Positions 1-64,000 of a DNA stretch of 64,000 nt are shown one piece after another. Under the pieces are notes generated by a model. That model saw only the letters and a program-made list of their open reading frames with translations, did not search any database and was not told where the DNA came from. Within the stretch, counting starts at the first letter, position 1. Each line of letters begins with the position of its first letter. The position numbers and the translations under genes were made by a program. The DNA comes from Candidatus Hydrogenedentota bacterium (lineage in GTDB: Bacteria > Hydrogenedentota > Hydrogenedentia > Hydrogenedentales > SLHB01): contig CAXXTH010000010.1 in assembly GCA_963668025.2 (NCBI GenBank), positions 32,001 to 96,000 on the forward strand, given 5' to 3'.

Positions 1-12
1 GAAAATGCCCAG

Positions 13-525
13 ATGACACGCTTGATCCATTTTGAGATTAAAAACATGCCAGAAATGCGGGTCATCGGTAAAACCATATGCCCCAAGATGGATATGGGCG
101 ATGATAATCCGGTGCCCGCCTTTTGGGAGAAGTGCTTCAGCGATGGCGTTTTTAAGACACTAGAAACCTTGCCCAATCCCTTGGTAAAAGATTATGTGGG
201 TTTCATGTGCGATGGGCCAGATAAAAAAACCTTCACCTATATCTGTGGCATGCTCTTCCCGAAAGGAACCGCTGTTCCCGAAGGTTTTGATTACCGGGAC
301 ATGCCCGCCATGCCCACGGCTGTAGGCTGGATACAAGGGCCAGATAAAAAAGTATATGCTGACGCCTACAAACTCACCCACGATGAAATGATAAAACAAG
401 GCTTTACGCTCTATTCAAAGAATTCCTATTGTATGGAGTTGTACAATTGCCCGCGCTTCACAACACCCCAGCCCAATGGCGATGTCATTTTAGACTATTA
501 TATGCCCTGCCAACCGAAGGAATAA
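13..525 (+). CDS. GyrI-like small-molecule/effector-binding domain protein
   Basis: 170 aa; 'VPAFWEKCF', 'YICGM', 'VPEGF', 'MELY', 'LDYYMP' pattern typical of GyrI-like/Cass2 domains. Confidence 0.75.
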   Translation: MTRLIHFEIKNMPEMRVIGKTICPKMDMGDDNPVPAFWEKCFSDGVFKTLETLPNPLVKDYVGFMCDGPDKKTFTYICGMLFPKGTAVPEGFDYRDMPAMPTAVGWIQGPDKKVYADAYKLTHDEMIKQGFTLYSKNSYCMELYNCPRFTTPQPNGDVILDYYMPCQPKE

Positions 526-687
526 GGCCGGACAAAATACTAGTAGTTCGTTTCATTTGAAGACGCGGATGTTTGACAGGGTCCGTACGAGATTTCCGGC
601 ATGGCCAGGCATTTACTAAAATTAAATGAGATGAACCACTAGGACAATTCAAGATGGGATGCAGCAAAGCGAATGAATTTTCGTCTC

Positions 688-739
688 CCGTAGCATGGCC
701 GTCTCGGCCATGCACATGGGCGGGACGCCCATGCTACGG
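688..739. repeat. REP-like inverted doublet (GTAG family), copy 1
   Basis: ccGTAGCATGGCCGTCTCGGCCATG-ca-CATGGGCGGGACGCCCATGCTACgg; related copies at 6716, 25419, 62041 and 63888. Confidence 0.85.
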
Positions 740-864
740 CATTTGAAATCGATTTGGAGCGCGACATTTTAAAACGCTCTGGCTTTGATAGAACTAACGC
801 GAAAATGCCGCCGGTAATGGCGCATACAAAACCATCGAACGATAAAGAAAGTGATGAACACACC

Positions 865-1914
865 ATGTATGAAGACAAGCTTATCGTGGGAATGCCCGCG
901 GGGTCGCTGGCGGATCCGAATCGGGGGGGCAGCCTTATCGAGCTGTTGAAACATGCCGGTTTTCCTACGAAAGGATATGACCAGGGCGGGCCGAGCTGTT
1001 TTCCGATCACGCCGTTCTTGATTGGCTGGGATGGCCGCCCGCAAGAGTTCGGCTCCCAGCTTGCCATCGGTGAGATTGACATCGCCATCGGCGGGCGCGA
1101 CTGGGTCCGCGAGCGCCAGCTCGAATTTGAATACGAATACGGGCAGCGTATCGAGATGGTCTATGTGCAATCCCTCGAACGCGGCCATGTCCGGCTGGTC
1201 ATCATTGCGCGCCCGGAAGAAACCGCTGACGGCGTGGATGCGTATCTGAAGGCCCTGCTGGCCTCGAAGCCTCTCGTGACCATGGTGTCCGAGATGCCAT
1301 ATATTGCGTATGACTGGTTCAAGAAAAAAGCGGAAGCGCTGGGTTTTGGCGAATCGCACACCGCCTTCTCCGTGCAGAAATTTAAAACGCCGCCCAAAAT
1401 CGAGCGGGGCATTGTTATTTATGAGACATGGGGCAAGACGGAGGCGAAAGTGAAAAACGGCTCCGTGGATTTTGGCCTCGAGATCACCCAGTCCGGCAGC
1501 GCCATCCGTAATTACGGCCTCAACATAATCGATGAGGTGATGAAATCGGAATCCACGATCTGGGCCAGCCCGGCTTTGCGCGCCAATCCGGTGAAATATG
1601 ATCTTGCACGCATGTTTCTATTGAATCTGTATGGTTCGATTTATGCCGAGAACAAAGTCCTCGTGTCATTCAATATGCGGAAAGAATGCATGGAGCCGCT
1701 ACTGGCGTATTTACGCGAGCATCATTTGTTTGGCGACGAGCCTACGATCAACCATGGCGAACACTATTTGGAATGCAGCATCCAGCTCGATGCGTCGAGT
1801 TCCATGCTCCCCCTTGCGCGGGTGCGGTATGAACTGGCGAAACTGGGAGCCACGGCCATCGAGACGATCCCCCTCGATTCCTCGATTCCCGGCTTGAATG
1901 TGCTCGAGTTCTGA
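865..1914 (+). CDS. hisG: ATP phosphoribosyltransferase, divergent long form
   Basis: 'GMPAGSL', 'RPQE', 'IDIAIGGRDW', 'GKTEAK..G.VD..LEITQSG..I..YGL' plus a C-terminal regulatory domain; start moved to ATG 865 (MYEDK). Confidence 0.75.
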   Translation: MYEDKLIVGMPAGSLADPNRGGSLIELLKHAGFPTKGYDQGGPSCFPITPFLIGWDGRPQEFGSQLAIGEIDIAIGGRDWVRERQLEFEYEYGQRIEMVYVQSLERGHVRLVIIARPEETADGVDAYLKALLASKPLVTMVSEMPYIAYDWFKKKAEALGFGESHTAFSVQKFKTPPKIERGIVIYETWGKTEAKVKNGSVDFGLEITQSGSAIRNYGLNIIDEVMKSESTIWASPALRANPVKYDLARMFLLNLYGSIYAENKVLVSFNMRKECMEPLLAYLREHHLFGDEPTINHGEHYLECSIQLDASSSMLPLARVRYELAKLGATAIETIPLDSSIPGLNVLEF

Positions 1915-1921
1915 ACGCTCT

Positions 1922-3343
1922 TTATTCCGGCTTTTCCGATGTTTGGACGGGGCAAAGCCAGTACAGATTTTTTGCACCTCGCATGACAAGGCTCATGCGG
2001 CTTGAACCGGCGATATCGCCGCGTTCGATGATGCCTTCGATGCGCTCGGGAAACGCATAGGTGAAATCCGGGGCGGAGGCGAAGCCGCCATCGCGGTAGA
2101 GCCACACGTTAAAATCTTGCGGGCTTGTGCTCCAGGCGGCATCTGTTTTGTGGTCGCCGTTAAAGTCTTCAAGTATGCAATTGCGCAGCGGAGAGCCGTC
2201 CTCGATTTTCAAAAACCATTGGATGGGGAGGCGGCATTCGATGGAAGAAACGGCGGCAGGTTCATAGCGCATCTTTTCAGGATTGAAAAGGTGCATGGAT
2301 ACATGAATTGGCCATGTTTTTCCAATGATGGCGCTCATGAGCGAATCAAGCGATTTGCCCGGTTTTGGCGTCCACCACAGAAACAGATCGGCGTATCCAT
2401 CCCCATTAAAATCGGGTATGCTGCCGCGAGGCGCGGCTAAGATGCCTGGATATTGCCTTGCGGGCAGAATTTTGATGCCGCTTTCACTCCATGGATTGAC
2501 GGTGGGCGAGATTTCTCGAAGGCGAATCTGGGTGCTGTTCATATGGGGCTTTACCGGCGCATAGAGCACGCGCGTGGAATCCGCGCCATCGGTGCGCAGG
2601 GAAAACCACGGCCAGTTCTCTGGCGCTTGTTCGGCCATCTGAGCGAGTTGTGAAGGTGGGGCCCAACGATGCTGGCGCATGGGTTGTGCTTCTTCCGCGG
2701 GATGGAATTCAGGGGGCAGATCGGCATCCGGATTTTGTTTTGAAGATACATGAAGCCGCAGGCTGCCTGGCGGGCCTCCCTTATCTTCGCCATCGGAGGC
2801 ATCCGCATAAAAGAGATGCATGAATGGCTGTTGGCCGTTGTCCGCGCTCTGGAAGGGATAACTCGCAATCAGGCGGCTGTCCAGCCGGCGCAGTTCAAAA
2901 CCGGTTTGGACGGGAAGGGCGAGCAAGGTTTCGCCATACCATGAAACGGCAAGTACGGCTGGTTCAGGCAGGGGAGGCTGGACGGGGCCTTTCAGCAGCG
3001 TATCGAGCGTGAACAGTTCAACGGGCTCCGGCGCATGATCTTGAGGCGGTATGTTGTATTGCATAATGCGGCCATTTTCGATGGCAACGATTTCACTATG
3101 TCCATCGCCGGTGATATCCGCCACATCGAAAACGGTGGTGTCCGCATGGAAAGCCACCCGGCGCACCACGTCCGTTCTGGAAGAATAGATGGCCATATCA
3201 AGCCCGCTCAAGACGCATAATTCCGCGGGCGCATCTTGTTCGATTTGGGCGAAAAAAACAGTGTCCGCGGGAACGCTGGCGGGGATGGCCTTTACATCGA
3301 GAAGGGCCCCCAAGCCAGCGGCGAGCAAAACCAAAGGGATCAT
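1922..3343 (-). CDS. Secreted FG-GAP/VCBS repeat protein
   Basis: Hydrophobic N-terminus; DITGDG, DFNGDGYAD and DFNGDHKTD repeats. Confidence 0.75.
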   Translation of the reverse strand: MIPLVLLAAGLGALLDVKAIPASVPADTVFFAQIEQDAPAELCVLSGLDMAIYSSRTDVVRRVAFHADTTVFDVADITGDGHSEIVAIENGRIMQYNIPPQDHAPEPVELFTLDTLLKGPVQPPLPEPAVLAVSWYGETLLALPVQTGFELRRLDSRLIASYPFQSADNGQQPFMHLFYADASDGEDKGGPPGSLRLHVSSKQNPDADLPPEFHPAEEAQPMRQHRWAPPSQLAQMAEQAPENWPWFSLRTDGADSTRVLYAPVKPHMNSTQIRLREISPTVNPWSESGIKILPARQYPGILAAPRGSIPDFNGDGYADLFLWWTPKPGKSLDSLMSAIIGKTWPIHVSMHLFNPEKMRYEPAAVSSIECRLPIQWFLKIEDGSPLRNCILEDFNGDHKTDAAWSTSPQDFNVWLYRDGGFASAPDFTYAFPERIEGIIERGDIAGSSRMSLVMRGAKNLYWLCPVQTSEKPE

Positions 3344-4923
3344 GGCGCATCCTCCGGCCCGCCTGGGGTATTTTCCCGGGAAAGGTATAGCGAGGTTTTG
3401 GAAGGTTCAAAAAACGGGGCCGAGTCTTCCATGACGCCAATGTCGCTACGCCCATCTCCGTCTACATCGGCCACGCCAAATGATTTGCCCGGCTCTATAT
3501 CGAGCGTGGCCTCCGGCTTGGATGCATACCCTTGCATCCCGCCTGCAAAAACGGATAGATGCGTATTATCCGTTTGGACCAAGGCGTCCCGGATGCCGTC
3601 TCCGTTAAAATCACCGCCAAAATAAACGAGACGGGAATTTAGATATCGCTGAAACAACGCATCGTAAAACATAGGCGGATCAGGCAGTTGAATCTCGAAT
3701 TCTCCGCGCACATCGGGGCGTGCGGAGAAGGCGCCATCTTGTTGAAAGCGGATTTCCACGATATGTGTCACCGTGTTTTCGGATATGAGGCGCGCCAAGG
3801 TTTCACGAATGCCGCCCTCGCCCAGATTGTTGGATTCACTGACTAGATCCATATCTCCATCATGATCAAAATCGATAAACAAACACGAGGGCTTATACGC
3901 GCTGCTTATGGCGCGCACGTGCGTACGGCCTCCGTCCAGCGTGGCGTATGTGGTGCTGATGAGGGATAAGTTTGCCCCATCACCGCTCCACGATATTGAA
4001 TTTCCAGCATAATCCACTATGGAATCGGCATTGAGCCTGCACGGTTCTACAAATCGGGGAAGCGGCTCCGTCTCCATCCCGGCGGGATTGGCCGTGTCCA
4101 GCGCAAATCCAGAGGAGGTCGAAACGGTTTGGTAGGGCGTTATTTGATAGCGCCGCATTTGATCGGCTTGTTGAAAGAGCCTGTAGACCGCGATACGCGG
4201 GCCATCGAGTACAATATCGCAATTCATGTCCCGGCCAGGGGCTATTACGCCGCGCGCGGCTTGAGGCCAGATAGCCGTATGATTTCGGATAAGATACGGG
4301 GGCGGGTAAACCGGCAAGACGCCCGCTGAAACATACACAGCTACGCCATCCGCATCGCTTTTCCGCCAAATATGCAGCCCGTCTGGTTTTGCACGCACAA
4401 CCTCAGGGATTCCGTCACCGTCAAAATCATGCAAAAACCGTTCAAAAAAACACCGGGCAGGCTTCTCCGATTCCGGTTCAGATGCGCTGCTGGAGCTATC
4501 TTGTTCTTCTGGCGGGGTGCTCCCGCCGCATGCGGATACATCGGCGCATGCGAACTCCGGCGTGGGCCAATCGGATTGCTTCCAAGAACCTGCTCCGCCC
4601 GGCTCGACCGTCCAAGCCAGCTCTTGGAGGGTATGCTGATCAAGGCGATAAATTCGGTTTGCCCATACTTGTATGGCATATCCATCGCCAGAAGGCGTGG
4701 GGTATTCAGCCTTATCGGTGGCACGAAAGCCTTGGTTCCGCTGGAAAATGGCGAAATGTTCAAAAACAAGATCCTGCGCGCCGTCGCCATCCAGGTCGGT
4801 GCGCTGGAAATTGCATACCGGCTCTCCCGTGAGTTGGTTTGGAAATCCGATGGACACGCAGTCGATATCTTGCTTCACGAATGTGGTTGCGCCTAGAAGG
4901 CATGACACAAGCAAGGAGATCAT
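3340..4923 (-). CDS. Secreted FG-GAP/VCBS repeat protein
   Basis: DLDGDG, DFDGDG, DFDHDGDMD, DFNGDG, DVDGDG repeats; ATG 4923 overlaps the upstream stop (ATGA). Confidence 0.75.
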   Translation of the reverse strand: MISLLVSCLLGATTFVKQDIDCVSIGFPNQLTGEPVCNFQRTDLDGDGAQDLVFEHFAIFQRNQGFRATDKAEYPTPSGDGYAIQVWANRIYRLDQHTLQELAWTVEPGGAGSWKQSDWPTPEFACADVSACGGSTPPEEQDSSSSASEPESEKPARCFFERFLHDFDGDGIPEVVRAKPDGLHIWRKSDADGVAVYVSAGVLPVYPPPYLIRNHTAIWPQAARGVIAPGRDMNCDIVLDGPRIAVYRLFQQADQMRRYQITPYQTVSTSSGFALDTANPAGMETEPLPRFVEPCRLNADSIVDYAGNSISWSGDGANLSLISTTYATLDGGRTHVRAISSAYKPSCLFIDFDHDGDMDLVSESNNLGEGGIRETLARLISENTVTHIVEIRFQQDGAFSARPDVRGEFEIQLPDPPMFYDALFQRYLNSRLVYFGGDFNGDGIRDALVQTDNTHLSVFAGGMQGYASKPEATLDIEPGKSFGVADVDGDGRSDIGVMEDSAPFFEPSKTSLYLSRENTPGGPEDAP

Positions 4924-5708
4924 GCGTGCAGATTCCTGCGATTCAACACAAAGATGGCCACGGCTGTGAAGATAATAAACGCGCAAGCAGAGGTGATAAC
5001 ACAATTCTGAATGGAAGGCCACCAAGGAGAAGAAATGCCGTTTACTTGGTCGTTATACACATCCCACGGCGTTTCGACATACGTTGTGAATAGGAAAGAC
5101 TCAATGCCAATGAAATGTTTGGCCATATCGAGCACCAGCCAGATGCAGATGGAGCCGCCCACCGCCGCCGCCGGACGGCGGACCAGCGTGGACACCATGA
5201 GCGCAAACGCAACCATGGCGAATTGGGGTAGCAACGTCACGAGCATGCCAAATAGATAGGCGCTCGCCATTTCCGAGTTGGTATATAACACTTCCCCGCC
5301 GTAAGCCACCCCGGTGAGATCGCCATAGAATGAAATAGCTCCCCAACTCGACACCGCGACGACGATGGTCAGCATCACGGCATAAGACATGCCTAGCATC
5401 AGCTTCGCCAGCAGAAAATCCATACGGGTAATAGGCCGGACCAGCACCGTGCGGATGGCGCCGCTGTTCATTTCCGATGAAATGAGCGGCGCGCAATACG
5501 CCAGCAACACCACCAGCCCTACCATATTAAGGACGATAGGCGTCGTGTACCCAATGAATCCATAATCCACCACCCAATTCCGTGAAAAAGAATGGCTCAG
5601 CGAACCCGCCACGGACAGCAGCAACAGCAGCGGGCCGGCATAGGTGAATTTCTGCCGGATGGCCTTGTCGATTTCGACCCGGTATGCTATCCAAAGACGC
5701 CGCATCAT
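4920..5708 (-). CDS. ABC-2 type transporter permease
   Basis: About 6 hydrophobic segments; 'ISSEMNSGAIRTVLVRPITR..FLLAK' motif; ATG 5708 overlaps the ATPase stop. Confidence 0.85.
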   Translation of the reverse strand: MMRRLWIAYRVEIDKAIRQKFTYAGPLLLLLSVAGSLSHSFSRNWVVDYGFIGYTTPIVLNMVGLVVLLAYCAPLISSEMNSGAIRTVLVRPITRMDFLLAKLMLGMSYAVMLTIVVAVSSWGAISFYGDLTGVAYGGEVLYTNSEMASAYLFGMLVTLLPQFAMVAFALMVSTLVRRPAAAVGGSICIWLVLDMAKHFIGIESFLFTTYVETPWDVYNDQVNGISSPWWPSIQNCVITSACAFIIFTAVAIFVLNRRNLHA

Positions 5709-6613
5709 GAGTTGAGCACTTTCAAAAAATAGTCCTGAAGCGTCCGCCGCCGGGGAATAACGCCCGACAAGACGAAGCCAGAACTCATGAGGAATCCTGC
5801 CAATTGATGAACGGAACCGCCGCCAAGGACGACCTCGATTCGGCCAGGCTGCACATGTGCCGACTCGACCCAAGGCTGTTGTTCAAGCTGCTTGGCTGCG
5901 GCCTCGGGGGCGTCCACCAGCACTTCGACATGGCTGGTGTCATACGAAAGCAGCCCTTCGGTCTCTTCACATACAAGAAGCCGCCCCTTGTTCAATATGG
6001 CGACGCGGTTGGCGATCATTTCGACTTCTTGCAGCATATGGCTCGAGAAAACGATGGTGACCTTGGCTTCAGAAGCGAGGCTGCGCAACATTTCCAAGAC
6101 ATCCTGCGTGGCCTCGGGATCGAGCCCGCTGGTAGGCTCATCCAGAAGCAATAACTCCGGCTCCGTGAGCAATGCTTGGGCCATTCCGAGCCGCTGGCGC
6201 ATGCCTTGCGAAAAGGAGCCGACTTTGCGGCCGGCCACGCGCAGCAGGCCCATGCGGTCCAGGGCGCGATCCACGTTAAGGGTGCGGCCAGCCAGTTGCG
6301 CGAGGATCATCAGGTTGCGCCGGGCCGTCAGGTGATCGTAAAACGCCGGCCGCTCGACCAAGACGCCGATACGCTGGGCAATCTCAATCCAGTTGCGCCG
6401 GATATTCTTCCCAAATATCGTGGCCGAGCCTGAAGAAGGCGGCACTAGCCCAGCGAGCATATACAAGGTAGTGCTCTTGCCTGCGCCATTGGCCCCGAGC
6501 AAACCCAGAATTTCACCCGTACGCACCTCGATGGTCAAGCCGCTCAACGCCACGACCGAGCCGTAACATTTGGTAAGATCTTTCGTCTGAATGCATGCAG
6601 CCATAGCTTCCAT
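5705..6613 (-). CDS. ABC transporter ATP-binding protein
   Basis: Walker A GANGAGKS, signature FSQGMRQR, Walker B LLLDEP, H-loop SSH. Confidence 0.95.
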   Translation of the reverse strand: MEAMAACIQTKDLTKCYGSVVALSGLTIEVRTGEILGLLGANGAGKSTTLYMLAGLVPPSSGSATIFGKNIRRNWIEIAQRIGVLVERPAFYDHLTARRNLMILAQLAGRTLNVDRALDRMGLLRVAGRKVGSFSQGMRQRLGMAQALLTEPELLLLDEPTSGLDPEATQDVLEMLRSLASEAKVTIVFSSHMLQEVEMIANRVAILNKGRLLVCEETEGLLSYDTSHVEVLVDAPEAAAKQLEQQPWVESAHVQPGRIEVVLGGGSVHQLAGFLMSSGFVLSGVIPRRRTLQDYFLKVLNS

Positions 6614-6715
6614 CGTAGCACAAATGGAGGTCCGCTTCCGAATCGACAGGCTATGGAAAACCAGGACGCCGTGCCCAAGATCGGATGAGGCAAGGCGCCT
6701 AGTTTTTTCTCACCT

Positions 6716-6744
6716 GTGGCATGGCCGGGACGCCCATGCTACGG
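6716..6744. repeat. REP-like singlet (GTAG family), copy 2
   Basis: gtggCATGGCCGGGACGCCCATGCTACGG. Confidence 0.75.
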
Positions 6745-7011
6745 AAAGACGCTAATATACACACGGTCTCGGTTTGTATATTGCGATGGGAGTCACGCTG
6801 GCTGCAGAACCAAAATGAATGACCGGCGAGGGCGCCGATCCTAAAGGAGTTGCGAATATGGCAACCAATCATTTTGAAGGGAACATCCGTTCCATATCCT
6901 CAAGGGTGAGGCGCATCGCACTTACGAGGCCTGATGTACAAAACGAAACAGGAACTGCCCTGGGTTTGCACCCGGAACAGTTCCCGTTTCAAATTGGGGC
7001 AAGGCGCTGGC

Positions 7012-8484
7012 TCAGAAGCTATAGCCCTCTTCACCATGTTCATGCACGTCCAAGCCAGACACTTCGATATCGGGACTGGGCCGCAACCCGACAACCGCCC
7101 TGATGATGAAGGCAAGAATGATCGTGCTGACAACCGCCAGGACGATCGTCACGCCCATCGCTTTGAGTTGATGGAGCCACAATGTCCGCCCAACGATTTC
7201 CTGTAAGTTTGTCGCCAGATTCGCGTTTACGTCAATGGTGGCCAAAATGCCCGTCAGGAAAGCGCCCAACGTTCCACCAACCGCATGCACTCCGAATGTA
7301 TCCAATGCGTCGTCATAACCGAGCGCGTTCTTCAGTTTAGTGCAGGCCAGGAAGGGAATGATCCCGGCGGCGACGCCGAGGAGCACCGCGCCGCTGGGTG
7401 TGATGAAACCGCAGGCCGGAGTGACCACCACTAAGCCGCCCACCGCGCCCGAGCAGAAACCCAACACGCTAGGTTTGCCCCTGGTAATATACTCGGCCAT
7501 CGCCCACGCGAATGAAGCCACCGCGGTGGCCAGCGTCGTCGTGGTGAAGGCATTAGCGGCGATCCCGTCAGCCGCGACGGCGCTGCCAGCGTTGAAGCCA
7601 TACCAACCGACCCATAGCATCCCGGTGCCGACCATGCAAAGGACCATACTATGCGGTGTCATGGCCACTTTGCCGTAACCCAGACGCTTGCCCAGGATCA
7701 AGCACAGGACCAGCGCTGACCAGCCCGAGGTCATGTGAACCACGGTGCCACCGGCGAAGTCGATGGCTTTGATCGCGGCATCTGCGTTCCACACCCCGTT
7801 CATTAGGCCGTTGATTCCCCAGATCATGTGCGCCATCGGGAAGTAAACCAGGAACATCCAGCCGGTGATAAACAACAGGACGGCGGAATACTTCATCCGT
7901 TCGGCGATCGCGCCAATGATGAGCGCGGGCGTAATAATCGCGAACATCAGTTGATACGAGGCGAAGACGTTCTGTGAGACCCAGGCCGCGTAATCGGCGT
8001 TAGGAACCGAAGTGACTCCACGAAAGAAGAAATATTCCGTGCCGCCAAGCAGCGCGCTGTTGAAGCTCTTGCCAAAGACCAGGCTATAACCGAAAGCCCA
8101 CCACAGAATGGTCACCAGGCCAGCGATCCCCAGGCATTGCGCCAAGACAGAAAGTACGTTCTTACGCCGCACTAGTCCGCCATAAAACAGCGCCAAACCG
8201 GGAAGGGTCATGAACAGCACCAGCGCCGCGGAGACCATCATCCAGGCGTTGTGGCCAGGACCGGGGCTGCTCAAGTGTTTTGGGGCCACGTTATTGATGT
8301 AGGCTTCCAGGTCGGCGACGCGTTCTTCTAGTTGCACCGTGGGTTGAGCGTCTTGAACCGCAGGTTGAGCGTCTGCAGGAGCAGGTGTGGGCGCTTGGGC
8401 TCTGGCCCACCCCCCCATCAGAATCATCGCCAGCATGAAGATCAAAGCGGCGAGGTGGCGTCTTATCTTGTCATGGAACATCAT
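7012..8484 (-). CDS. amtB: Ammonium transporter
   Basis: 'FMTLPGLALFYGG', 'DFAGGTVVH', 'GWYGFNAGS', 'DDALDTFGVH'; AAGGAG RBS before ATG 8484. Confidence 0.97.
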   Translation of the reverse strand: MMFHDKIRRHLAALIFMLAMILMGGWARAQAPTPAPADAQPAVQDAQPTVQLEERVADLEAYINNVAPKHLSSPGPGHNAWMMVSAALVLFMTLPGLALFYGGLVRRKNVLSVLAQCLGIAGLVTILWWAFGYSLVFGKSFNSALLGGTEYFFFRGVTSVPNADYAAWVSQNVFASYQLMFAIITPALIIGAIAERMKYSAVLLFITGWMFLVYFPMAHMIWGINGLMNGVWNADAAIKAIDFAGGTVVHMTSGWSALVLCLILGKRLGYGKVAMTPHSMVLCMVGTGMLWVGWYGFNAGSAVAADGIAANAFTTTTLATAVASFAWAMAEYITRGKPSVLGFCSGAVGGLVVVTPACGFITPSGAVLLGVAAGIIPFLACTKLKNALGYDDALDTFGVHAVGGTLGAFLTGILATIDVNANLATNLQEIVGRTLWLHQLKAMGVTIVLAVVSTIILAFIIRAVVGLRPSPDIEVSGLDVHEHGEEGYSF

Positions 8485-8513
8485 GAGATAAATCTCCTTC
8501 ATTTCAATTGAAT

Positions 8514-8669
8514 TCACAGAACATCGGTGTCCTTTTCACCGGTGCGGATACGAGTGATGGCTTCGAGCGGTGTGATGAGAATCTTGCCGTCGCCGATGGT
8601 AGCGGTGCGCGCAACCTGAGCGATCATTTCGACCGCTTCGCCCACCTGGCGGCGCGGGCGTTTGGGTGC
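8514..8669 (-). pseudogene. C-terminal half of a second P-II protein, in frame after the glnK stop
   Basis: Hand translation APKRPRRQVGEAVEMIAQVARTATIGDGKILITPLEAITRIRTGEKDTDVL* carries the IGDGKI and RIRTGE motifs; no N-terminal half. Confidence 0.85.
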
Positions 8670-9068
<399 letters not shown>

Positions 9069-9120
9069 TCATGCCCGGCGCCTGCTCCGGCTAGTTATCA
9101 GGCAGGGTCACGATGGGTAG

Positions 9121-9137
9121 AGCATATGCCGTGCCAA
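9121..9137 (-). promoter_or_regulatory. Sigma-54 (-24/-12) promoter of glnK-amtB
   Basis: Minus strand TTGGCACGGCATATGCT: GG-N10-GC spacing matching TGGCACG-N4-TTGC. Confidence 0.75.
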
Positions 9138-9426
9138 TTATCACATAGAGGGCGTTCGCGGATATCCCCGCCTGCCCTCCACTCCGCGCATTTAATTGCG
9201 AATAAATGGGTTAAGTCTATTCTTCCCGTAAAGGCACGGGCACGGAAGATATCAGGCCAAACTCCACACAAGCGAATTATGGCGCATGGACGCCTACATG
9301 TTTGTAGGTTTTTAGGTGCTAGGGTTACGGCTCCGTAAGCGAACACCTACAAATCAATCGAGGCCTAATCATGGAGATTTAAGAAGATGATGAAAAAGAG
9401 ATTCCGCGCCGCGATAAAATACTTTC

Positions 9427-9455
9427 TTGACATGTATGACTACGATTCGTATACT
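9427..9455 (+). promoter_or_regulatory. Sigma-70-type promoter
   Basis: TTGACA-17 nt-TATACT upstream of the 9521/10135 operon. Confidence 0.7.
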
Positions 9456-9520
9456 TTGCGCACAAAAGTCGTATCGTGCAGTGGGGGGCATTGTTGAGGG
9501 GAATAGGACGCGCCAATCGG

Positions 9521-10132
9521 ATGCAAAGCGCCGTTCTAACGGAGTCATCTATCCCGCTCGAGGCTATGGCCAAGCTCTACGCCTCGAATGCCCGTGCTGT
9601 CATTCTGCGCATGTTTCTGCTAGATCCCCTTCGTTCGTATTACCAGCGCCAAATAGAGGGCGCTACGGATCTGCCCATTCGGGCGGTCCAGCGGGAAGTC
9701 GAACGATTATCGAGCATTGGCCTGCTTTACCGCCGGGAAGAAGGCAACCGCGCCTATTATCAAGTGAACACCCTGTTCCCGTTCTACCCCGAGTTGCGCA
9801 GCATGGTCTTGAAAAGCTGTAGTCCAGTGGACCGTTTGCGCGGGCAGCTTGCGGTGAGAGATGATATCCGGCTCGTCTTTTGGTGCGAGGGCAAGAACCG
9901 GGTGCTGGTGGTGGTTCAGGGGGAATCAGATATAGAGTTCGCCGAGCCATCGTGTTACGCCATTACCGCCATGCCATGCGAAGAGTTTGAACGGGCGCTG
10001 GCGGCGGGCGCAAAAGAAATAAAACTGTTTTTGGAACGGGGCGTAGACCTGCTGGGGCGCAGGGATGGGGTGATCTGGCGCCGCATCGAAGCCGCGGGAT
10101 ACACGGTGCGCAAGGGAAAGGGTGTGGCCTAG
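9521..10132 (+). CDS. Winged-helix (ArsR/MarR-like) protein with a degenerate nucleotidyltransferase-like C-terminus
   Basis: 'YQRQIE..T.LPIRAVQREVERL..IGLL..REEGNRAYYQVN..FPFYPELRSMVLK' matches wHTH-NTase fusion N-termini; GS/DxD motif absent; start uncertain. Confidence 0.6.
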   Translation: MQSAVLTESSIPLEAMAKLYASNARAVILRMFLLDPLRSYYQRQIEGATDLPIRAVQREVERLSSIGLLYRREEGNRAYYQVNTLFPFYPELRSMVLKSCSPVDRLRGQLAVRDDIRLVFWCEGKNRVLVVVQGESDIEFAEPSCYAITAMPCEEFERALAAGAKEIKLFLERGVDLLGRRDGVIWRRIEAAGYTVRKGKGVA

Positions 10133-10134
10133 CC

Positions 10135-11568
10135 ATGAAGCCAAAACTGGATCTCAAGAAGCTGTGTGAAGCCTGGCGCGAGCGGCTGGCGGAGGCCTGC
10201 CATGAAAACCAAGCCCGCTTTGCGGAAGAGTTTTTGCAATGGTTTGGATGGGCCGACCCCGTGCCAGTGGCATGCCCAGGCCATATGGGCTCCATCGCGC
10301 CCGTGTCGTACCTGCTCGAGCGCGAACAATACGGAGTGATTGCGGCCCATTTTATGCCGCCCGGTTCGCTGCCCCCCCCGAGTTCGCTCCAAGAACGGGG
10401 CTTGGATTTTTGCGACGCCACCCGCTTGCTGTGCAATGCCACCCGCGTGATGAATGTCCGCTATGCCTTCGCTACGGATTTTTTTAGGGGATATTTTTAT
10501 GACACCATGACGGATGAGCTGCTGCTGGGGGCGGATACTCCGGCGGGGATCAGCCAGGATATGGGAGAAGTGCTCGAACAGGTGCGCGTCGAGGAAGGCG
10601 CTTTGGATGAGATCCGCCGCCAGCCGCGAAGCCATTCGGCCCGCATGCTCCGCGAATGGATGGAGCGCTGGTTCGAGGCCCTCAACGCCGATTGGCAATG
10701 CCCGGAGGAACTGGCTTGGCTGGCGCTCGACCGGCTCGTGCTGCTGCGGTATATGGCCGAACGCAACAGTCTCAAGCGGGGTGGCTGGCAGATCCGGCAG
10801 ATATTCGGTGAAATGCTTTCTGCCGCATCGGGCCGGGGAGCGCGCGGAGCTGGCCATTCGCTCGTGGCGCTGTGCCATGAACTGCACGCCAAATGGCACA
10901 TAGGATTGTTTGCACCGGAACAGCGCCTCGACGCCACCCTCGAGCAAGATGAGGTGTCCTCTCCATTGCTTCACGAGTTCTGCATGCTGTCGCGCTCGAA
11001 ATTCCAGCTTCCGACCATTCTGGAAAGCTTCAATTATGGGGAGGCTGCTGAGAAGGCGCGTGTCCGCATGATCCCCGAAGTGAATGAAGAGCGCAGTGCA
11101 TATTTGGCCAAGCAAGTGGTTGAAGGCATTGATGCGGCGCGCATTGAATTGGACCTTGATGGAGAAGGCTACCGCGCCATTTTTTATTGGTTTGATCAAT
11201 TGCTGGCGTTATATGACCGTTTGGCGGGAGAATATGAAAATAGCCTGGACCAAGCCCAGGCATCCGCGCCTGCACCGGATTTATTCGCCTGGTCGGAAGC
11301 AGACGCCAGCAGGCCGCATGCGCTGCGTGATCCGTTCCAGCATGCCGTCGAGCAGGGGATTGTGCTGTATTGCGCCTCGCCCCGCCAGCAACGCACGGCG
11401 CGGCTTCTGTTCTATCTGCACTTAATCGAGCGCTACCGGTCGGCGAAAAGCCGCATTTTGCGGTTTCCGAGCATCGAGACCGCATTGCAGCCGCGCCCGC
11501 GCATGCTCGAATCGGACCGGCGGCGCATCTTTGAACCGGGTGTCGAGAGTGAATGGGAGGCGATGTAA
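10135..11568 (+). CDS. Degenerate homolog of the type IIG (Eco57I-like) restriction-modification enzyme N-terminal/MTase region
   Basis: Colinear motif remnants recognised by eye (see findings); no intact DPACGSG or NPPY motif. Confidence 0.5.
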   Translation: MKPKLDLKKLCEAWRERLAEACHENQARFAEEFLQWFGWADPVPVACPGHMGSIAPVSYLLEREQYGVIAAHFMPPGSLPPPSSLQERGLDFCDATRLLCNATRVMNVRYAFATDFFRGYFYDTMTDELLLGADTPAGISQDMGEVLEQVRVEEGALDEIRRQPRSHSARMLREWMERWFEALNADWQCPEELAWLALDRLVLLRYMAERNSLKRGGWQIRQIFGEMLSAASGRGARGAGHSLVALCHELHAKWHIGLFAPEQRLDATLEQDEVSSPLLHEFCMLSRSKFQLPTILESFNYGEAAEKARVRMIPEVNEERSAYLAKQVVEGIDAARIELDLDGEGYRAIFYWFDQLLALYDRLAGEYENSLDQAQASAPAPDLFAWSEADASRPHALRDPFQHAVEQGIVLYCASPRQQRTARLLFYLHLIERYRSAKSRILRFPSIETALQPRPRMLESDRRRIFEPGVESEWEAM

Positions 11569-11675
11569 CACGGCATGCCTATCATTGCAATAAACGGGCT
11601 TCTGAACAGAACAAGATAGGCTTTAGCAAAAATAGGCGCTTCCATTGGGAAAGAAGAAGCCGGGCCACCGCCTCA

Positions 11676-12731
11676 TCATTGACGCATGTAATCAAACGAC
11701 TCGCCCCATGTCATGAATATCGCACGGGACGATTCGTTTCCTAACCGAATGCGATCCAACCAGTACGGTTCGCGGTGGTCGATCGGATGGTCGAGTTCAT
11801 TTTCGTGGCCCGGGATAACGACTGCGGGCTGGAAACCGGCAATCATACGCGGCAAGTCAGGGGCCCAGCAATTCGGCATTAACACATCAACGCGGTGCTT
11901 TTGCGCGATGGTATCGAGCCATTCGAAGTCCTTTTGGTTGGACTGATCGCCAGTGTGGGCAAAAACCAGGTCTTCCGATGTCGTCACGATCACTACATTG
12001 TTGGGTATTTCTTCTCCCTGATGCCCTGGGCCGTTGACGACACTCAGTCGTTCCGCGCCATCTTTTATGGAAACAACCTGCACCGCGGATGCGTCACATC
12101 GAAGCCGAAGAAGGCGGCCGGAGAACGCCTGTTCTTTCCATAACTCTTCCGGAACCATGACAGCCTTTCCATGACGAACGAAGGCTTCCGCAATTATCGG
12201 ATCGGCGTGATCTGGATGGGCGTGGCTTATAAACAGGGCATCGCATTGCTGTGCAAAATCTTCGACGGTATGGCCAGGCAATACGAACGCACCATTACGA
12301 ATGTGTTTCCCTGTGACTACATCAAACGCGACTGTCGCAGAGGCAGTTCGCACGATGAAGCCGTCATTGTATAGCTTCCAGATGCGCGCACCCTTTGTTA
12401 TCTTCGTCTCCTGGAGCGTCTTCCCTACTGCTTCGATCCGTTTTACGAAGAACGTCTGTACAGACGGCCGGGCGGCCGCCTCCGGTTCATGCAGCACATT
12501 ATCCAGCAGAAGCAGCGCAGCGCGGTGTTCTGGAGGTTCCTCAAGCGCGGGAGGGAACTGGCGCAAGAGCAAATCCACGGTGGCAAGGGACTGCCGGTGC
12601 TGCTCATTGAGGAAGCCTGGAATATCATTCCACCAATCGAGTTTCTTCTCTGTGGCGTCGAATGACTGGCCAGATAAATCACAACAGACGGAAAGACTGA
12701 TTTGCGCGAGAAGCATCCCTGAAATCATCAT
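11676..12731 (-). CDS. MBL-fold metallo-hydrolase (UlaG-like)
   Basis: SHAHPDH, HTGD, IPGHENE. Confidence 0.8.
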   Translation of the reverse strand: MMISGMLLAQISLSVCCDLSGQSFDATEKKLDWWNDIPGFLNEQHRQSLATVDLLLRQFPPALEEPPEHRAALLLLDNVLHEPEAAARPSVQTFFVKRIEAVGKTLQETKITKGARIWKLYNDGFIVRTASATVAFDVVTGKHIRNGAFVLPGHTVEDFAQQCDALFISHAHPDHADPIIAEAFVRHGKAVMVPEELWKEQAFSGRLLRLRCDASAVQVVSIKDGAERLSVVNGPGHQGEEIPNNVVIVTTSEDLVFAHTGDQSNQKDFEWLDTIAQKHRVDVLMPNCWAPDLPRMIAGFQPAVVIPGHENELDHPIDHREPYWLDRIRLGNESSRAIFMTWGESFDYMRQ

Positions 12732-12931
12732 AATGAAGAAACCTTCAGTGCATGAGATTCACGCGCCAGATGAGCAAGTTGCACCATTATCTCCTACATG
12801 GCATAACCGGCAATTCGCAAGGTTGCCCTGAGATGCTGCAAGCTCCTATTCAATGCACCTATATTGATGCTTTGAACATTACGAACTCGCCAGAGACTAT
12901 ATGAATGGGAAATAGGAAAAGATATACCTAA

Positions 12932-13018
12932 TGGTGCCGGAAAGAGGGCTCGAACCTCCACGCCCTTGCGAGCACATGGTCCTGAACCATGCGTGTCTGC
13001 CAATTCCACCATTCCGGC
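12932..13018 (-). tRNA. tRNA-Leu(CAG)
   Basis: GCCGGAATGGTGGAATTGGCAGACACG-CATGG-TTCAGGA-CCATG, long variable arm, GGTTCGAG T-loop, 3' CCA. Confidence 0.96.
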
Positions 13019-13029
13019 AACGAAGCGGG

Positions 13030-13059
13030 ATCATAGCGTAAATTTAGTGCCTTCGTCAA
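13030..13059 (-). promoter_or_regulatory. Promoter of tRNA-Leu
   Basis: Minus strand TTGACG-18 nt-TATGAT, ending about 11 nt before the tRNA 5' end. Confidence 0.55.
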
Positions 13060-13073
13060 GCCGAATTTATTCC

Positions 13074-14895
13074 GAGGCATTTGCGAAATAAAGAAAATCC
13101 GTATTGACAAGGGTTTACAAAGCGGCGGAATTGGCGCCTACCCCGGAGAATGCGGGGAAAGGGGCTTGGCGGGGGCATGAATAAGGATTTTTTGTGAAAA
13201 ATCACCCCAAATGCCCTCGGCGAGCGGGAAAAGGCGTAACGTCTCCCGTGTGTGATTGTAGTATAGTTGACCACATAACCACGCACACACCAAGGAGACG
13301 TTTGCGATGGCCATTATACACCAAATGGGGTTGTTCTCGTGGAACCAGGTCGACGCGGCGTCGGATCTGGATCGGCTGAACCTGTTGCTGGCGGCGCTGC
13401 CGGATGAAGATTTGATGCGGGCGATGGAAGCCGAACGCAAGGGGCGGCGCGACGATTATCCTATCCGCGCGATGTGGAACAGCATACTGGCGGGGATCGT
13501 CTTCCAGCACGACGGCGTCGAAAGCCTGCGCCGCGAACTAGCCCGAAACGGGCAATTGCGCCAGTTGTGCGGATTCGACGTGTTGCGGGGCGCCAAGGCG
13601 GTCCCGCCCGAATGGGTGTACACGCGGTTCTTCGCCAGATTACTGCGCCACTGGAAAGAAGTGGACCGGATGTTCGACGCGCTCATCGTCCGGCTGATGG
13701 AACGCTTGCCGGATCTCGGGGTGCGTCTGGCCGTAGACTCGAAAGCCATCCAAACCCACGCCAAGCCTCCGCGCAAAGACGCGGTCCTGGAAAACGAAGA
13801 GCCGGACGGGCGGCGCGACCGCGACGCAGACTGGGGCACGAAAACCTACAAGGGCGTTCACAAGGACGGCACGCCCTGGGAGAAGGTCAAACGGTGGTTC
13901 GGCTACAAGCTGCACCTCATCGTGGACACGAAATATGAATTGCCGCTGGGCTACGCGGTCACGAAAGCCAGCGCCAACGACTCGCCCTTTCTGCTGCCCC
14001 TCGTGGCGGCTCTCGACGCGCGCCACCCCGAACTCGTCCAACGCGCCGAGTACCTCAGCGCCGACAAGGGCTATGATTCCGAAGCCAACAACAAGGGCCT
14101 CTTCGAGGAACATGAAATCCGGCCCATCGTGGACATCCGGGCGACCTGGAAAGAAGAACCGGAACGGCCCCGCCCTTTATATCCCGAACGGGTAGACACG
14201 ATCTTCCATACCGAACGAGGTGAAGTCCTCTGCCGGTGTCGTAACGGCGCCCCAAACGAACGCGACAACTATGATTCCATGGCCTACCAAGGATTCGAGC
14301 AAGATCGGGGAACCTTGAAATACCGTTGCCCAGCCAAGGCACGCGGGAGCGCCTGTACCCAGCAAGACCTCTGCAACCAAGGATGCCAGCCCGAACACGG
14401 ACGGATTGTCCGCGTGCCCATCGCTATCGACCGGCGCATCTTTACCCCCCTGCCCCGCAGCGCCAAATCCTGGCGCCGCGAATACAAACACCGCACCGCC
14501 ATCGAGCGAGTCAACAGCCGACTCGACGGCGCATACGGATTCGAGCGCCACTACATCCGCGGTATGAAAAAGATGCGCGCCCGCACCGGATTAGCCCTCC
14601 TCGTCATGCTCGGCATGGCCCTGGGATGGCTCGAAGCCGGCCAGGCAGAACGCATGCGCTCGCTCCTCGGACAGCCCCGCGCCGCATAGATCACATCGAA
14701 TCCGCACAAGCAATGATGGCCCGAATCAAGGGCAAACCATGCCCATTCGGGCCGCAAGGGTCCTACACGCGAACCTCCTGCATGATTTATTGCACCCGTA
14801 GCGGAGGCGTAATCCCATTGCCACAGGCGAAAACCGCTCCGCGTGTGCCCGCACCGTCCGCGCGTTCGCAAACCACGCTATTTCGCAAATGCCTC
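13074..14895 (+). mobile_element. IS1182/IS5-like insertion sequence
   Basis: 17-bp TIR GAGGCATTTGCGAAATA / TATTTCGCAAATGCCTC; 5-bp direct repeat ATTCC on both sides. Confidence 0.9.
13307..14689 (+). CDS. DDE transposase (IS1182/IS5-like)
   Basis: AVDSK, WFGYKLH, ADKGYD, YKHRTAIERVNSRL. Confidence 0.92.
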   Translation: MAIIHQMGLFSWNQVDAASDLDRLNLLLAALPDEDLMRAMEAERKGRRDDYPIRAMWNSILAGIVFQHDGVESLRRELARNGQLRQLCGFDVLRGAKAVPPEWVYTRFFARLLRHWKEVDRMFDALIVRLMERLPDLGVRLAVDSKAIQTHAKPPRKDAVLENEEPDGRRDRDADWGTKTYKGVHKDGTPWEKVKRWFGYKLHLIVDTKYELPLGYAVTKASANDSPFLLPLVAALDARHPELVQRAEYLSADKGYDSEANNKGLFEEHEIRPIVDIRATWKEEPERPRPLYPERVDTIFHTERGEVLCRCRNGAPNERDNYDSMAYQGFEQDRGTLKYRCPAKARGSACTQQDLCNQGCQPEHGRIVRVPIAIDRRIFTPLPRSAKSWRREYKHRTAIERVNSRLDGAYGFERHYIRGMKKMRARTGLALLVMLGMALGWLEAGQAERMRSLLGQPRAA

Positions 14896-14968
14896 ATTCC
14901 GAGGGCAGGGCTTACGCATCTAATAGTGCTCAAGAGTCGATTTATCCTGTTGTGCATGATTTTTTCTG

Positions 14969-15268
14969 TCAACGTGGCCTGGGATTTTTCGCTTGGGGGA
15001 AGGTCTTTGCGCGCTCACGGCGGGTTTGCTTGACGACTTCGTCCACGTAGCGTTCAGCCAGCTTCATGAAAGCCTGGTAGCCATTGATGGCCTCTTTTAG
15101 GAACTCGGTTTCGCGCGCCGGCACATAGCGAACCACGTTCTTCTCGTTCTCCCAGCTCTGGTGGTTAAAGTGGGGACGCCCGCCCATTTGACAGAGCTTT
15201 CCGCGCTCCATCCGCTCAATCTGCGCCATGCGCTCCAGCAATGCTTGCATCTTTTTGGTGTGCTTCAT
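14969..15268 (-). CDS. Small IS-associated protein (DUF6788-like)
   Basis: 99 aa inside the ISAs1 TIRs; similar to the 16618 ORF. Confidence 0.6.
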   Translation of the reverse strand: MKHTKKMQALLERMAQIERMERGKLCQMGGRPHFNHQSWENEKNVVRYVPARETEFLKEAINGYQAFMKLAERYVDEVVKQTRRERAKTFPQAKNPRPR

Positions 15269-15339
15269 GGATTTTAATATATAGAATTCTATATACTAGA
15301 GTCAACAGTGCTTCGGCGCATGAATGAAAGGAGCACCCC

Positions 15340-16497
15340 ATGACCGCTGAAAAGAAATCCCTGCCCAAGCCCAAGCCTATTATCGAGTGTTTCGCGGGCC
15401 TGCCCGATCCCCGCATGGACCGAACCCGCAGGCACAACTTCATTGACATCTTGATGATTGGGCTATGCTCAGCCCTCGTGGGCGGGGAGAGCTTTTTGGA
15501 TATGGAGCGCTTCGGCCGGCTCCGGGAGGATTGGCTGAAGGGCTTCCTGGAATTGCCCGGCGGCATCCCCTCGCACGACACCTTCAACCGGGTCTTTTCC
15601 GCCCTCGACCCCCATGCCTTTCTGGAATGCTTCGGCCAATGGGTGCAGGGCATTTGCCCCAATCTAAGCGATGAGGTCGCCGCCATTGACGGCAAAGCCC
15701 TGCGGCGCGCCTTGAATCAGGGGGAGGCCATCCCCTACATCGTCAGCGCATGGGCTTGCGAGCACGGCCTGGCGCTGGGGCAGGTCAAGGTGGACGAGAA
15801 ATCCAACGAAATCACCGCCGTCCCCAAACTCCTCAACGCCTTAAAGCTCAAGGGAGCCATCGTCACCCTGGACGCCATGGGCTGCCAGAAGGATATCGCC
15901 TCCCACATTATCCAACGGCAGGCCGACTACGTGCTGGCCCTCAAAGGCAACCACGCCACCGCCCTAGAAGAAGTGAAGGCCTTTTTCAAGGACGCCGTTC
16001 CCCCTTGCGCCACCCAGTGCGCGCCAACAGCCGACGCCACACGGATGGATTTCCACCAGACCATCGACAAGGGGCATGGCCGCATCGAAACCCGCCGATA
16101 CTGGCAATCCACCGACTTGGGCTGGTTCGAGGACAAAGGACTTTGGAAGGGCCTCAAGAGTTTCGGCATGGTCGAGTCCATCCGCAAGGAAAAAGGGAAG
16201 AACACCATCGAGCGGCGCTACTACTTGAGCAGCCTGCCCCTCGACGCACGACGATTCGCCCACGCCGTGCGTGGACACTGGGGCGTGGAAAACAATTTGC
16301 ACTGGCGCCTAGACATTATCTTTCGCGAAGACGACAACCGCGCCCGAACAAGAAACGCCGCCCAGAATCTCGCCTCCTTGAGGAGAATTACACTCAACCT
16401 CCTCAAGAAAGACAAGACCAACAAAGATTTCCTCAGGGGCAAGCGCTTCGCTGCTGCACTCGACCCCGAATACCTTCTACGTTTACTGGGAATTTAG
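15340..16497 (+). CDS. ISAs1-family transposase
   Basis: DPR, IPSHDTF, AIDGK, KSNEITA, DAMGCQ, LKGN, HGRIETR, HWGVEN.LHW.LD..F.ED. Confidence 0.97.
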   Translation: MTAEKKSLPKPKPIIECFAGLPDPRMDRTRRHNFIDILMIGLCSALVGGESFLDMERFGRLREDWLKGFLELPGGIPSHDTFNRVFSALDPHAFLECFGQWVQGICPNLSDEVAAIDGKALRRALNQGEAIPYIVSAWACEHGLALGQVKVDEKSNEITAVPKLLNALKLKGAIVTLDAMGCQKDIASHIIQRQADYVLALKGNHATALEEVKAFFKDAVPPCATQCAPTADATRMDFHQTIDKGHGRIETRRYWQSTDLGWFEDKGLWKGLKSFGMVESIRKEKGKNTIERRYYLSSLPLDARRFAHAVRGHWGVENNLHWRLDIIFREDDNRARTRNAAQNLASLRRITLNLLKKDKTNKDFLRGKRFAAALDPEYLLRLLGI

Positions 16498-16617
16498 ATG
16501 CGTAAGCCCTGTGCTGAAGGGGCCTGCGTCAAAAAAGTGGGTTTTCGTTTCCCCCCCCTTTTTTTGGCCCGATGTATGTAGTAAGATTACTACAATAAAT
16601 AGAGAGGAGAACCAATC

Positions 16618-16998
16618 ATGGCCAATAAACGCACGCTGGAAGAAAAACGCTTGGACTTGCTCGATCAATTGGGCGAAATACGAACCTTGAGAAAAGGATC
16701 CCTCAATGAACAATGGTTTCCCTCTATCAAGGACGGGAAAAAAACGCGAGAGTTACGCGGACCCTATTACTTATGGACAAGCAAGAAAAACAATAAGACC
16801 GTGAGCGAACGCATTTGCGGCGAGCAAGAATTGAACCGCGCGCGTCAGGATGAGGAAAACTATAAACGTTTCCGGGATGTATGCAGACAATTCGAGTCGG
16901 TGGCCCAAGAACTGGGCGAACTGGAACGGATGCAGAGCGCCGAACAAGACGCCCTCAAAAAAAAACGCAAGCCGCCATCGAAAAAGACGCCGAAGTAA
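16618..16998 (+). CDS. IS orfA, DUF6788-like
   Basis: GAGGAG RBS; 'RKGSL...GPYYLW....KTVS'; ends across an A9 run. Confidence 0.7.
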   Translation: MANKRTLEEKRLDLLDQLGEIRTLRKGSLNEQWFPSIKDGKKTRELRGPYYLWTSKKNNKTVSERICGEQELNRARQDEENYKRFRDVCRQFESVAQELGELERMQSAEQDALKKKRKPPSKKTPK

Positions 16999-18302
16999 CG
17001 CGGATTTTCAACGCGGCAAAACGCGCGGCGGGAACGGATCTCGAAGCATTGGAACAAGCCCTGCGCGGCGCGGCCCTCATGGGAGGGGCCAAGGCGCTCG
17101 ATGCCTTTTTAAGAAAGGTGGGCGTGGGCCGGCGCGGGGAAAAAGCGCGTTGCTCATGCATGGCGGTAATGAAAAGCCGTGGCCTGAAGACAAAAACCAT
17201 CGTCACTCTTTTGGGCAAGATCCGCTTTACGCGCACCGCCTACCGGTGCCCCCGGTGCGGCAAATGGCGGTATCCCGGCGACGAGGAGCTCGATGTCGCC
17301 AACACGCGCTATTCGCCGGGCGTGCGGCGTCTCGTGGCGGATTTCGCCAGCGACGCCCCATTCAAAAGGGTGTCGCAACAACTGAAAGCAGCCGCCGGAC
17401 TCGTGATCAGCCGCAAGGACTGTGAGCGTATCGCGGAACAGACCGGCCAGCAAGCCGCCCACTGGTTCGCGCAAGAACGGGACCGTATCCGATTCCAGGA
17501 ACCGCCGCCTCCCGATGCCGCCAAAACTATCGAGACCCTTTACATCGAGTTCGACGGCAGCGGCGTTCCCATGGTGCCCGAGGCGCTCGAAGGCCGCAAG
17601 GGAAAATATCAAAACGGCAAGCCCAAAACCCGCGAGGTGAAAATCGGATGCGTTTTTTCTCAAACCGCCTTCAACGAAAAAGGCCGCCCCATCCGGGATA
17701 GGGGCTCCGCCAGTTTCGTGGGCGCCATCGAGACGTCCGAACAGTTTCAATGGCGCATCTACGCCGAGGCCGTCCGCCGCGGATTGTTCAGGGCCAAACG
17801 CGTCGTATGCCTCACCGATGGGGCCGAATGGATACGAAACATCGTACAAACCCATTTTCACGCCGCCATCCACGTAGTCGACTTGTATCACGCGCGCGAG
17901 CATCTCGGGAACCTGTGCAAATTGTTGTTTGGACGCGACGAAAAACGTTTGGCCTTGTACAAGGGCAAATGGTGGGACGATCTGGATGAGGGAAAGATCG
18001 AAACCATCGTGGAAGAAGCCGCCGTGCTGTTGCCAAACAATGGGCCGGATGCCAAAGAAGCCGTTACCGCCATCGGCTATTTTGAGACGAACAAAGAACG
18101 CATGCGCTACAACGATTTTTTTGCCAAGGGACTATTCGTTGGCTCGGGAGTCATTGAAGCGGCGTGCAGGACGGTCGTTGGCCAGCGTATGAAGCACTCC
18201 GGTATGGAATGGACCGTCCGTGGCGCAAATGCCATTACGGCGTTGCGATGCCTTATTCAATCCAATCGCTTCGAGGAGTATTGGGAACAAAGAACCGGAT
18301 GA
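16881..18302 (+). CDS. ISKra4-family transposase (probably reached by -1 frameshift from orfA)
   Basis: EFDGSG, REVKIG, DGAEWI, DLYHAREH, GSGVIEAAC, RMK.SGM.W. Confidence 0.9.
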   Translation: MQTIRVGGPRTGRTGTDAERRTRRPQKKTQAAIEKDAEVTRIFNAAKRAAGTDLEALEQALRGAALMGGAKALDAFLRKVGVGRRGEKARCSCMAVMKSRGLKTKTIVTLLGKIRFTRTAYRCPRCGKWRYPGDEELDVANTRYSPGVRRLVADFASDAPFKRVSQQLKAAAGLVISRKDCERIAEQTGQQAAHWFAQERDRIRFQEPPPPDAAKTIETLYIEFDGSGVPMVPEALEGRKGKYQNGKPKTREVKIGCVFSQTAFNEKGRPIRDRGSASFVGAIETSEQFQWRIYAEAVRRGLFRAKRVVCLTDGAEWIRNIVQTHFHAAIHVVDLYHAREHLGNLCKLLFGRDEKRLALYKGKWWDDLDEGKIETIVEEAAVLLPNNGPDAKEAVTAIGYFETNKERMRYNDFFAKGLFVGSGVIEAACRTVVGQRMKHSGMEWTVRGANAITALRCLIQSNRFEEYWEQRTG

Positions 18303-18327
18303 AAACCCACTTTTTTGACGCAGGCCC

Positions 18328-18534
18328 TGCTCTTGGACAGCAAACGCCGAGAGCGCCACCGAGTATGTCCTCAGCATTACCGATGAAGCGCTGTCAGCGC
18401 ATCTCGATGAAAATCCAGGCTTCGCGGAACGCTATTATGAAATGAGATTAGGGCTTTACAATGGGAATACGATTCCGGCTGCTCTGCCTAAGCTCGCGGC
18501 CATGGTGGAAGAAAGCCGGAACATATCTCCCTAA
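18328..18534 (+). pseudogene. Probable 3' remnant of a gene truncated by the IS stack
   Basis: Open frame without a start, WTANAESATEYVLS...EESRNISP*, begins at the IS end. Confidence 0.35.
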
Positions 18535-18789
18535 GTCCATGTTCATTTTCTTGCACTTCTGGTAGAAAATCCATTGGATTCTACTCAAAGAGGCCTCGAA
18601 ATATTAGGCACTACTAATAAAATCCCTTCAAACCAAGAAAGCAATAAAGATGGAGTACTTAATAGAGATGCCTTTTCCGGAAATCCATGGATGCCTTCTC
18701 AACGAATTCCTTCTACTTGGCCAGCTAGACAGTTACAAAAATTGTGGTATAATTGCACATGATGAAGCCTTGAAAGAGGAGAGAGAACG

Positions 18790-18993
18790 ATGGGTTCGGT
18801 AGGCAGTATTAGTGGATCTTCCGGTGTCATGCAATATGTGGCTCGGAGCCAGGAAGAAATTAAGCAGGGGTTACAAGAAACCCAAGCTAAAATGCAAGCG
18901 GCTAAAGAACGTAGCGGCCAGGCGATGAGCGCCATGCTGAATGCTTCGGTAACGGGAGGCGGCACGGGAGCCAACCTCAACGTTCTCGCATGA
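18790..18993 (+). CDS. Small protein, YjfB-like (putative motility protein)
   Basis: GAGGAG RBS; 67 aa helical protein ending G.GANLNVLA. Confidence 0.5.
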   Translation: MGSVGSISGSSGVMQYVARSQEEIKQGLQETQAKMQAAKERSGQAMSAMLNASVTGGGTGANLNVLA

Positions 18994-19186
18994 CTCCTGA
19001 AAATATCCTCCCGCCGCGTTGCCCCTCATTTTCCCACCCCCCCTTTTTTTCACCCCGTGAATGCGTAACGAAGCGCCGGGCATAAAGAACAAGCCTTCAA
19101 GCGTTTAGGTGACAATGAACGCGCAATTGTGTACCATCCAAACGGTAGTGACTCACGCGGCAGTGAAGAGGGGCTAAGGCTGTGCC

Positions 19187-22012
19187 ATGAGTACAATCCA
19201 TCTTGATCTGGATCGGGCGAATCTCAGCTTTTTAGAAGAGTTATACGAAACCTATCTCATTGATCCACTACAACTTAACGATGATTGGCGGCACTATTTC
19301 CAGGGCTTCAACGGCCGCGCCGAAGCGTCCAACGCCCCCGTGCCGGAGGCGAAACCTGCTTGCGGCGGCGCGGATGTGAATAAAAGCGCCGGGTTCATCG
19401 CGAGCCGATGCAGCATATGCGGACGCCAAGAGCAGATGGCGGCTCTCCAGCAGCGCGTAGACAAGCTTATCCGGAATTACCGCGTGCGCGGCCACCGCGT
19501 GGCCAATGTGGACCCCCTGGGCATGCCAGTGACGCCCTTGCCGGAATTGAATCCGCGATACCATGGCTTGGGGCCGGACGATATGGAGCGGCGGTTCTCG
19601 GCGGAGATGCTCGCGCCGAACCGCATGCTCCCGTTACGCAACATCATTGAAGAACTATCTGAAACCTATTGCAACCATATCGGTGTGCAGTTCATGCATA
19701 TCGATGACCTATACATGCGCGAATGGCTCCAGGAGCGCATGGAAAGCACCCGCAACCACATCACCCTCTCACGTGACGCACAGCTTAGGATTCTGACGAA
19801 GCTGACCGATGCGGTTCTCATTGAGGAATTCATTCAAAAGAAATTTACGGGTTCGAAGCGTTTCTCCCTCGAGGGCGCAGAAAGCCTTATTCCGCTGCTT
19901 GACCTGGCCATCGAGAAAGCGGGGGATCAAGGCATCACGGAAATTGTCATCGGCATGGCCCACCGTGGCCGCCTGAATGTGCTGGCCAATATCATGGGCA
20001 AGCGGCCCATGCTCATCTTCCGCGAATTCGCCGATGAAGAAGATGCAAGCCGCCGCGGCGGCGACGTGAAATACCATAAGGGTTATCACAACGACTGGAC
20101 CACCCGTTCCGGCAAGGAAATTCATCTGGCCTTGTGCTTCAATCCGAGCCATCTTGAATTCGTCAACGGCACGGCCATGGGCCGTGTGCGCGCCAAACAA
20201 GACCGGCTCAATGACGATATGCGCGACAATTCCATGGTGCTGCTTATTCACGGCGACGCGGCTTTCGCCGGGGAGGGCGTTGTACAGGAAACGCTCAATC
20301 TGAGCCAGCTCGAGGGATACCGCGTTGGCGGCACGCTCCATGTTATCGTGAATAATCAAATCGGTTTCACCACGACGCCGGAAGACGGGCGTTCGGGCGT
20401 ATACGCCTCCGACGTGGCCAAAATGCTGCAAATCCCCATTTTTCATGTGAACGGTGAAAATCCGGAAGCCGTCGCCCAGGCCATTACGCTGGGCATGGAG
20501 TTCCGCAAGACCTTCAAGCGCGATGTGGTGATCGACATGTACTGCTACCGCCGCTGGGGCCACAATGAAGGTGATGAACCGTCCTTCACCCAGCCCGTCA
20601 TGTACCGCGCCATCGGCCAGCGTAAACCCGTGCGCGACGGTTATCTTGAGAATCTGCTGAAGCTCAATGAAGTCACCCAGGCGGAAGCGGATGGCATCGT
20701 CGAAACCTGCCGCAAGGAACTCGATAAGGAACTCGCCGCCGCGAGGGAAGGTAAAACGGCCCCCGCCGTGCAGCCCAGCCAACGTACGAGCATTCTCGGG
20801 CCCATCTGGCGGCGCTATAAAGGCGGGCATGACGCCGATGTCGAGGAAACGGGCACCAGCGTGAACGCGGAACGCCTGCGGTTCCTTCTCGAACGTACGG
20901 CGGCATATCCTGAATCATTCACGCCGCATCCCAAGATCGTCCGGCTGCTCGAATTACGCCAAGCCATGGCGCGGGGTGAAAAACCGCTGGACTGGTCGGC
21001 TGCCGAGGCCATGGCGTTCGCAACCCTGGCCACGGAACACTACCCCATCCGCCTTACGGGACAAGACAGCCGCCGGGGCACCTTCAGCCACCGCCACGCC
21101 ATGCTGGCCGATTACCAGAACGGGCGGCCTTACATGCCGCTCCAGCATCTCGAACCGGGCCAGGCGCGCGTCGAAATTTATAACAGCCCCCTGAGCGAGT
21201 CCGGCGTGCTGGCGTATGAATATGGATACAGCATCGCGTATCCTGATGCGCTGGTGATTTGGGAGGCGCAATTCGGCGATTTCGCCAACTGCGCCCAGGT
21301 GCTCATTGACCAAGGCATCACCAGCGCCGAAGAGAAATGGCGCAGCCTGAGCGGCATCGTCATGCTGCTGCCCCACGGCCTCGAGGGCATGGGGCCCGAG
21401 CATTCGAGCGCGCGCATCGAACGCTTCCTATTTCTCGCGGCGGAGGACAACATCCAAGTCGTCATCCCCTCGACGCCCGCCCAGTTGTTCCATTGCCTGC
21501 GGCGGCAAGTGGTGCGGCCATGGCGCAAACCGTTGATAGTCATGACGCCCAAGAGCCTGCTGCGCCACCCGAAAGTCGTGTCGCCGCTCGAAGACCTTGC
21601 GCAGGGCCGGTTCCATCGCATTCTTCCCGACGCCATGGGCATTCGCAAGAAAGCCAGGCGCGTGCTTCTATGCAGCGGCAAGATATATTATGAACTCGAA
21701 GAGGAACGGGAGCGGCTGGGGCGCGATGATGTGGCCATCTTGCGTGTCGAGCAACTCTATCCGCTTCAGGAGTCCTACATCGAAGAGGCGCTGGCGCCCT
21801 ATTCCGCCAAGACGGAAGCCTTATGGGTCCAGGAAGAGCCAGAAAACATGGGCGCGTGGTATTATTGGCGCGTGCGGTTCTGTGAACGCTTGCTTGGCAG
21901 GCCGCTGCGCGGCGTGTGCCGTCCGGCATCGGCCAGCCCTGCGGGGGGGTCAGCCAGCGGCCACAGGCTTGAACAGCGCATGCTGATCGAGCAGGCGTTC
22001 GCGGGCATATGA
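19187..22012 (+). CDS. sucA: 2-oxoglutarate dehydrogenase E1
   Basis: KRFSLEG, GMAHRGRLN, GDVKYH, NPSHLE, HGDAAFAG, WEAQFGDF, GPEHSSAR. Confidence 0.98.
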   Translation: MSTIHLDLDRANLSFLEELYETYLIDPLQLNDDWRHYFQGFNGRAEASNAPVPEAKPACGGADVNKSAGFIASRCSICGRQEQMAALQQRVDKLIRNYRVRGHRVANVDPLGMPVTPLPELNPRYHGLGPDDMERRFSAEMLAPNRMLPLRNIIEELSETYCNHIGVQFMHIDDLYMREWLQERMESTRNHITLSRDAQLRILTKLTDAVLIEEFIQKKFTGSKRFSLEGAESLIPLLDLAIEKAGDQGITEIVIGMAHRGRLNVLANIMGKRPMLIFREFADEEDASRRGGDVKYHKGYHNDWTTRSGKEIHLALCFNPSHLEFVNGTAMGRVRAKQDRLNDDMRDNSMVLLIHGDAAFAGEGVVQETLNLSQLEGYRVGGTLHVIVNNQIGFTTTPEDGRSGVYASDVAKMLQIPIFHVNGENPEAVAQAITLGMEFRKTFKRDVVIDMYCYRRWGHNEGDEPSFTQPVMYRAIGQRKPVRDGYLENLLKLNEVTQAEADGIVETCRKELDKELAAAREGKTAPAVQPSQRTSILGPIWRRYKGGHDADVEETGTSVNAERLRFLLERTAAYPESFTPHPKIVRLLELRQAMARGEKPLDWSAAEAMAFATLATEHYPIRLTGQDSRRGTFSHRHAMLADYQNGRPYMPLQHLEPGQARVEIYNSPLSESGVLAYEYGYSIAYPDALVIWEAQFGDFANCAQVLIDQGITSAEEKWRSLSGIVMLLPHGLEGMGPEHSSARIERFLFLAAEDNIQVVIPSTPAQLFHCLRRQVVRPWRKPLIVMTPKSLLRHPKVVSPLEDLAQGRFHRILPDAMGIRKKARRVLLCSGKIYYELEEERERLGRDDVAILRVEQLYPLQESYIEEALAPYSAKTEALWVQEEPENMGAWYYWRVRFCERLLGRPLRGVCRPASASPAGGSASGHRLEQRMLIEQAFAGI

Positions 22013-22075
22013 GCCGCGCCTCTTTGGCGTGAGTGGCTGGAGTACGGGGTAATCATCAAACGACAAGGAGTACGC

Positions 22076-22918
22076 ATGTCCGCCATCATACTCGACGGGA
22101 AAACGCTGGCCAAACAACTCGAAGGAGAACTCGCCCAGCGGGTGGAGCAGCTCATATCCAAAACGGGGCATACGCCCACGCTGGCCACGATTCTGGTGGG
22201 CGATGATCCCGCTTCGGCGACCTATGTGCGCATGAAGGGCAACGCCTGCGCGCGGGTCGGCATGACATCGCGTAAAATCGAAATGCCCGCCAGCACGACG
22301 ACGGAGCAATTGCTCGCGGAAATTGAATCGCTCAACAACAACCCGGAAGTGACAGGCATCCTGTTGCAGCATCCCGTTCCCGCGCAGATCGACGAACGGC
22401 GCTGCTTCGACGCCATCGCCCTCGGAAAAGACGTGGACGGCGTGACCTGCCTCGGGTTCGGGCGCATGTCCATGGGCGAACCGGCGTTTGGCTCGGCCAC
22501 GCCCGCGGGCATCATGCGCTTGCTCAAGCACTACCAAATCCCGATGAAAGGCAAGCGCGCCGTGGTCGTGGGGCGCAGCCCCATCCTCGGCAAGCCCATG
22601 GCCATGATGCTCCTGAATGAACACGCCACGGTGACCATCTGCCATTCCCGCACCAATGATCTGCCGGACGTGGTCCGCCAAGCCGAGATCCTGGTCGGGG
22701 CCGTGGGCAAGCCTGAGTTCATCCGAGGCGAATGGGTCGCGGAAGGGGCCGTGGTGATCGACGCGGGATACCATCCCGGCGGCGTGGGCGACATCGAATT
22801 GAGCGCCATAACGGAAAAATGCGCGGCCTATACCCCCGTGCCCGGCGGCGTCGGCCCTATGACCATCGCCACGCTTATTGCCCAGACGTTGGAGGCGGGT
22901 TTGGGGTTTAGGGTTTAG
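22076..22918 (+). CDS. folD: Methylenetetrahydrofolate dehydrogenase/cyclohydrolase
   Basis: [30 protein letters not shown]. Confidence 0.98.
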
Positions 22919-22952
22919 GGTCTTGGGTGTAGGGTCTTGGGTGTAGGGTGGG
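22897..22952 (+). repeat. Heptamer tandem repeat (GGGTNNN x8)
   Basis: gggtttg gggttta gggttta gggtctt gggtgta gggtctt gggtgta gggtggg, spanning the folD stop. Confidence 0.85.
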
Positions 22953-22964
22953 GCTTGCCCCACC
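22943..22964 (+). repeat. REP-like GTAG hairpin (second family)
   Basis: GTAG-GGTGGGGC-TT-GCCCCACC. Confidence 0.6.
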
Positions 22965-23058
22965 GTTCAGGCGTTTGTCTCTCTAAAGCGGATTTCTAGA
23001 AATGGAGCTGGCAAGCCAATATAAGGAAATATCGGCAAAATTCATAAAAGAGAACATG

Positions 23059-23082
23059 AAAGCGGTAGCAAGCTACCGCTTT
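23059..23082. repeat. Palindrome, REP-like or terminator-like
   Basis: AAAGCGGTAGC-AA-GCTACCGCTTT. Confidence 0.55.
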
Positions 23083-23212
23083 GGGCGTGCGGATTTTGTT
23101 TAAATAACTCTTTTCGTTTTTTTGGCGATGTAGATTCATACGAGAAGCACTTTTAGAAGGCCCTTTTCGCGGAGATGACTTATAATACTAATTATAAAGA
23201 AAGCAAATTGAT

Positions 23213-23542
23213 ATGGCTGATGTGCAAATTGTAAACACGATTCAACGTTATTTGCAGGCGCTGCAAGCCAAAGGCCTCCCCGTGAGGTTTGCCATTTTGT
23301 TTGGCTCTTATGTGAATGGCATTCCGGATCAATGGAGCGATATCGATCTGCTGGTGGTGTCACCCCGGTTTGATGGCCTGGCGAAACGGGAAGATATCAA
23401 TTTGCTTTGGCGGGTGGCCGCCCGCACGGATAGCCGGATCGAGCCCGTTCCATGCGGCGAGTCGCAATGGGCGGCCGATACGTCAAATGTGCTTGTTGAG
23501 AGCGCACGGCGGGAAGGCGAACGTATTTCGCCTGCGGCATGA
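23213..23542 (+). CDS. Minimal nucleotidyltransferase (MNT/MntA-like)
   Basis: LFGSY....SDIDLLVV motif, 109 aa; no HEPN partner adjacent. Confidence 0.85.
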
Positions 23543-23609
23543 TATTGCGAAACCGTCTTGGCGGCTTAACCATTCATACCTTCATCTGTTACAAGGGAGG
23601 CGATTGTTG

Positions 23610-24818
23610 ATGGCGGTTGAAATCAAAGTGCCGGAAGTCGGTGAATCCATCACGGAGGTCGAACTGGGCCAATGGCTAAAACCGGTGGGCGCGTACGCCA
23701 AGCCCGATGAGCCGCTGGTCGAGCTCGAATCTGAAAAGGCCACCATCGAACTGCCTTCTCCTGCGGGCGGCATTCTCACGCAGATTCTCAAGCAAACCGG
23801 CAATACCGCCGAAGTCGGCGAAGTCATCGGATACATCGAGGCGGCGGAAGCCCCTGATACGCCTGCGCCTGAACAAAAAACAGTAGCGGCAACACCTGCG
23901 CCAGAACCGGCCGCGCCGCGCGTCATGCCCGCCGCCCAGCGCGTCATGGCGGAAGCGAAGCTGTCTCTGGCGGACATCACGCCCACGGGGCCTGGCGGGC
24001 GCATCCTCAAGGAAGACGCCCAGCGCGCCGCACAAGCAAAACCGGCATCGACCACGGCGGTTCCTGAGACGCAGCCTCCGCCCGTAGTGGCATCCATTCC
24101 ACTTCCCCCATCGACAGGTGCGCGCGAGACGCGCATGGTGCGCATGACGCCTATCCGCCGCACCATCGCCGCGCGGCTCGTCGAGGCCCAGCAAAACGCC
24201 GCGCTGTTGACGACCTTCAACGAGCTCGACATGAGCGCCGTCAAGGCCATGCGGGCCGATTTGCAGGAGGCCTTCCAGGCGCGGCATGGCGTCAAGCTCG
24301 GATTCATGTCGTTTTTTGTCCGTGCGGCGGTCCACGCGCTGCAAGCGTTTCCCGCCATCAACGCCCAAATCCGCGACAACGACATCATCTATTATGACTA
24401 CTGCGACATCGGCATCGCCGTAGGCTCGGGCAAAGGGCTGGTCGTCCCCGTGCTGCGCAACGCGGAAACCATGGGCTTCGCCGAGATCGAGCAGCGCATC
24501 ACCGAATTCGCCGCACGCGCATGCGACAACAAGCTCGCCATCGAAGAACTCCAAGGCGGCACGTTCACCATCACCAACGGCGGCGTGTATGGTTCGATGC
24601 TCTCGACGCCCATTATCAATCCGCCGCAAAGCGGTGTGCTCGGCATGCATGCCATCATGGACCGCCCCATCGCCCTCGAAGGGCAAGTGGCGATTCGCCC
24701 CATGATGTATGTGGCCCTCACGTATGACCACCGCATGGTGGACGGCCGCGAGGCGGTCACTTTCCTGAAGGCCATCAAGGAGCGCATCGAGAAGCCCGCG
24801 CTGCTGCTCGATTTCTAA
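23610..24818 (+). CDS. sucB: Dihydrolipoamide succinyltransferase (E2)
   Basis: Lipoyl domain (ESEKA), [30 protein letters not shown]; GGGAGG RBS before ATG 23610. Confidence 0.97.
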
Positions 24819-24828
24819 GGGAGATTAT

Positions 24829-25410
24829 ATGGACGTTGTGCTGGTGGTGGCGGAGGATGAAGCCGTATGCAGCTCCATTCAAAACGCTTTACCCGAAACC
24901 GAACTTATTCTGACGGCGGCTTCGCTTGAAGAAGCATTGCAGCGGTTGGTGGCATTTCAAGCCGACGCCCTTTTCGTGGAAGAAACACCCAGCTTAAACT
25001 TGTGCGCCATTCAACAATTGCGCATGGCGTCCGGCGCGGCCCCGGTCATCTTGATTCCATCCACATGGGAGCTGGATTCGTATGCCCAATACGCCGAGGC
25101 GGGCGTTGCCGCATGCCTGCCCCGGTGGCCCACGGTGGAACAGCTCCAATCTTGCTTATCCCACTGCCTGCAAACTCAGGCGGCCGGACGTCCGGCGGTT
25201 CCCGTGGCGCAGCGCACCAAGCATGAGCCAGAAGCGGCGGGTGATGCCGCAACCCTCGAAGCGGCGGTGCAACAGCTCGAACGCCGCATGATTCTGCAAG
25301 CGCTCGAAGAAGCCAGCTATGTGCAAACCCAAGCCGCGAAACGCCTCGGTGTGACGCGCCGCATCCTCAAATACAAAATGGACCAGCTCGGTATCACCGA
25401 ACCCGCATGA
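24829..25410 (+). CDS. Degenerate receiver domain plus Fis-type HTH protein
   Basis: REC-like N-terminus; C-terminal LERRMILQALEE...QTQAAKRLGVTRRILKYKM. Confidence 0.7.
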   Translation: MDVVLVVAEDEAVCSSIQNALPETELILTAASLEEALQRLVAFQADALFVEETPSLNLCAIQQLRMASGAAPVILIPSTWELDSYAQYAEAGVAACLPRWPTVEQLQSCLSHCLQTQAAGRPAVPVAQRTKHEPEAAGDAATLEAAVQQLERRMILQALEEASYVQTQAAKRLGVTRRILKYKMDQLGITEPA

Positions 25411-25418
25411 GCGAGAGT

Positions 25419-25449
25419 CCGTAGCATGGGCGTCCCGCCCATGCCGCGG
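25419..25449. repeat. REP-like singlet (GTAG family), copy 3
   Basis: ccGTAGCATGGGCGTCCCGCCCATGccgcgg. Confidence 0.8.
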
Positions 25450-25506
25450 GAAGCGCATATCTTTCTACTCTTACCGTGTTGACACCTCCCGGATTCGGCC
25501 TCTATA

Positions 25507-27942
25507 GTGGCCGGAGCGGGCGATGCGGTTCCGCATCCCAGCAGCCCGCGGCATCCACTAGATGAGGATACGCTGTTGCAGGATCATGATCAGAGCTCGG
25601 AACGGCCGCGCATTGCACCGGTCCGTGGAATTGTACTTGCGCAGAGCCGCGCGGGGGCGTGTTATCCCGCCAGCGCGTTGCGCCGATGGATTCGCGCTAA
25701 TCGCGCCATTTATAAAGCGCCTAAAATAGACCTGTTCGTGCGTGGCCTTCTCCCCACATGCCTCGACGAATTGTTGGAACACGCCCAGCGCTTGGACGCC
25801 CGATTGTCGTTGCGTACGGACTGTGAAGCCAGCATACCGGGCTTGAATGCGCTAAAGGCAGCCGGGCTCTTCGATGTATTTCTATGTCCTCTTGCGCCCG
25901 ATTCCCTTGCATTCAACACTTGGCTGGATGCATGCGCGGCGGCGGGTCTGCCCATACGCATCCAATTCCAAGGGCCATTTCCATCTGGATTTAGCGGAGA
26001 GGATTGCGCGGAGCGCCTAGCCCGCGCAGGTGTTACGGTGGCCAATCTGGCGTTATATGATCCATTGGCCCTGGAAACCGCACCCATGGACGCCGCCGCA
26101 TGCCGCGACTATATCGATACCGTGAGCAGCCTGGCCCGCCAATTGAGCACGCGGAACGTGGAAACCAATTTGCTTCGGTTCCCCTATTGCCATTTCGATG
26201 AAGAATTATGGCCTTATATTATTGGCGATGCGCAGTTCTTTCTCGACCATTCCCAGTACCAGCGTGCATCCTTTGAATTTGCACAAAAAACTCAGTATCG
26301 GGGCCCCATCATTGTATCCAAGTTGATCAATGCGTTGCTGGTCCAGAATAGTTCACTCAATCCCGCACTGGACGCCAAGTTGTTTCCCTGGCTGCTCGAG
26401 CATCCCGCGCTCAATGCGCGTTTATGGTTTCTCCATAAACTCACCCGGCATTTCCGCTGGCGCTGGCTCGCACCGAAGCCGCGCATCCAGGACGGCCCAT
26501 CCCTCGAACAAGCGGTGGCCCGCGCCCAAGAAAAACGCGCTAAGGCTTTTCCTCCTGCCTGCGGAAACTGCCAGTTGCGGAACATATGCCTGGGCGATAC
26601 GCCGTTGCGCGGACGCCTGCTGCCGGGGCTGACGGTGCAACCACTCGATGGAGAGCCGATTCCATTCCCCATGTGCTTCTGCAAAGCGCAGGCCAAGCAT
26701 TATGACGCTATCGACGCCCAGCGGGCGCAGGCCAGTGATGGCCACAAGGCGCTTGCGGAAGAGGCGCTTCGGATTGTGCATAATGAAATGCCCACTCGGA
26801 AAATCGACGCCTTTGAATATGAGATCGAGGGCCAATACGCCATGCAGATGTTGGGGGGAATGCGCTGGTTTTCCATTACCCCTACCGAAAAACAGAGCAC
26901 CATCTTGGCGCGGCTCGAACCGCCTTTCACGCTGGCCGTGACATTTTGCGCAGGTTCCGCCGAATACATTGGGTTTTCCTTCGGCCGGCACTGCAAAACC
27001 GTATGCGCCATGGACAGCTTTAACCATTGCCTGGCGCTTCATGTCGCGGCGGATGGGCATTATGTCTTGTTGCGCGATGATATTCCGGTACACCCCATGG
27101 AATTCGAGGGCGTGCATTATGCCCCACTCCGATTGGCGGGCATGATCGAGCCGCGCATCTGCATCGGCAATATCGATGGCGCGATTGTCACCCAGAATGT
27201 GTGTTTATGGGAGCATAACCGGCAAGCCGCCGCTGTCTGCACCGGCATCCGTTATTCCTTCCTCATTTTCAGCACCCGCTACGCCCGCCGTTTGCAAGCC
27301 GTGCTTCAAAGCATCGCCCACCAGCGCGATTATGATTTGTCCCGTGTCGAAGTCATCGTGGCGTATGTTCCCGGCATCGACGCCGTGGATGATTTGCTCG
27401 ATTCGTTCCATATCTCGTATCCAGCGATCCATATCGTCCGCTCCCCGTTTACCGAGCATTACGCCCGCTCCAAGGGTTTTGTTATCAATGAATCCGTCTG
27501 CGCCGCATCCGGTGAATGGGTCATCTTGCTTGATAGTGACATCATCTTGCCGCCGGAGATGCTTAGTGAAATGGAAAAAGTAGAAGCCCAGACGAATTTT
27601 ATCGCCCCGGATGGCCGGAAAATGTTGGAAGAAGAGGCTACCGCGCGTATTCTTATGGGCGAAGTGCGGCCATGGGAATCGTGGGACGCCCTCGTCGAGG
27701 GGCCGGGCGAATTCCGCCTGCGCGAGGCCGAAGGCGCGCCCATCGGGTTTTTCCAAGCGGTTCGGCGCTCTTGTCTCGATGAGATTAAATATATGGAAAT
27801 GGACCACTTCGAGTGGGCGGATCTGTGGTTTGGGATTCATATGCGGGAGAAATTCGGCCGGGAAGTGCGAACCAGCGGGGCCATCGTCCTTCATATGGAT
27901 CATGGCGGCAGCCAGTGGTATGGCACCGCCAAGCATCGGTAG
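25507..27942 (+). CDS. GT2 glycosyltransferase with a long N-terminal radical-SAM/SPASM-like region
   Basis: C-terminal GT-A fold (ASGEWVILLDSD, GFFQ); CGNCQLRNICLG; true start probably downstream of 25507. Confidence 0.65.
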   Translation: MAGAGDAVPHPSSPRHPLDEDTLLQDHDQSSERPRIAPVRGIVLAQSRAGACYPASALRRWIRANRAIYKAPKIDLFVRGLLPTCLDELLEHAQRLDARLSLRTDCEASIPGLNALKAAGLFDVFLCPLAPDSLAFNTWLDACAAAGLPIRIQFQGPFPSGFSGEDCAERLARAGVTVANLALYDPLALETAPMDAAACRDYIDTVSSLARQLSTRNVETNLLRFPYCHFDEELWPYIIGDAQFFLDHSQYQRASFEFAQKTQYRGPIIVSKLINALLVQNSSLNPALDAKLFPWLLEHPALNARLWFLHKLTRHFRWRWLAPKPRIQDGPSLEQAVARAQEKRAKAFPPACGNCQLRNICLGDTPLRGRLLPGLTVQPLDGEPIPFPMCFCKAQAKHYDAIDAQRAQASDGHKALAEEALRIVHNEMPTRKIDAFEYEIEGQYAMQMLGGMRWFSITPTEKQSTILARLEPPFTLAVTFCAGSAEYIGFSFGRHCKTVCAMDSFNHCLALHVAADGHYVLLRDDIPVHPMEFEGVHYAPLRLAGMIEPRICIGNIDGAIVTQNVCLWEHNRQAAAVCTGIRYSFLIFSTRYARRLQAVLQSIAHQRDYDLSRVEVIVAYVPGIDAVDDLLDSFHISYPAIHIVRSPFTEHYARSKGFVINESVCAASGEWVILLDSDIILPPEMLSEMEKVEAQTNFIAPDGRKMLEEEATARILMGEVRPWESWDALVEGPGEFRLREAEGAPIGFFQAVRRSCLDEIKYMEMDHFEWADLWFGIHMREKFGREVRTSGAIVLHMDHGGSQWYGTAKHR

Positions 27943-28005
27943 TATTCCAAAAGAACAAGGCTGGTAACACTCTAGCCATGTGGAGCAAAGGCAGTGGGCC
28001 GATTG

Positions 28006-28038
28006 TTGAACCGCGAATGGATGCGAATAAACGCGAAT
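28006..28038. repeat. Short imperfect 10-bp-period repeat (GCGAAT x3), REP-like
   Basis: aaccGCGAATggatGCGAATaaacGCGAAT. Confidence 0.45.
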
Positions 28039-28155
28039 ACAAGATGGACAAGATTTTTTGTAATACTTTAGCGGGCTGAAACAAGAGCAATTTTTATAGA
28101 CATGATATCCAAAATTGATATAGCGGTGAAACGAACGTAAAGAAAGCGGGGAAAT

Positions 28156-30075
28156 ATGCAGAAGCTAAAAGGGCAATCCGCACAGGTTATAGTATTGTTA
28201 TTATGTCTGATATCGAGCCCAGTATTCGGAGAGGGCGGGGTGTTTGATGAGGTTGCTGATGTTCCGGGATTGCCGCGTGTTTTGTTGATTGGTGATTCCA
28301 TATCAATCGATTATACCCTGGATACACGTGAAATGCTGAAAGGTATGGCAAATGTTCATCGTCCAGCCTGCAACTGCATGTTTTCCGGAAATGTAGCTGA
28401 GAATATAAAGACCTGGCTTGGGGAAGAGAAGTGGGATGTTGTTCACTTTAATGCAGGGATATGGGATTGCCATTTCGTGGACGCCAATGGCAATATCATC
28501 GAGCCTGGACAGGATTACTATGACGAGAACAGCATCCGAACAACGCCATCGCAGTACAAAGAAAATCTAAACAAGATTGTTGATGCGATCCTTGCCTCCG
28601 GTGCAAAACCGATTTTTGCTACAACGACGTCGATTCCGGCTTGGAATGACAAGAGGCGCGCTTATCTCAATGGGCTGAACGAGATCGCTAAAGAGATAAT
28701 GCTCTATAAGCAGGTTCAGGTCAATGATTTATACACCTATTCACTCCCTCATCTGGCGGAATGGCAGCTTCCCGATCAGGTGCATTTTAATCCGTTAGGT
28801 AAAAAACAGCTTGCCCGAAAAGTCTCGGAAGAGATACTCGGCGCACTTGGTTCGCAGGCGAAAATTCTCGACTGGGCGCCGGAAAAAGGCGCTGTTTCCA
28901 CTATGAGCGGCAGAGAAGTGGTTCGCTATAACCAAGACTGCATCGAGCGATGGGGCTATGCCCAGCCGCGTACGGAGTTCTTTTATGTAATGAAGGCCAG
29001 TAAGGAGCTGCACCAAAATCCATTGGTTGTCTTTTTGCACAGCGCTGGCGGTGATGCGGAAAAAGAGCTTGCCGACAATGTCGAACGTGTTGCGGGCTAT
29101 GGTGATGAATTTGTTGGGCTTGCGGTGAATAGTCCATCTACTCTTGACGAACCTATTGACGGCATGGCCGAATACGACTGGTGGTGGGGTGCAAAAGCTA
29201 TTGAAAAACATCCCGAATTGTATAAGGATAAAATGACGCGGGTGGAAAGCCGGGTGCTCGATACCATCGAATGGGTGGTCCAAAACTACAATATCGACCG
29301 CAACCGAATTTATCTGCGCGGCATATCGATGGGCGGTTCTGGCACACTTGGTATTGGCCTTGCTCACGGCGATGTTTTCGCCGCCTTGCAGGCGGATGTT
29401 TTTGCGGGTGTCGAGCATGCGGTTTTCCGCCTGAAAAACGCGGCAGCGGAGCCGCCTTACGCAGTGATGCTGTTTTCCCAACTGGACGGGTGGTCGAAAG
29501 GCGCGGAACAGCTTCTTGATATGATTAATGTAGATTATCTTGGTATGAGTTACGCATGGGATATTTATGGCCATGATAATAACAAGCTTTATGAAAGTGC
29601 TGATCAAGCGGTTGTAAACTTTCCATGGCTTTCCATTCGACGTAACCAGGCATATCCTGTATTCACAAACGCAACGTCAAATGATCATTATCCCGGCAAT
29701 ATGAATCAGGGGCCTGATCAAAGAGGACAGGTCAATGCCTATTTCCGCTGGAGCGTTTTAGAGGATACGGCGGATAGATTCATCATTGAACTCAGCACAG
29801 TGAACCGCGTGCAGTTTGTAAAAGACTCTCAACTGGTTCCTGATGCGTTGAAGAAAATGCAGCAGAGTATCACAACCGATGTAACACTACGCAGATTACA
29901 GAATTTTATTGTATCAGCCGATACGGGTAAAACATTTCAATGGGTGGCTGAAAGCTCCGGTGAAATACAAGCAATGGGCGATGTGATGCCCAACCCTAAA
30001 GGCCTTTTGACTATCAACAAGATTGAAATCGGATTAGTTCCTGTTAAATTGATGATTTCCGTGAAAGAGAATTAG
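28156..30075 (+). CDS. Secreted SGNH/GDSL hydrolase fused to an alpha/beta hydrolase
   Basis: Signal peptide; GDSIS, HFNAG, DQVH; second domain FLHSAG, GISMGG. Confidence 0.8.
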   Translation: MQKLKGQSAQVIVLLLCLISSPVFGEGGVFDEVADVPGLPRVLLIGDSISIDYTLDTREMLKGMANVHRPACNCMFSGNVAENIKTWLGEEKWDVVHFNAGIWDCHFVDANGNIIEPGQDYYDENSIRTTPSQYKENLNKIVDAILASGAKPIFATTTSIPAWNDKRRAYLNGLNEIAKEIMLYKQVQVNDLYTYSLPHLAEWQLPDQVHFNPLGKKQLARKVSEEILGALGSQAKILDWAPEKGAVSTMSGREVVRYNQDCIERWGYAQPRTEFFYVMKASKELHQNPLVVFLHSAGGDAEKELADNVERVAGYGDEFVGLAVNSPSTLDEPIDGMAEYDWWWGAKAIEKHPELYKDKMTRVESRVLDTIEWVVQNYNIDRNRIYLRGISMGGSGTLGIGLAHGDVFAALQADVFAGVEHAVFRLKNAAAEPPYAVMLFSQLDGWSKGAEQLLDMINVDYLGMSYAWDIYGHDNNKLYESADQAVVNFPWLSIRRNQAYPVFTNATSNDHYPGNMNQGPDQRGQVNAYFRWSVLEDTADRFIIELSTVNRVQFVKDSQLVPDALKKMQQSITTDVTLRRLQNFIVSADTGKTFQWVAESSGEIQAMGDVMPNPKGLLTINKIEIGLVPVKLMISVKEN

Positions 30076-30168
30076 GTTTGGGAAAGAGTATGGAATTTTG
30101 AGATTTGCTGGTTTATACGATTCAAAAAGCTTGGCGATTGGGTATTGGTATGTCCTTTGGATTTTAAG

Positions 30169-30582
30169 TTACGACAAGACTCCTCCAGCCCTGTGCAGCT
30201 CCACGAGTAGCTCAAGCCCCCACAACAAATGGATTCGTTCCTGCGTACAGCATTTCCGAAGGTTCTTGTCGTTGGTCACGCATGTGAAGCTATGCCGTTT
30301 GGCCGTTAACATGCAGAGGTTGTCTTGAAACGAAACCGGCCCAGCCATCCCTGCAGCCATGTAGGCGTCTTCCATGGTGGGCTCCACCAAGATAAGCCCA
30401 AGTTCGCGCAGACGCTCTTCACTCTCGATTTGCCGGACCTCTTCAACGACAGCGCTCACCACATGGATGGGGCCTATATAGTCCGCGATGAGCCGGAATA
30501 CGGTATGGTCCGCCTTCATGAAGTCGATGAGCACGTAGGCGTCCATAATCAGGAATCTCAGCAGCGCGGGTTGGTTGGTCAC
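30169..30582 (-). CDS. PIN-domain protein (possibly C-terminally truncated)
   Basis: IMDAYVLID, V..EV, SFQD..C...A, VTNDK.LR; GTG overlaps the upstream TGA. Confidence 0.7.
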   Translation of the reverse strand: MTNQPALLRFLIMDAYVLIDFMKADHTVFRLIADYIGPIHVVSAVVEEVRQIESEERLRELGLILVEPTMEDAYMAAGMAGPVSFQDNLCMLTAKRHSFTCVTNDKNLRKCCTQERIHLLWGLELLVELHRAGGVLS

Positions 30583-31691
30583 ACAACGGCCTCCCAACTG
30601 GCGATGAGTTCCTGCATTTCATCCACGCTGATACGCAGGATCTCCGCCCCACGGCTGACAGATATCAGGTCCTCTTCGACGGCCCTCCGGGCCAAGCGGC
30701 TGAACCGGTCTTCGGTGAAATCGAAGCGCTGCATCCCAAACGGTTCGGCGGACTCGATGGCAAGCGGTTCCTCTTTAAAAGAGAGCCCCTTGAACGAGCG
30801 CTTCTTGTATGCGGCGAAGAACTTCTTCCAGATGGCATCATCCACGTCGCCGTGTTCCAGGAGGCGCGCCAAAACGGTCTTGTAGCTCACCCGAAAGATG
30901 CGTTTTACTTTCAACACGCGGTCCACCCAATGCAGACCGGCGGCTTCCGCCCATTCCTTCTGGAATCCTTCGTCGGGCATGAGGAAGTGCCCCGCAAAAC
31001 GGTTTGCTTCCTCCTCCTCCGCGTGGTTTTCCTCGGACTCGTTGACATCATAGGCGTCAGGATGCAGCATTAGGTGTCCCAGTTCGTGGGCGGCGCTGAA
31101 GATATGCCGTTCCACAGAGATGCGGTCCCACACGTTCACGACAACCGCAGGCCCGCCATCCTCCGCGCCAAGCGACAATCCGAAAAAGCCGTCAGAAGCC
31201 ATTGGGAAGGGGAGCACCTTAATCCCGGCATGCTCGAGCAGGCCGCAGATGTCGTAAATGGGCTCGCTGTCGTTCAGTCCGAGCGATTCACGGCAGAGGC
31301 GGGCAGCCTTTACGGGTTCTTTCCGCGAGCACTTCTTCCCGACTTCACGCAGGAGAAACGACTTTTGCTCGTTGAGGATTTCTTCAAGGTAGTTGAAGTC
31401 GTCAAGCCAGCGGGCAACATCCGCCAGGATGTTCTCACGGTTCTGCATCCTGCGCCCGGAGCGGAAGCGCACGGTTCTGAGTTCGCGAACGGGAGCAAAC
31501 AGGTCCTGCAACCGCACCTCCAGGGCGCGCGCGATGGCTTGGACGGTGCTCATGCGGGGTTCGTTCTTGGCCCCTTCCAAGTTCTTGATGGCAGGCAACG
31601 AGAGTCCCGCAGCATCCGCAAGTCTCGGTTGGCTGTATTTCTTGGCGGTTCGTATGCGCCGAATGTTTTGAGAAAGTATTTGCAGATTCAT
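30579..31691 (-). CDS. XRE HTH plus ImmA/IrrE zinc metallopeptidase
   Basis: N-terminal HTH; FSAAHELGH; E.EANRFAG.FLMP. Confidence 0.92.
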   Translation of the reverse strand: MNLQILSQNIRRIRTAKKYSQPRLADAAGLSLPAIKNLEGAKNEPRMSTVQAIARALEVRLQDLFAPVRELRTVRFRSGRRMQNRENILADVARWLDDFNYLEEILNEQKSFLLREVGKKCSRKEPVKAARLCRESLGLNDSEPIYDICGLLEHAGIKVLPFPMASDGFFGLSLGAEDGGPAVVVNVWDRISVERHIFSAAHELGHLMLHPDAYDVNESEENHAEEEEANRFAGHFLMPDEGFQKEWAEAAGLHWVDRVLKVKRIFRVSYKTVLARLLEHGDVDDAIWKKFFAAYKKRSFKGLSFKEEPLAIESAEPFGMQRFDFTEDRFSRLARRAVEEDLISVSRGAEILRISVDEMQELIASWEAVV

Positions 31692-32213
31692 CGTTGCCCC
31701 TCCGTCTCGACCGAATTATACCATAATGTTGAATTTTGTCAACTGGTGTAATTTCTGTCAGTTTGCTGGGTGGAATCCTTCTGGGGGGGTGGCTGCATGT
31801 GGGTTTGTAGCGGAGTTTCCACGAGTCTCGCGAAGGCGGCGGGGATACGCGGGTTCGCCAGGGGCGACCGCAGCCACCATCAAGGCTGGCACCATTCTCT
31901 ACACCGGCTTAACGCCGTCAACGGACACAGACGCTACCGCCTTCACGTCCCCGAAGAATGGCACCAATGCTCCTGGCGGGGAGCCTTGATGGCACCGAGG
32001 ATGATACCAGAACGGCGCTGGGCTAGGAAAGCTGTATACATCCGCTGCCGCCACATGGAGATAGGCGCGCTCGCCATCGCCACTGCGAAACTCGCCGCGT
32101 AATACGCTCCGGCGCGAAGGAGCGGTGGGAGTGAACACAGCGGCGTGGATTACGAACAACACCAAGGAAGACATCAAAGCCATTGTGCGCCACGGGGCAG
32201 GTGCGGTGAAGAA

Positions 32214-32247
32214 GGCCGCTTTCGGGATATGGCCGCTTTCGGGATAT
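32214..32247. repeat. 17-bp tandem duplication
   Basis: GGCCGCTTTCGGGATAT twice. Confidence 0.9.
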
Positions 32248-32253
32248 TTAAAA

Positions 32254-32276
32254 ACATTAACACGATATGTTAATGT
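32254..32276. promoter_or_regulatory. Palindromic operator upstream of the higBA-like operon
   Basis: ACATTAACA-N5-TGTTAATGT perfect inverted repeat 17 nt before the toxin start. Confidence 0.7.
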
Positions 32277-32293
32277 AAATCAGGAGATAACCT

Positions 32294-32638
32294 GTGGAGA
32301 TATTTTTCCGAACACGGCAATTGCAACGCATCTGTTCCGAGGAGCGGGAAATGAGCAAAGTACTCGGACAGCAAATGGCCACGAAGCTTAAGCAGCGGCT
32401 CATGGAGCTGCGTGCGGCTGATTCGTTGGCGGAGATTTCCCATTTGCCGCCAGCACGATGCCATGAGGAAAGCCAGAACAGGGCGGGACAGTTTTCCGTA
32501 GATCTGGCACATCCAATGAGACTGATTTTTATACCCGCTAACGACCCAGTCCCACGAAAGGCCGACGGCGGAGTAGACCGCTCACAGGTTACCGAAATCG
32601 AGATTATCGAAATAGTTGACCCACATCCGAAGAGGTGA
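32294..32638 (+). CDS. higB: HigB/RelE-like toxin
   Basis: MEIFF....L...C, RL.EL.AA, PARCH, R.GQFSVDL.HP.RLIF, IIEIVD.H; AGGAG RBS. Confidence 0.8.
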   Translation: MEIFFRTRQLQRICSEEREMSKVLGQQMATKLKQRLMELRAADSLAEISHLPPARCHEESQNRAGQFSVDLAHPMRLIFIPANDPVPRKADGGVDRSQVTEIEIIEIVDPHPKR

Positions 32639-33717
32639 ACATGAAAGCGCTCAAGACATACCCATTTGAACCTGACTACGCGGTTTCGCCGGGAGAGACG
32701 TTGCGTGAAGTCATGGAGTCGCTTGGCATGACCCAGGCGGAACTGGCAACCCGTACAGGACTCACTGTTCAAACATTGAATCGCATTTTCAATGGCATCC
32801 AGCCAATCACGTATGAGACGGCCAACAAACTTGAGCTCGTGACTGGCGTGTCGGCGCGAATGTGGAACAACTTGGAGGCCCAGTACCGGGAGCAATTGAC
32901 GACGCTTGAGGAACGCGAGAACCTGAAGGCTGACTGTGCATGGCTCAAAACCATTCCGACCAAGGAGCTGATTGAACGAGGCCTACTCACGGATGAACCG
33001 GATGCGGTGGCGCTTCTACGAAGCGCACTGGCCTTTTACCAAGTAAGCAGTGTAGAGGCATGGCATGCGATTTGGGGGGAACCTAAGGTGGCCGCGCGGC
33101 GTTCGCCCTGCTTCGAGACACGGATAGGCCCTGCTTCGGCATGGATTCGGCAAGGGGAACTCAAAGCGCAGGCCATACAGTGCCAGCCCTATGACAGGGA
33201 ACGATTCCAGGAAGTCTTGCCGATTATCCGGGGACTCACGAGAGAAACCCCGAAGGTGTTCGAGCCCGAGATGAAGCGCCTTTGCGCCAGCGCAGGCGTT
33301 GCGGTGGCGTTGGTCCGGGAGATGAAGAAAGTGCCGTGGAATGGCGCCACGAAATGGCTGGGAGCGCACAAAGCGATGATACTGCTGTGTCTGCGCGGCA
33401 AAGGAGAAGACCGTTTTTGGTTTTCGTTCTTCCACGAAGCCAGCCATATTCTGAACGACAACAAGAAGCTGTTTATCAACGATGGCACCGAGGATGACTT
33501 TTGTGAACGGCGGGCCAATCTATTTGCCGCCAATACGTTGATTCCCTCGCAGTACAATGACCGCATATGCGCATGCACCACGGACAGGGAGATTGTGGAC
33601 CTTGCGAACGAGCTCGGTATCGCGCCAGGGATTGTGGCGGGAAGGCACCAACATCTGACTCAGAAATGGTCCCATTTCAAGAACCTGATTCGACAGTTGC
33701 AGTGGGAAGCCTCCTAG
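32635..33717 (+). CDS. higA: HigA-type HTH antitoxin fused to an ImmA/IrrE-like peptidase domain
   Basis: SPGETL.E......TQ.ELA.R.G; FWFSFFHEASH; E.RAN.FA. Confidence 0.82.
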   Translation: MNMKALKTYPFEPDYAVSPGETLREVMESLGMTQAELATRTGLTVQTLNRIFNGIQPITYETANKLELVTGVSARMWNNLEAQYREQLTTLEERENLKADCAWLKTIPTKELIERGLLTDEPDAVALLRSALAFYQVSSVEAWHAIWGEPKVAARRSPCFETRIGPASAWIRQGELKAQAIQCQPYDRERFQEVLPIIRGLTRETPKVFEPEMKRLCASAGVAVALVREMKKVPWNGATKWLGAHKAMILLCLRGKGEDRFWFSFFHEASHILNDNKKLFINDGTEDDFCERRANLFAANTLIPSQYNDRICACTTDREIVDLANELGIAPGIVAGRHQHLTQKWSHFKNLIRQLQWEAS

Positions 33718-33724
33718 ATCCTTA

Positions 33725-33762
33725 TCACGCAAAGGCGCGAAAAACTACTTTCCTCCGCGCCT
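33725..33762. repeat. REP-like palindrome interrupted by the IS110 insertion
   Basis: Left arm TCACGCAAAGGCGCG; right arm present only as CGCGCCT, with the expected TTGCGTGA replaced by IS sequence. Confidence 0.65.
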
Positions 33763-34188
33763 TATATGATCAGCAGACCGGTATTTGATTGACAAAAGAC
33801 GCCGTAGCAGCTTTTTCTTTTTGGTTCTTTTTCTTTTAAGCCCGCTGTTAAAACGGTGGATAACTTTTCGCAGAAACGACTTTTCTTCCGCCCGGCCAGG
33901 TGGAAGAATAGGATGGGAGGCGGAGACGGTTCGCGCCATGGGACATATGAGAAGCCCGCCGCAAAGATAGATCCCGCCTCTCATCCGAACGTGGCCGCCG
34001 CTGAAGACCGGAGATTATCCTGGGGAACAGCCCCGGATCCATAAGAGTGGTCAGGCGGTCACCTAACGAACAGGAGTATTATATCATGAAACAGCACCCG
34101 GAAAATGTGAACTGGGCAGGCCTTGATGTGTCCGCAAAACACTTCGATGCGGCGCTGGCCCGCAAAGACCAGCGTTTCCCCTCCACCC
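33761..34188 (+). mobile_element. IS110-family element, left end and 5' fragment
   Basis: CT core at 33761-62, about 320-bp non-coding leader, recombinase N-terminus, truncated by IS4. Confidence 0.75.
33883..34062 (+). ncRNA. Putative IS110 bridge RNA
   Basis: Three consecutive stems (33883-908, 33911-986, 33991-34062); internal-loop segments match the insertion target and the IS end; exact RNA ends unknown. Confidence 0.72.
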
Positions 34189-34193
34189 CATAA
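34086..34193 (+). pseudogene. IS110 recombinase N-terminal fragment
   Basis: CAGGAG RBS; MKQHPENVNWAGLDVSAKHFDAALAR carries the GLDVS motif (first Asp of DEDD); stop supplied by the IS4 end; too short for the ORF track. Confidence 0.75.
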
Positions 34194-35534
34194 GCGCTAA
34201 CCTTATATTGCCTCCATCAAACCACGCAACTGTTGCATTCGCTTCCTTGGGGGCTCTGCCAGATCTCTCGCGATTTCCCGCCACTGGCTGATGCATTCGG
34301 ATAATCCAAGCGTCGGATTGACCGCTTGGCGAAGGAGGTGCAAGGCGAAAGAGAGTTCGCGCCACAAGGAGGCCTCGCGGTAGATATCGTCACAGTGGAT
34401 ATCCCCAGGGGGAAAAAAAGCGCCCCTCATCAACAATGGCCTGGGCAAGGCAGGAGACAAGCATTTTGCCGTGGAGCCAAGCCTTGGCCGACTCCTCGTC
34501 TTCCTTTGGCAAGTGTCCCAATCCCATAATCGACTTCATCCGTTTGAAGGCCAACTCCACCTGCCAGCGCGCCCGGTACAACTCGATAACCTGGTGCGGC
34601 GATATTGAATCCGGCAAGGATGTGGCCAGTATGACGTAGCGATGCAGCACAAGCGTTTCGGGATCCAGACTCCGTTGCTTCTTGCTTAGCTCTTTCTTCG
34701 CCCGGCGGATGCTTTGCGCGGCGGCTTCCTCGCTCAAACGCAGCGCACAGATCCGTAGCGCCAGCTCCTCCTGCCCCTTTGCCTGGCCAATCAGGGCCCA
34801 ATCACCCACTTCCCCTACCTCTAGAGACGCCACCAATCCAGCCAGTGGACAGGTGTTCCCTGCGCCATTCCGAAGACTGAAGGCTTTATTCTTAAGACGC
34901 GTCAGAAAGTTCCCGTTATGGCCGAGCACATAACGAAAACCTTTGAGATGCCCATAAGCACGATCTCCGAGCAATAGGTCGCCAGGCGAGACTCGGAATC
35001 GCGCGAAACTCTCTCCAACCTTCGGGCCGGTAATATGAAACTCATCGCATTGAAGACCGTATAAACATAGGCTGTAGTGAACGCGCCAGTCCGTTCCCGT
35101 GCTTCCCGGTTCGCAGACAACGCTCGCATCCACGACGCGAACACGGTAATACTCCAGCCATGCAGGCCGAACGCACGGTCCCGCGCGACGTTGAAGTATC
35201 TCTACGGCCATCCACCGCAGCCATTCCCCCGAAGCACGCAACCGCTTAAGAAGTGCCACATCCGACACGGACGCCACATTCCCTTCTCGAGCACGAACGA
35301 CAGCCTCACGCAGAGAACACCCATCCGCCAAATGGATCAACAGCAAGCGCAGGAGCGATTCCGTCGACGATATAGAACGAGGCTTGCGGTGCCACGCGCC
35401 CAATTCACGAGCCTTGTCCTCCCATCCAGCAGGGAGAAAACGCTGTAAACACTGCCAATTCTCATTCCACGCTGCTTCCATGCACCCAGTATAGAAGATT
35501 CGTCAGGAGACATCAAATAAGGTTAGCGCTTATG
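34189..35534 (-). mobile_element. IS4-family insertion sequence
   Basis: 18-bp TIR CATAAGCGCTAACCTTAT / ATAAGGTTAGCGCTTATG; no direct repeat. Confidence 0.9.
34390..35481 (-). CDS. IS4-family transposase
   Basis: VVDAS, GDRAY, YRARWQVELAFKRMKS (YREK motif). Confidence 0.93.
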   Translation of the reverse strand: MEAAWNENWQCLQRFLPAGWEDKARELGAWHRKPRSISSTESLLRLLLIHLADGCSLREAVVRAREGNVASVSDVALLKRLRASGEWLRWMAVEILQRRAGPCVRPAWLEYYRVRVVDASVVCEPGSTGTDWRVHYSLCLYGLQCDEFHITGPKVGESFARFRVSPGDLLLGDRAYGHLKGFRYVLGHNGNFLTRLKNKAFSLRNGAGNTCPLAGLVASLEVGEVGDWALIGQAKGQEELALRICALRLSEEAAAQSIRRAKKELSKKQRSLDPETLVLHRYVILATSLPDSISPHQVIELYRARWQVELAFKRMKSIMGLGHLPKEDEESAKAWLHGKMLVSCLAQAIVDEGRFFSPWGYPL

Positions 35535-35623
35535 GGGGGGGGGGGTAGATCTTGACATGACAAGCCTCCTTAATCTTGGTTTATCTGGGACACACCAAAC
35601 ATTAGAAGTCATGCGGTACCCTC

Positions 35624-35652
35624 TTTATAGCACACCTAGGCGCACCTGTCAA
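35624..35652 (-). promoter_or_regulatory. Sigma-70 promoter pointing into IS4
   Basis: Minus strand TTGACA-17-TATAAA, followed by AAGGAGG and ATG 35558. Confidence 0.65.
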
Positions 35653-35936
35653 GAAGTTTTTTTTCCATATAGCGAAGGCATTCACGGTGGATATAGTGCG
35701 GATATTTGCGATGGGTGTTATGGGTTTTGGGGCAAGGATATTGGGAGTTTAGCCAGGAGGAAACAGTTGACTTGTGTGCGGCTGGTGCAGATTTCTCAGG
35801 GTTATGTAGAGTACTAGGGAACGGAGCCGCGGAAAAGGCCAGCCAATGACTGGCCAAGGAATTTTGGGATTCTTTTAAACTGGAGTAACCGGATACACAA
35901 GATTAGGCAAGAGCGATAGATAAAAACGGAACTTTG

Positions 35937-35965
35937 TTGACAATAGAGGACATTAGAGGTATGTT
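35937..35965 (+). promoter_or_regulatory. Promoter of the PTS-IIA/ehr operon
   Basis: TTGACA-17-TATGTT. Confidence 0.55.
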
Positions 35966-36001
35966 TATGCCGTTTTAACCGGAAATAGGGAGAGTTAGGG
36001 C

Positions 36002-36706
36002 GTGCAACTGCAAGTGAAAGATGTGGCGAAATACTTCGGCGTGACCGAAAAGACCATCTATCGATGGATCGAACAAGACGGCCTCCCGGCGTTCCGCATC
36101 AATAAGCAGTACCGCTTCAATCGTGTCGAAATACTCGAATGGGCCACGGCTCATAAAGTGAATGCGTCCACCCAATCGTTGCGGGACACGGAAGAGGAAT
36201 CGGCTTTTCTCCCGAATCTGGCCGAGGCGCTCGAGGATGGCGGCGTCTATTACCGTATAGATGGGAAAGACAAGGACTCCGTCATGCGCTCGGTGGTGGA
36301 TGTGCTCCGCCTGCCGGAAGCCGTGGACCGGGAGTTTTTATTGCAGGTGTTGCTCGAACGCGAGGCCATGGGCTCGACGTCGGTCGGCGACGGCATTGCC
36401 CTCCCTCATGTTCGCAATCCTATCGTGATGCATATTCCACGTCCCACGATCACCCTATGTTTCCTGGAAAATGCCATCGATTTCAACGCCCTCGATGGCA
36501 AGCCGGTGAATACGTTGTTCACGATCGTGAGCCCCACCATTCGCTCCCATTTGCACGTGATTTCCTGCCTGGCGTTCGCGCTGCGGGACGCCGAATTCAA
36601 GCGCGTGGTGATGGAGCAGGCATCGCGCGAAGTCATCCTCTCGGAAGCCCGGCGCGTCGCGGCGTCGCTGGCCGCGCCTCAGTCCGCTACAGGAAAGGCG
36701 GACTGA
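36002..36706 (+). CDS. Excisionase-like HTH plus PTS EIIA(Fru/Ntr) domain protein
   Basis: VAKYFGVTEKTIYRW; ERE.MGSTSVGDGIALPH. Confidence 0.9.
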   Translation: MQLQVKDVAKYFGVTEKTIYRWIEQDGLPAFRINKQYRFNRVEILEWATAHKVNASTQSLRDTEEESAFLPNLAEALEDGGVYYRIDGKDKDSVMRSVVDVLRLPEAVDREFLLQVLLEREAMGSTSVGDGIALPHVRNPIVMHIPRPTITLCFLENAIDFNALDGKPVNTLFTIVSPTIRSHLHVISCLAFALRDAEFKRVVMEQASREVILSEARRVAASLAAPQSATGKAD

Positions 36707-36709
36707 ACC

Positions 36710-38686
36710 GTGCATCTCGTTCTTGCATCCTTGGCGTGTCTTATCTTTAGCGGATTGCTGTCGTGGATATTCAGCCCATCAAAGCTGGGCGGGCGCATCG
36801 GCGCATGGGGCGGCGTGGCGGGCTGCCTTCTCGGCCTAGCGCCCACGCTCGATGCGTTTCGAAGCGGACTGGCCGCGTCTTTGCGCCTGCCGTGGGATGT
36901 CCCTGGCGGTTCGTTCTATATCGCCCTCGACGCCTTATCGGGACTCTTTCTGCTGCCGATCCTGGGCCTGGCGGCATTGGGCGCTATCTATGGGTCTGGA
37001 TACATGGCCCATCGGAACACGCCGCGCTCCCATTGGTTCTTCTATAACCTGCTCACCGCGGGCATGATGCTCGTCGTGCTGGCGCGCAACGGCCTGCTCT
37101 TTCTGAGCGCATGGGAGATCATGGCGCTGGCGTCCTTCTTCCTGGTCGTTACGGATGATGAACGGGAAAATGTGCGCGAGGCGGGCTGGACCTATCTCGT
37201 GGCGGCGCACCTGGGCGCGGCATTCTTATTGGGCTTTTTCGCCTTGTTGGGCCGTGAAGCCGGAACCCTCGATTTCGATGGGTTTACAGGCATGGCGGCG
37301 CTATCGCCAGGCGTGGCCGGGGCCGCGTTTTTACTGGCCTTGGTGGGATTCGGCTCGAAAGCGGGATTCATTCCCTTCCACATATGGCTTCCCGAGGCCC
37401 ATCCTGCCGCGCCGAGCCATGTCTCCGCCGTCATGTCGGGCGTCATGATTAAAACAGGCATCTACGGCATTGTCCGGGCGCTCACCTTCTTGGGGCCGCC
37501 CCCCGCCTGGTGGGGATGGCTTCTCCTCATCGTGGGCCTTACGAGTGGCATCGGAGGGGTGCTGTTCGCCCTTGCCCAGCATGACCTGAAACGCCTGCTG
37601 GCCTACCATAGCGTCGAGAACATCGGCATCATCACCATGGGCCTGGGGATCGGCTTGCTTGGGTTATCCTATGATGCGCCTCTCGTGGCCGCTCTGGGCT
37701 TCGCGGGCGGCCTGCTGCACATCATCAACCACGCTATATTCAAGGGCCTGCTCTTCCTCGGCGCGGGCAGCGTGATTCACGCCACCGGCACGGGCGATAT
37801 CGATCATCTTGGCGGCCTGTTGAAACGCATGCCCCGGACTGGCCTGGCGTTCCTCATCGGCGCCGCCGCCATTGCAGGCCTGCCGCCGCTCAACGGCTTC
37901 GTCAGCGAATACTTCGTGTTTATGGGTTCTTTCCATGGCGTAGCCTCATCCTCCGCGCGGCTCGCCGTGCCCCTAGCATTGAGCCTTGCCGGTTTAGCAC
38001 TCATCAGCGGCCTTGCGGTGGCATGTTTCGCCAAGGCCTTCGGCATTGTGTTCCTGGGCGAACCGTGCAGCGAACACGCCATGCATGCCCATGAATCGGG
38101 CGGCCTCATGGCGTTCCCGCAACTGGCGCTGGCCGCCGCTTGCGTGGCTATCGGCTTGCTGGCTCCCTTTATGCCCCATGCCATGCAGCCTGTAGTGATG
38201 GCGGCCTGCGGCTTGTCCGCAGACGCCCTTGAGCAGGCCTTCGACACCGTGCTGCCGGGATTGCAGGGCATATCGTTCGCCTTTGGAGGATTCTTCCTGC
38301 TCGTGGGCGTACTGGCGTTGCTGCGGATGCGGCTGCTGGCCAGGCGGCCTGTTACGGAATCCGGAACCTGGGATTGCGGGTATGCCGCACCGACCGCGCG
38401 CATGCAGTACACCGCCTCGTCGTTCGCACAGCCGCTCGTGGACATGTTCCACACCGTGCTACGCACCCGCCGCGCCGCGCATGCGCCCGAAGGGCTGTTC
38501 CCGCAAGCAGGCGCGTTTTCAACCGAGACCCTGGACACGTGCAGGGAGGGCCTGTATCGCCCCTTGTTCACGGGCATCGAGCGCGGCCTGGGCGTCTTGC
38601 GGCGTTTGCAGCATGGTAACCTGCATCTCTACGTGCTGTACATCGCGCTCACGCTGCTGGCGCTGTTGATCTGGAAACTAGGGTGA
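36710..38686 (+). CDS. hyfB: HyfB/HycC-like antiporter-type membrane subunit
   Basis: WEIMALAS, KAG.IPFHIWLPEAHPAAPSHVSA, LAYHSVENIG, PPLNGFVSE. Confidence 0.85.
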   Translation: MHLVLASLACLIFSGLLSWIFSPSKLGGRIGAWGGVAGCLLGLAPTLDAFRSGLAASLRLPWDVPGGSFYIALDALSGLFLLPILGLAALGAIYGSGYMAHRNTPRSHWFFYNLLTAGMMLVVLARNGLLFLSAWEIMALASFFLVVTDDERENVREAGWTYLVAAHLGAAFLLGFFALLGREAGTLDFDGFTGMAALSPGVAGAAFLLALVGFGSKAGFIPFHIWLPEAHPAAPSHVSAVMSGVMIKTGIYGIVRALTFLGPPPAWWGWLLLIVGLTSGIGGVLFALAQHDLKRLLAYHSVENIGIITMGLGIGLLGLSYDAPLVAALGFAGGLLHIINHAIFKGLLFLGAGSVIHATGTGDIDHLGGLLKRMPRTGLAFLIGAAAIAGLPPLNGFVSEYFVFMGSFHGVASSSARLAVPLALSLAGLALISGLAVACFAKAFGIVFLGEPCSEHAMHAHESGGLMAFPQLALAAACVAIGLLAPFMPHAMQPVVMAACGLSADALEQAFDTVLPGLQGISFAFGGFFLLVGVLALLRMRLLARRPVTESGTWDCGYAAPTARMQYTASSFAQPLVDMFHTVLRTRRAAHAPEGLFPQAGAFSTETLDTCREGLYRPLFTGIERGLGVLRRLQHGNLHLYVLYIALTLLALLIWKLG

Positions 38687-39606
38687 TTCAAATGAGCGCG
38701 ACATCCATCATACCGCCGCTCCTGGGGCTGCTGCTCTCGCCTTTGATGCTGGGCGTGATCAATCGTACGAAGGCCTTTTTCGCGGGGCGCAACGGGCAGC
38801 CGCTATTGCAAGTGTATTACGATTTATGGAAGCTCTTGCACAAGGGCGCGGTTTATAGCCGCACCACCACCTGGGTGTTCCGGGCAGGCCCGATAGTGGG
38901 CTTGGCATCGGCGCTTGCGGCGCTGGCCATGCTTCCCTTGGGCGGCATCGCCGCGCCATTGTCCTTCAGCGGCGACCTTATCGCCTTCGCGGGGCTTCTC
39001 GGCCTGATGCGGTTCTTCACGGCCATCGCGGCCCTCGACACGGGTTCAAGCTTCGAGGGCATGGGCGCGAGCCGCGAAGTGCAATTCGCCAGCTTGGCAG
39101 AGCCGGTGTTTTATCTGGCGCTGGCCGTGCTGGTCCAGCGCACGGGCGTGGCGTCGCTCAGCCAGGCGTATGCCTCGATATCCGTAAGCTTGTGGGCCGC
39201 ATCGGGTCCTGCGCTCGCCCTGGCCGCCATTACGCTGTTCGTCGTGTTTTTAACAGAAAACGCCCGCATCCCCATCGACGACCCCACTACGCATCTCGAA
39301 CTGACCATGATCCATGAAGTGATGGTGCTCGACCACAGCGGGCCGGATTTCGCGTTCATTACCTATGGCGCGGCGCTCAAGCATTGGATGCTGGGCGCGC
39401 TGGTGGTGGGGCTCCTTGTTCCCGTACACACGGGCCATGCCATCGTGGACGCCTGCGCTTTCGTGGCGGGGCTTTTTATGCTGGCGGTGCTGGTGGGCGT
39501 GGTGGAGTCCTCGATGGCGCGGCTCCGCCTGCTACGCGTGCCGCAATTGCTCGTGGGAGCAGGCGCATTGAGCGCCTTCGCGCTCATTACCGGACTACTG
39601 AGGTAA
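38683..39606 (+). CDS. hyfC: HyfC/HycD (NuoH-like) membrane subunit
   Basis: GRNGQPLLQ, GMGASRE, ENARIPIDDP.THLELTMIHE. Confidence 0.88.
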   Translation: MIQMSATSIIPPLLGLLLSPLMLGVINRTKAFFAGRNGQPLLQVYYDLWKLLHKGAVYSRTTTWVFRAGPIVGLASALAALAMLPLGGIAAPLSFSGDLIAFAGLLGLMRFFTAIAALDTGSSFEGMGASREVQFASLAEPVFYLALAVLVQRTGVASLSQAYASISVSLWAASGPALALAAITLFVVFLTENARIPIDDPTTHLELTMIHEVMVLDHSGPDFAFITYGAALKHWMLGALVVGLLVPVHTGHAIVDACAFVAGLFMLAVLVGVVESSMARLRLLRVPQLLVGAGALSAFALITGLLR

Positions 39607-39612
39607 CGCCGT

Positions 39613-40257
39613 ATGCTTGAATGGGTTGATATGTCCATCATGGTGGCCGCTATCGCGAATCTGGCGATTCTGGGCGCGAGCCGCCTAAGCTTTTGCATTC
39701 GCGCCGTGGCGCTGCAAGGCATCGCGCTGGGCTTTTTCACCATTTTCGCCCATGCGGAAGACTTCTCCATTCACATTGCCATATTGGCGCTGATGAGCAT
39801 GCTCATGAAAGGTGTTGTCTTTCCCAAACTCTTATTCCGCAACCTGATTCAAACCGGCGTCCGCCACGAAATGGAGCCTATCGTGGGCTATGCGGCTTCG
39901 ATTCTTTCCGGCATCGCCATGCTGGCCGCCGCATTATGGATTAGCTCCCGCCTGCCCGCCCAAGGGCTCGAGGCCTCGCCTGTCGTGCTTCCCGTCTCGT
40001 TATGGATCATATTCGTCGGGCTATTCATGATCGTTGCCCGGCGCAAGGCCATTACGCAAGTGCTGGGATACTTGGTGCTCGAGAATGGGATCTTCGCTTT
40101 CGGCGTGGCCCTCGTGGGCGGCATGCCTTTCCTGGTCGAGATGGGCGGCTTGCTCGATGTGTTCATGGCGGTATTCGTCATGGGCATCGCCATTTTCCAT
40201 ATCAATCGCGAATTCGAACACATGGATACGGACCGCATGGCGGCCCTGAAGGATTAG
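39613..40257 (+). CDS. hyfE: HyfE-like membrane subunit
   Basis: QVLGYLVLENGI, LVEMG.LLD. Confidence 0.85.
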   Translation: MLEWVDMSIMVAAIANLAILGASRLSFCIRAVALQGIALGFFTIFAHAEDFSIHIAILALMSMLMKGVVFPKLLFRNLIQTGVRHEMEPIVGYAASILSGIAMLAAALWISSRLPAQGLEASPVVLPVSLWIIFVGLFMIVARRKAITQVLGYLVLENGIFAFGVALVGGMPFLVEMGGLLDVFMAVFVMGIAIFHINREFEHMDTDRMAALKD

Positions 40258-40264
40258 GCGTTAC

Positions 40265-41725
40265 ATGATTCTTGTGCTGGTCTTTATACCTCTCCTCAGC
40301 GGAGCCGCCGCGTTTCTCATCCGGCGCGACGCCCCGCGCCGCGCTTTACTGGCATGCGCCGCCATAGCGCATGCGGCGGTGGCCGCGTCGGCGTGGGTGC
40401 ATCCGCCCGCGCCGCTATTCGGCGGATGGCTTGCACTTGACGCGCCTGGACTGCTGTTCCTGAGCATCGCATCCGCCGTATTCCTCGCGGCGGCCTTATA
40501 CGCATTAGGATACTTGCCCCGGATGCGGCATGAGCCGGACAGCGATTCGCCCTTCGGCGCACAGCCTGAAGCCATCTTCACCGGATGCCTGCTCTTGTTT
40601 CTGGCCTCCATGACCTTGATCTGCACCAGCGCGCATTTTGGATTGCTATGGGTCGCCGTCGAGGCCAGCACCCTGGCGAGCGCGCCGCTCATCTATTACC
40701 ACCGCAACACCCGTTCGCTCGAGGCCATGTGGAAATATCTCATGGTCTGCTCGGTGGGCGTGGCGCTGGCGTTGCTGGGCATTTTCTTCTTGGCGGTGTC
40801 GGCGCGCGTCGAGGGCGCGCAAGCGTCCGTGCTGGCGTCCGACCTGATCGCCGCCGGGCCAAGGCTTGAAGTTCCATGGCTGAAAGCGGCGTTCTTATTC
40901 TTCCTTGTGGGATACGGCACGAAAATGGGCCTTGCGCCGCTCCATAACTGGCTGCCAGACGCCCATAGCGAATCGCCCAGCCTCGTATCGGCGCTGCTCT
41001 CGGGCGCGCTGCTCAATTGCGCGTTTCTAGGCATCCTGCGGGCGTTGCAAGTATGCCAAGCCGCAGGCATCGGCGATTTCGCACAGCCGCTGCTGGTGGG
41101 ATTCGGGCTGTTGTCCATGGCCTTCGCGGGAGTGTTTATACTCAAACAAGCCGACTACAAGCGCATGCTCGCCTATTCGAGCGTCGAACACATGGGCATC
41201 CTTGCCCTCGGCGTGGGACTGGGCGGAGCGGCGGTGTTCGGCTCCATGCTCCACGCCGTGAACCACTCGCTCACGAAAGCCTTGCTCTTCTTCGTGGCGG
41301 GCAATATCCTTACCGCATACCGCACGAAATCCACAACGGATGTGCGGGGCGTATTACGCACACTGCCAATCACTGGCGCGCTATGGGTGGGCGGTTTTCT
41401 CGCGATCACCGGGTCTCCGCCCTTTGGACCATTCTTGAGCGAATTCACGATCTTGCGCGCCGCCGTAAGCCAGGGCGAGACAGCCGTCGCCATCATATAC
41501 CTTGCCCTTCTGGCGCTGATCTTCATAGGCATGGCAGGCATCGTATTGCGCATGGCGCAGGGCGCGCCAGCTAAAATGGAAACGGATACGGCAGCCCACG
41601 AGCCATGGCCAACCATCATGCCGCCGCTGGCGCTGATGGCGTTGGCGCTCTTGCTGGGCGTCTATATCCCTGGCCCGCTGCGTGATATTCTGCATGAAGC
41701 GTCGCGTACGCTGGGAGGCCTGTGA
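40265..41725 (+). CDS. hyfF: HyfF-like antiporter-type membrane subunit
   Basis: SLEAMWKY, GYGTKMGLAP.HNWLPDAHSE, KRMLAYSSVEHMG. Confidence 0.88.
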   Translation: MILVLVFIPLLSGAAAFLIRRDAPRRALLACAAIAHAAVAASAWVHPPAPLFGGWLALDAPGLLFLSIASAVFLAAALYALGYLPRMRHEPDSDSPFGAQPEAIFTGCLLLFLASMTLICTSAHFGLLWVAVEASTLASAPLIYYHRNTRSLEAMWKYLMVCSVGVALALLGIFFLAVSARVEGAQASVLASDLIAAGPRLEVPWLKAAFLFFLVGYGTKMGLAPLHNWLPDAHSESPSLVSALLSGALLNCAFLGILRALQVCQAAGIGDFAQPLLVGFGLLSMAFAGVFILKQADYKRMLAYSSVEHMGILALGVGLGGAAVFGSMLHAVNHSLTKALLFFVAGNILTAYRTKSTTDVRGVLRTLPITGALWVGGFLAITGSPPFGPFLSEFTILRAAVSQGETAVAIIYLALLALIFIGMAGIVLRMAQGAPAKMETDTAAHEPWPTIMPPLALMALALLLGVYIPGPLRDILHEASRTLGGL

Positions 41726-43239
41726 TGAATCAGCCTCGGCCCACAACCTTATATAACGCGCAGAGCGTTCCGCTCCGCTCGATCCCGGTATTCCCCATAC
41801 ACGAATTCCGCGAACAGGTGATCCGCGATGTTGCGGCAGGCGGGCGCATCGCCTCGCTGTTCGGCGTCCCATGCGAGGAAGGCGTCCGGCTCTACGCCGT
41901 GCTGGCGCAGGATGAAAACGGCGCGCTGTCGGCCTGCGCGGCGGATGTGGCCGATGCATACCCCGCCTTGACGCCCGACTGCCCCCAGGCGCATTGGTTC
42001 GAGCGGGAACTCGCCGAGCAATGGGGCCTGCGGCCCGAGGGGCATCCTTGGCTGAAGCCCATCCGGTTCCACGCTTCATATCGTTCCGGGCATGACGCCT
42101 GGAATCGAAAAGCCAAGCCACAGCCTTGCGTGGGCGAGTTCTACCGCGTCGAAGGCGAGGAAATCCATGAAGTGGCCGTGGGACCGGTGCATGCGGGCAT
42201 TATCGAGCCGGGGCACTTCCGGTTCCAGTGCCACGGCGAGCATGTCTTCCACCTCGAAATATCATTGGGCTACCAACATCGGGGCGTCGAGCGCGCCCTC
42301 GTGGGCGGCCCCGGTAAACGCACTATCCACTACATGGAAACCCTCGCGGGCGACACATCCATTGGGCACACACTGGCGTATTGCCAAGCCATCGAAGCTC
42401 TAGCAGGCATTCATACGCCCGCCCGCTCCCATGCGTTGCGGGCCGTAGCCCTCGAACTGGAACGCCTGGCCAACCATACCGGCGACCTGGGCGCTTTGGC
42501 GGGCGACGTAGGCTATCTGCCTACGGCCTCCTATTGCGGCCGCATCCGGGGCGACTTCTTGAACATGACCGCCCTGCTATGCGGCAACCGGTTTGGCCGC
42601 AACCTGGTTCGCCCCGGCGGCGTGGCGTTCGATGCGGATGATGCCCGGGTGGAAGAACTGCTGAAGCGCCTCAAGGCAGCGCGCAAGGACGCCACCGGGG
42701 CCATCGAGCTGCTGTGGAACACGCCTTCCGTATTGGCCCGGTTCGAGGATACCGGCGTTGTCTCCATCGAGACCTGCCGCGCTTTGGGATTGGTGGGGCC
42801 TGCCGCGCGGGCCTGCGGCGTCGAGCAGGATGTGCGTGTCGATTTTCCCACGGGCATATATAGCTTCACGCATATCCCTGTATCGGCATGCTACTCCGGC
42901 GATGTCTTCGCTCGAGCGCTGGTGCGCTGGCTCGAGATCCAACGGTCGCTGGCGTTTATCGAGTCGCAATTGCACAGCCTGCCGGAAGGCGCTACGCGCG
43001 CAGCCGCAGGCGCACTCGAGCCTGAGCGGATGGCGGTATCCCTAATCGAAGGCTGGCGCGGCGAGATCTGCCATGTGGCCCTCACGGACGCGCAAGGACG
43101 ATTCATGGCCTACAAAGTGGCGGACCCCAGTTTCCACAACTGGATGGGCCTGGCCATGGCCCTGCGCGATCAGCAGATCGCCGATTTTCCTTTGTGCAAC
43201 AAGAGCTTCAACTTGTCCTATTGTGGACATGACCTCTGA
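41722..43239 (+). CDS. HycE/HyfG-like large subunit (NuoC+D-like) lacking Ni-binding CxxC motifs (Ehr type)
   Basis: GPVHAGIIEPGHFRF, HRGVE, EGWRGE, DPSF.NW; ends FPLCNKSFNLSYCGHDL. Confidence 0.88.
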   Translation: MMNQPRPTTLYNAQSVPLRSIPVFPIHEFREQVIRDVAAGGRIASLFGVPCEEGVRLYAVLAQDENGALSACAADVADAYPALTPDCPQAHWFERELAEQWGLRPEGHPWLKPIRFHASYRSGHDAWNRKAKPQPCVGEFYRVEGEEIHEVAVGPVHAGIIEPGHFRFQCHGEHVFHLEISLGYQHRGVERALVGGPGKRTIHYMETLAGDTSIGHTLAYCQAIEALAGIHTPARSHALRAVALELERLANHTGDLGALAGDVGYLPTASYCGRIRGDFLNMTALLCGNRFGRNLVRPGGVAFDADDARVEELLKRLKAARKDATGAIELLWNTPSVLARFEDTGVVSIETCRALGLVGPAARACGVEQDVRVDFPTGIYSFTHIPVSACYSGDVFARALVRWLEIQRSLAFIESQLHSLPEGATRAAAGALEPERMAVSLIEGWRGEICHVALTDAQGRFMAYKVADPSFHNWMGLAMALRDQQIADFPLCNKSFNLSYCGHDL

Positions 43240-43248
43240 GGAAACGCC

Positions 43249-44004
43249 ATGTTGAAGGCCCTGCTTGAACGCATCCGCCAAGGCCACCGGACCGGCCCCT
43301 TTCCGCGTACGGAACCCGTGATGCCGGACCGTTTTCTGGGATTGCCTGCTCTCGATTCCACCAAATGCGCCGTAGGCTGCGCGGAGTGCATTGAAATATG
43401 CCCCACGGATGCCATAACTATGGGTGCTGAAGGTTTACAGTTGGACATGGGCCGGTGTCTTTTCTGCGGTGCGTGCGCCGAGGCATGCCCGGCGGGCGCG
43501 CTGGCTTTCACCCGCGGCTACAGCCTCGCCTCACGCACACGCCAGGCGCTGCTCCTGGATAGGAATCCCTACGAGAAAGCCCAAGCCCTTGATAAGGCCG
43601 CGCGCCGGGTGTTTGGGCACTCGCTCAAATTGCGCCAAGTAAGTGCGGGCGGCTGCAACGCCTGTGAGGCGGACACCAATGTATTGAACACGCTCGTGTT
43701 TGATCTGGGCCGGTTCGGCATCCAATTCGTGGCCGCGCCGCGACATGCCGACGGGCTGCTCATCACGGGCCCTGTCACGCAGAATATGGGGCTTGCACTC
43801 CGCAAAACGTATGAGGCCGTTCCCGCGCCTAAGTTCGTAGTCGCCGTGGGCGCGTGCGCCATATCCGGCGGGCCTTACGCGGGCCATGATGAAGTTCACA
43901 ACGGCGCGGAGGAAATGGTTCCCGTGGACCTCTATATCCCCGGATGCCCGCCTCATCCTTATACTATTCTGGATGGGCTATTGCGCCTTATTGGCCGCCG
44001 GTGA
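43249..44004 (+). CDS. 2x[4Fe-4S] ferredoxin fused to a NuoB/HycG-like small subunit
   Basis: CAVGCAECIEICP, CLFCGACAEACP; GGCNACE, GAC, IPGCPP. Confidence 0.9.
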   Translation: MLKALLERIRQGHRTGPFPRTEPVMPDRFLGLPALDSTKCAVGCAECIEICPTDAITMGAEGLQLDMGRCLFCGACAEACPAGALAFTRGYSLASRTRQALLLDRNPYEKAQALDKAARRVFGHSLKLRQVSAGGCNACEADTNVLNTLVFDLGRFGIQFVAAPRHADGLLITGPVTQNMGLALRKTYEAVPAPKFVVAVGACAISGGPYAGHDEVHNGAEEMVPVDLYIPGCPPHPYTILDGLLRLIGRR

Positions 44005-44032
44005 GGGTATTTCGGCCAAAGGCGGAGCGGGA

Positions 44033-47000
44033 CTATTCCCCGTCGAGCAGTTTTCGCAATATCGCCGCAAGCGCTTTTATGGAAAACGGTTTGTGGATAA
44101 AATTCTCTCCCTCTACCATAGCCCCATTCATGGCGACTTCATTATCCGCATAGCCGGACATGTACAGCACTTTCACATGGGGATAACGGGCGGCTACCGT
44201 AGCATATAAATCGGGGCCGTTCATTTCAGGCATCACCACATCCGTCAGAAGCAAATGCACAGGCTTGTCATATTGCTCTAAAATGGACAAGGCATCGCGG
44301 CCATCTTGGGCGGTTAGCACCGTATAGCCATGCATTCTAAGTATTGTCTGCGTGATTTTTTTCACCTGCTCATTATCTTCAACCAGTAATATGGTCTCCG
44401 TGCCATATACATTGTCTTGGGCGGCTTGCATATGCTCTTCCTCCGGCATTGGCTCGTGAGAGACCGGGAAACGGATAATAAAAACCGTACCGCCACCGAG
44501 CTCACTCTGAACATGGATCGTTCCGCCATGCTGCCTGACAATTCCATACACCGTCGCCAAGCCAAGTCCGGTGCCTTTGTCTATGGCCTTGGTCGTAAAA
44601 AACGGTTCAAAGATATGCTCGCATGTGATGGCGCTCATGCCAAATCCCGTATCTCGGACTTCTAAACAAACTTGGTGGTGGTGGGCATCATTCGTACAAA
44701 CCGCCTCGCGGCCGCATTCCGAGCAAGCCTGCGACGTCTCGAAGTAGAGGATGCCTCCTTGCGGCATGGCGTCTTGGGCGTTCACCGCCAGATTCATGAT
44801 GACTTGTTCGATTTGGCCTATGTCGCCTTTGATAAGCGGTAGAGCAGTTCCATAGGTAATAGAAATCGCAATATCTTCCCGGATCGTTCTGCGCAGCAGC
44901 TTTTCAAATTGCGTTAAAACTCGGTTCAGGTCGATAGGCTTGAATTCAAGCACTTGCTTGCGGCTGAAGGCTAGAAGCTGCCGCACTAAATCACGCGCCC
45001 GTGTGCCCGCCTCAATGATTTCCTCCACGGAGGCCCTGCGCGTGTCTTCAATGCCGAATTCATCGAGCAAAATCTCGCCGTATCCCAGAATAGGTGAAAG
45101 CAGATTATTCAAATCATGCGCCACTCCCCCCGCCAGGCGGCCCACCGACTCGAGCTTCTGCGCTTGCTGGAATTGCGCCTCGAGGGCGGCCCTTTCGGCG
45201 TTCAGGCGGAGTTCTTCCGTGATGTCATGCTTGACGGCCACATAGCTGACCACCTGCCCCGATGAATCGTGTATGGGCGATATCACCACATCTTCCGTAT
45301 AGTGCGTTCCGTCTTTGCGCTTGTTTACAAACTGCCCATGCCAGGTCATGCCGGAGGAGAGCTGCGACCACATCTCTTGATAGAACGCATCATCCTGCTT
45401 TCCACTTTTCAAAATGCGTGGATTCTGGCCTATAACCTCCGCCCAGGAGTAGCCAGTAGTTCGTTCAAAAGCAGGATTAACATACGTTATGCACGCATCC
45501 GCTCCGGTGATTACGATCACCTCGCTGGTTTGCTCGATGGCGAGCAGCATTTTTTCATGCTCGGTTTCCGCATGCTTGCGCTTGGTGATATCGCGCGCCA
45601 CGATGAGCACGCGATCATATACGCCATTCTCTTCCATCAAAGCGGAGCTGATCTCCACGGGCACTCGCTGTCCATCCATATTGGTGACTTCAAGTTCATA
45701 GAGTAAGGCTTTTCCTTCTCCCTGTAAGCGTTGTGCATGGCGCTTCAACAGAATGTCCAGATGCTCCTCGGGAATGAATTCCTTGATGTTGCGTCTCAGA
45801 ATTTCCGATTCCTCGCAGTTGAAGAAATCAAGCCCGGCGCGGTTGATATATGTGATTTGGCCATCCATACCATGCACGAGGATGATCTCGATCGCCGTTT
45901 CGGCTACTTGCCGGTAACGCGATTCGCTGGCCTGCAGCGCCATTTCCGCCTGGCGCTGTTCCGTTATGTCTTGCGAAATACCTATATAGCTTAGAATATT
46001 TCCATCACTATCCCGAAGCGGAGAACCCGTGGAAGTATGCCAGCGCCAAACACCATCTTTGCGCCGGACCCGGTATTCAACTCCCTTGAGGCTTTCACCC
46101 CGTTTTGTAACACCAATAAAAAACTCTCGGCATGCCGGAATTTCGTTGAGATGCACATAATATTCAAAAGAGCGCCCAACCGCTTCATTCGCCGGTTCAC
46201 CCACAAATTTCAGCCAATTAGGTGAGACATAAGTGAAAATCCCTTCCAACGATAATGTGTATACCATATCGTGAGCATTTTCGACGTAGGAGCGGAACCG
46301 CTCTTCACTGTGGCGCAGCGCCTCTTCCGCTTGCTTGCGCTCGGTGATATCTTGGGCGCTGCCATATATGCGCGACACGCGGTGGCGCTCTTCGTCCCAT
46401 ACCGGATGGGCGTAATTGCGCAGCCAATGCTCCTGGCCGTCCTTATCAAACACGCGAAGCTCACACACATCCGGTTTTCCTGAAAGAAGCGCTTCCTTAT
46501 GCTGCCGGGCGCGCGAAATATCATCCGAATGCACGATGCTCAATGCCCCGCCACGGGCATTCAGTTCATCAATGGAATACGCCCAAAACGACAGGACTCC
46601 TGGGGTCGCCCACTCGATTATGGATTTTCCATCTGGCTCGATTCGCAACGCATAAGCAAAGTCGGAAATAATTTCGGATACCACCCGGTACCGTTCTTCG
46701 CTCTTGCTGAGATCCTCGAGTAGTTTTTCCCGCTCCGCGAGCGCCCGGGCAAGGCGGATGTTCCCGTAGCTTAACAGGGAGATGAGGCTGCCCAATTTCG
46801 CCAGAAAACGCATGGTAATTTCGATTTTTACCCTACTGAAACGTGGCAGCCGATCAAGCGCCTCCAAATATTTCTTTTCATCAAAACCATATCGCCGGGC
46901 TTGCTCGATAAATAGCTGGCGATCCGGTTCTTCGTCGTCAAATAGAAACTGGCCTATGTAGATGTTTCCCACCAGGTGTTCACCCAAGTACATGGGCGTG

Positions 47001-49408
47001 GCGATATCCCACATCATATTTTTGCAGCGATACATCTTGATTTCGCCAGGCTTCAGGCCTTCCGAAAAATACAAATCGCTTTCCGTGCAATTTTTACATG
47101 CTTCCGGATGCGCCCGGTGAAAATTAAGGCAGATTTCCTGCCATCCCAGGCTGATCAACACTTCGCCCGAGGTGTCGAGAATGGCAAAGCCGATGCCGGA
47201 TAGTTGATGAAAATCGTTCATGAATGACTGGACAGCTTCTACATTAATTACATCCGAGAGCCTGAGATCGCTGAGATCCGCATCGGGCTCCATCAGCGCC
47301 GTCAATTTACGCTGAACCTGCTCCTCGCTCTTGCGCAACGCCTCTTCCGCTTGTTTGCGCTCTGTAATTTCCTGCGTGCTACCATATATGCAGGACACTC
47401 GATTAAGCGCCTCGTCCCATACCGGATGGCCGTAATCACGCAGCCAATGCTCCTGGCCATCCTTATCAGATATGCGAAATTCACAAACATCCGGTCTTCC
47501 CGACAAAAGCGTTTTCCGGTGTTGCTGTTCACGCGCCATATCATCCGGATGCACGATGCTCATTTTTTTGCTAGGAGCACTAAATCCATCAAGAGGAGAA
47601 ACCCCAAATGACAGGGCGCCAGGAGTCGCCCATTCGATTATGCTTTGCCCATCAGGTTCGATACGCAATGCATACGCAAAATCCGAGATCATTTCGGATA
47701 CGACACGATACCGCTCTTCACTTTTGCGGAGGTTCCCGATAAGCTTCTCCCGTTCAACGAGCGCCCGGGCAAGGCGAATGTTCCCGTAGCTTAGCATGGA
47801 GATCAACGTAGCCAATTTGGCTAAAAAGCGCATGGCGATATCGATGTTCTCCCGGCTAAAACGGGGCATCCGGTCAAGCGCTTCCAGATACTTCTCTTCG
47901 TTAAATCCATACCGGCGGGCTTGCTCGATGAATAGCTGGCGGTCGGGCTGTTCATCTTCGAAAAGAAACTGGCCCAGGAAGATATTGCCAATATGCTGCT
48001 CCCCGAAAAATAGGGGCGTCGCGATATCCCACATCATGTTTTTGCAATGATATAATCGGGCCGTTCCGGGCTTCACATCTTGGGTTAAATAGAGATCGCT
48101 CTCCAGGCAATTGCGCTGGGTCTCAGGATGAATCCGGTGAAATTGCGTGCAGATGTCCTGCCATCCCGATGCGACTAGAATCTTGCCCGATGCATCAAGC
48201 ATTGCAATCGGGATCCGGGTCAGTCGGCTAAAATCGTCCATGAACGACTGCATAGCTTTCACATCAACCACGTCCGACAACGTGAGATCGCTCACATCAA
48301 GATCCGGTTCGAGCAAGGCGGCCAGTTTGCGCTGAACCTGCTCTTCGCTTTCGCGCATCGCCTCTTCCGCTTGCTTGCGCTCGGTGATATCCTCGAATAC
48401 GGTCGCGAAACGCTTTTCAGCGGTACGATAGGCTCTGATGGAAAAATGGCGCTTAAGCGGCTCGAAATAACGTTCGAACGTAACCGGCTCTCCTCCAAGG
48501 GCCACTTCTCCATAGATTTCGATATAAGGCGCTCTTTCCGAACCGCTGATTACATCCGTTATGCGCCGCCCGATGATATCGGCTTTTCGCAAACCGGTAT
48601 GCTTTTCGAAAGCGGGATTTACTGCAATAAATTTATAATTGATCGGTTCACCCGAATCATCTAGCACAATTTCATGTATGGCGATGCCGGAATTCGAGTT
48701 TTCCATGAGCAACCGGTTGGCATCCTCACTGGCGTGAAAAGCCTCGGCTGCCTCCAATTTATGCAATGCAAATGCCAGATCGCCCGCTATCTCCACAAAA
48801 AGGGCGCGTTCCTCCACATCATCTATATACTGGGAAGACACGGACACGGCGATTATTCCGTAGCATTTTCCGCTATGATCGAGTGTGTGGATCATGCTCG
48901 AACGTCCGCCATATTGGAAAGAGAGGGGGCAATCCGTGCAATCGGTGGAAGGAAACCTGATGAGCAACTCATGACTTGCCAGCACATCCCGGACACAGGA
49001 GGGGAAATCGCCTTGTTCAAACCGAATGCGCATGGCCTCGAAGCCGCCACCAAAGCCCGAGGACGCGGCCATGTTTGCTTGCCGCCCTTTCTCATCCAGG
49101 AGGGCAATCCAAGCCGTAAAATACCCCAGCGTTTCCGTCAGGTTCACGCACGCCCGCTCGATGAGGCGGCGGCGATCATTCTCATGGGTGATAAGCTGGT
49201 TTACATTTCGTATCGCCAGCAGCACTTGCTTGATGTGGGCCTCACGCGCCTGTGTTTCCGCTAGGCGCGCCTCGAGTTGCTCCTGATTCGCCGCTTCTGC
49301 ATCCGCCGCCTTGGATTGGAGCACATGAAGCATGGCTTCCGCCTCATGCAACCGGCGCTCCAGCTCCTCGTAGGTGGGTTTGCTTTCCTCCATCTCTACC
49401 TTCTCCAT
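44033..49408 (-). CDS. Hybrid sensor kinase GAF-PAS-(PocR-PAS)x2-PAS3-HisKA-HATPase-REC
   Basis: Two WQ.IC..FHR.HPE...NC.ESD...Y.CKNM PocR motifs; AHDLNN, NAQDA, GTGLGL, LLLTDVVMP. Confidence 0.92.
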   Translation of the reverse strand: MEKVEMEESKPTYEELERRLHEAEAMLHVLQSKAADAEAANQEQLEARLAETQAREAHIKQVLLAIRNVNQLITHENDRRRLIERACVNLTETLGYFTAWIALLDEKGRQANMAASSGFGGGFEAMRIRFEQGDFPSCVRDVLASHELLIRFPSTDCTDCPLSFQYGGRSSMIHTLDHSGKCYGIIAVSVSSQYIDDVEERALFVEIAGDLAFALHKLEAAEAFHASEDANRLLMENSNSGIAIHEIVLDDSGEPINYKFIAVNPAFEKHTGLRKADIIGRRITDVISGSERAPYIEIYGEVALGGEPVTFERYFEPLKRHFSIRAYRTAEKRFATVFEDITERKQAEEAMRESEEQVQRKLAALLEPDLDVSDLTLSDVVDVKAMQSFMDDFSRLTRIPIAMLDASGKILVASGWQDICTQFHRIHPETQRNCLESDLYLTQDVKPGTARLYHCKNMMWDIATPLFFGEQHIGNIFLGQFLFEDEQPDRQLFIEQARRYGFNEEKYLEALDRMPRFSRENIDIAMRFLAKLATLISMLSYGNIRLARALVEREKLIGNLRKSEERYRVVSEMISDFAYALRIEPDGQSIIEWATPGALSFGVSPLDGFSAPSKKMSIVHPDDMAREQQHRKTLLSGRPDVCEFRISDKDGQEHWLRDYGHPVWDEALNRVSCIYGSTQEITERKQAEEALRKSEEQVQRKLTALMEPDADLSDLRLSDVINVEAVQSFMNDFHQLSGIGFAILDTSGEVLISLGWQEICLNFHRAHPEACKNCTESDLYFSEGLKPGEIKMYRCKNMMWDIATPMYLGEHLVGNIYIGQFLFDDEEPDRQLFIEQARRYGFDEKKYLEALDRLPRFSRVKIEITMRFLAKLGSLISLLSYGNIRLARALAEREKLLEDLSKSEERYRVVSEIISDFAYALRIEPDGKSIIEWATPGVLSFWAYSIDELNARGGALSIVHSDDISRARQHKEALLSGKPDVCELRVFDKDGQEHWLRNYAHPVWDEERHRVSRIYGSAQDITERKQAEEALRHSEERFRSYVENAHDMVYTLSLEGIFTYVSPNWLKFVGEPANEAVGRSFEYYVHLNEIPACREFFIGVTKRGESLKGVEYRVRRKDGVWRWHTSTGSPLRDSDGNILSYIGISQDITEQRQAEMALQASESRYRQVAETAIEIILVHGMDGQITYINRAGLDFFNCEESEILRRNIKEFIPEEHLDILLKRHAQRLQGEGKALLYELEVTNMDGQRVPVEISSALMEENGVYDRVLIVARDITKRKHAETEHEKMLLAIEQTSEVIVITGADACITYVNPAFERTTGYSWAEVIGQNPRILKSGKQDDAFYQEMWSQLSSGMTWHGQFVNKRKDGTHYTEDVVISPIHDSSGQVVSYVAVKHDITEELRLNAERAALEAQFQQAQKLESVGRLAGGVAHDLNNLLSPILGYGEILLDEFGIEDTRRASVEEIIEAGTRARDLVRQLLAFSRKQVLEFKPIDLNRVLTQFEKLLRRTIREDIAISITYGTALPLIKGDIGQIEQVIMNLAVNAQDAMPQGGILYFETSQACSECGREAVCTNDAHHHQVCLEVRDTGFGMSAITCEHIFEPFFTTKAIDKGTGLGLATVYGIVRQHGGTIHVQSELGGGTVFIIRFPVSHEPMPEEEHMQAAQDNVYGTETILLVEDNEQVKKITQTILRMHGYTVLTAQDGRDALSILEQYDKPVHLLLTDVVMPEMNGPDLYATVAARYPHVKVLYMSGYADNEVAMNGAMVEGENFIHKPFSIKALAAILRKLLDGE
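46321..48360 (-). repeat. Diverged 1020-bp intragenic tandem duplication (PocR-PAS module)
   Basis: CCTCTTCCGCTTG.TTGCGCTC recurs at 46321, 47341 and 48361. Confidence 0.88.
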
Positions 49409-49541
49409 CCACGAGGGTGAACTGTCTTTGCCCTCCTTTCAGTATACACGGCAGGGTACGGTTACAAAAACAAGAAAAATAGGAAAAATATTGCATGCAA
49501 GCCTCATTCATCAACCCGGCCTGCTCCGAAGAAAGCACGGC

Positions 49542-49589
49542 AAAAAATAGTAGGGACGCTGGAGCCATCGCAAATCATTCCAGCGTCCC
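49542..49589 (-). terminator. Probable intrinsic terminator
   Basis: GGGACGCTGGA/TCCAGCGTCCC stem followed on the minus strand by TACTATTTTTT. Confidence 0.55.
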
Positions 49590-49635
49590 CCGCAGAGAAA
49601 AGGGCCTGTCGCGTTGCTGCTTTATGGTTCAGATG

Positions 49636-51204
49636 TCATTCAAACTCCAAGGCGTACAACGAGGCCCCATCCATTTCCACCATCAGTGCAATCGGCGCTC
49701 CATTACATTTAGGAAGTGTTTCTGTTCCGCGCCAGCGGACTTGCATGCGATGGTGGTCGCCCACAATGGGAACCGCATCTTCCCACCCATACCCTGGCAA
49801 GGGCCGATCCCATTCGGCTCCTTCCAAGGCGATACGGATGCTTCCCGCGCGCTTGGTGCGCACATTCACATACAGGCGTTCGCCTGGCGGCTGGAAAGAC
49901 ATCGTCGTAAATGCTCCCCGCTCAGGCGATTCCACGGCGGAGATCCGGCCTCGATGCCACAAGGCGTAGCCCGTGCGCGGATTCCACTTACCCCTTGGGT
50001 ATTTATGGGGCAAGTCATATCCCGTATACGGAAGGGCGAAATCGCCGCCGGGCAATTCCACCAAGTTGGGAGAGGCGAATAGGCAGCCGCCATCCCACGC
50101 GCCAAAAGGAGCGGTTTCGAGCACGGGGCATCCAGGAACACGGTTCCACGCCCTGCCGTCAGGGCTGGTCCAAAACTCCAAGCAGGTGGTATCGGTGCTG
50201 GTGTCCCACACCGCAGGAAACATGGCATGGTGATCGCCTGTTCCTGGCAGCACGGTCCTGCAATTGGTATAAAACACCTCTGACGGGCCTCGTTCCGCGC
50301 CCGGGATCGCTAAGGATTCACTAATGGGAAATCGGCAGAAGTCATCTGATTCCGCCCGGCCAATCGAGCGGCGCAGGCTTGCCCACCAAATCTGTTGCGG
50401 TTCGAGTGCGTCATTGCATGGCTGGACCCGGCCCGGCCAATAGCGCGTATAGCACACATATTTGCCCAGCGCCTTGTCATAATATGCCGTAAGCTGGGTG
50501 TCTGAATGTTCGAGCGCCAGCGGTTCCGGCAGGTCCGTCCATTGCAAGCCATCCGGCGAGACCGCCCCTAGATTGGCAAAAATGTATCCTACATCGGGCC
50601 GCTCGCACCGCACATCGCATTCCCCCGGGCGCGCCGCTTTGCAGGTTTCGTAGGCCTCCCTGCTGATGCCGCCCGTGCCAATCCATTTATAGCGTTCCCC
50701 AGGCTCCGCCACGGGATCGACGAAAACCATTCCCCCCATGCCCGGCAACAGATTGTTATTCTTCGAGCCTTGAAAATTGACTAGGCCTACATCCGGCCGC
50801 CGCCATGCATAGCCGTCATCCGATTCGTAATAACAAAAGAATTGCTGGGCTTCCGATATGTCGCCATGAACCGCCTCGTTGCTGCATGTGCCCCAAGCGC
50901 GGAACAGGCCATTTTCCTGGATGATAGTGTGTATCAAGGTGCGGTTGGCTTCCCATGGCAGCTCTGGCTGCAAAATTGGCCCTGTGCGCACCGCCGGCTG
51001 CGCCTTGATGTGAATGCCCCATGGCCTGGAGAACGTGCGGAAGTGGGCTTCAAACGGCCCTTCATCGCCCGATACGGAAACCAGTTCACCGGCGCTGTTG
51101 TACCATCCGAAATTACAGGGCCGGATATAGGTCCAATCCGTGAAGATGATCCGTTTCCCTTCGAGAATATAGGGCTCACCCCACAGTTGTTTTTTCATTT
51201 GCAT
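49636..51204 (-). CDS. Hypothetical protein, probable GH32/43/130-like beta-propeller
   Basis: Repeated S.DG..W Asp-box-like motifs (YESDDGYAW, SPDGLQW, SPDGRAW). Confidence 0.55.
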   Translation of the reverse strand: MQMKKQLWGEPYILEGKRIIFTDWTYIRPCNFGWYNSAGELVSVSGDEGPFEAHFRTFSRPWGIHIKAQPAVRTGPILQPELPWEANRTLIHTIIQENGLFRAWGTCSNEAVHGDISEAQQFFCYYESDDGYAWRRPDVGLVNFQGSKNNNLLPGMGGMVFVDPVAEPGERYKWIGTGGISREAYETCKAARPGECDVRCERPDVGYIFANLGAVSPDGLQWTDLPEPLALEHSDTQLTAYYDKALGKYVCYTRYWPGRVQPCNDALEPQQIWWASLRRSIGRAESDDFCRFPISESLAIPGAERGPSEVFYTNCRTVLPGTGDHHAMFPAVWDTSTDTTCLEFWTSPDGRAWNRVPGCPVLETAPFGAWDGGCLFASPNLVELPGGDFALPYTGYDLPHKYPRGKWNPRTGYALWHRGRISAVESPERGAFTTMSFQPPGERLYVNVRTKRAGSIRIALEGAEWDRPLPGYGWEDAVPIVGDHHRMQVRWRGTETLPKCNGAPIALMVEMDGASLYALEFE

Positions 51205-51232
51205 GCTTTCATTAACTCCCAATAGGTTATTA

Positions 51233-52165
51233 TTATTGTTCCCCTTCCCAGAAGAGGTGGAATGCTTTCGCAAACTCCGCCTGCAATTCCTGGCTCACGG
51301 GATAATACGGAGCTTTGGTGAGGCCTGAATCTGCAAGAAATCCGCTCAATTGTCCCCGTGCTTTGCCGACTATCCCATGCAAATGCCCCGCATTACGGAT
51401 AGGCTGGGTATAGCGAACTTCCCATTCGAGCAAGCGTTTCTGCATCGCGATGGCCTCGCGCCACTCCTGCGCCAGGCAGTAATCCATACAACGCCTGGTC
51501 CAGTGAGGTAGGGTATTCGCCCAGTAACTGCATGTCCCCGCCGCGCCAAGCATCATTGCGAACACCGTCGTGTAGTCCACCGCCAGATGGGCGATGTCTG
51601 GCGTACTAGAAATAACTTCCGCCATTTCCAATACATTCATGGTGCCCATCTTCGAGCCAATGAGCTGGCGGGGATGAGCCGCGCGAATGCGGGCGTAATC
51701 CACTCCGCGTAACACAGGCTGTGCGCGGACGGTGTTGTAATGGATCCAGCGCGCTTCCGGTGCGGCGGCGGCCAGATCATCCCAGAACTGTTCGACATCG
51801 CCCGGTGCGAGCGGCATCCAGAAAGGAAACGCAATGTGAAAACAGTTGATGCCATGTTCAAGGCAAGCATGAATCCGATCAATAATCCCCTGGGTGCTGC
51901 ACCACGTCACGCCCATGGCCGCGGCCATATTCACTTCCGACATCGCTTGGGCGAATGTTTTCACCATCTCGGTGAATTGCGCCAGCTCCAAGGCGTAGAA
52001 CTCCCCATCGCTATCAGTGGTGTACACACCATCCATAGGTACTCTAGCGCACCGTCCTACATTGATCCGGATGCCGTCGTGATCCAATCCGCCGTCCGAT
52101 TTCCAAGGCGTGGGGATGGCTGCCCATAATCCAGTGATGTCTTGGGGCGTATCAATTTGTTTCAT
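51233..52165 (-). CDS. DapA/NanA-family class I aldolase
   Basis: AIPTPW, TTDSDGEF, PFW, HYN, GSKMG (Schiff-base Lys position). Confidence 0.8.
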   Translation of the reverse strand: MKQIDTPQDITGLWAAIPTPWKSDGGLDHDGIRINVGRCARVPMDGVYTTDSDGEFYALELAQFTEMVKTFAQAMSEVNMAAAMGVTWCSTQGIIDRIHACLEHGINCFHIAFPFWMPLAPGDVEQFWDDLAAAAPEARWIHYNTVRAQPVLRGVDYARIRAAHPRQLIGSKMGTMNVLEMAEVISSTPDIAHLAVDYTTVFAMMLGAAGTCSYWANTLPHWTRRCMDYCLAQEWREAIAMQKRLLEWEVRYTQPIRNAGHLHGIVGKARGQLSGFLADSGLTKAPYYPVSQELQAEFAKAFHLFWEGEQ

Positions 52166-52669
52166 GGCAGATGATTCCTTCTAATGTGTTTTTTATCAAA
52201 TAAAGCGATGAAACCAGCATGGCGAAAATATAGACGGCGTTGATTGCATGCAGCGGCAACGCAGACCTTTGCGCCACTCCCAAATCATACCTTTCCGTTT
52301 CCACTGCTTCACTTCCCGCATAAATGTAACGTCAAACATATCTACCGGCGCTAACTCTCTTACATAATCAAGCAATAGAAGATGGGCGCTTTCATCACGT
52401 TGTTCCTAATCAAATCGATGCACTGTTTGAAGGACGGCTTCAGCGGCATCCACGGAAGGCGCTTCCGCGTATATGAACAACCTGCGGGGATCCAGCGCGT
52501 TGCACAAAATACCGAGTTCATGCGGCAGATCGGCTTGCCCGCCGTGGCTGCCCGCGTAAAGCAACTGGACGGATTTGCCCGCGTCTTGAATGCGCTTGAG
52601 CAATGGCAGCCATTGGCTCGGAAGCGGAGCGCCAGCGCCCTGAATCCATTGAATACAGTTCAACTTTTC

Positions 52670-54197
52670 GTAACACTTTAGCCGTCTGGCGCAACTATAA
52701 GTAGCGTTTCGGTATAATATAGTTACAAGATGTTGTGGTTTTGGGCCAAGACGCCATGGCGACGGCAATAAGTGGCATTCCATTGGGACCGCTGCTCTCG
52801 GAGGAGCAAGCCCGAGCGATCTACGCATTGGGCGAAGATGCCGTGGTGTTTGCCCTGTTGGCGCAATCCAAGCTGCTGTCGGAGCAGCAGGCCGAGGCGG
52901 CGTTCACTTCCCACCAAACGCCCTCCACCCCTTCGGGCATGCAGCCAGTTTACGGGAAACCCCAGACGCCTGTGCGCGGCAAGAAAAAGCCGGGACGCAA
53001 GATGGGCCACCCCGGCAGCCGGCGCGTGCCGCCCGAACGTATCGACCGGCGTGAAACACACCGCACCAAGGTGTGTCCCGACTGCGGCGGGCCGCTGGAC
53101 CGCCGCGCGGAGACCCGCACGCGCTACACCGAAGACATACCCGAAGGCATCCGTCCGGAAATCACCGAGCATACCATTCACCGCGACTGGTGTCCGCGAT
53201 GCAAGAAGAAAGTCGAGCCGGTTGTGGCGGCGGCCTTGCCGGGCGCGACCCTGGGCAACCGGGTGCTGGTCCTCAGCGCGTGGCTGCACTATGTGTTGGG
53301 CAACACGCTTTCGCAAATCGTGGAGGTCTTCGATTTCCACCTGCTTTTCCAGGTCACGCCGGGCGGGCTGCTGCACATGTGGCGCAGGCTGGCGGAGATT
53401 CTCCTGCCTTGGTACGAGGCCATTCACCAGGAAGCGCTGGACTCGGCGGTGCTCAACGCCGACGAGACCGGCTGGCGCGTGAATGGCAAGACCCGATGGC
53501 TGTGGTGTTTCGCCACCAAAGGGCTGAGCTTTTTCCTGATCGACCATTCGCGGGGGAGTCCGGCGCTCCAGCAGTTCTTCACGCGGGAATTCGCCGGAAC
53601 GCTGGTGGCCGACTTCTGGGCCGCGTACAACGCCGTGGCGTGCGCCGCCCGGCAGAAGTGCCTCGTGCATTTGTTGCGCGAACTCGAGCACGTGGAGAAA
53701 TACAAATCGCCCAGCCCGGCCTGGCCCGCCTTCGCCAAAAAGCTGCGCCGCCTGATTGCCGACGCCATCCGGCTGTGGCGGCGGCGCGGCGAGCTCGAAC
53801 CGGAGGCGTACGACTCGCGCCGCGCGCGCTTCGCCCGGCGCTTGCGGGACTTGTGCGATACGCCCTGGGAGGACGCCAACGCCAAGCGCCTCATAAAAAG
53901 GCTGCGCCGACACCAGGATGAACTCTTCACTTTTCTCGGCCAATCAGATGTTCCCTTCGACAACAACTTGGCGGAACGCTCCATCCGTCCTGCCGTTATC
54001 CTGCGCAAAAACAGTTACTGCAACCGCAGCGACCAAGGAGCCGCCATACAAGCGGTGCTCATGAGCGTCTTCTTTACTTTGAAAAAACGCGGGCAAAACC
54101 CCGTCTGCACCGTCTGCAACGCCCTGGTCCACTACCTCAACACCGGCCAATTGCCTCCCCTGCCACCGGAAAACACTTCAGTCGGCTAAAGTGTTAC
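52670..54197 (+). mobile_element. IS66-family single-ORF element (ISBst12-like)
   Basis: TIR GTAACACTTTAGCCG / CGGCTAAAGTGTTAC; 8-bp direct repeat AACTTTTC. Confidence 0.95.
52735..54189 (+). CDS. IS66 transposase TnpC
   Basis: CPDCG/CPRC zinc finger, ADETGW, QKCLVHLLR, DNNLAERSIR. Confidence 0.95.
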   Translation: MVLGQDAMATAISGIPLGPLLSEEQARAIYALGEDAVVFALLAQSKLLSEQQAEAAFTSHQTPSTPSGMQPVYGKPQTPVRGKKKPGRKMGHPGSRRVPPERIDRRETHRTKVCPDCGGPLDRRAETRTRYTEDIPEGIRPEITEHTIHRDWCPRCKKKVEPVVAAALPGATLGNRVLVLSAWLHYVLGNTLSQIVEVFDFHLLFQVTPGGLLHMWRRLAEILLPWYEAIHQEALDSAVLNADETGWRVNGKTRWLWCFATKGLSFFLIDHSRGSPALQQFFTREFAGTLVADFWAAYNAVACAARQKCLVHLLRELEHVEKYKSPSPAWPAFAKKLRRLIADAIRLWRRRGELEPEAYDSRRARFARRLRDLCDTPWEDANAKRLIKRLRRHQDELFTFLGQSDVPFDNNLAERSIRPAVILRKNSYCNRSDQGAAIQAVLMSVFFTLKKRGQNPVCTVCNALVHYLNTGQLPPLPPENTSVG

Positions 54198-55102
54198 AAC
54201 TTTTCAATACGCAGTATTCTATCTAGATGGGCGGCGCAGCCGGGGCCGTCTAAATGGAAAATGCTCACGTCCGCATGGTTGCAGGTTTCCACCGTATCGC
54301 GCCAGCAAAAGGCATCGAACATCCCGGGGCTGATCATGCAGGTGAAATCATTCTGCCCGATGCAGACAAACCGGCGCTGGCTCCAGCCGCCTGTCCAATT
54401 GGTGGTCCCCTGGCCTGCGGGGAGGATAATCTCGGACGCCACATCCACCACATATTTGAACAGCGCCGTCATTTGCTTCATAGCGCGATGGATGGCATCC
54501 GGCTGCGCCAGCAGGTCCATGGCCAGCCGTTCGCCGCCACGGATGGCGCTCAAGGCGTCAATGCCGGTATGCAAATCGGGATAGGGCGTCACCCACTTGT
54601 CTTTGCCCCGCTCGACGCAGCGCCGGAGCATATCGAGATAAAGCCGCCACCAAGGATTATCGGGTGCGATGTGGAACTCGGGAAAATCGTTCCAATCCTC
54701 GACAAAAGGCTTCACCCACGAGGTGTACTCGCGCGGCTTCAGCTCCATCTCCGCGCCAAGCCATGCGGCGAACTGGTCCGGTCCCAGCCAGGGATTGCTG
54801 ATCGGCAAGGCATCGCCGCCATACCACGTCCGGGCAAGCCGGTCTTCCGTGGCGGCCACGAAATAATCGAGGTCCGTCCACAATGCTTCATCGGAACTCG
54901 GCTCCTGTGGAGGCATTCCGGTTTTCGCGTTGGGAACCGTCAGCCACAACAAGGGCGGCCCATCCAGCGCGCCATCCCAGAACGCCTCATTGCGTTCGAG
55001 GGCGCGGTTGAGCTGCTTTTCTTTAATCCAAGGCGTTTGCATGATCTTTCACTTTTTTTGATCCGGCTGCCCTTTTCTGCCGCCACTTCCATGAAAACAG
55101 GC

Positions 55103-56743
55103 CTATTCCATTCGGGCCAGTTCGGCCCACAACGCCGCGCATGCCGCCCATGCCGCAGGCCAGAAGGTTTGATCACGGCCCGCGAAAAGCGCGCTAAGCC
55201 CGAAGGCCTTGTCGCCCATCCACGTGATGGTGTAACCATTATCGAGCTGGTATTGCGTGACTGCATTCGCGGCGGCACAGGTGCGCTCGAGCCAGTGTTC
55301 ATCCTTGGTGAGCCGGTAATAGGCGAGCATGGCGGACGCCCAATGGGCGGTATGAAAATCCATGGGAATCCAGGGCCGCGTCTCCTCGCAGAAACTGCCT
55401 GGATTACTCTGTTCGATACAGACGGGATAATACGTTTCATAGGGGAACAGCGGATCGCTTCCATACAGGCAGAATTGATTGTCGTTCCAATTGAACTGCT
55501 CGCGAACCGCCTCCACCGTATTCGGAGCGATGTCCGGATGCGCGCATAGATAGCGGATGAATTGGAAGAGATCCCAGTTGCACAGCCCTTTATACGGATT
55601 TTCCAGCGTCGCGGTAGCGTCGAAATCATCATAATTCGTGACCCATGCGAAAGTGCGCATGGGGTGGCGCATCATCCAGGCCACGGCCTTCTCGCGGGCG
55701 GCATCCCAGCGGGCATCGGGACGATGCCGGGCAAGCCGTTCCAGAAACGACGCCACGGACACGGCTGAAGTCGCATAATCGCCCAGGACTTCGCCAGTCA
55801 AGCCATCCACGCGCGCGGGCCACGAGCCATCCGGGCGCTGGGTCTTGACATAGTACTCGGCCATGACGAGGGCCGCATCGAGATAGGGCTCCTCTTCGAG
55901 CATCTCGAAAACTTTGACCAAGGCCTCCGCGGCGAGTCCTGTTTTTCCAGGCTCGACCACACGCTGCATTTTCGCGGCGTATTCGCCTTCGGCATCGGCG
56001 TAGCCCAATGCGGGGCCGCCATCGATATTACAACAGCCGCGCATCATGCCTGCGCAGGCATGGCCTTCCGGCAAGCGGCAGAGCAGCAGATGATCACCCA
56101 CGGAGCGCGCGTAACGCAGGATTTGCCCTTGGCGTTTCTGATCCGCCAGCGGCATCAGGTTTTCCAGCATGCACATATGCAGCCAATTGTGCAGGCTGGG
56201 AAAAGAGCGGGCATCCGTGTGGCCGTCAGAGAGGATGATTCCAGCCCGGATCAAAGGCAGGATGCCTGCAATCGGCCCGCTGCGGGCCATGGGTTGATCC
56301 GGTGGGAATTGGAAATGATACAACGCATCAAAAGCGAGCCAGGCCGCGTCGATGTAAGAGCGGCGCGGCGTGGCCGTACCTGCGGGATTATAATCAGGCG
56401 CTACGTAAATCGGGAACAGCCGGCTCAAGGCGATCCGCTTGTCTTCCACATCAAACGCTTGGATGACTACATTCGCTTTTCCGGGTTTGATGCATTCCCA
56501 ACCTTTGGATATATAACAAGGGCTTTCCACGGCCCGCGTAATTCCTAGCACGCTTTCTCCCTGGAGCAGCAGCAATTCATACCGCGCCGCCCCCTCCACC
56601 GGCTTCCATTCCACGCGCGGCGCATGGACATACCGGCGTCCCAGGGCGAAATATCCTGACGGCTCGATTGTCGCCAAAGGCGCGTATGCCTCGATAGACC
56701 GGTAATCCAGCAAGGGAAGCTGGATGATATGACCTGTACTCAT
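55103..56743 (-). CDS. Hypothetical protein, probable (alpha/alpha)-barrel
   Basis: Helical repeats with Q.PDGSW and QLDNG motifs; GGAG RBS; in operon. Confidence 0.5.
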   Translation of the reverse strand: MSTGHIIQLPLLDYRSIEAYAPLATIEPSGYFALGRRYVHAPRVEWKPVEGAARYELLLLQGESVLGITRAVESPCYISKGWECIKPGKANVVIQAFDVEDKRIALSRLFPIYVAPDYNPAGTATPRRSYIDAAWLAFDALYHFQFPPDQPMARSGPIAGILPLIRAGIILSDGHTDARSFPSLHNWLHMCMLENLMPLADQKRQGQILRYARSVGDHLLLCRLPEGHACAGMMRGCCNIDGGPALGYADAEGEYAAKMQRVVEPGKTGLAAEALVKVFEMLEEEPYLDAALVMAEYYVKTQRPDGSWPARVDGLTGEVLGDYATSAVSVASFLERLARHRPDARWDAAREKAVAWMMRHPMRTFAWVTNYDDFDATATLENPYKGLCNWDLFQFIRYLCAHPDIAPNTVEAVREQFNWNDNQFCLYGSDPLFPYETYYPVCIEQSNPGSFCEETRPWIPMDFHTAHWASAMLAYYRLTKDEHWLERTCAAANAVTQYQLDNGYTITWMGDKAFGLSALFAGRDQTFWPAAWAACAALWAELARME

Positions 56744-56764
56744 GTGGACTCCTTCCCCATCAAG

Positions 56765-57886
56765 TTAAATTGACGAATCCCCCGGCATGGGCCGTCCAAA
56801 GGCATGTAATAGACGCATCACATATTCGTACCGTTCCACGGAGATATCACCTGATACCGAATGGGAAGCCACGATGACTCCGCCCTCTTGCGCCACGTCC
56901 ATGAGCCGGGTGATGTGCTCCTCGACTTCCCGCTCGGTTCCAAACGGCAGAATGTGTGAATTGCACATGCCGCCAAACAACGCCAGCCGTTTGCCGTACC
57001 GGTTTCTCAGTTCCACTACATCCATGTTGGCCCGGGGCTCGACGGGATTGATCGCGCCGATGCCCGCATCGACGAGGCCGTCCAGCAATAGGCGGATATC
57101 CCCATCGGAATGAAGGCCGACAAATGGAGCGCCCGCTTCTTTGAATGCCGCCGCCATGCGGCGGATAGCGGGCAGGATTAATTGCTCATACGCATCCGGG
57201 GAAATCAGCGGCCCCGCATTCGACGCCACATCATCGAAAATCCAGATGCTTGGCTGCTCGATGCCGCTACGCCGGATAGCTTCGGAGCCGACTTCGATCA
57301 GATGGCTGGCGACGCGTTCTATCAGCGCCGAGGCAAATGCCGGGTCTTCCATGATGTCCAGGTACCACTGCACTTCACCACGTAGAAAACTCGAACGGAG
57401 ATACGGCCCCCCGATTTTGATGAACACATACGGATCCGGCAAAACACTCCGCGCCCAGGCGATGCCATTCAGCATGGCCGTATACCGGCTATCGAGGCGC
57501 GGCGATTCAAATTCGAATGTATCCAGCAGGCGTTTTTCCGAGAGCGGAACCTCGAGCGGTTCTCCATATGGGCTGGCGGCTGTCCGGCGCACCATGCGCC
57601 CCCAGTCATCCCGCTGTACAATGTAGCGGCCATCGGAAGATAGGAGCTCCGCCTTGCTGGGCCAAGGGGCTTCCACTGGACCTACCTTCTGTAGATCAAC
57701 GTGATAATGAACCAACAACTCGGCGCAATTCGACGTGACATCGTCCATGGGAATGCCCTCAAGTGTTGGAAGGTCATGGACACTGCGCCAGGCGTTTACA
57801 AAATCCCCCCAATATTGGTCATATAAAGGAACATAATCGCGGCTAGAGAAAGCAAACGTGGCAAGCGTACGTTCTCTTGATGTCAT
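56765..57886 (-). CDS. Uroporphyrinogen decarboxylase-like / MtaA-CmuA family protein
   Basis: MTSRER, DDWG, FLRG, DD.A....LISP, HSDGD, NPVE..A.MD, GG.I.ASHS. Confidence 0.85.
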   Translation of the reverse strand: MTSRERTLATFAFSSRDYVPLYDQYWGDFVNAWRSVHDLPTLEGIPMDDVTSNCAELLVHYHVDLQKVGPVEAPWPSKAELLSSDGRYIVQRDDWGRMVRRTAASPYGEPLEVPLSEKRLLDTFEFESPRLDSRYTAMLNGIAWARSVLPDPYVFIKIGGPYLRSSFLRGEVQWYLDIMEDPAFASALIERVASHLIEVGSEAIRRSGIEQPSIWIFDDVASNAGPLISPDAYEQLILPAIRRMAAAFKEAGAPFVGLHSDGDIRLLLDGLVDAGIGAINPVEPRANMDVVELRNRYGKRLALFGGMCNSHILPFGTEREVEEHITRLMDVAQEGGVIVASHSVSGDISVERYEYVMRLLHAFGRPMPGDSSI

Positions 57887-58036
57887 AATAGGGGCCTCTT
57901 CACTTGATTAAATCAATTATAATAACTATAAGGTTATGATTTATGTCATATATTTGCATGAATGACTTGGGATGTCAACATAAAATATGGGAACTGCCAA
58001 AAAGCGGTATGAACACAGGGAAAGGCATTTACGGGC

Positions 58037-59092
58037 ATGCAGATCACGAAACAAATAATTGCATCACTTCCGCTGGCTTACAGCATTGCCGTGATTCCTC
58101 CTGAGCAGCCAGGCGGGCCGGTTTCCATCGCGGCGGGCAGCGAGGGGGATGGGCCTTTACTCTACATGCCATATCCGGGCGCGGAACCGGAAGTGCTGGC
58201 CAGCGCCCCGGGCGGTTTCATCAGCTTGCAGCCGTGGCTTTCATTGCAAGGACGTTTTCTGCTCGCATCGACTGATTTCAAGCCCACATTCCAGGCCGCC
58301 GAGTGCTCGCTCTGGGCCTATCCGCTCGATGCGGCGCAAGGCCAGCCGCCCATTTGCCTGGGTGCGATGCCCTACGCCCACCGAATCGCTGCCGCCATAT
58401 GCCACAGAAAGCCCATGCTGCTGGCGTCCACTCTATGCAGCGGAAAGGCATATAGAGAGGATTGGTCCCAGCCTGGCGGGATTTTCATGGCGCGGCTCCC
58501 CGAAACACTTGGCGGCTCATTGGAGTGGCGGCAGCTCGCACACGGCCTCACCAAAAATCACGGCATGGATTACGCCCAACTGGGCGGCGCGTATGGAAAT
58601 GGGTATCTGGTCTCGGCGATGGAAGGGCTTTTCTTCTTACGGCTCCCAGATGATCTCGGTGCGAAATGTCGGCTCGAACAACTCGCCGAAGGAGAACATA
58701 GCGACGCCTTCGCTTTCGACTGGCGCGGCTGCGGCGTAGCGGATGTATTCGCCATACGCCCTTTCCATGGCCACATCCTAAGCCGGTACCGATTCGAGGG
58801 TGGCGTGTGGCGCGAACGCATCATCGCGGATGACTTGCCTTTCGGCCATGTGGTGTGGGCGGGCATTTTTTTGGGCAAGCCCGCGTTGATCGCAGGAGCC
58901 CGGCGCGGCGCGGAAGATTTGCGCCTGTATCGCACCTCCAATCCCGACGCGGACGTTTTCACTCATGAGCTCATCGATGAAGGCGTCGGTGCGGCCCAGC
59001 TCCAGGTGGTTGCATCCTCGCCAGACCGCGCCCAGTTGTTCGTATCCGGACGCGGCATGGGACAAGTGCTGGTGTATACTTGCACGCGGTAA
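58037..59092 (+). CDS. Hypothetical beta-propeller-like protein
   Basis: 351 aa; HRI, CSGK...DWS.PG, KNHG, PFHG, FGHVVW. Confidence 0.6.
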   Translation: MQITKQIIASLPLAYSIAVIPPEQPGGPVSIAAGSEGDGPLLYMPYPGAEPEVLASAPGGFISLQPWLSLQGRFLLASTDFKPTFQAAECSLWAYPLDAAQGQPPICLGAMPYAHRIAAAICHRKPMLLASTLCSGKAYREDWSQPGGIFMARLPETLGGSLEWRQLAHGLTKNHGMDYAQLGGAYGNGYLVSAMEGLFFLRLPDDLGAKCRLEQLAEGEHSDAFAFDWRGCGVADVFAIRPFHGHILSRYRFEGGVWRERIIADDLPFGHVVWAGIFLGKPALIAGARRGAEDLRLYRTSNPDADVFTHELIDEGVGAAQLQVVASSPDRAQLFVSGRGMGQVLVYTCTR

Positions 59093-59201
59093 TCAGTAGA
59101 TAGTCTAGTACCCCGTAAGTCCTAAAAGGCTGAATAAAAAAGTGTATCTTGCCGATATATCCAGAGGGAGGAATGGGTCTTTCCTTTGGAGGATAACGGC
59201 A

Positions 59202-59669
59202 ATGCCCACAAAGCGATACGTGGTTCGGTTGACAGAAGAGGAGCGCCAGCAACTCCATGGCTTGGTAAGCAAGGGCAAGGCGGCGGCATACAAAATCAGG
59301 CATGCCAACATCCTGCTCAAGGCGGATTGCGACGGGCCGAATTGGAAGGACGAACAGATAGCCGAAGCCTTTGGCTGCCACCGCACCACGGTGGAAGAGG
59401 TGCGCAAGCGGCTGGTTACGCAAGGCATCGAATCCGCCCTGGGCCGCAAGAAGCGGGAAACGCCGCCGACCCCGCGCCGACTCGACGCCGAAGCCCGGCT
59501 GGTTGCCATCGCCTTCGGAAAAGCTCCGGAAGGCCGGGCGAAATGGACCATGCGGCTCTTGGCGGACAAACTGGTGGAATTGGGGATCGTGGATTCGGTC
59601 TCGCACACGACCGTCTGGGAGACGCTTAAAAAAACGAACTCAAGCCGCACTTGCGGAAATGCTGGGTGA
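59202..59669 (+). CDS. IS630 orfA (HTH)
   Basis: IAEAFGCHRTTV..VRKR, PEGRAKWT.RLLA; A7 run at 59628-34. Confidence 0.88.
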   Translation: MPTKRYVVRLTEEERQQLHGLVSKGKAAAYKIRHANILLKADCDGPNWKDEQIAEAFGCHRTTVEEVRKRLVTQGIESALGRKKRETPPTPRRLDAEARLVAIAFGKAPEGRAKWTMRLLADKLVELGIVDSVSHTTVWETLKKTNSSRTCGNAG

Positions 59670-60331
59670 TACCGCCGAAGCAGGATGGCGAGTTCGTGGC
59701 GGCGATGGAAGACGTACTTGAAGTCTATAAGCGCGGCCGGAACCGAGAGTATCCGCTGGTGTGCATGGACGAACAACCGACGCAGCTCTTGAAGGAGACG
59801 CGAACGCCCTTGCCCGCCGAACCTGGGGAACCGGCGAAACACGACTACGAATACGAGCGCAATGGCACAGCGGCGAACTTCATGTTCACCGCGCCATTGG
59901 AAAACTGGCGGCGGGTGAGTGTGCGGGAGCGCAAGACGAAAATCGATTGGGCACAGGAAATCCGCCAGCTTGTCGATACGGATTTTCCCGAGGCGTCAAA
60001 GATCGTGCTGGTGATGGACAACCTGAACACGCACACGCCGGGGGCGCTATACGAGGCGTTTGCGCCGCAAGAGGCGCGCCGAATTCTGGAGCGGCTGGAG
60101 ATTCATTACACGCCGAAGCACGGGAGTTGGCTGAACATGGCGGAGATCGAGTTGAGCGTGTTCACGCGACAGTGCCTGGACCGGCGCATGCCGGATCTGG
60201 CGACGTTGCGTTCGGAGGCGGTTGCGTGGAACGCGAGCCGGAACGATTCGGGGATAGGTGTGGATTGGCACTTCACAACCTCCGACGCCCGGGTAAAACT
60301 AAAACGGCTTTATCCCTTAATTAAGGGCTGA
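59651..60331 (+). CDS. IS630 orfB (DDE), -1 frame relative to orfA
   Basis: CMDE, DYEYER.G, MDNLNTH, YTPKHGSWLNMAEIE. Confidence 0.92.
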   Translation: MRKCWVIPPKQDGEFVAAMEDVLEVYKRGRNREYPLVCMDEQPTQLLKETRTPLPAEPGEPAKHDYEYERNGTAANFMFTAPLENWRRVSVRERKTKIDWAQEIRQLVDTDFPEASKIVLVMDNLNTHTPGALYEAFAPQEARRILERLEIHYTPKHGSWLNMAEIELSVFTRQCLDRRMPDLATLRSEAVAWNASRNDSGIGVDWHFTTSDARVKLKRLYPLIKG

Positions 60332-60347
60332 CAAGGTACTAGAGGCT

Positions 60348-60647
60348 ATGGAAAAAGGGCTTGAGGCGCAGCTTCGGGCGGTGCGCCGTCTGCGTAGGGG
60401 GGAAGAATCCAGGGAGGAGCCACGACCCAGAACAAGTATGTCGCAAGTAGATATGGCATATGACATACTCTTGAGGGCCGCTCATCCCCTTCATGTCAAT
60501 GAGATCCTGAGTCGCATTCATGCGGTCTTCGGCATTACGGTGGACCGGGAAAGCCTGGTGTCTTCCCTCACCAAAAAGGTGGCTCGGGAAGACCGCTTTG
60601 TCCGCGCGGACAAGAACACCTTCGGACTCAAAGGAGGCAAGCGATGA
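60348..60647 (+). CDS. Small wHTH (HARE-HTH-like) IS accessory protein
   Basis: AYDIL....PLHVNEI..RI......DRESLVSSL.KK....RF....NTFGL; overlaps the transposase start. Confidence 0.6.
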   Translation: MEKGLEAQLRAVRRLRRGEESREEPRPRTSMSQVDMAYDILLRAAHPLHVNEILSRIHAVFGITVDRESLVSSLTKKVAREDRFVRADKNTFGLKGGKR

Positions 60648-62023
60648 GTCTTTTACACGAATGGCTCAACGTTACCGAGCGCTGGCGCGATGCTTTTGCC
60701 CAAGAGCGCACCACCGTGCGTGCGGTGCGGCAGGGACTTGGGTCACTGGTCTGTTTGGGGCGGCGCACAATCACGCGGACCCTTTGGGCCTGTGGTCGCG
60801 AGAATCTGCCGTGGCAGGCTGAATACCACATGTACGGCCGCGCCAAGTGGGACCCCCAGCAGCTCTTCGACCCTATTTGGGAAGGAGCCCTGCCCCAGTG
60901 TGAAGACCCGCTTGTAGGCGTCGCCGTCGATGATACCAAGCTGCACAAGACCGGCCGGTGCATTGTCCAGGCTTTTCATCAGCGCGACCCCCTGTCCCCG
61001 CCGTTCCACACCAATCTCATTCTGGGCCTGCGTTTCCTGCAGGCCTCCCTTCTCGTACCGCTTCACCAAGGCGGCGCCTTTAGTTGCCGCGCCTTGCCCG
61101 TGCGTTTCGAGGAGCCTTCCCCCGCCAAGAAGCCTGGCAAGCGCGCAAGCGAGGAGGAGTGGATGGCGTACAAGCAGCGCCGTAAAGAGAAGAACCTTTC
61201 AACCCATTGCGTGGCGATGATGGACTCCTTGCGCGCATCCCTCGACGCCGTCGGCGCCAGGGAGAAAACCTTGGTCATGGCCCTCGACGGCAGCTTTTGC
61301 AACCAGACCGTCTTCGGCGCTGAACGCGACCGCACCCACCTCATCGCCCGTGCCCGCAAGGACGCAGTCCTATGCTTTGGCGCTCCAGAGGGTTCGCGGC
61401 GTTTCTATGCCCAAGAAAAATTCACCCCCGAGCAAGTACGCCAGGACGATAGCATCCCCTGGAAGACTACGAAGCTATTCTACGGCGGCAAACGCCGCAA
61501 GGTCCGCTACAAGGAAATCAAGACCCTCTACTGGCAAGGCGGCGCGCGCCGTCTTCCCCTCCGCCTTTTCGCTATCGCTTCCACCCCCTACCGCAAGCGG
61601 AAAAGCAGTAAGCTTTATTACCGGCAACCAGCCTACCTTCTTTGTACCGACAGGGTTCACGCCGCACAGAGGCTGCTCCAGATCTACTTCGACCGCTGGC
61701 AGATTGAAGTCAACCATCGCGAGGAAAAGGACACCTTGGGCGTCGGACAAGCTCAGCTCTGGAACCCCAATGCCGTACCCAAGCAGCCCCCGCTTGCCGT
61801 CGCCGCCTACAGCGCATTGCTACTGGCCGCCATAAAAACCTTTGGCCCCGAACGAAATAGCGCATACGCCCCGCTGCCACGGTGGCGAAAACACGCCACA
61901 CGCCCATCGTGCCTCGCTCTCATCACTCTATTGAGAAAAGAGATGGACGAACAGCCCCATTTGCTCCGTCCACTCGGCATAGAAACCTCCAGAGCAACAA
62001 TGGCAAGCGCCGCGGCTGCTTAA
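60644..62023 (+). CDS. DDE transposase (IS701/IS4-like)
   Basis: AVDDT, LDGSF, YFDRWQIEVNHREEK..LG. Confidence 0.85.
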   Translation: MSLLHEWLNVTERWRDAFAQERTTVRAVRQGLGSLVCLGRRTITRTLWACGRENLPWQAEYHMYGRAKWDPQQLFDPIWEGALPQCEDPLVGVAVDDTKLHKTGRCIVQAFHQRDPLSPPFHTNLILGLRFLQASLLVPLHQGGAFSCRALPVRFEEPSPAKKPGKRASEEEWMAYKQRRKEKNLSTHCVAMMDSLRASLDAVGAREKTLVMALDGSFCNQTVFGAERDRTHLIARARKDAVLCFGAPEGSRRFYAQEKFTPEQVRQDDSIPWKTTKLFYGGKRRKVRYKEIKTLYWQGGARRLPLRLFAIASTPYRKRKSSKLYYRQPAYLLCTDRVHAAQRLLQIYFDRWQIEVNHREEKDTLGVGQAQLWNPNAVPKQPPLAVAAYSALLLAAIKTFGPERNSAYAPLPRWRKHATRPSCLALITLLRKEMDEQPHLLRPLGIETSRATMASAAAA

Positions 62024-62040
62024 TAATGGAGAAACTCCAG

Positions 62041-62086
62041 GCATGGGCGTCCCGCCCATGCACATGGCCGGGACGGCCATGCTACG
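62041..62086. repeat. REP-like doublet (GTAG family), copy 4, 5' GTA missing
   Basis: GCATGGGCGTCCCGCCCATG-ca-CATGGCCGGGACGGCCATGCTACG. Confidence 0.85.
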
Positions 62087-62088
62087 AA

Positions 62089-63855
62089 CTAATTACCGCC
62101 TTCTTCCGATGATTGGCCAACCTTTGGCTCAGGTATGTTATTCCACTTTCTTATCTCACCCACTACCTTCTGGATTCTTTCCTCTAGATCATAGCACCCA
62201 GCTAGATCGTTTTTTTCGAGGCATGATACGATCTTCTCCGCGTAGAATGGTTTCTTTCTTCCGAAAGACTTCCCTTTCCCAGGAATCTTTTCGTCTAGCC
62301 ACTCGAAAACACTATCATATTGACCTGGCGGTTCGGCGTCGCCAATTTCCGGAAATACATTCTGTAGGGATGACAAAGGGATGTAGTTCTCAATCTCACG
62401 GCCTTCCGTAACCCAGCAAATACCCCCGCAGTTTTTCACCTCTTTGATAATCCGCTCTTTGGTCGCATTCAGTTTATCTTCTGCACTTTTTTTATCACTA
62501 TCGATAAGCAAAGCATTATTCCTGTTCACTTGAAACAATTGTATCCCGTTTGACTCTTCGTCTGGAGTATCTGACAAATGGGCTAGAAGACGTCCCCCAT
62601 AAAACACGATCTGATAATGAAGACCTTCGCTGAGTTTCCCTTCGGAATACAGCTCAATCCATTTGCTGAGATAAATGCGGTCAGATGGCCCTTCCACCCA
62701 TATGATCCCGTTAGCTTGAAGCAAGTCACTTGCCCTAACGTCTAGGTCATCCAGGATCCCGTTGGTCTCAATATATGTTTTTACAGGACGCGCCGTTGCC
62801 TTTTCGGAATCATGTGTTACATGAATTATCTGAGCTTCTTTGTCCTGATTTAGTACATCTATCATTACATTAGAGTGAGTAGTCAAAAACAAGAGGAAAT
62901 TCTCTTCCTTGGCTTTAGCGGTAAGGTAAGATAAAAGTCTTCTCAAAAGCGATGGATGAAGGTTATTCTCCAACTCCTCAAATGCAAAAATGTAATCAGA
63001 AAGGCTTTTATTTTTTGTTTTTGGTAGTAGTAATATAAAACTCAAAACAATTATTATGGTTTTGAGCCCACTTCCTGTTTTTGAAAGTGCGATTCGTCCC
63101 TTAGTCTTCTCCTCAAGGAATATTTCCCATTTCGTGCCATTCTCTTCCCTGTCATGAATTTGGCATACAACTCTTTGAAATACGCTGTCTGGAAAGCAAA
63201 TCCTGTTAAGTGCATATAGAAAATCCGATTCTACCCATGAACGGTCAAATTTAATACTATTTATAATATTTTGTATTTCATTTGTAACACCGACTCCATA
63301 TCCATCTATATCGGTATGATTAAACTTATCTTCAGGAATTATGTTTCTCTCGGCAAATACTCGTTGAAAAATCTTCCCTTGAAAAGGATTAGAAACATGC
63401 TGAGCCAAAGCTTGCTTGAAACTATCGCCTCCTTGTATTTCCGATAGAGACACTACTCCAGAAGGTTCTTCGATATCTAAGAAACGTGAGTCTTTTTTCG
63501 ATGTCAAAACAACCGATATTTTGCAGTCAACAAAATGCTTTCCATACTCCCAATGATCGCGTTCTTGAATTCCGCCACCAAACCTGCCAGAAGGAAACAC
63601 TACCTTTATAGCCTGCTCCGATAATGGTGTTTGAAGAATGAGCTTCGGGGAGATCTTTTTATGTTTGACTGACTCTTCAAATTGATTAGACTCTTTTGTC
63701 GCGAGCTCAATAATGTCGAGCAATGCAGACTTTCCTGAGTTATTTCTGCCAATGATGAGATTGATCCTCGCGATTTTATCGAATCCGCAAGGCTCTTCGC
63801 CAAAGCACTTATAATTCGAGATCTTCAAAGAGGAATTGAGCATGGTATCCTCCAT
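62089..63855 (-). CDS. OLD-family ATP-dependent nuclease (ABC ATPase plus Toprim)
   Basis: GRNNSGKS, GSG, FEELENNLHP, TTHS; Toprim WVEGPSD, IDSD, REIENY; AT-rich; start may be 63843. Confidence 0.85.
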   Translation of the reverse strand: MEDTMLNSSLKISNYKCFGEEPCGFDKIARINLIIGRNNSGKSALLDIIELATKESNQFEESVKHKKISPKLILQTPLSEQAIKVVFPSGRFGGGIQERDHWEYGKHFVDCKISVVLTSKKDSRFLDIEEPSGVVSLSEIQGGDSFKQALAQHVSNPFQGKIFQRVFAERNIIPEDKFNHTDIDGYGVGVTNEIQNIINSIKFDRSWVESDFLYALNRICFPDSVFQRVVCQIHDREENGTKWEIFLEEKTKGRIALSKTGSGLKTIIIVLSFILLLPKTKNKSLSDYIFAFEELENNLHPSLLRRLLSYLTAKAKEENFLLFLTTHSNVMIDVLNQDKEAQIIHVTHDSEKATARPVKTYIETNGILDDLDVRASDLLQANGIIWVEGPSDRIYLSKWIELYSEGKLSEGLHYQIVFYGGRLLAHLSDTPDEESNGIQLFQVNRNNALLIDSDKKSAEDKLNATKERIIKEVKNCGGICWVTEGREIENYIPLSSLQNVFPEIGDAEPPGQYDSVFEWLDEKIPGKGKSFGRKKPFYAEKIVSCLEKNDLAGCYDLEERIQKVVGEIRKWNNIPEPKVGQSSEEGGN

Positions 63856-63887
63856 TCTCCATCACACGAAAGAACATGAAGTGAAAC

Positions 63888-63937
63888 CGTAGCATGGGCG
63901 TCCCGCCCATGAACATGGCCGGGACGGCCATGCTACG
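63888..63937. repeat. REP-like doublet (GTAG family), copy 5
   Basis: cGTAGCATGGGCGTCCCGCCCATG-aa-CATGGCCGGGACGGCCATGCTACG. Confidence 0.88.
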
Positions 63938-64000
63938 AGACATGATAATGTAGCAAGTCTCATAAGATTTCAACTCATTATCACTTGTATGTTTACCCCC

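Follow-up and report, generated by a model that had tools for sequence, protein, structure and literature searches.

IS621 of Escherichia coli, an insertion sequence of the IS110 family, targets REP sequences. A bridge RNA of 177 nt and a promoter split at the right-end/left-end junction have been described for this element (PMC11208160, PMC11208158); its left donor guide is described as pairing only through the first core base (PMC11208158), and its right donor guide as pairing discontiguously (PMC11208160, PMC11208158). Bridge RNAs were predicted by Durrant et al. in 85.7% of the IS110-group elements (PMC11208160), and ISPpu9 and ISPpu10 of Pseudomonas putida are described as IS110 elements inserted in REP sequences (PMC12288879, 10.64898/2026.03.19.712850).

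The window analysed here is a stretch of 64,000 nucleotides from a Candidatus Hydrogenedentota bacterium (assembly GCA_963668025.2, contig CAXXTH010000010.1). Its positions 33763-34188 are interpreted, with a probability of about 0.88, as the left end, now orphaned, of an element of the IS110 family and IS110 group, in which a leader of 120 nt is followed by a bridge RNA of 180 nt and the initial 35 codons of a recombinase. The fragment derives from a member of this family and group and fails as a complete member because the recombinase and the right end are missing; the element is a truncated relic, and its bridge RNA is an orphan and non-mobile. The first-pass annotation, which had read the locus as a hidden IS110 bridge RNA whose guides spell out its target and its own end, was right in substance, placed the right end one base off, and did not recognise the relic status of the element. 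Its remark that the specificity may be new is of little consequence, as any IS110 element has its own target; the class is already known, this element is a new member of it, and a new specificity is not notable alone.

The locus and its relatives resemble IS621 in having a left-end RNA with a 5' stem-loop, a target loop and a donor loop, in the CT core, in left guides that read as the sense of the left half-sites and right guides that read as the reverse complement of core and right half-site, in a right donor guide that pairs only briefly with the left end, in a promoter that would be split across the right-end/left-end junction, and in a natural target of the REP type. The recombinase of a relative, L126, also matches the IS621 transposase (PDB 8wt6) with an E value of 6.8e-44. 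The differences lie in a conserved leader of about 120 nt that separates the RNA from the junction -10 box in the clade, whereas the IS621 RNA is described as starting at the junction promoter (PMC11208160); in position nine of the left target guide, which often mismatches the core T in the clade; in the long right target guide of the clade, which measures 7 nt; and in the target TTCGCGC-CT-TTGCG and donor AGATTAT-CT-TATATGA, as compared to ATCAGGC-CT-AC for IS621. This copy differs further in being a fragment, lacking both recombinase and right end. ISPpu9 and ISPpu10 are likewise IS110 elements, with insertions that are described as mapping to repeated extragenic palindromes; they differ in host, sequence and REP family. 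A relative's recombinase matches the ISCro4 transposase (PDB 9t56) over its full length at E = 4e-42, a match at the level of protein sequence.

The bridge RNA and its relatives

Related leaders were found by DNA search in 12 of 61 genomes, that of the window included. Aligned over eight loci, the relatives are similar only from CTT(A/G)TATG onward, which corresponds to position 33761 of the window, and the upstream flanks are unrelated; the copies thus share the start that had been read from the window alone, and none of the eight begins elsewhere. The clade has been seen in metagenome-assembled genomes labelled Hydrogenedentota, Sumerlaeota, Nitrospirales and Holophagae, and some of its members may already be present in the list of predicted bridge RNAs of Durrant et al.

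The bridge RNA of the window (33883-34062, plus strand) scores 172.4 bits with a covariance model of whose seed it is a part, and its homology to the relative L003 is evident independently from blastn (E = 6.7e-21). It is composed of a 5' stem-loop (33883-33908), a target-binding loop (33911-33986) and a donor-binding loop (33991-34062). Stem 1 is formed by TTCTTCCGCC at 33883 and GGTGGAAGAA at 33899, stem 2 by GGATGGGAGGCGG at 33911 and CCGCCTCTCATCC at 33974, and stem 3 by GTGGCCGCC at 33991 and GGCGGTCAC at 34054; when the window was re-read, every string, stem and coordinate of the first-pass annotation was found to be correct.

Both homology and fold are direct observations. The 216-nt leader folds with -82.9 kcal/mol as compared to -69.1 +/- 4.2 kcal/mol for shuffled sequences (z = -3.3), and none of 200 shuffles was as good. 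The consensus of seven sequences consists of a 5' stem-loop and then a pair of long stem-loops with internal loops, in which 16 of the 49 pairs are compensatory. With the covariance model built from these seven, 24 distinct RNAs were recovered among the loci; 91.6% of their cells are paired, against 41.3-54.6% when the partners are slid by 1-3 columns, both sides change in 36 of the 49 pairs, and none of 500 shuffles reaches any of these measures, figures that are strong yet somewhat flattering, given the kinship of the sequences and an alignment that, having been fitted to the model, works in its favour. The three stems proposed earlier, and with them the IS110-type arrangement of a 5' stem-loop, a target loop and a donor loop, are conserved, and the covariation that had been called for among aligned leaders is present.

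The homologous RNAs always lie with an element end on one side and an IS110 recombinase gene on the other. This constant position, the covariation of the stems, and that of the loops with flanks and ends (see below) leave a negligible probability to the notion that the sequence is a structured leader or a REP-type hairpin cluster with coincidental flank matches, even though GC-rich palindromic repeats abound in the genome and Rfam holds no family for the RNA. The sole Rfam match in 33000-36500 is a chance one, with an E value of 5.2 and 16.8 bits against a gathering score of 100.

Guides and the REP-like target

A copy of the target palindrome starts 8 nt past the stop codon of the open reading frame 32635-33717. 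Its left arm, TCACGCAAAGGCGCGAA (33725-33741, without strand), is a 17-mer that recurs at two other places in the genome. As had been noticed at first reading, the minus strand of 33728-33741 is the 14-mer TTCGCGCCTTTGCG of this left arm; it represents an intact and unoccupied 14-nt target, TTCGCGC-CT-TTGCG. The right arm is split by the insertion, and the occupied half of the target (33754-33762, plus strand) consists of the left target TCCGCGC at 33754-33760 and the core CT at 33761-33762.

The left target guide (33930-33938, plus strand) reads TTCGCGC and C, and the next base, at the second core position, is a non-matching A; the right target guide GCCGCAAAG (33958-33968, plus strand) has the reverse complement CT-TTGCGGC and is followed by AT. 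The strings singled out initially, TTCGCGCC at 33930-33937 and CGCAAAG at 33960-33966, are indeed found in these guides. All 14 positions of the perfect 14-mer, which lies in the other palindrome arm at 20 nt from the insertion point, agree with the guides, while the flank actually occupied, TCCGCGC-C (33754-33761), agrees with TTCGCGC-C at 7 of 8 positions, leaving one left-target mismatch. Since the right flank is missing, the half TTGCG of the target of this copy would have to be read from the guide and the other arm. The caveat that the left target guide has CA where the core is CT is true, but this is a common variation in the clade, where the ninth base varies. The AT past the right target guide agrees with the AT of donor positions 6-7 and, by analogy, would be the counterpart of the handshake guide of IS621 (A81/U82, donor A6/T7).

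In the donor loop, the left donor guide (34012-34020, plus strand) reads AGATTAT and C, and the next base, at the second core position, is a non-matching C. The right donor guide GGATCCATAAG (34035-34045, plus strand), whose reverse complement is CTTATGGATCC, pairs with the left end over CT-TAT. The donor strings of the first reading are likewise in place, with ATTATCCT at 34014-34021, ATAAG at 34041-34045 and CTTAT at the junction at 33761. The right-donor match of this copy is short, as had been conceded from the start, and comprises CT and three contiguous bases (5 nt); the guide may possibly also pair discontiguously with GATC of the left end, in analogy to the pairing described for IS621. 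The right end predicted by the first-pass annotation, ...ATTATC-CT, is one base out of register, as nine intact elements with the same donor guide end in ...AGATTAT-CT. The relative L135 has a donor loop of equal length with the guide AGATTATCT and the element end AGATTAT-CT, and in L029-L031 the guide reads ...TATCC, yet the ends read ...TAT-CT; because of this loop length and this pattern, the lost right end of the window's element is predicted from sequence to have been ...AGATTAT-CT and not ATTATC-CT.

The guide-to-flank logic, observed directly in this copy, was extended to the relatives by applying the IS621 definitions, in which left guides are the sense of the left half-site with the core and right guides the reverse complement of the core with the right half-site. 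Related elements are not independent samples in any of these comparisons, and the duplicate loci L028, L036, L037, L039, L053 and L056 were left out of all counts. The left target with C, compared to the 5' strand of the target loop, gave a mean of 6.31 of 8 for cognate pairs, with 14 of 29 at 7 or more, as against 4.48 for non-cognate pairs, with 18 of 772 at 7 or more. For the right target and the right target guide, taken in a fixed register, the cognate mean was 4.63 of 7 (13 of 19 at 5 or more) and the non-cognate mean 2.20 (14 of 297 at 5 or more). These tabulated target tests are without L032 and L009, which separately reach 7/8 and 6/8 on the left and 3/7 and 7/7 on the right, respectively, and the right-target table is also without L007, for which only five flank bases exist. 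The best right-target fits are those of L038 and L009 (both 7/7) and L007 (5/5). Poor fits were recorded on the left target for L035 (4/8) and for L130 (4/8, with an unrelated left flank), and on the right target for L040 (1/7) and L006 (3/7); the right end of L005 is degenerate.

The left donor with C agrees with the donor loop at 8 of 8 positions in 20 of 22 elements, and in none of 312 pairings between elements with different ends, a test that covers only four end types (ACACTAT, AGATTAT, ACACCAT and ACACTGT) and about three independent switches. At the second core position, the left donor guides of 29 elements carry T in 16, C in six, G in five and A in two. By our own count, the right donor guide corresponds to CTTA in all six elements with the left end TATATG (TATGTG in L063), and to CTTG in 16 of the 18 with the left end TGTATG. 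The right ends of the complete relatives read ...TTGAYT-N6-ACACTAT-CT. The subgroup sharing the donor guide of the window, located with a degenerate donor-loop pattern, ends in ...TTGAYT-N6-AGATTAT-CT at nine of ten loci, the tenth being truncated, and the same end is found in two copies of the genome G056.

One subgroup of the clade was observed to be inserted in tRNA-like 3' halves. No tRNA was detected by ARAGORN at six of its sites after excision in silico, the targets being only partial tRNA-like sequences.

In the genome of the window, the exact 14-mer occurs three times, against about 0.05 occurrences expected on both strands of 6.1 Mb by our own estimate, and 46 times with one mismatch, and the three exact sites have the 17-mer TTCGCGCCTTTGCGTGA in common. 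The 11-mer GCGCCTTTGCG occurs 36 times as compared to 2.9 expected; it is present in 22 loci, eight of them with both orientations, while the reversed control is present in 12 loci and in none with both. When one mismatch is allowed, both orientations of GCGCCTTTGCG are found at 29 loci, against one for the control. The listed loci of this family are imperfect palindromes of 80-150 nt, and the name REP-like is fair for a family of short, GC-rich and imperfect palindromes of which the genome has many copies. The genome counts and the guide readings together bear out the proposal that the target is a REP-like palindrome family with a CT core.

A search for the upstream gene in 61 genomes returned matches in six, the genome of the window included, and no empty insertion site among them. 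The best outside match is 72% identical and stops short of the palindrome. An exact 59-nt pattern from the window had no match in the metagenome contigs.

The truncated recombinase and the missing right end

The first 35 codons of an IS110 DEDD recombinase occupy 34086-34188 of the plus strand, as judged from homology. They include the GLDVS motif with the first aspartate and are preceded by AGGAG at 34072-34076. The open reading frame starting at 34086 is short because an IS4-family element starts at 34189; codon 35 is finished by 34189-34190, and the stop codon at 34191-34193 is a part of the IS4 element. The first-pass annotation had made its reading depend on IS110 DEDD homologues of this peptide, and such homologues exist. 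The stub is identical to the 360-residue recombinase of L126 at 20 of 34 positions (59%, E = 2e-12), and to the 358-residue recombinase of L005 at 17 of 35 (49%, E = 8e-10). L126 is assigned to the NCBIfam family NF033542 (IS110 family RNA-guided transposase) with 203.7 bits, the cut-off being 140, and PF01548 and PF02371 are both present in the relatives L005, L006 and L008. A Pfam search of the 35-residue stub, which is too short, gave nothing. In contigs of three unrelated metagenome runs (X4, X5 and X6), which are 95-99% identical, the match to the window extends to 34189 and is followed by other sequence, where by our own reading the frame stays open with LRELPWKRF, like that of the relatives.

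The IS4-family insertion sequence (34189-35534, minus strand), with its transposase at 34390-35481, cuts the IS110 element. Its transposase scores 139.7 bits with NF033592 (cut-off 115) and contains PF01609, and the inverted repeats CATAAGCGCTAACC are present. Ten further full copies of this element were found in the genome, eight of them with perfect 11-bp duplications. The copy in the window is without a target-site duplication: cccctccaccc stands at its left and a run of eleven G at its right. A copy with the same orientation some 46 kb further left, G000:C10:20122, has the G run at its left and an unrelated flank at its right. Because the G11 run adjoins the left of that copy, with an unrelated flank at its right, the sequence to the right of 35534 is not the original neighbour.

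Truncation, and the absence of another recombinase or right end from the assembly, are also observed directly. Of the complete recombinase, with its PF01548 DEDD RuvC-like and PF02371 transposase domains, only the 35 codons remain in the genome searched. No further IS110 recombinase was found in the assembly, as PF01548 had no hit in this one genome and tblastn with four recombinases returned the stub only; a covariance-model search of the assembly found one copy of the bridge RNA, the one described here; and pattern searches of the assembly for element ends gave no acceptable right-end-like site. A single match with one mismatch, at C17:651828, was considered as an orphan right end and rejected; it sits in coding-like sequence. 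The junction ATTATCCTTTGCG predicted by the first-pass annotation occurs once, at C10:1336305-1336317, where it overlaps the ribosome-binding site and the start of a gene on the opposite strand, and is taken for a chance match, about 0.2 being expected by our own estimate.

The source assembly measures 6.1 Mb in 24 contigs and is 93.75% complete, and repeats often break assemblies, so the lost part could be unassembled. On such grounds the element might be intact in the organism, the join at 34189 being an assembler mis-join over a repeat with 11 near-identical copies. The window copy and G000:C10:20122 are both without duplications and have complementary halves of the G11 site in common, an arrangement that a mis-join and a real recombination would both yield. 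A mis-join would, however, swap the flanks only, and this reading would in addition require that none of the 24 contigs had taken in the missing 1.2 kb; no contig contains a right end or any more of an IS110 recombinase. A contig of run X7 starts exactly at 34189 with IS4 sequence, which fits an IS4 edge at this position, though it is not proof of the join. An intact element hidden by mis-assembly is accordingly regarded as improbable, and the truncated relic as the preferred reading.

The leader and the proposed course of events

The left-end leader (33763-33882, plus strand), delimited by alignments of the relatives, starts with TATATGAT. It contains the -10-like TATGAT at 33765-33770, a nearly invariant pyrimidine block at 33812-33837 and GGTGGATAAC at 33855-33864. 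The right ends of the relatives carry TTGAYT at 15 nt from the end, and a junction of the two ends would read TTGAYT-N17-TATGAT. The TATGAT of the window may hence be taken as the -10 half of a predicted circle-junction promoter, whose -35 half would have been in the lost right end.

In the clade, the block has the consensus TTTTCTTTTTG(G/C)T(T/A/C)CTTTTTCTTTT and GTGGATAA boxes, similar to DnaA boxes, come after it. The consensus fold of 33763-33909 in 22 sequences has stem 1 and no other structure. A consensus scan of 33650-34200 for plus-strand promoters of the sigma-70 type found none. One terminator-like hairpin was seen at 33842-33859, where it overlaps a GTGGATAA box. A tentative and rather unlikely suggestion is that the block and the GTGGATAA boxes form a regulatory module not described for IS621, either an internal promoter or a host-factor site, which would express the bridge RNA in the integrated state without recourse to the circle-junction promoter. 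If true, an orphan left end such as this could go on making guide RNA.

A continued use of the orphan RNA, through expression from an internal promoter together with a recombinase supplied in trans by a plasmid or an unassembled copy, or in a new role, appears very improbable. The RNA is undamaged, with three stems and all loops intact, and run X7 ('organism B') contains 33854-34004 without differences; a recent truncation explains the undamaged sequence equally well. Bridge RNAs are described as acting in trans for IS621 (PMC11208160) and the invariant leader block could be a promoter element, but the assembly has no IS110 recombinase for the RNA to act with, the RNA is present in a single copy, the consensus scan found no plus-strand promoter, and the lack of a right end leaves no donor to bind. 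The RNA is better regarded as the remnant of a dead element.

From this arrangement we infer the past function of the bridge RNA, the circle-junction promoter and the order of events. Guided by its bridge RNA, the element would have recombined into the right arm of the REP-like palindrome just downstream of a HigA-like/M78 gene, with the join at the CT core at 33761-33762. The target loop reads TTCGCGC-C and CT-TTGCG(GC), and the donor loop AGATTAT-C, for the lost right end, and CT-TAT... of the element's own left end. Excision of a complete element would yield a circle in which ...TTGAYT-N15 of the right end meets TATATGAT of the left end, and the promoter so formed would drive the bridge RNA and the recombinase; the RNA would then keep donor and target side by side for the recombinase. 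The IS4-family element would then have entered codon 35 of the recombinase, and a later IS4-associated rearrangement or deletion would have removed everything to the right, leaving the RNA as a non-mobile relic.

As a single locus the fragment is of little importance, being a dead piece of a system described in 2024 in which each IS110 element has a target of its own. It demonstrates that raw sequence without the recombinase is enough to recognise a bridge RNA and to decode its guides. It also led to a coherent clade of about 30 elements, drawn from poorly studied phyla, whose target and donor rules can be read: the left guides span 8 nt and leave the second core base free, the right target guides span 7 nt, and the donor ends are ACACTAT-CT or AGATTAT-CT. 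The invariant block of the leader and the subgroup in tRNA-like 3' halves are both directly testable, and the elements of the clade could serve as new orthologues for bridge-recombinase work.

Leader of the IS110-type left ends

Alignment of the left ends of the IS110-type elements revealed a pyrimidine block, TTTTCTTTTTG(G/C)T(T/A/C)CTTTTTCTTTT, located at 33812-33837 of the window, within the leader of the orphaned left end, and at the same places in the related loci (L003-L135). Almost no variation was recorded in this block across all 22 aligned left ends, the recombinases of which are only about 45-55% identical. The block is followed by one to three GTGGATAA boxes per aligned left end, at 33855-33864 in the window, which are similar to DnaA boxes. 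A consensus fold of the leader of the 22 aligned left ends displayed no consensus RNA structure over the pyrimidine block, and the distant relatives L040, L047 and L063 are devoid of it.

Insertion sites of relatives and palindromic repeats of the source genome

The insertion site of the sister subgroup with the donor end AGATTAT is a tRNA-like 3' half, ...GGATTCGAACCT(A/G)CGAC|CT|TTGGGTTATGAG, as read from the right flanks of seven loci (L126, L127, L129, L130, L132, L133 and L134) and from the left flanks of four others (L003, L004, L021 and L131). The site sequence resembles the T arm and CAT anticodon loop of a tRNA, and similarity among the flanks is lost 12 nt to the right. ARAGORN detected no tRNA in six in-silico excised sites of the subgroup. 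These sites may represent incomplete tRNA copies, for example attachment sites of islands.

Palindromic repeats 90-150 nt long are present in the source genome itself and fall into at least two families, with ends of the form CACGCAAAG(C/G)CGC...GCG(G/C)CTTTGCGTG, exemplified by 367658-367765 of contig C10, 78183-78293 of C19 and 32144-32234 of C21; these are MITE-like or REP-like. Among single relatives, a second copy of the element in L038 begins ∼100 nt past the right end of the first; each of the two copies occupies a separate unit of one palindromic repeat, GTCCCGTAGGGAC. L008 and L039 are the same locus, and at its positions 1525-1626 the donor loop alone is left.

Surroundings of the orphaned left end

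Upstream of the palindrome lies a 360-aa ORF, extending up to 33717, the product of which combines an N-terminus of the HTH_3/HigA-like type with a peptidase domain of the M78 (IrrE-like) type; its beginning is overlapped by a 114-aa ORF (32294-32638). The pair (32294-33717) resembles a module of the toxin-antitoxin-like or ImmA/IrrE type. To the right of the IS4-family copy, 35536-35697 is a second repeated unit, displaying 93% identity to 1532199-1532361 of contig C17, which likewise begins at a G run.

The duplications made by the IS4-family element (1346 bp, 11 copies in the source genome) are 11 bp long and fall at G/C-rich sites. Two copies, at 34189-35534 of the window and at C10:20122-21467, are without duplication; they lie in direct orientation, 46 kb apart, and have a G11 half-site in common. 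Recombination between IS copies may have relocated or integrated the 44.7 kb that separates them, a stretch that includes the left part of the window.
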